From contig DF237710.1 of the NCBI GenBank assembly GCA_000708835.1, positions 1 to 35,544 of the forward strand: a stretch of DNA of 35,544 bases, given 5' to 3'. Both the position numbers and the translations under genes were made by a program. This DNA comes from Klebsormidium nitens (lineage: Eukaryota; Plantae; Klebsormidiophyceae). A model generated the notes under the pieces. That model did no database searches. It had not been told where the DNA came from and worked only from the letters and a program-made list of their open reading frames with translations. Within the stretch, counting starts at the first letter, position 1, and each line of letters begins with the position of its first letter. Below, one piece after another: positions 1-35,544 of this stretch.

Positions 1-586
1 AGCAGGGAGGGCTGTTTGCTGCGGCATGCAGCTAAAGACGGTCGCGAGAAAATCAAACATCTGTGGCTGCCAGTACTGACGTGATCGGCCTATTTGGCTA
101 CGGCGAGAACGAAAAGAGACCATCGATCGGATCGAAGCTCACTTTGAAATTCCTAAGTAGACGTCACAACTCTGGCTTGCCATGCTATATGCGGTAAAAG
201 CGGGGCCTCATGTTGAAAGGGTTTTGGCAGATTGACCCCTGTGTTGGTTGGGCGGCCATGGTTGCATCTAACTTCATTCTACCGTCCGGTAGAAGGTCAG
301 CCATTGAGGAAGAGTTAGTGATGACAACACACAATTCATCTTACGTATGCCATGAGAACTTAGCCTGTGGCCCATGGGTGGCGTGTAAAAGGGAACTTCA
401 TCGAAATCTGAGGGCGATATGGTACTGGACGGTGGGATGCATGATGCACGTTGAGTACGTTCATGCATGCAAGTCATCAACAAGAATGAGGGAAAAAGGA
501 TTTTTGAAGGCTGGCGGCAAACCAGTCAGTCACCGTCGGTATGTAGAATGATGAAAAGGACATAATCAGACATTAGCAAACAAAAC

Positions 587-3500
587 CTAGGCCAACACAG
601 TGGCCCCTTTACCAACGATTTCAGACACGTAGTCCCTAGCCCACAGGTCGTAATGCACTATCTCCTCAAGATCAGGTCGCAAAACGAGGTCGTCTTGATG
701 CTTCTCGCAAGTCTTCTCGATCACCTTGGCAATGTCCAGATATTGTATCCTGCAGTACAGAAGAAGAGCACAATCAGCACCTTCAAGGTTGTGGCAGGAG
801 AAGAGAACTTAACATGTCGTTGACAGGGCCAATGGACGGTGATAGCAGACCCACACATCTTGAGTAACACGAAGGTCACCGAAGCTTCCAGATCATCGAC
901 TTAAGCGATTTATCAAATAACCTTCTACGATCGGCTGCACCGAGTTTGCATTCCTGCCCACCCTATCTGCTCAAGCAGCACCCGCTTGTCCAAGGCCGCA
1001 CAATACTGCAACGTAAGATTCCATTAGCACTGGAAACTGACAGCAACTACAGACAATCAAGAGCCAGGAACAAGGACGAAGCGCTGTCCTTGTCCACCAG
1101 CAACCTTCGACCTTTGAAACCACCGCACAACTCCGCGGGAGGAGCTCTTTGTTCTTTTTATCCAGATCCAAGCCCGCACAGGACTCCTCGAGGCAATGCG
1201 TTGCATTACATCACCCATTCTGAAGAAGGACCGTGTGATTGATCTCGCCATCCCCACTCACCTTTCGTCAAGGAACAGCTCGACGGCCCTCTCGTTGGCC
1301 GCGCTGAGCACGCCGGTCATGGTGCCGCCCGCCCGGCCTGCGGCGTAGGCGAGCTTCATGGAGGGGTACTTGGCGTGGTCCGGCTTCCTGAACGTGAGGT
1401 CGCCCATCTTGATGAAGTCCAGGCGCGGCCACGTCTGCTCGCTGGTCGGGACGCGCTCCGGCCACGAGAGCGTGTACAGGATGGGTAGCCGCATGTCGGG
1501 CCACCCCAGCTGGGCCAGCACCGACGAGTCCTGCGCAGATCGACGGGAGAATGTGAGGCAGGCGGGAACGGACCCTGCTCACAATAGGTTTGACTTGACG
1601 CAGGTTGGTGAATTGTCACAGGCACAGAGGGAACTCTTTTGAAAAGACTCATGATGGGAACCGAGCTAGTCGGAGAGGAGGCCGATGAGAAGCTTTGCGA
1701 GTCGTTCAATTGGCTCTTTTTAGGACAATAACGAGCAAAAGACAAGGCCATCACATTTTTCAAGAATGCGACTTGTCGAAAGCACAATCGACCCACCCCG
1801 CTTCGGCAAAGCTGTACTGTAAGACTTACTGTCGTCCAGCACATCAAACTCGACAAGCCTCGATCTACTCTGAAAACCCCATAGAAGGCTGACGAGCCGC
1901 TCCTTCTCGTCCTCTTTTCAGAAAGCCCTATCCTCCCGTTTGTCAGCTATTCGTGGCGTGGACAGTATAAAGCCTACGCATGAATACGCTGGTCCCTCAC
2001 CTGCGTCTCGACCATGGAGTGGATGATGCTCTGCGGGTGGATGACGATCTCGATGTCGTCATAGTCTGCGCCAAACAGGTAGTGCGCCTCGATGACCTCC
2101 AGGCCCTTGTTCATGAGCGTCGCCGAGTCGACCGTGATCTTCTTGCCCATGCTCCAGTTGGGGTGCTTGATCGCGTCCTCCACGCGCACCGTCGCCAGCT
2201 TCTCCACGGGCCAGTCCCTGCAAGCAGATCGCTCTATTTGTAGTGCTATTTCTTTTCGGGTCTGTTTGTAGTGCTCTTTGTTTTCAGCGAAGTATTCTGT
2301 ACCCTACGTGTCCCAGAGACGACAATCTCGAGCTTGGGGCTACACTTCTGAAGTGTCTCCCGGTTCAGAAGACCTTGAAGGCGACGCTTTTAGCAGGAGC
2401 CTGCAAAACTTCTGCCGAGTATGGTGTTCGTTTCGGCTAACGGACTCCACCACTTATCGCTCTGCTCACACGACGAGGGCTGCTTGCATGCCAGGATATA
2501 AAGAGCTCTGCCGCGGGGACCCGGCCCAGTGAAGGGGCCTAGTACGGCCCTGCCCTTCAAGCAGACCAGCGTTTGGTATGTCAAATCAAATCAACGAACG
2601 GCTGTTCAAAGCTAGATCCGCTTTCGCAAGTGCCAACGGGGCACACCCTCGGAATGTCGACGGGACCACTGGAGCAACAGAGGATCAAGGTCAACGAAAG
2701 CCAGGCTAACCTGAAGGCACCTCCCGAAGCAGTCAGGATAATCCGACGTAGGCCGCCCTCTGGAAGGCCTTGTATGCACTGCAGGAATAAGGGGTGTCAA
2801 GATCTCACGTTGAAATCCAGCAAAGTTCACAAAGCCAGGCAGCACACGCAACTGCACTTCCGGCATTCAGCCCTAACGGCTTGCCACCGGCTCTCGAGTC
2901 TTCTCCAAAGCGATACCAAGCAGCCCGGCGAATTGTGCGCCGCTGTCCAAGAGCTCATCACTACAAAGCTCTCACCTGGAAGAGTGCAGAGTGCTCTGAG
3001 TCTGCGGGCAGGATGTTGACCCCATACTTCCTAGCGAGCGGCAACACGTAGGGCGCCCCAGCGATCAGCGTTTCCTTGTTCGCTAAGGCAATGTCCTTCC
3101 CGGCCTCAATAGCAGCTACCGTCGGCTTGAGCCCCGCACACCCCACGATCCCTGTCACCACCGTGACAGCATCCTTGTGCCGGGCAACCTGGCACACACA
3201 ATCGCAGAATAGTCAGTCACCATTCCTGATGGCCATACATGGTGTAACTCAATCTGGCTTTGCCCTTCTTGTCTCTTGAGCTTGAGGGCCATGCGCATCC
3301 GCACATTCCATCTGCATTACAACGCTAAACGCGCTTGCATCTGGCTAGAGCAAGACTTTCGGCTTACCTCCACGGTGCCCTGCTCCCCAGTCATGATCTC
3401 CGGTTGAGGCTGCACGTCTTTGATCAGCTCCTTCAACTCAGGGACCATGGCCGCATCTCGGATGGCCACCAGGCTAGGCTTGAATTCACGCACCTGCGAA

Positions 3501-5557
3501 GACAGACACAGATTTTGACAATGAGGGTTTGCCAGCACAGTTACAAGATGAAATGGGCATCAAACTGTCCTGTCATGATACAGCAGGGATCTGACCATCT
3601 CATTTTTGTTCAAAGGGGCTGCCAAATTACTGCCGAATCGGTGGCTTAGATCGAGTCCGCTCTTCTGCTGCTAGAACGATTATGAGAACGTCAGGTCAGA
3701 GGCAAATCAGAGCTTTGACATGAATGACGAGAGTGTCAAGTCCGCACGTGCGCCTCCTGCAATCTCGATTGCCTTTGTCAGAATGCAGGCGGTCTTACAA
3801 AGTAATGCAAGCATAAGTGCAAATCAGCGTCCCGTCTGATGAGCCCTAACCTACCTGGACAAGAAGTGGTTCTTCTATAGCACAAGGAGAACAGCACTAG
3901 GGGATTGCGACTGATCTAGGGGCTTGACAACTTTGACCTGGCCACATATAGTGACGCACCTGTTCAGCGAGCAGGGTGACGTTGGACCCTGCTGCAATTG
4001 CTACTACCTTGAATTTGTCGGGGTGCTCCCGAGCGATGTCCAGGGTCTGCAAGAACGGAGAAAGCTCAATCATTCCCAAGTCTTGGCAAACGAGGTAACT
4101 CCACAGATTGTACACAATATAGCTGTACTTATGCACAAAGCAATGATGCAGGAAGCTGGAGAACCTAAACAGGCGCCTGGCTACAGGACAGGATATGCGT
4201 CTTGGCCTCAAAATGCATGTATCAACATCTACATGTAGGTCTCTTACAACGTCTATGCCAGGGAGGTCAACGTTTCCCTGGAGGCAGGTCGCTGTTGCAG
4301 ACCACTCTTTATGGTCGATGGCTGACCTGCGTTCCAATTGAGCCGGTGGAGCCGACAAGCGAGATTGGCTTGGGGCCCTGTGTTTCCCAGTTCCAGGGGT
4401 TGTGAGGAGCGGTCGCCCTGCCGGGCCACGCTGGGGGGACGGTGTTAGAGGCGCCATTTGCGGAACCGTTGGAGCCGGCACAGCGGGCCCCAACAGAGGG
4501 GGGCACAGGGAGGTCCCTTCTGTAGACCCCTGCAGATAGCAGGGCCGTCAGAGTCTGAGAAGCGGGGTGTTGTCCCAACAGCAACTCGTGCTGGACAGAT
4601 GTCATGGCCTTTATGCAGTAAGAGCGATCGTCTTTTGGGCAGCAGAATCTGGGATGAGCTTCAATATTCTCCGCTCATTGCCCTCAATAGAGATGCTCTT
4701 GAACGACTTATATGCATAGCCAGAACCATTCTGGATTATGCATCTGGATGTGAGCAAAACAGCGTAAGCGGCCTGAGTATGCTCACGGCTGTATGGACTG
4801 TGAAGTGAAAGATGTGGTTAAATGTAGTTGGGACATACGTTCAGGGCCGCTTCTGCACTTCAAAAGCTAGCCGCTTCTGCACTTCAAAAGCCTAGCCCGT
4901 CACGGAGCACAGAAGGGTCAATGAAAGCGATCAATTTAATTTGTTTGATCGCAATGAAAACCAATGGACAATGAGTTCCCAACCAGAACTTGTAGTACGT
5001 CAGTGCTTACCTCTTGGTGGGGCGCCCAGACTGGTTGCGGACAACGAGTTCCTAACGTCGCTCCTCAAAAACTCAGACTGCAACTGTAAACAGGGAAGCG
5101 AACTTATACAGTCAGCTTTAGTGGGAAGCTTGAGTGCCTCCTGTCCTGTCTTGCCTGAAAGGGTGCTGAAGTACACCACATTACAATGGGTGCCATTCTG
5201 CCCGTATCGGGAGGCATTGTCCTTGTCCCAAGGGTTCTTCACGACCAGCATTCAGTTGCTAATCAAGTAATGAGACCTTGCATTGGATCTTTCAGCGGCT
5301 CATACGAGCCGGTTCTCTCAACACCTTAAGGTGTAGATATGCATTGGAACCAATGGCCAGCCTTGCAACCAAAAGACTAGGCAGTCCAGTGCTTCCTCAC
5401 AGCACGTTGTGGCCACATTGCACATTCCTGGCCCGATGAACGTACTCACCGAACCTGTGTGTCCTGAAAAAAGCTGCTGAGGACCAGATAACACGTCCTG
5501 CCTAGCGAAAGGAGCAGCAATGTTACCCACACAGCGGCTGACGGCAATCTGCGCCAT
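587..5557 (-). CDS. DXR: 1-deoxy-D-xylulose 5-phosphate reductoisomerase (plastid MEP pathway), ~506 aa, 10 exons: 5557-5450, 5077-5011, 4529-4327, 4046-3960, 3493-3368, 3188-2976, 2778-2711, 2217-2001, 1530-1262, 749-587
   Basis: Spliced translation gives the diagnostic DXR motifs [17 protein letters not shown] (NADPH binding), [49 protein letters not shown] and AANERAV. All junctions are GT-AG with matching phases and the stop is TAG at 587-589. The N-terminal Ser/Ala-rich segment resembles a transit peptide. The exon-2 acceptor could be 5083 instead of 5077. Confidence 0.97.
4846..4894. repeat. Tandem duplication of a 24/25-bp unit in DXR intron 2
   Basis: gccgcttctgcacttcaaaagcta is followed directly by gccgcttctgcacttcaaaagccta. 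Confidence 0.9.
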
Positions 5558-5596
5558 TTCTAAACTTCTTCGAGGCTACTGCAGCGCTAGCAAGCA

Positions 5597-5626
5597 ACAG
5601 AATCTGCGCTTGAGCCCAGATTCTGT
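5597..5626. other. 10-bp-stem hairpin about 40-70 nt upstream of the DXR ATG
   Basis: acagaatctg (5597-5606) and cagattctgt (5617-5626) are exact reverse complements. Function unknown. Confidence 0.4.
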
Positions 5627-5873
5627 GTCTATCCGCCAGAAGCGTTCTGAGAACGACTGCTCAAACAGGCCCCATCATGCTGCATGTTAGTACCTCTAGG
5701 TCATACTGCCCCCAGCGTTCTGGACCCTGGTGGTTGGAGAGCCTTTACCGCCCGCTGAAGCGGCCATTAACGGCCCCCTACCGTCGAACATAGGCCAATG
5801 ATACCTGATCTGAACAGCGGGGATGGCATTCGACGGTGGTCCGATCCTCGTGACACGAAACCCATGGGTTAAA

Positions 5874-5882
5874 TTAGGGTTT
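5874..5882 (-). promoter_or_regulatory. Telo-box-like motif (AAACCCTAA) upstream of DXR
   Basis: ttagggttt on the + strand, ~320 bp upstream of the DXR start. A single short match that may be chance. Confidence 0.2.
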
Positions 5883-5901
5883 CTTCCTGCCGCAGGATTG
5901 C

Positions 5902-5979
5902 CTCAGGCGCCCTCAGGCTCAGGCGCCCGCCCGGGCGGCCACCTGGAGCCTGTGGAGGCGCCCGGGCGGCCACCTGGAG
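5902..5979. repeat. GC-rich direct repeats
   Basis: cgcccgggcggccacctggag at 5928-5948 and 5959-5979; ctcaggcgccc at 5902-5912 and 5918-5928. Confidence 0.8.
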
Positions 5980-8900
5980 GCGCAAATTGCTTTCTGACTT
6001 TCAAGTTCAAGATCAACCTGAGGCTGGAGCTATCCCAAGAACTCTGCCGTTGGCCTGCAGGGCGATCTGCCAGCTATTTCATTGCTGCCAGAGTCTGCTG
6101 CACGTCCATTGAGACCCCATCATACGTCACAGGCTGCAGACTTGCTCGTCTTCGTTCCGTTTGTCCGCAGCTCATCTTGGATTAGCTTTTTGTGTGCCTA
6201 AAGTTCTTCTGAAAGATTCCAAGTCTAGCTTGTAGTTCCAATTGATTGAGGGAAGTGTGCAATGCAAGCTTTACGGGCTAGGTCGCTGTCGGCGTTACGA
6301 TTGCGGGCTGGCCCTCCTGTTGCAGCTGGGAAAAAAGGAGGTAAAAAGGCTGCCACTGCAGGTGAGACCAACTTCTGGGCCAGCGGTCAAACGTGAAGTT
6401 CTGAAGAATGCTGATGGTAGCACTTGTTGTCTCCCGCCTCCAGAACTCGATTAGATGTTGTATGCAAGTTCGTCTTTCTAGCCCAGGCTTGAATCAGGCT
6501 TGAACAACTCTGTGCTTACTGGCACCATCACATGGTGGAAAGTGACCATGACGTGGAACGCATCCACCGTGGCTGGCGCGCTCAGAAAGCCGGTGGTGAG
6601 GTCGACCCGGTGAACAGAGACAAATTTGAAAGGACTTGTGTTCTCCGATTGCTGGTGATTTTACCACCACTGATCGAATGATGCATCGATTGGCTATTCC
6701 CAGAACCTTCTGGCGGACCGAAAGAGAACTCGCTGGCCACGGGGAGGACCATAGGTGCAAATATACACAAAGAGGGGAGCGATCCACCACATAAACCAGA
6801 CAGGTAGGGAAAGTGGGTTGTCTCTGGTAATAGAACTACTGTCAAATTGGACATCGGCGACCCGCTTCAGGTGTTTTCCTTTAGAAGTTCATTGCTGTCA
6901 ATAAGACTGACTCGTTCCTGCAAGACTTGACGGGGCAAGGTTATTGTATCGCTCTCTTCGTGCCTTCAACTGGATGGGACAGCTGGACTCCAGACTCTCT
7001 TGAGAACTCGGGTTTGTGCCCTTTTAGGAACGTCTCTGGCGTGTGGATGCCCAGCTGTTTGTGACAGTCGAATTGCGACTTGACGGTCTTGGAATCAGCA
7101 AGATATCTCCCCTTTCTGAAGGGTTCGCCAGGCACTGTCTTTAAGGCAGGGAGGTCAAGATCCTACAAAGTCTCCATCTGACGTAAACTCGAGCGTCCAT
7201 GAATCTAGGCTTAGAATTTTGCTCTTGCGCGGGGCAGATTTTACTGTTTCCTTCGGAGTTGCGGAGCAAAAACTGCACTACTTGCCCCCGCCAGTTGCGA
7301 CACTGGTCAAGCCCCCAATTGAAGGCTGCCACAAGTGACCTGTTTTGCGTCAAAACCAGGATAAACATTCTGGTGGTAGGCCGAGTGACTGTCAAGATGA
7401 CACATTGCTTTTTGAGAGGGTCTCAGGATCACGTCTTCTTGAAAGATAAATTTTTCCCTTGAAAGATATTTTTTTCCTGCAGTGAGTACCCAGCGTGGGT
7501 GTTCAAGCTAACGAATAGAAAACCCCCCCTAAGTGAGCTCCGACGGAAGAAGCCAGAAACGCTGACTGATCAGGAGGTGAGACTACGCGAACAGCGCGTC
7601 TGCTTAAGGGCAACTCTATCGCCTCACGATTCTGTTTCCACCCCCCAGTCAAAGGTCTTCCTCATCAATTGCGTTGTGAACAGCGCTTGCCTGTGGAGAA
7701 GCAGGGTTGCTTTTTCCAGCGGAGCACCCAGCGACGGTTATCTAAATATTCTTTCACGAAGGGGTATGATGCACCACTATCGCTTCCATTGTGCAGGTTC
7801 TGAGACTTCTCAAACTGAGCAACAGACAGAAGATAAAGGAGGCAAACTTTGAAAAGACGCTTCAATAGTTGTATCCCGTTTTCAGTAGGCGCCTCTATCA
7901 TTGACTGCTTTCTGGCATGCACGCGGTAGGGTGCAACATGGATCACTGTCGAGTTTGCACTTATATTCCTTAGCACCAACTACGTATATGTGCATGCTTG
8001 CAATGCCGTGTTTTTCTACAATGTCGTGGTTGAATTGCCATTTGTAAGCAGGAAATCACGTTGGGCATAGCTGTACATATGGTTCAGTCCACATGAAAGG
8101 ATCGACCGCGCGTCGCGGACTCACAGGGCGCCTGCACTTCAAATTCGACCATGTGTGGTTACCGTTGTTGGGCTATTTAGACGAAGCTGTGTCAAAATAG
8201 TCCGCGGGTCAGCCTGCCACTTAATTATAGACATATATATGGAGATCATTATGGCTATTAGTAGATGCACATACATGCCAACGGATGGATGAACTTGGCC
8301 GGTATTAAACACGTTTAGTGACGGTCACTTTGAAGTAGATGGCAAGGCTGCATGTATGATGTAATTAAACAGCTAGCTTTGCAAGATGTGCCTCAGTGCG
8401 GCATGTCTGACACGACACGTATATATACATGGCCGCCGCGCTACTTCAAACACATGCAAGCCATGACCGTCTCGTGCACCGCCGATCCCTATATGTGACG
8501 GTACGTGCGCGCCTGTGATTGGCTTCAATTTGAATTCTGCAATGATGCCGCCCACAGTTTCATACATGATCCTCAAATTCGCACATCATTTTGTAGAGGC
8601 GGCTTAGATCGATGTATGACGCGCTGCAACCAGCTGCGTCCATATGGCACAAGCCGGTATGATCAGTATGTGAGTCATCCGATTGTCCATGACAGGAGAA
8701 GTGATGTGGAAGAGAGGGCTGGTGTTTCGAATTTGGCGGGCCCAGCCAGATTCGTTCGTGTCTTCGTGTTCTGCACGACTGACAGTGTCCTAGGACGACC
8801 AGCTCCTGCATGGCAAATTTGATCAGCTTTGAGTTAACTCGTGGCATGAAGCGCGAGTGCACCATGACTTAAATTGAGCATGTGGCCCGAGCTTCAATTA

Positions 8901-9006
8901 TGCAACACTTGTCAACTTGTAGGTCCGGTACCTTCTCCGGGCAATAACAATGTTAATGACAATGACAATGACAGTGACAGTAATGCAGGAACAGTAACAA
9001 TAACGT

Positions 9007-9186
9007 ACAATAACAATAACAATAACAATAACAATAACAATAACAATAACAATAACAATAACAATAACAATAACAATAACAATAACAATAACAATAACAA
9101 TAACAATAACAATAACAATAACAATAACAATAACAATAACAATAACAATAACAATAACAATAACAATAACAATAACAATAACAATA
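9007..9186. repeat. Perfect hexanucleotide microsatellite (ACAATA)30 with a degenerate 5' flank (~8940-9006)
   Basis: 180 uninterrupted bp of ACAATA. The upstream flank carries the variants AATGAC, AGTGAC and AGTAAC. Confidence 0.98.
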
Positions 9187-9432
9187 ATTCACTTGTCTCT
9201 CAAGCCCTTACTCCTCAGTTATCGTATCGAACCCCTCAGTTTTCGTATCAGCAAAGCTCAACACAAGTACAGTCTGCTCTTTTGAAAGCTCAAATTGCCG
9301 CCATATTATGTACCTATAATCAGTTCCCTCGAAAGAGGATTAGTAATAAAAAGCCGCTGTACTTTGAACATAAGCCCAAGCCCCCTAAATACTACGTCCA
9401 ACTCATAACGTTCCTTCGTGGCTCCCTCTTTT

Positions 9433-10563
9433 TCACATTGACTTCGTACGATGGAGGCTCAGGGGCGCAAGGCTGCTACTTTCTGTAGCTCCCGAACAAT
9501 TTCTGTTCGTCCGACCACCCTGCTCAGCTGTCATCAGGTAGAAGTCAGCCAGACGCTCGGTCACCAACACGACCGACTGTGACCTCTCAAGCCGCGACTC
9601 GTAAAACCTTGCCCCGCTGACGGCTTCTTCCGTTTCTTTGACAGGCGGAAGCGCACCAGAGTCGCTGTCGTTGCTCACATGACGTTGCTTGCGGGGCTTC
9701 GGCTCGGAATCCCCCCCAAAGACTCTACCGTGCTCTTTTACAAGCGCACTAAGAGGCCGCGTTTTCGGAGGCAGCGGCAAGCTGGCAGCCCTCCGCAAGC
9801 CCTGGCCGGGCATAGTCGCGGCCAGCTGGCCCCCGATCGGAGGAGGACTGAAAAGCCTCGAGGAGCAATTCTTGTCTGCACGCGGCGAAGCCACATTTCC
9901 GTGCGCGTCAAACTTCATCCCGCCTGGAAAGACGTTCTCCTCGTAGCTGCCGAGCCGAGCCAACCCAAGCTCGCGCGGAGTGTCGTGGAAGGACTGCGCG
10001 GGCGCGGACGCGGCTTTCTGAAGGGTCCGTCGCGGCGGCAGGTCCCGGCAGGGCTGGGCGGAGTGCGGCTGGGAGAGGCCAGGGTAATGCGTCTCGAGGG
10101 CTTTGTTGATGACGTCACGAGCGGCTAGAAGAGCCATCAGGTCTGACGAGGGGGCCGGCGACGTCAGCTCGAGGCTGCGGGTGGGGGAGAAGGACGACGC
10201 GGTTTGCTGCCGGCCTCTGTAAACACCCCCGTTGTCGAACGTACGATCGTCCTGCACCAGCCTGGGCGAAACCGGACGCGACCTACTAAGCCTCCGTTCC
10301 CCTTCGAGAAGCTCCCGAGACGCTTCTACCTGGTTGACCACAGCTTTGACACTGCGGCGCACGCCCGAGGAGAAGCTTGCACGTGGGTGGACGGAGAAGC
10401 AGACGGGGCAGAGGCGGCTTGCAGGTTGGGACTGGCTCTCCTTCAGGGAAAAGCGCTGCATGCACGCCAGGTGGCAGAGGTAGCCACAGCTGGCGGCATA
10501 GAGGCGCTCACTGCAGCTCATGGGGCAGACGCAGATGGGGCATGTGCCCCCGGAGGAGGAGGA
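9433..10563 (-). CDS. RING-finger protein (RING-H2-like, putative E3 ligase) with a long Ser/Pro/Arg-rich disordered C-terminus; terminal exon only, upstream exon(s) unresolved
   Basis: Acceptor ...cttattcctcactcccgcag opens an exon at 10563 reading SSSSGGTCPICVCPMSCSERLYAASCGYLCHLAC...LCPVC. The CPIC pair lies upstream of the ORF-track start at 10521. The frame is open to TGA at 9433-9435, and an in-frame TAG just upstream of the acceptor requires splicing. Confidence 0.75.
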   Translation of the reverse strand, partial: SSSSGGTCPICVCPMSCSERLYAASCGYLCHLACMQRFSLKESQSQPASRLCPVCFSVHPRASFSSGVRRSVKAVVNQVEASRELLEGERRLSRSRPVSPRLVQDDRTFDNGGVYRGRQQTASSFSPTRSLELTSPAPSSDLMALLAARDVINKALETHYPGLSQPHSAQPCRDLPPRRTLQKAASAPAQSFHDTPRELGLARLGSYEENVFPGGMKFDAHGNVASPRADKNCSSRLFSPPPIGGQLAATMPGQGLRRAASLPLPPKTRPLSALVKEHGRVFGGDSEPKPRKQRHVSNDSDSGALPPVKETEEAVSGARFYESRLERSQSVVLVTERLADFYLMTAEQGGRTNRNCSGATESSSLAPLSLHRTKSM

Positions 10564-11540
10564 CTGCGGGAGTGAGGAATAAGAAAATCTCAGCTAGATT
10601 GCCGCAAGGCTTTACTTTTGAGCTGGTTCACGGACGGGACTCGAGGGAGAGACATGGATGGAGCAGTGGTGCAGCAAGGGATCGCAAACAAGAGACTCGT
10701 TGCTCCTGCAAGGTTTGTTTCTGGTACCCAGTTCGGAATCACTCCATGATATCAGTTCACAGAAGAAAAGGCCTTTCGGCGGATGTGCAGGAGTCGAGCT
10801 TGGGTCCAGAAAATGCCGAGGGCGGCTTCTTGCCACAGGCCAGGCAACAAGCGAAGCGCAGAATTTTGTTAGTAGCACTGCCTCCTGAGAAAGTTCAGGA
10901 AACAGATCTAAGACCTTTGGAGCTTTGGCTAGTCTACCCGCAGGCTGTTGCAAACAAAGCTGGTACCACTAGAGCTCAAGAGCTCAAGCAATCTTCCACC
11001 GTCTGAACTTCTTCCCAGCTGAAATGACCGTCAAAGTACGGTGAGTTGACTGACAAGTTCAGCAGTCGAAGGTGTAAGCGTCCGCAAGAATCACTCACCA
11101 ACGACTATAACCGAAGCATCTTCAACGTGAGGGAGCAGGTTTGGACACCTTTCCTTGCACTCTCTACATACACCTATTATCTAAAAACGCTTCAACGATG
11201 CCAGTCATTCTTTTGGAGATTGGTCAGATAGCATCGAAATCGAGACAGTCTGCACCCTTATGGTGAGCTGATTGTGCTTAAGCCACTCTCTTAGGCAAAC
11301 CCGTATTCACGATTTTCACCTACTTAACAGGATCACTTCCTAGTGTGACAGCAATCTGAATGTCATTCGGATCTTGGACCCTTCCATTTCCTTAACTCCA
11401 ATCAAAACGGTACTATATCCTGACTCTTTCCAACCTTTCTACTGCCTGATCAGCTCCACAATTGCAATCATTCTTGCCGCCTGGTTTGACTCTGATGGCT
11501 TATAACTGATCCGAAATCACCCGAAGAAACCAGAACTGCT

Positions 11541-11560
11541 CTAGTAGCACGTGCTACTAG
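11541..11560. repeat. Perfect 20-bp palindrome CTAGTAGCACGTGCTACTAG
   Basis: Self-reverse-complementary and centred on a CACGTG core. Confidence 0.9.
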
Positions 11561-11578
11561 GTCCCAACTTCTGCTCAC

Positions 11579-11822
11579 CAGCTCCTCAGCGCCACCGGCA
11601 CCCGCATCCAGATCAGCTCGGACAGTCCGGCGCAAGCGCGGAGTCTCCGTGCCCACTCCTTTGCTCCCACCATGCACGGGTCCGCTTTTGGAACCGTGCT
11701 TGTCGCTCTGCGCATCCTTGATTATGGCAGTTGACCTTAGAAGCATCATGAGCAAGCTGGTCTCAAAAGTCTGCAGCTCTTTGGCATCAGGAAAGTGGCC
11801 TCCATGAAACCATGCGTCTTCC
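11579..11822 (-). other. Candidate upstream coding exon, possibly of the RING gene
   Basis: Acceptor ...cattacgcgctcttag, open frame EDAWFHGGHFPDAKELQTFETSLLMMLL...GAEEL, and a phase-0 donor CTG|GTGAGC compatible with the phase-0 acceptor at 10563. No recognisable domain. Confidence 0.35.
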
Positions 11823-13339
11823 CTAAGAGCGCGTAATGGGTGATGGACAGGTTACAGCTGGACTGAGGAAATAAGGGGCTACAGCGAGCGACCAGAGGGG
11901 TTTGGCGCCACATTGAGGACCAGGCAGTGGCTGCTTGGGCCTCTTATTTCAAACCAATCTGACAGGGCCCAGACTCAGAGTCCATCCCATCGTGGCCCAC
12001 TCAAGAACATCAGAACGTCTACCAGTAACAGGCAAACAGCACCAGCGGGCTACATTGGCTTTGCTGTTATTAAACGTCCTCGCGAATCGATCAGATCTCC
12101 TAATTAAACCCAATGCCTGAAGTGATGCGCGCCTTGCAGCTCAGCAAAGGCTGCTTCATTGCTGCCGTCCGTGACTTGAAGGTGGACCATGGCAAAAGAG
12201 GGATTTCATCTGAAACGTTTCCAGAATGTTCAGAGGTGTAATTAAGTTTTCTGTGGGGCCCCTGTGGGGCATACTTGAAGTTTAAAGTCACTGGCTAATT
12301 AGCGACAATGCACCCTTTGTCATCTCCTTATATCTACAAATTCGCACTACGCCCTTAAAGATTGTGTTGTCCTCCTACCTTGCTTCGGGCTTGCTTCATG
12401 CGATGGCACAACAACAGGGCTCAGCGGGTTGGGTCAACTGTTTGCCAATGCCAATGGCCATGGCCTCAGATACATGCGCATATCTAGTTGGAACACCTAG
12501 GTAGGTTGTATGCAGCTGAGTGGACTGATCGGCCCACGCAATCCACTCTGAGAGCCACCAAGCAATCGAAGTGATCAGGTAGGTACGCTATACCGGTAGC
12601 TTAGACTATCTGCAGTATCTGGAGCCAATTCTGAAGGCAGTGACTCTGTCAGTGACTCAATAATCTAGTGCTACAAACCAGTACGGCTTCGGTCCTTGTG
12701 TTCAGCTGTGGGGCATGCCGCATGTGCCACATGGAAGGCCTCAAACCAATAAGCTGGTCTGCGCCCACAATGCACATGCTTGGCAGCGAGGTCCGAGGAC
12801 TGTCGGCTTCTGCGTTTCAACAGTATTCAACTTCTACCGGAAACGCGCGGCCCTCTGGGACCCCCGGGCCGCCGGTCCGCGCCCCGGCCCGCCCAACGCC
12901 GAGAACCGAGGGCGTTCAATGTTTTGCTTGAATTGCCGACGCGACTTCGGGGGGTACCTTCCGCACGCAAAAGTGGTCCCGTGCGACGATCGAATCTTCA
13001 TCGCAGAATTAGCGCGTCGCATGACCATTGACACTGGCCAACACCGGATGTTTTTGCTGACGTATGACCGTACGAGTCGGCGAATTGGAAACAGACGGTA
13101 CCGCTGCGACCCCCGGATGTCAGATGACCCTGACGACGGGATCATGATGGATCACGAGTCACGACTCACCGAGCGGCGAGGACGACACACTGCACACTGC
13201 AGTGCACAGTGCCCACTGCCGCACTGCGCACTACGGATCCATCACCGGTTTACCGGCTGTACCCGGCTCAAGCCTCAGCCAGTAGACCCGACTCGTCACC
13301 CGACCTCACCGACCGGATTGTCAGGTCAGCCTGGGTTAG

Positions 13340-13604
13340 CCCAGGCGGACCGCAGAACCGCAGAATAGCTGGGGGACGACCAAGAATCGCAGCGCTGCCG
13401 TCCAGATTTTGACGTCAAAAAATAAACGCTCAGGATCTTTCGTTTATTCTCAGTTAGGCCCGGTTTGTCCAAACCCTACTATCAGAACCTGTCCTGCCAA
13501 AGTTTGCGACCCAGTAGCTAACTTTGCAGGCTGGAGTCATTATGTTCAGATCGGACGGTAGCGCTGCGATTTCGTCCATCGCGAAGTTCTGCGGTCCGCC
13601 TGGG
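13340..13604. mobile_element. Foldback / MITE-like inverted-repeat element (~265 bp)
   Basis: 13340-13358 and 13586-13604 are a perfect 19-bp inverted pair. 13385-13403 and 13553-13571 are an 18/19 inverted pair. An internal 14-bp palindrome ttttgacgtcaaaa lies at 13407-13420. No clear TSD. Confidence 0.55.
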
Positions 13605-13636
13605 AGTGGGGCCCGGGGCGTTGGGTCCCGACACAG

Positions 13637-13806
13637 TTTAGGAATAGTAAGCTTTAGGAATAGTAAGCTGACCACTGACCAGCCTGGGACGGGTAGGGTT
13701 AGTTTGGGGGTTAGGGTGGGTACGGGTGCGGAGCGGGTGTTTTATTAAGGTTAGGGTTTTTGGTGTTACTCGGAGCTTACTATTATCTTTGCTTACTATT
13801 ATCTTT
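13637..13806. repeat. G-tract/telomere-like core bracketed by inverted tandem 16-bp repeats
   Basis: (tttaggaatagtaagc)x2 at 13637-13668 and (gcttactattatcttt)x2 at 13775-13806 share AATAGTAAGC in opposite orientation. Between them lie eight G3+ runs (13686-13737) and TTAGGG at 13711 and 13751. Confidence 0.8.
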
Positions 13807-14618
13807 CTTGAGAGTTTAATCTTTGATGGCATGTCGCGACATTTCAAAATTCCGATGGTCGTTCACGTGGTGGAAGTTGGAACTGCCTGTCGTATCATTT
13901 AGTAATGCGGAGGCATGGAAATCACGTGTTGCACATTCGGTGAATCGACGGCCTCAAACTTACGCGAGCATCGTCGACGGTCCAGGCAACGGTCCAATAT
14001 GTGATTCGAATTTGCATTGTGGAGAGTTGCGCTCCGAGTCCTTGCTCATGGATTTGCTCGTTCCGCAACAGCCTGGTTCAAAGTTCAGCCACAGAGGGAC
14101 ATTGCAAGGACGCATTCGATACCCGGCTCAGGAAAGAGCAAAGGGGGATGGCCTGCTAGCTCTTCGAAAGTTGCGGTGCTCTGGGGACTGTTTCATTCAC
14201 TGTTGGGGCCACAGCCAGAGCGGCTTCAAGGGCGAGGAAAAAGCGCGGGGGTCTAGCTCCCTCCAATGTGTAAACAGGGGCAGTCACCTTATGTTCGTTA
14301 CTGTCTTCCCACAGGGGGTTGGACATTTCGAGAAGCACGCATGCGCGAGTTGGTTGGCAAGACACTGTCAACCATTGATCAATAGCGCACCGCAAGCAAA
14401 AAGTAGCCTTATAGTCTCTTGAAAACAAGCTTGAAAAACTAGAGAGTGAAAAGCAGCTGGATCAAGGATGCCGTCCCCGATGGTATACTTACGCCCACTC
14501 CTGCTTTTGGGGCTCGCACTCAGCTGGGGCCGTGCAGAGGGCCAGACACTCTCTGGCGATCGTAAGTCTTCCAACAGCAATGGAGCCCAATGTATAGGGG
14601 CCTGAATGGATCAGCATA

Positions 14619-17600
14619 ATGGAAATTTCTGTTTTGCTGTTTCGTCTGCCCGGGCCCAGCCAAAAGCTGAGGCAACTGATAGTGGGCCTCTTGCTTTTGC
14701 CGACAAGGGTATCAGAATCTACTCATGTGCAATGGATGAGGATAAACATTAATTACCAGAGCGTTGCCGGGGTTATGGTTTTCTTGTGGTCAAGCCGACG
14801 TCACAGGCCATGGGGCAGTATTACGACACTTGTCGAATCACTGACCTACACATTGTCGCAAGTGGTACAACAAAGCTGGAAACGCCTGTCCAGTCCCTTG
14901 GTCAATCCTGGGCACAGCTCGTTGCAAGCTTATTTTTCTAACCCAGCTTCTAAGTGCAACCTCAACCAGATGTACCAAGGCTCTGATTGCCACATCACCT
15001 AATCAGAAACTCCTGGCTGCTTCACAGGCTCTTCATGGTGAGCTATTTTTGATTCCGCCGCCAAGTCGCTTGCCGCTGACTGTCCATGCTTTGCTGAGTG
15101 CAGTGGCTGCGCTCCTGTCTCTCCAAGCATCGTTCGCCCCAAACCCAATCTTTGCGTCCTGGACCGGGATCGATCCGTGCGGGTCCCGATGGAAGGGAGT
15201 CTTCTGCGCCAACGCGTCCGTCCTGCGGCTGTGAGTCCTTCGTGCTGCGGGCCAGATGGAATTCTGTCCCCCTGAAAACGCAGTCGTTTGTCTCAATCAG
15301 TGGCCAAGTCGACTGGTTTTCTGATGACGGGTCTCTATTAGCGGTTTTGCAAGCTGCAGGCCAATGGGCCCCTCTGGCGGACTTCCTTCAAGGCTAGTCG
15401 ACGGCCCCGCTGCGCTTTGTCCTGATCCTTACTAGGCAGCAGTATAGGAGTGGCCCTTCGGTATTTGTGTGCAAAGCTAGCAAAAGATGGTGCAAGCATG
15501 CTCTTCTTGCACTTCCACCTGATTCAGGTCAGGGCACTGACGCCGTGCTGCTCTTGCCTGGACCCCCAGAGACCTGAGCAAGGCCGGGCTGTATGGCATC
15601 CTCACTCCGCAGCTGGGCAACCTCGTCAACATGGAAGAGCTGTGAGTGCATTCTAGGTCCGCTTCTGAGGACGCTGTCTTTCAGGTGTCAAACGCTGAAG
15701 TTGCAGCACAGCCTGCCTTGATTCCCGGTGGTTCTGCAGCTCTGGTTTGGACACCTGTTCCCGTAAGTTGGAAACGTTAGTTGTGGCTATTCCTGGTCTC
15801 AAAACTAAGTAAGAGCAAGCACCAGGTACCCATGCTTGTCTTCATTCTCTGTTTTGAGGCATGCCGCACCATTCATACCCGATCCGTGCTGAGGGATACC
15901 GCCTGATTGCGTCGGGCTTTCCTGCAGGTACTTGAATGACAACAACATTACGGGGACCATTCCTCCGGAGCTGGGCAACATGACGGACATGGTCCACCTG
16001 TGAGCACCTGATCTGAGTAACCCGACGCTCACTGTATAAGCTATAGATCGTTCCTTGGGCAAAGGAAACAAAATGTACCAAGTGTGTAGGCTCCTCACAT
16101 GGCTGCAAAGTGGCAGCCCCGCCATGTGGGCAGATGGGTGGAGGGCCGGACATGCACAATGTCTGCCAGAAAATTGAGATCCGATTTGCAACCGTTTGTG
16201 ATTTTGTAAGAGTTGCGGGCTTCTTAAACTTAAGGGCAGAGCTCTGTGTCGTGCATACAGTTGATCGGTTCTCTCCTCACTTTTTCTTTGCCGCAGATGG
16301 CTCCACGACAACCAGCTGACGGGGACCATTCCTCCGGAGCTAGGCAACATGAAGCACCTCCAAGATCTGTGAGGTCCTTCCCACTTTCTTGACATGCTCC
16401 TGGCTGACAGCTATACCATCATTCCTTGTGTAGAGTGACGATTCATTTGCTGACTCCTTGGCCAATCCTGTCTGCCTCGCTTCTGGGGAAAGGAACTGGA
16501 GTTGCCGGATGTTTGAGAGGGCTTTTGAGATCGGCCAAACAACTGAAGTAACGACATTCGCTTGCAGGACGCTGAACAGGAACAACTTGACGGGGAACGT
16601 GCCCGCCACGCTCAGCAACGTCACCAACCTCAGGTGAGTGGTCGGACCTTCTTTTAGCTTGTTGCTAAGTGCTGTGATTTGAGGTAGGGGCAAGCATAAT
16701 GAGTGCATCAGGGTCCTTGGCTCTTTGGAGCTTTGGGGAGGTGGGATCAATCCTATAAACATGCTTGCACCCTCAGCCGTGGAAATTTGTGCAACACCCT
16801 CTCCATGCCCAATTTTTCCAAACCCTCTCGGTTTGGAATCAGAGATTGCAGGTAAGTGTTGATTCTTTGTCATGTACTGTTGATTCCTTGCTTGGCCCCC
16901 TCTTTCGGTTTTCAACTCTGTACCTGAACGTAGCAACATGTTAGCCAGCTCGCTGTTCAATTCAATCAGCACTCACTGACCTTGTCCCGCACCCCTGCCC
17001 CTTTGCAGCGTCTCCAACAACCGGCTGTGCAGCGAGACCGTCGGCAATACGTGCACAAGCCCACCCTCCGTCTCTGATTCCCCCACCCCGGCACAGATCC
17101 TCATTGGCCTGCTAAAGAACCCCCCCGTCGCGACTATGCCGCCTCCTGTTGCCACTCCGACCCTCCCGCTGGCAATCCCCCCAACCCCGGTGGTTAACCT
17201 AACCCTCCCGGTTAACACCACCGCAACGGTGGCAAACCAGAGCATGCCGGTGCTAAACGCCACAGCACCGAGCATCGCCTTCGCCCCTGCTCCATTCATG
17301 CCGATATCCGCACGGGTGAATACCTCTAATGTCGTCAACTCCTCTTCAGCGGCAGTAATGAATCCCCTGGCAAAGGGGAACGCGACATGCGGTGGGTGTT
17401 ACCCGTCGAATACGACGCTAGGGCTGGATAACTGCACGTGCGTGCTGCCCAACGTGTACTTCCTCCAGTTCAGCGAACCGGTGCTGGCAGACGTCCAGGC
17501 CAACAGCAGCCTGCAGAACACGCTGGTAGACACGCTGGCATTCAAACTTGGACTGCAGAGGGCGCAGGTCCGGGTCGTCGACACGCGGGGGCCGCAAGTG

Positions 17601-20600
17601 CTCGCTGCAATCCAGGTGAGTCACGCGCCCGAAGTTGGGCGCGAAAGTCGTGGCATTGAAACGGCGCTGTTGACTGAAGCTTTCAAGGAAGATGAGCATA
17701 CGACCATGCGAGATAGTTTTCTCGGATCTTGCTTTGTGCGCCGTGTATGCTTACGTTGCTTTTGAATGAGGAGAATATCGTTCGGAGAGTCCTGCTACCT
17801 ACCTTCTTCTTTGACAGTCTTGTTTTCATGTCAAGCAAAACAATTCTCAATCGCTCACTGCCTGCAGTGAGAAAACCTTTAATGACAACCCAAGTGACTA
17901 GTCGATGAACTGCCAGGCGTTTTTGCGGGCAACTTCATCTAGCTGTCGCTCTGGCCCGCTATTCTCACAACCTCGCCGCAAACGGGCATCTTTCTGGCAC
18001 GATCGCTGCAGTAAGCGTAAACCAAGTCGGTGTCGAATTGCCGCAGATTTTGCCCCTGGCGGGCCTGCACCTGGACCTCGACCAGTCGGCCTTCCTGACA
18101 ACGCGACTGGCAACCAACGCCGTCAACTTCACTGCGCCCTTCACGCCCTACCGCTTCCTCAGTAAGTGCCACCGCCAACGCGCAGGTTATCAAGGCTCTG
18201 CCAATTCACCAGTGTGTTTACCTCATCGAAGATGATTCACAAGTGGTACAAGAGGCAGTGAGGTCGGGAAGGCGCGAGAGGCTTGGCGCGTTCGAATCGG
18301 TAGTAAAGGCGATGACTGTAAGTGTCGAAGTTAGCAATGTGACACTGGGGCGCCCGTGCGCAAACACTCCTCCCCCTTTTATCGAAACTGAGCATTGAAC
18401 CCGTCTACCTTATGGTGCTGCATGTCAAGCCGTTGGAAAGGGTTGTTTTAAGGTGGCGCGTTCTCAACCGACCCCTCTTTTCGCTCGCAGCCCCGTTGAA
18501 CCCGCTCCATCCATTCCCCATCTCGACCACCAGCAGCAAGAACGACGGCGTGCTGATCGCCGTCTTCTTCGGCCTCATCTACCCGCTCCTAGTTCTCGCC
18601 GGCACCGTCGGTTATCTGTGCCTCTGGCGAAAGGGCGGACGCGACCGGCCGGTCCGTCGGGACATGGAGCGAGGCGAGCTGACGGAAGCAGAGAAAGATG
18701 GTAAGGACCTCCCGCTCAGACAGCGTGTGTCTCGGCATGGAGTATCCACAAGCTGCCTCTTGACATCAATATGCGTAATTGTACAGCCGATGTGAGCCAA
18801 CGAGCATCTTTATACGCAGCCCGCTTTCCGCACCACAATTGGCACGTCACGCTAGAATGACGGCTCTCCAGACGAATGATAAACTGTCTATTCCACACCC
18901 ATTTAAAATCTCATTGAGAGGACGCGAGCATCTACTCATGGGATTGTCAAATAGTCCTTGAAAACAGTCCCCCGTTCACTTCTCCCCACCAGCCACCCTC
19001 TCGAAGTCACACTGCTCAGCTCAATACACCCACCCACTTGAGCTCCAAACCCCAAGGTCCTCACCTTTGTCCAATGCGTTCCCCCACTCTTTTGTGCAGC
19101 GTGGCAGCAGCGCAACTCTGGCATCATCCGCAGCAGCTCCCTCGAGGGCTCCGGCGGCGGCAGCGGCACCAACCCCTTCCGCGAGCTCAACGCAAACCGG
19201 CAGGTCTCCAAACCGGCCGGATTCAAGAAGCCCGCCCCGCCCGCGTTTTCCGCCGACACCGAGAACGCGAGCGAGCGCGATCACTGGGGCGGGCAGTGGG
19301 ACCGGGTGCGGCCCCAGGTGCGGCAGTACACTCTGGCGTACCTGCAGCAGGCGACCGGGAACTTCTCCCGGGGGATCGGGGAGGGCAACCTCGCCAAAGT
19401 GTTTGTGGTGAGTGCTCGCGGGCGGGGAGAAAAGGGGGTGGCACTTGGGCTGTCAAAAGGTTCGATGCGGCATGGTGATACGTGGCGCAAGGAAACCGGC
19501 CAGAGTCTCAGAGCTTAAGGAGTTTTCTCTACGTTCCTGCTTAGAAGTCAAGCCTGCAGGGCAGATGCGGGAGGTCGTAGGACATTCTCGACACGGCCAA
19601 ACATGAGACAAGCTTGAAAAACACTTGCGAAATTGCTCCTGGGTCCTTTCTGACTGCGCTCTCTGATCTCTTTATTTTTTCGTTCTTCGTCACTCCAGGG
19701 CCGCATTGAAGGTGACGTGCCAGTGGCGGTGTCGTGCCTGCGCAACGGCGCCGTGGTGCGGGCCAAGGACTTCAGCGCCCACGTGGCGATGCTGAGCAGC
19801 ATGGCGTCGCCGCACCTAGTTGCGCTGCTGGGCTACTGCTGCGAGGACGCGCACAAGATCCTCGTCCACGAGCTGTGCATCAACGGCAGCCTGCACGACC
19901 GCCTGCACGGTAGCGCACTGCCTCCTAGCGCTTGCTTTCGCGCCACGTGGAAGCCTATTTCTTGCGCTTTCGCCCAGCGCAACTGATTTCTCCCGCTGGA
20001 TCTCACTGGCAAGGAGGTTCGGTAGATCTCGGTCGTAGCATGTTCTTGCTGTCACTGAACGGGAGTGCTGGTCTGTTCTTGGCGACACTGTTTTGCTCGC
20101 ACTAGCCACCTGCTTTTTTAGTTTTCTTGAAACAGAATAGACAACACGCGACCCCTGCTCGTAGTGTCTGATTATTCCCCGCTGTGGAAGTGCTGCGGCA
20201 GTTTGATCTCGAATGCCTCATAATTGCCGGGACGCAGGCTATCCGCCCTCGCACTGCTTTCAGACCGCATTCAGCAGTTAAAAAATCTGACAATCGTAGC
20301 TTCTTCGGGTTGTATGCAGGTCAGACCGGTTCGCCGCCTCTGGACTGGAGCAAGCGCCTGCGCGTCGCCCGGGGTGCTGCCCTGGGCCTGGCGTTCCTGC
20401 ACGAGGGCACCAACACGGCGCTGGTCCACACGGGAATCAAGCCCAGTAACATCCTCGTCGACCAGGACTTCAACGGAAAGGTGGGCGGCACAACTCCCAC
20501 CGCTTGCATACGCATTTCCTCTCAAGTGGGGACTTCCTTATCTTCAAGAGGCTTTTTGAGGGCAGACGCTCGTGATTCAAAACTGTCGTCGCTTCGATTT

Positions 20601-22923
20601 TTCTTCCGACCTTTGTCTACAACGTCAACCACCTTAGCTCTCGTATGCATTTCAAGCTTCCAGCTGTCAGTTGTCGACTTAACACCCAGAAGACTTTCTA
20701 CTTAAGACTTCCCCCTCTACCCATCCACCGCCTCGGCACTTGGCCAACTATTGAAAGTTCATTCCATCTCTCGTGCAGATCGCTGGTTACGGCTCCGCCT
20801 ACCTAGCGGGCGATCTGGGCGCGAGCGCGCCCGTGCTTGGCAGCTTTGCTTACCACGCTCCGGAGATGACGTCAAGCGGCATCGCTTCGCCCAAGAGTGA
20901 CGTATTTAGCCTGGGGGTCATCCTGCTGGAGCTGCTCACGGGTCGGCGGCCCGTTGACACCAGCCAGCCCAAGAGGCAGCAGAGTCTGCTCACCTGGGTG
21001 AGAATAAGCCCTTTGTTCTGGCAGGAAGAGTTCGAGATTTTTCGAGAACGGAGGGCTTTTGACAGTAAAGGTCGGGGCTTCATATCGCTTGCGAACAGAC
21101 TATAGAAATGCATTTCCTTGTAAGTCATGCAGTCTCAATCTATCCTGGCGCTGTAAATTGTTCATGAGAGTCTTCCTTTGTCTTGCTTTTCAGTATTTTC
21201 TTGTACGACGTCTGAGTGAAGTAATTCGGTTTGCGCTCTCCTCCTGCACGGAGCAGATTTTGCAACGAATTTCGCAAGAGTCTTACTTTGGAGCCACTGA
21301 CCAATCAGGGAGCCTGACGCTTTCCCTTCTCCTCCGCAGGTCCTCCCGCAGCTGGAGGGCAGCGGCAAGAAGTTCTTCTCCTTCGTGGACCCCGCGCTGA
21401 AGCACACCGTGTCGCGCCCCCACCTCGCGGGCCTCGCCGCGCTCGCCAAGCGCTGCCTCGAGGGCGACCCCGCAGACCGCCCCACGGCCGCGGAGGTCGC
21501 CCAGCAGCTGGGCACCCTCGGCCTGGACGAGACCGTGGATCTGGAAGCCAGCGTGGGGTCCGTGAGCACCAAAGATTTGCTGCGGCGCGAGGCGAATCGC
21601 AGCCCCCTGAGACGGACGATGACGCCCATGGAGAAGGTCCCCGAGGCGATGTCCGAGGTGGACCTCAGCGGGGACGACGGCAGCCGCGCGGTCGCGGGTG
21701 AGACGGTTGCACGGGGGTTTGAGATTTGAGGGCCGCGCGGTCCAGGGGTGTGCGGAATGAACGTCAGAAAAAGGATGCGGATGCGAGGTTAATTTCAGAA
21801 GAGGATCCGGCTAGAGAATGCTGAGGGAGTAGAACAGGTTGTGTTGGAATGGAAACAGGCATGAGTATGCTTCCTCCAACTAGGCGCCTTGTCGAACATC
21901 TGCGACTGTTGTCTGGGTTGCAGTTTGTCAACCTGTCCCGACCTGAATCGACTGTCCGTAGAATCACGTTCAGCTGCAGATGAAAGTGTGTCGCAGCCTC
22001 GCACCGAGCGACTTTGCTCTGCCAGCCACGAAACCTGACGTTTATTCCATTCCCTCTTTTTCCTTTCCAACCAGGCCACAAGCACGCCCGCCACGGCAGC
22101 CACTCCGGCGGCCGCCAGGCCGGCTCCTACGCGGGCAGCCTTCCCCGTTCCGGTTCTTCCGGTGGGCGGAACGCTCGTCCGGTCAGCCCCGCTCCGGGCC
22201 GAGGCCCCGACCGGATTCCGGACCCTGCCAAGCGGAAGCCCGCGCGCCTTGTGTCAAACAGCGGGTCGGGCGCGGGCCTGACTGCGGAGCCGGAGGGCGT
22301 GCGCGCGCGCAGCGCCCCGCGGAGGCCGCCGGCCGCCGCCGAGAATCTGTTGGAGGAGCAGCCGTTGACGCCGCCGCCCAACAGGAGCAGGAGCCCATTC
22401 GGGTGAGGGGGCACCGTTTCCGTTCCGGTTCATAACCTTTGACTCTTCTTCAGTTGTCGAGAGCAGATTGCAGCTTCGTAAGAGGATGCTCGGTATTAGA
22501 GCAAAGTGAGGAGCTTTCAAAAACACACGTAGACCGCCTAGATTCTGATGCTTTTCAACGGCATGGTTGTCTTCTGTCGGTCTCGCTCTCGCAGAAAGGT
22601 ATGCTTCCTTAATAACCACCAAGATGAGTAAATCTTAGACACCTTCATCCGAATGGAACATGCTCGCCATTTGTTCACCGCTCCAAATTCACTTGTAGAC
22701 AGAAAGTAACGTGTAGCTCAAACGGCTTCTTTCCAGATGGGGCTCTGCGGCCAGTAGAAACCGGCCCGCCCCTGAGCCGCAGCCCAGCCCTCCCCCGGTT
22801 GCTCGTCCCGGTCACAGAAGGGCGACTTCGGGGCAGGAGAACGAGCCCCCTGCTGCCGCCTACCCGGAAAGCAGGAGGCAACCAGGTCACGCGCGAGGCG
22901 GGTCTGATATGAACAGATACTAG
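14619..22923 (+). CDS. LRR receptor-like pseudokinase (RLK/Pelle), ~1070 aa. Exons: 14619-14708 (uncertain), 15028-15037, 15104-15230, 15570-15641, 15928-15999, 16297-16368, 16568-16633, 17009-17615, 18047-18161, 18491-18700, 19100-19407, 19699-19909, 20320-20480, 20779-20997, 21340-21697, 22075-22402, 22737-22923
   Basis: Contains an LRRNT cap ([23 protein letters not shown]) and 72-nt phase-2 plant LRR exons ([16 protein letters not shown]). A Pro/Thr stalk, a Cys-containing juxtamembrane domain and a TM helix ([26 protein letters not shown]) follow. The RLK kinase fold is recognisable ([47 protein letters not shown]). Summed exon length is 3213 nt, in frame. The first exon and start codon are tentative. 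Confidence 0.9.
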
Positions 22924-24469
22924 GGTAAGATCCGCTCCTATATACTGATTGATTGGGCATCTGCGAATGAGAGCAGCCGCCGGCCTTTGTGGGCAACGTG
23001 CCAATCTGCTCTTTGCTTAAGGTCGTGACGTCGGTACACCACACAAACACAGAGAAAAAGCAGTAGGGGCTCCGCAACTTTTCAGCGCCTTAGCCGAGTC
23101 GCGGGGCCAGCTGAAATCGCCACGCCATGCGAATGTACAAAAACGTCGGTCATCAAATCGAGTGGACTTGCCGGGCGAAACAGAATCATTGATCCTTTTC
23201 GAATTCTACTGCAGCCAAGTGCAGTTTTTGATCGCCAAGTTCGGACGTCAGCATCGACTCGACTTGAGATTGGAGGCAGTTCGGAGAGTAAAGCGTCGCT
23301 TTTGCTGTGGGCCCTATGACTCGTAGGGCTCCGACTGCAGTTTTTAAGGTAATGACAAGGGGTGCTGCTCGTATACAGCTTCACTGAGACGGAGGCTCGG
23401 CTGGTAGTACGTACCGGGGTAATTCAAAAGGACATGCTAGAAGTCAAGAGCATCGACCAATATTGAACGTTCAGCTGCGGCTGAAGTACGGATACGTCAC
23501 TACTTTTTGAAATCAATCAGAAAGTAGCTCCACTGTTCCTTTACCTGCAAATCTGCATACCGATCGATACATGTGCATCACCTTAGCCTGCATATGCATG
23601 CAACTGTGATCCGAAATTCTCAATCAGTCGAGACTAACAGATTCAGTATCTATTATGCACGAGGTCGGCGGGGCCGATAGAGAGCACGGCATCATTGTTT
23701 TAGTCAATCAACAAGATCATATAAGATACCTGCGTATGAGCGGGATATTGATCTGCACCATGTACGCCTATGTTATTACCGTATATACTGGGCGCTAGCT
23801 ATAGGTAGTACTACTCATGATCATATGTATGATCGTTTTCTATGACCAGATCGAAGCTAAAGGTCAAGACTCTAAAGCTCTATAGAGCTAGATCATTATG
23901 TCGATCCCAGACTCACTGATGAGCTGAGACATGCACTGACTCATGGCGGCCATGGGTGACTATACTAGGTTTGTGCATGCTGCATGACTTCAAGCTGCCA
24001 AAATATATGCGCAATTGCAGCCGCCGCCGCGTTTATGTGCACTGAATGCCATTACGTGTTGCCACTTAGCATGATTCAATGCACCGGGGAGCCGTCGAAG
24101 TCGGACTCAGTACCACCCGCGGGGGCCGGGAGCTTAGCACTCATGGTCCGTAAGCTCGATATCTCAGTTTAAGATTCCGGCAGCTTAGTATGCTATGCCA
24201 TGCAATGACTCGTGTCAATGACGGCACTGGCAGTTATAGAGATTCATGCAGGATGGAATGCATGAAATGGGGGATCGTTACTGTTCGCAAGACCATACCA
24301 AGAAGGACTGCAAGCAGTACTGTGCGTCCCACTGCCGGACCCTGAAGCGAGAAGATGGCAGTAATAGATGCAACTGTGCAACATCGATCACGCACATTCG
24401 GTTGCGGTTGCACAAACCATCTATGGTAATTGTAGCTTGCAGAAGGTAAAGGTCCCCCGAAGTCCGTCC

Positions 24470-27400
24470 TCACTGCTTGCTTGGACCGGCTTGTAAAGCA
24501 TATGCAGTCGCCCCCGCTACATGCTTCGCGGTTATCCGATCCAGTCGAACGAGGAGGAGCAAGTACGCCTTCAGCCGTGGGCCTGTATTTGGGGGAGGAC
24601 TTCTTGTGAGAAAGTGTTCGGGTAGCGTTTCGCGTGTAAAGCAGGGCCGTTTTCTGTTGCTTGACATGATGATTTGCATACCTTGTCATGAGAAGTGACT
24701 CCGAGTTGCGGCAAAATCGGGACTCGGAAGAGCACTGAGTCCGCATGCGCAACAATGGAAAGCCACTCGAGGCACCAGCCGCAGACTGCTTCCTTCGCCA
24801 TAAGAGACTTCTCTTCAACAGCTACGTTGTGGTGCCGCAGACTTACTGCCCTCTAAGAAACAACCTGGTTCTTCAGCCAGAGAGCAAAGACACGTCCAAT
24901 GTGAAGACTGCGCTTACCGAGGTTTAGAGCGGCTAGGTCATCTTGCGTGAGCCAATCCGCGCCCGGCCCCGCCCCTTCGCCTTCCTGCTCGCTGAACCGC
25001 TTGTCTGTCACGCTGTCGTTGATCTTCTCGACCGCAGCATTCAAATCCTGCAAGGGGACGGTGGTGAGTAGCGTCCTAGTATGTACCACCGGCCAGATCC
25101 CAGACAGCCCCGTTTTTGCTTGCGCTCGGTAAAACGAGCAAGGGAAGAATGGATGCTGCCAAATCGTGACTTCCTGTCAGTCACGATCAGACGGCTCTTG
25201 CGGAAGCAGTTAGGGTGCTCGAAGCCCAGAAGCCACTCGTTGCAGGATGCAGCTGGACAACATCTCAATTGCTCGAGCTGCCAATATTATATAGTCCAAA
25301 CCTCGCTTCTTGAAAACCTATGTGCTTTCTTCCATCAATGCGTACGCTTGATCATGTGCACTTACGTGAATCACTAGCAAGAACTTTCTTGCATCTCCTG
25401 CGAAGCCCGATTGTCGGGGCTTCACCCATGAGACTGAAAAAATCCGGGATAACAACACTTTCTCTCCGCAGAGCTAGTAGGTTAACGCGTCTTACGTGAA
25501 GGGAGACCTGGGCCCGCAAGAAGAAGGGCACCGAGTCGAGCTCGGCCTGAGTCACGGGCTCGGCCAGCGGGAACAGACTGTCGCCCGCAGCTGCTCATGC
25601 AGAGGGAATCAGCTTGACTTAGACCAATCACGACGTCGTAGACATCAAGGAGATCAACCACAACGGATTCGAAATCAAGGGGTCCAAGAGAAGAGCTTCT
25701 CATGGAACACGTTGTTCAGGATCCCGAACGATCAACCCTGTTCATTGACCAGAGGCCGAAAGAGGGGGCAGATGACGTTGCGCCTTGCAAAGTTACTGCA
25801 AGCACGACACTGGCTTTGCTCACCACTTGACGCAAACGGTTTCCTATCCCGCTGTCGGACTGAGATGCCGGGAACAGCTCGCTCGCCCTTCTCGTCTCCT
25901 TCCGCTGGTCGAGCGACGATGGGGACATCATCAGTTGCTGACGCCCGGCTGCACATAAGGCAAAGCGTCTGTCACAAAGCGAGAAGACACGAGCATAAGA
26001 CTAGCACGCCCGAAGCATGCGACTGCGAATCCCTTAGGCGGCCCCTGGATGGAAGTAACGCTGTAACCTTGGTGTCCCCCTTGTGGGGGTCATGACACTC
26101 GTAATTTTTCCTCAAGTACACAGACTCACAAGGATCTCTGAGAATCTGGTTAAGGGAGATGTGCCTGTTCGCTATCTGTTTTAATTGAAGCTACTCGAGC
26201 GACATGGACCTCAGGTAAGGAGCCAAGTCGCACAACCGGGAGCCAAACCTCAAGGCTTACTAGGAACCTGTGACCAATAAACAACGCAGGTGTCTGACCT
26301 GGCTGGATGCGAGGCAGAAGGCCGGGGCGTCTCGAAGGAGCTGGACAAGGTTCGAGGCTCGTGGTGTGGCACAGCAACGGCCTCGCGAAAGTTTGCACCG
26401 TTGTTCGAAGTACTGACTGACGGATTGATCCGGGGCGGAGGAGGGGGCGGGTCGTCTCCTCCTGGGAAAAACTTCAATACTTTGTATTCAGTACTGCTTT
26501 GCTGGCAGCGAAGCCCCGGGTCATCAAGAGAGACCAGACGTTACAGCCATTCTGTATTGCCATAAGCGAACGGCGTTGTTAAGCTGCAAAGTTTCACGGG
26601 CATCGAATGTACAAGGGCGTCTTTGAAGTAGGCAGGAAGCAGGGCCCGAAACAACACTGTGCAGCGCATCGGCTGCACCTGGCAAGGGATCATGACTGGA
26701 TCCTAGGAGCGGAACTTAAAGCTTTTGTAATCCTTATCGACTTTCGTTAGCGCAACCTGGCTGGCATTGAGAGATCGATTGTTGTATGGAGTTGCTTCCA
26801 CTGCTCAGCAGCTGAAAGAGATTGAATCCAAGTACAGTAAAAAGGGGTTCCGATCAGGTACTTACGATCATCCCTGATTGCCTCAAGACTCGAATCGGAG
26901 AGGCCCAGATCAGCTAGGCTCAGGATCTCGGGGGACCTGGATCACAACGCAAAAGTTCGAGACGGATTCCACCAGACAGCGGCACTTTCAGATTGGAGTG
27001 ATGCCCAAGAGAGCGTGCAACAGCAGAGCTGGGGTGCTGGACCACACTCTTAGAATCTGGCTTTGGTGACCTGTGCGGATGCATTCCCCGTCAAGTGGCA
27101 TACGAGATACTCCATTAGTCAGCAGATTCCACATCGTTTAGTGACCAGTGTGTCTCTTCCACTGCCTTTTGAATCACTTGGGCTGCTTTGCCTGTCAGAT
27201 TTGGAACTTGGATTCAAGGCTGCTCCCTAGCAAGCAGACCCCCGGACGACCATAGCCTCAGACCAACATCACGCACGCTGCTCGATGTTGCAGTGAACGG
27301 ATCAAACCTCACCCTGGACTGCGTGGAGGAGCCGGCCTTTTAGCCCCTCTCCCCAGAATGTCGCGCCGTAGCTCCAGCGTTGTTTCCTCCACTTTGCTGG

Positions 27401-28782
27401 GGGATGCAAACTCCTGCCGTGCTTCTTGCTCTCCCATTCCATGTGCCGGGGTGCTTGCATTGCTGGACGGCACGGGGGGCCTCCCGCTGCTGCCACTTGG
27501 CCACCGCTCGCTTGGCTGTTGTGGCATGATCTTCTGGTGGGATCCCCAGCTTGGAGTGTGGACATTGTTCAGGCTAGGAAAGGGGGAGGGCTTGGCAAGC
27601 TGCTCCTGGTTGGCGTTTGATTCTTCTAGAGGTTCCAGATGGACTGCATGAGAAGACTGCCATCTTTGGACCGACAAGGCTCTGACTCAATGATGACTTC
27701 GACGATGATGAACACATGTCGATCTCAAGCATTTTGCAGAAGTGCCTTGGAGCCACTAACGCAGAAGCTTCTGGGATCTAGGCAGAAGCTCGACAATCCA
27801 ACAACAGCAAAACATGACAAAGTCTTCGAACACGAGAGCCTAACTTCAAACCATCATCTGCGCACAACCTGTCAATTAAGCTTTCTCCTCAATGAACTGA
27901 ACGCTTTGAAAAGGTGCCAGCTTTACGTTGAGGTCTTACAAGGGTGCGCGATGCTGGCCATCATTGCCCCACCTACCTGGGGTATAGCCATACTGTTCCA
28001 AGTGTGCTTCCAGCTGCTTGATTGCACTTTCGTTTTGCAGAAACAGCTCGTTGCAATGCCCCAAAAGTTCTGCCACTGAGATTGTTTCCACTGTTGACGC
28101 CTCTAGTGAAGAAACTTCCTCCTCCACGGTCTCAACCTGAGCACTCAGATCTTCCAGAATGCTTGCAAAGTGGCCATCTGCCAACAAGGAAGGAACCGGG
28201 TCAACTTTTCCAGGGTCTGACCTTCAAGACCACGATTGGTCTGATTGTAAAATGTATGAAGGCGGCCGGTCTTGTATCCCAAACAATCGAAGCTCATAAG
28301 TACTAGGTCCCTCGAATTGATCAGGGCGGGACCAGGGTATGAATTGTTTGCAATAAGCATGGCATGCTGTGCTCAAGTGTTGCTTAGCTGTACGGTATAA
28401 GACTGCATCAGATCACATCTTATTCCACCGTGGGTTTCAGTTTGACCCTTTTGACAGCCCGGCCTTGTCTTTCAATCTCCTGACTGAAGCATTGTAAGGG
28501 GTTCTCCAGGCTTTTGCAACTGAGATTACAAAGTTGAGTGCCTCGAAAGGAAGTTAAAACCTTTGGTACTGCAATCAATGTGGGTGGTGTGTTCTGCATT
28601 GAAGAGAAACTTCAGTGCCACCACTTGCTGCAGATAATCAGAAACTTACCTTCAACATAAGCTTGGCTTTTCTCAGAGACGGCCCGCCTTAAATCTTTGC
28701 AGCTTTTCTCTAGTGAATTCGCAAAAACGCGGAAGTCACCACAGAATGCTGAGAGACAAACACCAAGATCAGGCTGCGCCAT
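24470..28782 (-). CDS. SKA3: Spindle and kinetochore-associated protein 3-like, ~453 aa, 9 exons: 28782-28650, 28177-27977, 27643-27313, 26936-26866, 26461-26299, 25948-25824, 25590-25496, 25047-24918, 24582-24470
   Basis: The translation matches plant SKA3-type motifs as I recall them: TISVAELLGHCNELF...LEQYGYTP, LSLADLGLSDSSL, and ELDSVPFFLRAQVSLHDLNAAVEKIN...LNLGPRLKAYLLLLVRLDRI. All junctions are GT-AG and phase-consistent, totalling 1362 nt. Confidence 0.85.
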
Positions 28783-28912
28783 GATCCTTCAAGTTGAGCC
28801 TGACTTGAACGTTGAAATGCAGGTCAAAGACTGAGGGCCCACCTGAGGGGCTTGCTCAGCAGCTCGAGCCTCAAATGCGTGCTGCACTGCCAGTGCTAGG
28901 CACCGACACTGA

Positions 28913-28973
28913 TGTCAGTGACAGTGACGCAAGTAGGTAGTACAAAGGACGAAGTTGTAAAAGTGTTCTCAAC
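28913..28973 (-). promoter_or_regulatory. Left copy of the ~60-bp motif shared in inverted orientation with 29833-29889, upstream of SKA3
   Basis: The reverse complement reads gttgagaacacttttacaacttcgtcctttg...ttgcgtcactgtcactgaca. Confidence 0.6.
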
Positions 28974-29299
28974 CGAGTGTTACCTAGGCCGGCACTGTCG
29001 GCCACAAGATTGCCGATGATCTTGTCGTCGCGCGTGCGGTAGCGCGTCATCCAAGGTCCATGAACAAAGCACCGGGCGACCCTATGCTACTCTTTCAAAC
29101 CACCGGGCAGAGACTAACTACAGTAGTATTAACCGAACAGTCACCGCTTCTACAGGTCCTAGTCAATTACCAAACAGGGGTCTGAACAAGCAAACGGAAG
29201 TGTCAAGACCGAAGCCTACTAGTGACCGTGTCAGCTCGGAAGCTTTAACCGTGATCAAGCTGACCCTCAGAAACCACCCGGTTGTCTTGCGGTTACCTA

Positions 29300-29730
29300 G
29301 GGGCTGTGCACACTTGGAGGGGGGTGTCGGGGTTTCTCTGGTAAAATGGAGACCCGGGTCTCGAAATGTACATCCGGCATCCCTTTCGGGCTATGCACAC
29401 TAGTCGGGGTCTCGCTGACGTGTCGGAGACCCGGGTCTCGAAAATTGTCCAAAATCCGAGACCCGGCCCTTTGGCCGGGTTTCGATCGACAGTTGACGTC
29501 ACGGGGGAACGAAGGACGCGCCAAACGTACTTTTGCGGGCTTCGATCGGTGCGTACACAAACTGTACACGGTTAGGTACACAATGCGTTGAGGGCCGGAA
29601 ACCCGACATCCCGCAACCCGGTGTGCATAGGGTCTCGGGGTTGCTCCCGAGCTCGGATCCCGGGTCTCCGACAAACGTCAGCAAAACCCCGTTTTTGCCC
29701 AAAAACCCCCCTCCCAGGTGTGCATAGCCC
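29300..29730. mobile_element. MITE-like non-autonomous TIR element (~430 bp)
   Basis: Termini gggctgtgcacacttggagggggg and cccccctcccaggtgtgcatagccc are imperfect inverted repeats, flanked by CCTA (or CCTAG) direct repeats. Subterminal GAGACCCGGGTCTC palindromes lie at 29349-29362 and 29426-29439. No ORF of note. Exact boundaries are ambiguous. Confidence 0.75.
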
Positions 29731-29832
29731 CCTAGCCCTTAACCAAGATATTGTAGATCGTCACCGAGGGGAGCAGGGTGCCCGGAGTGTCAAACAGGCT
29801 GACGCACCTTGCGCGGAAAAGTAGCATGTGAA

Positions 29833-29889
29833 GTTGTGAACACTTTTACAACTTCGTTCTTTGACCTTTTTGCGACAGTGACACTGACA
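29833..29889 (+). promoter_or_regulatory. Right copy of the ~60-bp mirrored motif, upstream of the LYR gene
   Basis: gttgtgaacacttttacaacttcgttctttg...ttgcgacagtgacactgaca matches the left copy at 29/31 and 17/20 in two blocks. Confidence 0.6.
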
Positions 29890-30232
29890 GTGATGAGCAC
29901 TACTACTACTACTAGTGTGGTCGACTTTCTTTCCTCCTCATGCACAATCATATTTGGCGTCAGCTGGACACTGAGAAGGCTGGGGGATCACTGTAACAGC
30001 ATCTCATCTGCAAACAGCTGAGTAGTTGGAGGTAGCTGCTGGTCAATTGCTGCAAACGGAAGGTTCAAGGCAGTCTACCAGAGGAAGCCTATCTGCTCTG
30101 CATTGAGCAGGTGCTTCAGAAAGTCTTTGCTGAAATGTTCAGCATACTGGAGGCATCGGTGGCGTACTGCTTCAAGAGGCTAGTCTGATTGGAGAATCTC
30201 TTTGTGCTACGAGTGACTGAGGCCTGCCCTCG

Positions 30233-31454
30233 ATGGCTATTCCAAGGGAGATTGCTGAAAATGCTGTGAGAGTAAGTGGGGATGTGGCGCTACATCCTTC
30301 GGACATACCACCACCAAACCCAAACCTTGAGATTTTCAATGCCAAACCCCATCATTCTATGGTCGCGGTGTGACTTTCCTCCATGTGATCTCCTGGGTGA
30401 GGTATTTGGTCAGCAGGCACTGTTTTGTGGGAAAATTCTTCAAGTAAGGCATCTCCTTACCACCACATTCAATCAGAAAGGAGCAACATTCTTTCACTCT
30501 CTGTGACTTGAGGCTTATGAATTGCATGGTGAGAGTACTCTACTCTATTCGACGAGTGAATGCAAAGGTTGATGCAAATCGCCAGCGACTTGGCTGGCGG
30601 CAAGCTTTGCTGAGCCCAGATGCAACATTTGATCGTGCCAGAATCATGCCGGCATTGTTAGGAATAATCAGCTTCTTTTTTACAATCTTTGCTGTGCATG
30701 TCAGCAGGCGTCTGGTAGGCCCATAAAGGAGCTCAGTTCTGGTATGAACAAGTTCGTGAGGCCCGAATGATGTGTTCCTATTCTGCAGCTCTACCGAGAC
30801 TGCCTCCGGATGGCAGATTACTTAGGGAGGAAGGTAGGCAGCGCGAACTCAGCTCTATGCAGCTCTTGACAGAATCGTGTCCTGTATGGTGCGGAGAAGA
30901 TAGAGACATTGGAAGCTTTCTTCTGCTAATTCCCATGTGCAAACTGGGAGAAGGAAGCACGAGTATCTTGCAGCTTCACTTCTCCCAGTGCTCTGCTCCT
31001 CAATGTGGTGCAGCAAGGAAACAGAGCAGTCCTGCGGGAACAAGTACGATTACAATTCAAGAAGAATATGGACGAGAGGGACCCAGACAAGATACAAGCA
31101 CAAAAGGAAGCGTGAGATCGCTTGCTTTGAGGGCCAATCACATTCGAAGCTTACCTGTACTGTTGTGATTGCTTACTCAATAATCAGGAACATTTATCTT
31201 CTTATCATACTAAACATACTCGAGGACTGCATGACTCAACGATCTGATCACAGTGAGCAGTGATGTACGTAGATAGTCTCAAGCTGATGTCTCTGGTCAA
31301 ACAGTGAGAAGAGATCAGAGCACATCGTAAGGACTGGGCCAGAATGTAAACCATGTCCTTCATCTTCTCCAGGGCTGTTCGGGGTTTATCAAATTACATG
31401 GTCTTTGAAGCCACACGGATGGCAAGAGCGGACAGGGGCACTCCTGATGGCTAG
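30233..31454 (+). CDS. LYR-motif (Complex1_LYR family) small protein, probably mitochondrial, 87 aa, 4 exons: 30233-30271, 30789-30833, 31014-31111, 31373-31454
   Basis: The spliced product is MAIPREIAENAVRLYRDCLRMADYLGRKQGNRAVLREQVRLQFKKNMDERDPDKIQAQKEAAVRGLSNYMVFEATRMARADRGTPDG*. It has the LYR tripeptide, the downstream R..F..N motif and D...I. All junctions are GT-AG and in phase. Confidence 0.9.
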
Positions 31455-32820
31455 TGGCAATTTGACATCACCACATCATCGGAAGCAGCGGGAGTGAACT
31501 GAAACCACCACCGTTCAAACTCTGAACTGCATTCAGAATAGTCCTTGCGTGTGTACGTCAGTCAGGCCGCCTGCCACACAAGAGTCCAAACGGTTTGTTC
31601 TTTGACACGAAGTTTGAAGGGATAGAGAGATGAAACCAATCATGATCTGCAGACGAACAGGTAGAAGGCTCCGCATATTTTCAGCTATTCCCTTGCGAGA
31701 TGCAGGCATGTCATGTGAGAGGCTTCATATTGGATACATGATCGGATCCGTGGTTTTAGCAGTGTTGATCGAATGCACACAACTAGGTTAAGGTGCATGT
31801 TGCAGAATGCTCGTCAAATCCATTGTGAAGCTGACATGTACCAACATGCGACCTTCGAGTTTGTTGGCTTAAGTTAATAGCTCTAAACTTGTTGCATCCA
31901 CATGCGAGCCAGGCTTATACTTGATGGATGAGTGCGCAGCTAGACTCCACATGCTGAGTCTGCTAAACACTAGAGCGAGCATCCGAAAATGGACTTAATG
32001 GCGCACCAGATCACAAGTTCATCATGTGCAGTTGTAGCCACCATCAAACTGCAACAACGCTTCCCACTGCACATATATGGTGATAATCTTGACCGTCGCC
32101 AATATCCTTGGTCCAATCACGCCGCATGTTCGTACACATAGCTAGCATGCACCCAAAATACCGTACCCTTGCGCCGCCACTTGCGAAAAGGATCGAGAAT
32201 TCCGCGATTGGAATTCTGGCAGGCATCAAAGAAGTCCTATAACCCCTAGCCCCTAGCTTGAATTGCGTCGACATGGGTATGAGGCACCAATATAACAGCG
32301 GTCACTGCCGTAATAGTAACATGCATGTGTCTGCATATTGGCCGTATCAAAACTTTCGAGCCCTCATGCTATGTCAAACGGTTAGCCTTTAGAACCCACA
32401 AGATTGTGTGCGCAGCTCTCACAAAGAGCTTTCAATCGGTATAAGGAGAGGAGCCACAACAGCAAAGACATTGCCCGCAACATGACGTGTGTCGCAAGCA
32501 CACTCGAGTGCAGAACCCCTCCGTTCGTCAATTGGAGATGACTGGCCTTTGTTCTATTAACACACGGATAAAAATCGTTCTCGTTGCAACAAGTAACAAC
32601 TGCACAAGCCAAGTGACAAAGCGTGTCAGGCGTCCCAGTGACCATTGTTCTGACCTGCAAGAAAAGGACAGAGCCTTCAAAGATTGCAAGCTCGCGCGGT
32701 TCAGTAAAATGGAGGTTATCGCACAAGAAAATCTCTGTTTCTCACAGTTTACCGCATCAGCATAACAGGCGCCGAGCGTTACAAGCCGCTACTACCAAAG
32801 CTTACCTTTTGTCTCAAGAC

Positions 32821-35040
32821 TCATACGATTGCGTTCGCCGCACTTGCAATCCTGGGCCACAAGTCTGCGCACTCCTTTCCGATTGGTCCAGTGATAGCAG
32901 AACCTGCAAAGTCCAAATCCATTTTATGTGGGTTTACAACAGGTAGACCCACTAATTTCAAAAGCACTGGACAATGAAACGAACGAGAATGACAAACAAG
33001 GCACAAGGCCCGGACAGACTGCCTAGCAGAAAGTCGATAAACGAGTGGTGAGACATTGTGGAAAGGTTCTGGCAGATGAAGGCTCTCAGCGCTGTTGAGC
33101 CGATTGTAATCAAGCAGGCGACCAAACCTGCTCAGGCTGTTGGGACACAGTCAATCATCATTGAGCTCACTCATGCTGCCAGACACAACCAGAAGCAACA
33201 CCAGTTTTGTTGCGAATAGCATTCTCCAAAGACCCCTTCCGCGATTCTGAGTCGGCGCACACATACGTCACATGCTAAGGACTATCCTTGTCAACAGCAC
33301 ATGAATCTCAGCTGACAATGCAGTTTTGAAGAGTACTCACCCTTCATTTCACCCTTTGGGTTGACGATGACCCCCGCGTTGTCTGCACGTAAAAGAAATC
33401 AGTCAGCAAGTAATCGAGTCGCAAAGCATGAGCCAGTTACTAACTTCCCATGCAAAATGAACTGTAAGGTGCAAAGATGATTGGCTGCGACACACTCCCG
33501 GCCGAAAACGCAAGGGAAAATCTTGGGGGTCAGAATCGAGTCAGGCAGGCCCAACTGTGACGGGCTCCATACAGAACAGTACTCACCTTCAAAGTACATG
33601 AAGACACCGTCCTTTCTCCGCCACGGCTTGCGCTGACGGACGATCACGGCGGGCATGACTGCAAGAGCGAAAGCAAGATGTCAAGATTAAGACTGGATAT
33701 ACAATCTAATTCATGAAGTGGAGACCTGAATGCGAAAAGTCCTTTCAGAGATTGAGATCCTTTAAGTCCATAATTTCATGCCCTGGGCTGAGACTCAACC
33801 AAGCATTAGCAACACCACTGGAGAATACTGGAGATGGTAAAGCAACAGAGTGTCTGTATCAAAAAGAGAGGGCTCAATGACTAGTCGTCGTGCTGAACCA
33901 AACTGCTTGTGCAATTCAAACACCTGCAAATTTGCGAACCGTGCTGAACTTAACTGCTTTTGCAGAACAATTCCCTAAGAATTTGGCCACGCTTCAATTG
34001 CCCTTTCCCTTCAGCAAACTTTGAATGACGCCCTCACCAAAATCATCGAATAATAAACCGTTCGTGGCTCATCTTTCCTAAGGAATGCCTGTAATCAATC
34101 TGCTGAGACTTTACTCCAAAAATACCAGACACCACGAGGCTGCGCAGGATCACCTACCCTTCTTCCTCAGGTCAGGCTTTCCCTTCTTCACGGTGGCCAT
34201 GACCATGTCCCCAACAGCTCCTGCTGGCAGCCTGTTCAGGCGGCCCTTGATCCCCTTCACTGAGATGACGTACAGGTTCTTGGCCCCCGTGTTGTCAGCA
34301 CAGTTCATGACCGCGCCCACTGGCAGAGCCAGGGACATGCGGAACTTGTTGCCAGAGGCACCTCCGCGCCCTACAGGGCGGGCAGAAGCAGCGCTTTGTA
34401 GTTGTGGCTCCTTGCAACATAACCTTAGCCCGGCCAATGTGCGTCGCTTGCATCAGTCTTATCCTCTCCAGCTCCTCAAACCTCGCTGGTAATGGTCTTG
34501 CAAGCCTCAGAATATGGCCTCTGCTTGGCAAAAGAGCTGAATGACATAACAAAACGTCGGCAAAAGGGCAGCAAAGTCAGCCAGGCAAGAAAGCCACTAA
34601 TGCGTAGTAGGCTGCAGATTTGTTTTTCTTCAGTCCTCAATGAACTGTTGGAAGTCATTACCTGCTGCGAAAGAGAATAACAAGGTCCCCAGGGAGGAAG
34701 GTATCACGCAACCCCTGACCAGGACTTGGAAAGAACCTGCCTAATTGTCACGGGCCTCAGAAAGACACCCACAATCCACCGTCAAACGCACGGCTAGCAA
34801 TGCCCCCATAACAACTCAAAAACGTAACAACACACAGCTCATCCTCTGTCCCCAATCGTGCTCCAAACTGAGCCTCGCCTGCTCAACAGCCACAACCGAC
34901 CACACAGACTATTAGACCACAGATCCCAAAAGCTTCGTCATCTCGACCTGCTGATCCCCTGAATACTTCCTCCTTCGAGCTGAATGCCCACCCTGAGCCA
35001 CTACACGCAGCACAACATGCTCCTCACCTCTCTTCGACAT
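32821..35040 (-). CDS. RPL23: 60S ribosomal protein L23 (uL14), 140 aa, 5 exons: 35040-35028, 34370-34158, 33658-33587, 33382-33341, 32903-32821
   Basis: [38 protein letters not shown]...[41 protein letters not shown]; 423 nt, canonical length and sequence. Confidence 0.99.
33082..33166 (-). ncRNA. Putative intronic box C/D snoRNA with two guides, in RPL23 intron 4
   Basis: Sense to the host gene: box C AUGAUGA (33161-33155), D' CUGA (33135-33132), C' UUGAUUA (33113-33107), D CUGA (33089-33086), and a terminal GCUC/GAGC stem. The guides are complementary to the conserved LSU rRNA segments CUGUUGGGAC and CUGUUGAGCU. Confidence 0.8.
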
Positions 35041-35117
35041 GGCTGCAGGCTACCCCAACTCCAGGCCAAGGGCCGAAATGGGGGCGCTGTTCCAACAAAA
35101 CGTCCGCCCTGGGATGC

Positions 35118-35133
35118 GGAAAGAGGAAGTAGG
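35118..35133 (-). promoter_or_regulatory. TOP-like oligopyrimidine tract upstream of RPL23
   Basis: The sense strand reads CCTACTTCCTCTTTCC, ~80-90 nt upstream of the ATG. The TSS is not known. Confidence 0.35.
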
Positions 35134-35186
35134 CGAACAGGAAGGTCCAAGTTGGTTGCAGCATCAGGTTTTCACTGTACAGCGTG

Positions 35187-35193
35187 AGCCCAA
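35187..35193 (-). promoter_or_regulatory. Site II-like element (TGGGCY) in the RPL23 promoter
   Basis: The sense strand reads TTGGGCT. Site II elements are common in plant ribosomal-protein promoters, but this is a single short match. Confidence 0.25.
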
Positions 35194-35544
35194 GCCGTAA
35201 CCATGATTAGCATCACGTACACCTTGGCTACCGGGGATACGTACGGTAGGTTTCTATGCTCGGTAATGGTTGGCTAAGCAACATTTACCGTTTGTTGAGG
35301 GTGATCTTCCAATTGTAGGTTAGTCGGACCAAAATTTATTAAAGATATTACCTATCATAGTACCGTACCGCCAAAGGAATTCGCACCATCTTTGGTGTGA
35401 AAACTTAATTTCGTTCATCCTCCGGGTTCACCCGGCGCCATGAAATAGTTTTTTTAATTTCACACAAGAGTTTTTTTCGTTTTTCTTACACTGAGAAGCA
35501 GGAAAATGACCTTTTTCTCGATTATTTTATGGTTTCACCTTTTC

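Follow-up and report, generated by a model that had tools for sequence, protein, structure and literature searches.

Organization and expression of the gene

The window, a stretch of 35,544 nucleotides of Klebsormidium nitens DNA, carries on its plus strand a gene (14468-22406) with 15 exons and 1007 codons, of which the kinase exons are a part. The encoded protein consists, in order, of a signal peptide, an LRR N-terminal cap, four LRRs, a Pro-rich stalk, a SEA-like membrane-proximal domain, a transmembrane (TM) helix, a pseudokinase and a long tail. The exons, with the evidence for each, are listed below; L001, L002 and L003 are orthologous loci of related taxa.

14468-14561, +, exon 1: start codon and signal peptide (MPSPMVYLRPLLLLGLALSWG...); read from the sequence, in-frame stop 18 nt upstream, GT donor; conserved in L001
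15104-15230, +, exon 2: LRR N-terminal cap; Pfam LRRNT_2, E 8.5e-8; AG/GT borders and length kept in L001 and L002
15570-15641, +, exon 3: LRR 1, 72 nt; 3' end is the loose end of the contigs before 15928; conserved in L001 and L002
15928-15999, +, exon 4: LRR 2, 72 nt; spliced contigs, translation
16297-16368, +, exon 5: LRR 3, 72 nt; spliced contigs, translation
16568-16633, +, exon 6: LRR 4, 66 nt; spliced contigs, borders
17009-17615, +, exon 7: LRR C-cap, Pro-rich N-glycosylated stalk and first two thirds of the Cys-containing SEA-like domain (about 17400-17615); spliced contigs, profile match
18047-18161, +, exon 8: last third of the SEA-like domain; spliced contigs, collinear profile match, alignment
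18491-18700, +, exon 9: TM helix, then basic RKGGRDR and start of the juxtamembrane region; spliced contigs, translation
19100-19407, +, exon 10: juxtamembrane region, helix motif and degenerate Gly loop (19375-19404); translation, spliced contigs, orthologues
19699-19909, +, exon 11: beta-3 Ser for Lys (19732-19734), alphaC His (19780-19782), hinge; spliced contigs, alignment, Pfam PF07714 E 1.9e-8
20320-20480, +, exon 12: alphaE and catalytic loop HTGIKPSN (HTG 20427-20435; KPSN 20439-20450); spliced contigs, aligned to the HRD of BAK1
20779-20997, +, exon 13: GYG for DFG (20785-20793), activation segment, APE (20857-20865), SDVFSLG (20896-20916), QQSLLTW; translation, spliced contigs
21340-21697, +, exon 14: end of the C-lobe (DRP 21475-21483; RP 21478-21483) and first part of the conserved tail; translation, spliced contigs, orthologues
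22075-22406, +, exon 15: Ser/Arg/Gly-rich C-terminal tail and stop codon; AG acceptor, frame; conserved in L001-L003 with small indels

RNA contigs from four runs of four studies, filed under two organism labels, have introns 3-14 removed exactly at GT..AG sites with zero mismatches, and their ten GT..AG joints spanning 15999-21339 show no differing letters. These contigs agree with the splice borders and phases derived from the sequence and bear out expression and sequence at the cDNA level. The junction of exons 1 and 2, outside the span of the contigs, was read from the sequence. A frame end at the TGA at 21727 was rejected, since a further intron (21698-22074) leads to exon 15; the loose end behind 21698 is the sequence at 22076 in all four runs. 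The conserved Ser/Arg-rich tail is about 190 residues long, and its exon 15 part matched no family in a Pfam search. An exhaustive phmmer search with exon 13 returned no full-length database protein identical to the gene product, and the sole close entries are short ORF calls from relatives (P0001, P0002 and P0007).

The kinase-fold domain and its conservation

Taken exon by exon, Pfam families PF07714 and PF00069 match exons 11, 12 and 13, with single exons reaching or approaching the kinase thresholds (PF07714, 34.4 bits in exon 11; PF00069, 38.5 bits in exon 13), and the top PDB matches of the kinase exons are CARK1, BIK1, RIPK, PBL2, SYMRK, BAK1 and IRAK4. The fold is that of a true kinase and no chance match of motifs, and at the sequence level the domain is a protein kinase fold of the RLK/Pelle (IRAK) group; judged from the exon-level matches and the conservation described below, the fold of the whole domain is probably intact.

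The catalytic motifs of this fold are missing, as had been claimed from the first inspection of the DNA. Exon-wise translation reads VAVS with its Ser at the beta-3 position, DFSAHV with its His in the alphaC helix, and HTG and GYG in place of HRD and DFG, while KPSN, APE, SDVFSLG and DRP are intact. When aligned with 49 RLK kinase domains, the Ser, the Gly of HTG and the first Gly of GYG occupy the columns of the VAIK Lys, the HRD Asp and the DFG Asp. All three residues by which a pseudokinase is defined from sequence (loss of at least one of them) are therefore gone, likewise in the three orthologues, and the cytoplasmic domain is predicted to be unable to transfer phosphate. Two details of the preliminary description need amendment: its degenerate Gly loop is real, but the start at 19372 lies one codon too far upstream; and the alphaC His is present but is a weak sign of a dead kinase when taken by itself, since a residue other than Glu fills this column also in members of the STRUBBELIG receptor family, SRF (Ala/Leu), and in PTI1-like kinases that are active (Gln, as in 5xd6), and is a trait of the clade.

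Purifying selection on the gene is strong, and most so on the kinase core. Exon lengths and AG/GT sites are kept in L001, L002 and L003, apart from the indels of exon 15, as are the motifs IGEG(N/S)LAKVF, (V/I)AVS, HTG and GYG, and no orthologue has a frame break. NG86 dN/dS over exons 10-14 is 0.060, 0.134 and 0.128 for the three orthologues, far from the value near 1 that was named beforehand as a sign against a selected scaffold; calculated per region, the ratio is 0.058 and 0.12 in the kinase core, at or close to the minimum for the whole protein. Introns show only 72-78% identity and have indels, and the exon 13 protein is 100% identical to that of L001 despite 15 synonymous differences. 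The motif losses are common to four taxa at dS up to 0.7-0.9. The kept motifs, the kept exon structure and the low dN/dS argue for a selected pseudokinase and not a decaying gene.

A proposed algal receptor family and its probable place among plant receptor kinases

In the phmmer search with exon 13, fragments of the gene's own orthologues are followed by unnamed and uncharacterised receptors of zygnematophytes: ME000007S09853 of Mesotaenium endlicherianum, CAI5934306.1 and its NIES-64 counterpart of Closterium, and SM000077S21607 of Spirogloea muscicola, which fits the earlier guess that the DNA comes from a streptophyte alga. These receptors have the layout of the window gene, namely an N-cap, four LRRs, an N-x-[LF]-C cap, a Pro-rich stalk, a C-x2-C...C-x-C SEA-like domain, a TM helix and a kinase; they likewise lack the beta-3 Lys and a Glu in the alphaC column, and they carry QQSLLTW, a motif found outside the family in one of 501 proteins (P0159, Buddleja), which we take as chance. 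Unlike the window gene, they retain the HxD Asp (HRD, HKD, HGD, HSD) and mostly the DFG Asp (DVG, DYG; EYG in Spirogloea), and they possess a GDLRF/Y insert and DPYLRLN; kinase identity to the window gene is only about 35-60% per exon. Loss among the relatives is stepwise, the Lys first and the Asp residues later. These likenesses are best explained by a single algal receptor family to which the window gene would belong, spanning Klebsormidium-type taxa and Zygnematophyceae. A word-index search with full-length P0154, a Closterium member, returned no further members and was dominated by bacterial and plant LRR proteins; the ESM Atlas yielded only generic RLK clusters; and within the limited literature searched we found no paper on SRF or the algal Lys-less family in streptophyte algae.

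The membrane-proximal domain provides a second link to these relatives. An ectodomain profile built from three of them matches exon 7 (E 1.4e-7 among 810 six-frame segments) and, collinearly, exon 8 (E 0.049). In P0154 the domain, to which exons 7-8 align, has a predicted fold of pLDDT 89.6, and residues 419-542 of CARD1/HPCA1 (LRR-VIII-1, PDB 9vbv) match it with Z 10.9 and an rmsd of 3.1 Å over 116 of 121 residues, at 16% identity and with the predicted fold being that of the relative and not of the window protein. After CARD1, SEA and membrane-adjacent domains are the next structure matches in an exhaustive VIA search, and a Foldseek search of the PDB with the ectodomain module gave no match below E 0.017.

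In a maximum likelihood (ML) kinase tree the algal family forms a clade (support 100/99) with SRF as its sister (90/85), and PTI1-like kinases are in turn the sister group of both (86/68). The tree was built without LRR-VI-2, LRR-VIII-1 and BIR kinases, and its named reference kinases were chosen from a kinase-region search with P0079 whose ranking consisted mostly of multi-kinase fusion proteins. The window gene was placed by ML exon by exon and not as a joined chain, exon 10 entering with its last 30 codons only. Exon 13 falls inside the algal clade (99.6%), as does exon 14 (86%), and exon 11 is its sister (75%). The other two of the five segments place outside: the end of exon 10 with an algal SRF-like protein of Closterium (59-74%), and exon 12, only 40-47% identical to everything, on the unrelated side of an 'inactive kinase' and PERK (99%). 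The algal family most likely lies, with moderate support, in the SRF (STRUBBELIG) plus PTI1-like branch of the RLK/Pelle kinases as sister of SRF; this sister relation is not significant, in that joining SRF and PTI1-like kinases to the exclusion of the algal family costs only 2.7 lnL (AU p 0.13). The preliminary description had likened the protein to SUB in role and not in ancestry; the likeness in role can be kept, but the denial of ancestry is not supported by a tree that favours the algal clade as sister of SRF/SUB.

Proposed function and comparison with known receptors

We propose, with a probability of about 0.7, that the gene encodes an expressed single-pass receptor pseudokinase of an algal Lys-less family in the SRF plus PTI1-like branch, which would signal as a non-catalytic docking or allosteric module. 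With the Lys and both Asp lost under strong purifying selection, a selected non-catalytic receptor, as first suggested, is still the best reading. The small ectodomain would bind a ligand or the ectodomain of a partner; the kinase-fold domain, its ATP-anchoring Lys, catalytic-base Asp and Mg-binding Asp gone, would act as a rigid docking or allosteric module; and pseudokinase and tail would recruit an active kinase, or be phosphorylated by one, which passes the signal onward. Such a mode of action would entail an active partner kinase and a signalling complex. Its precedent is SUB, in which phosphotransfer is dispensable: the mutations K525E and E539A leave SUB functional, and in vitro assays detected no activity (PMC3095605; PMC1855328).

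Action of the opposite sign, as in BIR2, is an unlikely but serious alternative, in which the pseudokinase would sequester a co-receptor kinase and free it on ligand binding instead of serving as a positive scaffold. In BIR2, MDIS1 and MRH1 a small LRR ectodomain is joined to a pseudokinase through which an active partner kinase is regulated (PMC10868138; PMC10916322). The window protein has the same combination, and PDB searches with exons 12 and 13 do bring up BIR2 (4l68), but in mid-list and never on top; the data do not separate positive from negative action, and BIR kinases are absent from the tree.

It is rather improbable that the gene is a true STRUBBELIG (LRR-V) member or co-orthologue, a Klebsormidium SUB/SRF, with no separate algal family. 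The SRF family (SUB, SRF7, SRF8) has, like the window gene, an N-cap, LRRs, a Pro-rich region, a TM helix and an atypical kinase, and shares with it a non-Glu alphaC column and the block SDV(F/Y)S(F/L)GV(V/I)(L/M)LELLTGR(K/R)P; the favoured sister relation and the placement of the end of exon 10 point the same way, and the SEA-like profile also matches the Closterium SRF-like protein (E 0.006). However, the beta-3 Lys is retained in SRFs, and HRN and DCG/DSG stand there where the window gene has Ser, HTG and GYG, and land-plant SRF kinases are 72-84% identical to one another and only about 35-45% to the window gene. The STRUBBELIG family has six LRRs after a SUB domain of 59-60 residues (PMC1855328) and no SEA-like domain has been noted in it, whereas the window gene has four LRR exons and an N-cap that matches only the generic LRRNT_2 profile. 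Nor do the relatives fall within a monophyletic SRF clade: they form a separate clade beside it, which exons 11, 13 and 14 join. The two lines had already parted in Zygnematophyceae, since Closterium has one kinase of each: P0127, which is of SRF type and falls in the SRF clade (100/99), and P0154, which belongs to the algal family. The kinase tree downgrades the idea of a simple algal SUB orthologue.

Some kinases without canonical residues are still active, and the window kinase might be an enzyme that works by a non-canonical mechanism (a Lys displaced as in WNK, transfer independent of Mg) or by some other chemistry. The Lys in the Gly-loop strand (LAKVF), the Lys and Asn of the catalytic loop (KPSN) and the very strong conservation would suit an enzyme, which we nevertheless regard as very unlikely: the LAKVF site is not the WNK position but one where Lys or Arg is ordinary in RLKs (GRVY/GKVY), so that a WNK-like lysine was rejected, and the beta-3 Lys, catalytic base and Mg-binding Asp are gone together with two of the three Gly-loop glycines. 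The missing motifs are all that speaks for gene decay, recent inactivation or an artefact of assembly or annotation, and these readings are refuted almost completely by the spliced transcripts of four studies, the losses shared by four taxa, the low dN/dS and the unbroken frames.

The window gene is a clean, expressed and strongly constrained candidate receptor pseudokinase of an early-branching streptophyte alga. In this simple system one can ask by what means a dead receptor kinase passes on its signal and which active kinase is its partner, and the gene is also relevant to the question whether atypical signalling of the SRF type is older than land plants. Receptor pseudokinases such as SUB, BIR2 and MDIS1 have known regulatory roles in land plants, but how far back in evolution such receptors reach is poorly documented. 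Atypical RLKs are common and many 'dead' plant receptor kinases are known, so current concepts are unchanged. Tentatively, and at slightly less than even odds, we suggest an ancient, undescribed streptophyte family of receptor pseudokinases, sister to SRF, which had no Lys-Glu pair, and was in this sense dead, even before the Klebsormidiophyceae diverged from the lineage of Zygnematophyceae and land plants, lost both Asp residues later in the Klebsormidium line under strong purifying selection, and disappeared from land plants; if so, non-catalytic receptor signalling would be part of the earliest RLK toolkit.

Among other known systems, BIR2 and the LRR-VI-2 receptors MDIS1 and MRH1 resemble the window protein in its proposed mode of action, with nothing to indicate a shared origin closer than that of RLKs in general. 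LRR-VI-2 receptors have the juxtamembrane motif VGPWKTGLSGQLQKAFVTGVP and lack the generic ...AT(D/N)NF(S/D) helix (PMC10916322); in translated exon 10 that motif is absent and the generic ATGNFS is present instead. The kinase of CARD1 belongs to a different subfamily, and the likeness of CARD1 to the algal receptors was seen in the ectodomain module. Among solved structures, exons 11 and 13 are best matched by a PTI1-like kinase (RLCK-VIII; CARK1, PDB 5xd6). PTI1-like kinases are the next clade out in the tree and carry Gln in place of the alphaC Glu; unlike the window protein, they are cytoplasmic, active kinases without an ectodomain that carry the Lys, HRD and DFN.

Structure and transcription of the receptor gene

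The receptor gene comprises 15 exons at 14468-22406 (+) and 1007 codons, with the kinase exons in its 3' half; the exon 1/2 and 2/3 junctions are based on sequence and conservation. A TGA at 21727 closes the genomic open frame but is intronic, the transcript joining 21697 to 22075.

Exons of the receptor gene and what they encode
Exon 1: signal peptide
Exon 2: LRR N-cap (Pfam LRRNT_2)
Exons 3-6: one LRR apiece (72, 72, 72 and 66 nt)
Exon 7: Cys cap, then a Pro-rich stalk bearing many N-x-S/T sites and the first part of a Cys-containing domain
Exon 8: end of that Cys-containing domain
Exon 9: TM helix, then basic residues
Exons 10-14: juxtamembrane region and kinase
Exons 14-15: Ser/Arg/Gly-rich tail

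Sampled words of 19100-21740 are present at about 40-50% in 13 runs, which is roughly the exonic share. Splicing was checked against 15901-21900 in four runs, each from a different study and together carrying two organism labels; contigs of 3.2-3.7 kb from these runs omit ten introns exactly at GT..AG with zero differing letters, and their loose ends correspond to exon 3 on the upstream side and to exon 15 on the downstream side. Although the RNA type of the runs is a guess, contigs without introns arise only from spliced RNA, so the receptor gene is transcribed, and the expression on which the scaffold proposal of the preliminary description depended is documented. At their 5' end the transcript contigs are about 440 nt longer than exons 1-3 would make them, implying a long leader or additional 5' exons upstream of 14468. 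Run X1 also gave a separate low-depth contig of 242 nt (19954-20195) lying wholly within the exon 11/12 intron, a trace of unspliced RNA or DNA in that library.

Other features in the window
1261-3212 (-): exons of a DXR (1-deoxy-D-xylulose 5-phosphate reductoisomerase) gene, three open segments matched by Pfam DXPR_C, DXP_redisom_C and DXP_reductoisom
4846-4897: 24-bp unit, 2.1 copies
8942-9187: (CAATAA)n microsatellite, 41 copies, 91% matches
9436-10593 (-): 386-codon open frame, GC3 0.72, weak zf-RING_2 match (E 0.004); it may be a RING protein gene of one exon, lying immediately upstream of the receptor
34153-34452 (-): an exon of the gene for ribosomal protein uL14 (L23e), matched by Pfam Ribosomal_L14 at E 2.6e-12

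The kinase core and its conservation

Five AG/GT-bounded stretches of 19100-21700 translate into one continuous kinase-like frame with compatible phases. Exons 11, 12 and 13 are each matched by Pfam kinase profiles, and each of these three also matches solved plant RLK/RLCK and IRAK4 kinases. All the degenerate and scaffold motifs listed in the preliminary description are found in the exon translation, with KPSN, APE, SDVFSLG and DRP intact.

Degenerate kinase motifs (from translation)
19375-19404 (+): degenerate Gly loop (10 residues)
19732-19734 (+): Ser of VAVS, in place of Lys
19780-19782 (+): alphaC His of DFSAHV
20427-20435 (+): HTG
20785-20793 (+): GYG

When the window kinase is aligned with 49 RLK kinase domains, its Ser, its HTG Gly and its first GYG Gly occupy the columns of the Lys, the catalytic Asp and the Mg-binding Asp, respectively. 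The alphaC column holds His in the window protein, Gln in active PTI1-like kinases including 5xd6, and Ala or Leu in members of the STRUBBELIG receptor family (SRFs). The reported replacement of the alphaC Glu by His is thus present, but since non-Glu residues here characterise the wider clade, active kinases included, it is not an independent sign of inactivity.

An exhaustive protein search with exon 13 (1.84 billion representatives) returned short ORF calls from relatives, whose contigs yielded three orthologous loci (L001, L002 and L003-5). Every exon covered by the contigs and locatable by BLAST is present, with exons 8-14 unchanged in length, small indels in exons 7 and 15, and AG/GT sites kept; BLAST did not recover exon 1 from L002, and L003 begins inside exon 7. 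The orthologues carry the same degenerate motifs: IGEG(N/S)LAKVF, (V/I)AVS, HTG and GYG.

Nei-Gojobori counts summed exon by exon, exons 10-14
Window vs L001: dN/dS 0.060, dS 0.28
Window vs L002: dN/dS 0.134, dS 0.71
Window vs L003: dN/dS 0.128, dS 0.68

These ratios (0.060-0.134) are far from the neutral value near 1, in keeping with the selection that had been proposed. By region, dN/dS is 0.058 and 0.12 in the kinase core (exons 11-13), 0.09 and 0.08 in the LRRs, 0.19 and 0.22 in the stalk, and 0.21 and 0.16 in the tail; the core lies well below both stalk and tail and is lowest or near-lowest in the receptor protein. Exon 13 of the window and L001 encodes 100% identical protein despite 15 synonymous differences. 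Intron identity is 72-78%, and indels are numerous.

Algal relatives and the apparent order of losses

After the orthologue fragments, the best single-domain matches of exon 13 are proteins of Mesotaenium endlicherianum and Closterium; a Spirogloea muscicola relative came from a follow-up search. These zygnematophyte proteins share the entire layout of the window gene, including four LRRs and an N-x-[LF]-C cap. Their membrane-proximal profile, run against 810 six-frame segments, matches exon 7 (E 1.4e-7) and, collinearly, exon 8. This Cys-containing module (C-x2-C...C-x-C) lies at 17400-17615 and 18047-18161 (+). The profile also matches P0248, an active K. nitens kinase, and P0127, an SRF-like Closterium protein. 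No Pfam family covers the module. Its fold was modelled from a Closterium relative (P0154, residues 222-342), with exon pieces of the window gene and its orthologues added to the alignment, giving a predicted beta-alpha-beta-beta-alpha-beta topology (pLDDT 89.6). Foldseek with this model found no significant match; an exhaustive structural search gave Arabidopsis CARD1/HPCA1 as clear first match, through the membrane-proximal domain of its ectodomain (Z 10.9, 116/121 residues, rmsd 3.1 A), followed by dystroglycan, MUC16 SEA and protocadherin membrane-adjacent domains. Among 501 collected proteins, QQSLLTW occurs in the window group, the zygnematophyte relatives and just P0159 from Buddleja, where it is taken as chance.

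In a tree of the 49 kinase domains (IQ-TREE, LG+C20 PMSF), the zygnematophyte family forms a clade (100/99) whose sister (90/85) is the SRF clade (100/99) of land-plant SRF7/8-type proteins and one Closterium protein; the two together are sister to PTI1-like RLCK-VIII (86/68). The cautious reading of this tree puts the family in the SRF/PTI1-like group. SRF is favoured as its sister, and the alternative joining SRF and PTI1-like without the family was not rejected (delta lnL 2.7, AU p 0.13). The window gene was placed by exon on a fixed backbone, each exon with its three orthologues.

Placement of the window exons
Exon 10, last 30 residues: with an algal SRF-like protein, 59-74%
Exon 11: sister to the family, 75%
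Exon 12: unrelated branch, 99% (40-47% identity to everything, little signal)
Exon 13: inside the family, 99.6%
Exon 14: inside the family, 86%

Like the window protein, the zygnematophyte relatives lack the beta-3 Lys (AVLL, VVLV, VVVV, VVMV) and the alphaC Glu; unlike it, they keep the HxD Asp and, in most, the DFG Asp. It therefore appears that the Lys (and Glu) was lost in the ancestor that the whole family shares and both Asp residues later, in the Klebsormidium-type line. EYG replaces DFG in the Spirogloea protein P0203, which has a degenerate Gly loop, and P0127 (Closterium NIES-68) has HRS and GAG with Lys retained; both would represent independent decay of the same kinase motifs.

Proposed mode of action

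The window kinase has lost the Lys, the catalytic-base Asp and the Asp that binds Mg, together with two of the three Gly-loop glycines, and by established kinase biochemistry it is predicted to lack ATP-dependent phosphotransfer. Constraint is nevertheless strongest, or nearly so, on the kinase fold. The KPSN, APE and DRP motifs, the SDVFSLG helix, the activation segment and the long tail are conserved, and the best reading of the sequence is a non-catalytic receptor. We propose that its ectodomain may sense a ligand or partner, and that the pseudokinase and tail could serve as a docking or allosteric surface for an active kinase and also as its substrate. The sequence would fit positive (scaffold) or negative (sequestration) action alike.

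Among the papers searched, none dealt with this family or with relatives of SRF from streptophyte algae; 91-94 RLKs have been counted in Klebsormidium (PMC10868138). In the neighbouring family, SUB functions without phosphotransfer (PMC3095605, PMC1855328), and BIR2 and MDIS1 are further precedents for non-catalytic receptor action. As atypical RLKs are common, the window gene adds one more member, and possibly a new subfamily, to a familiar class.
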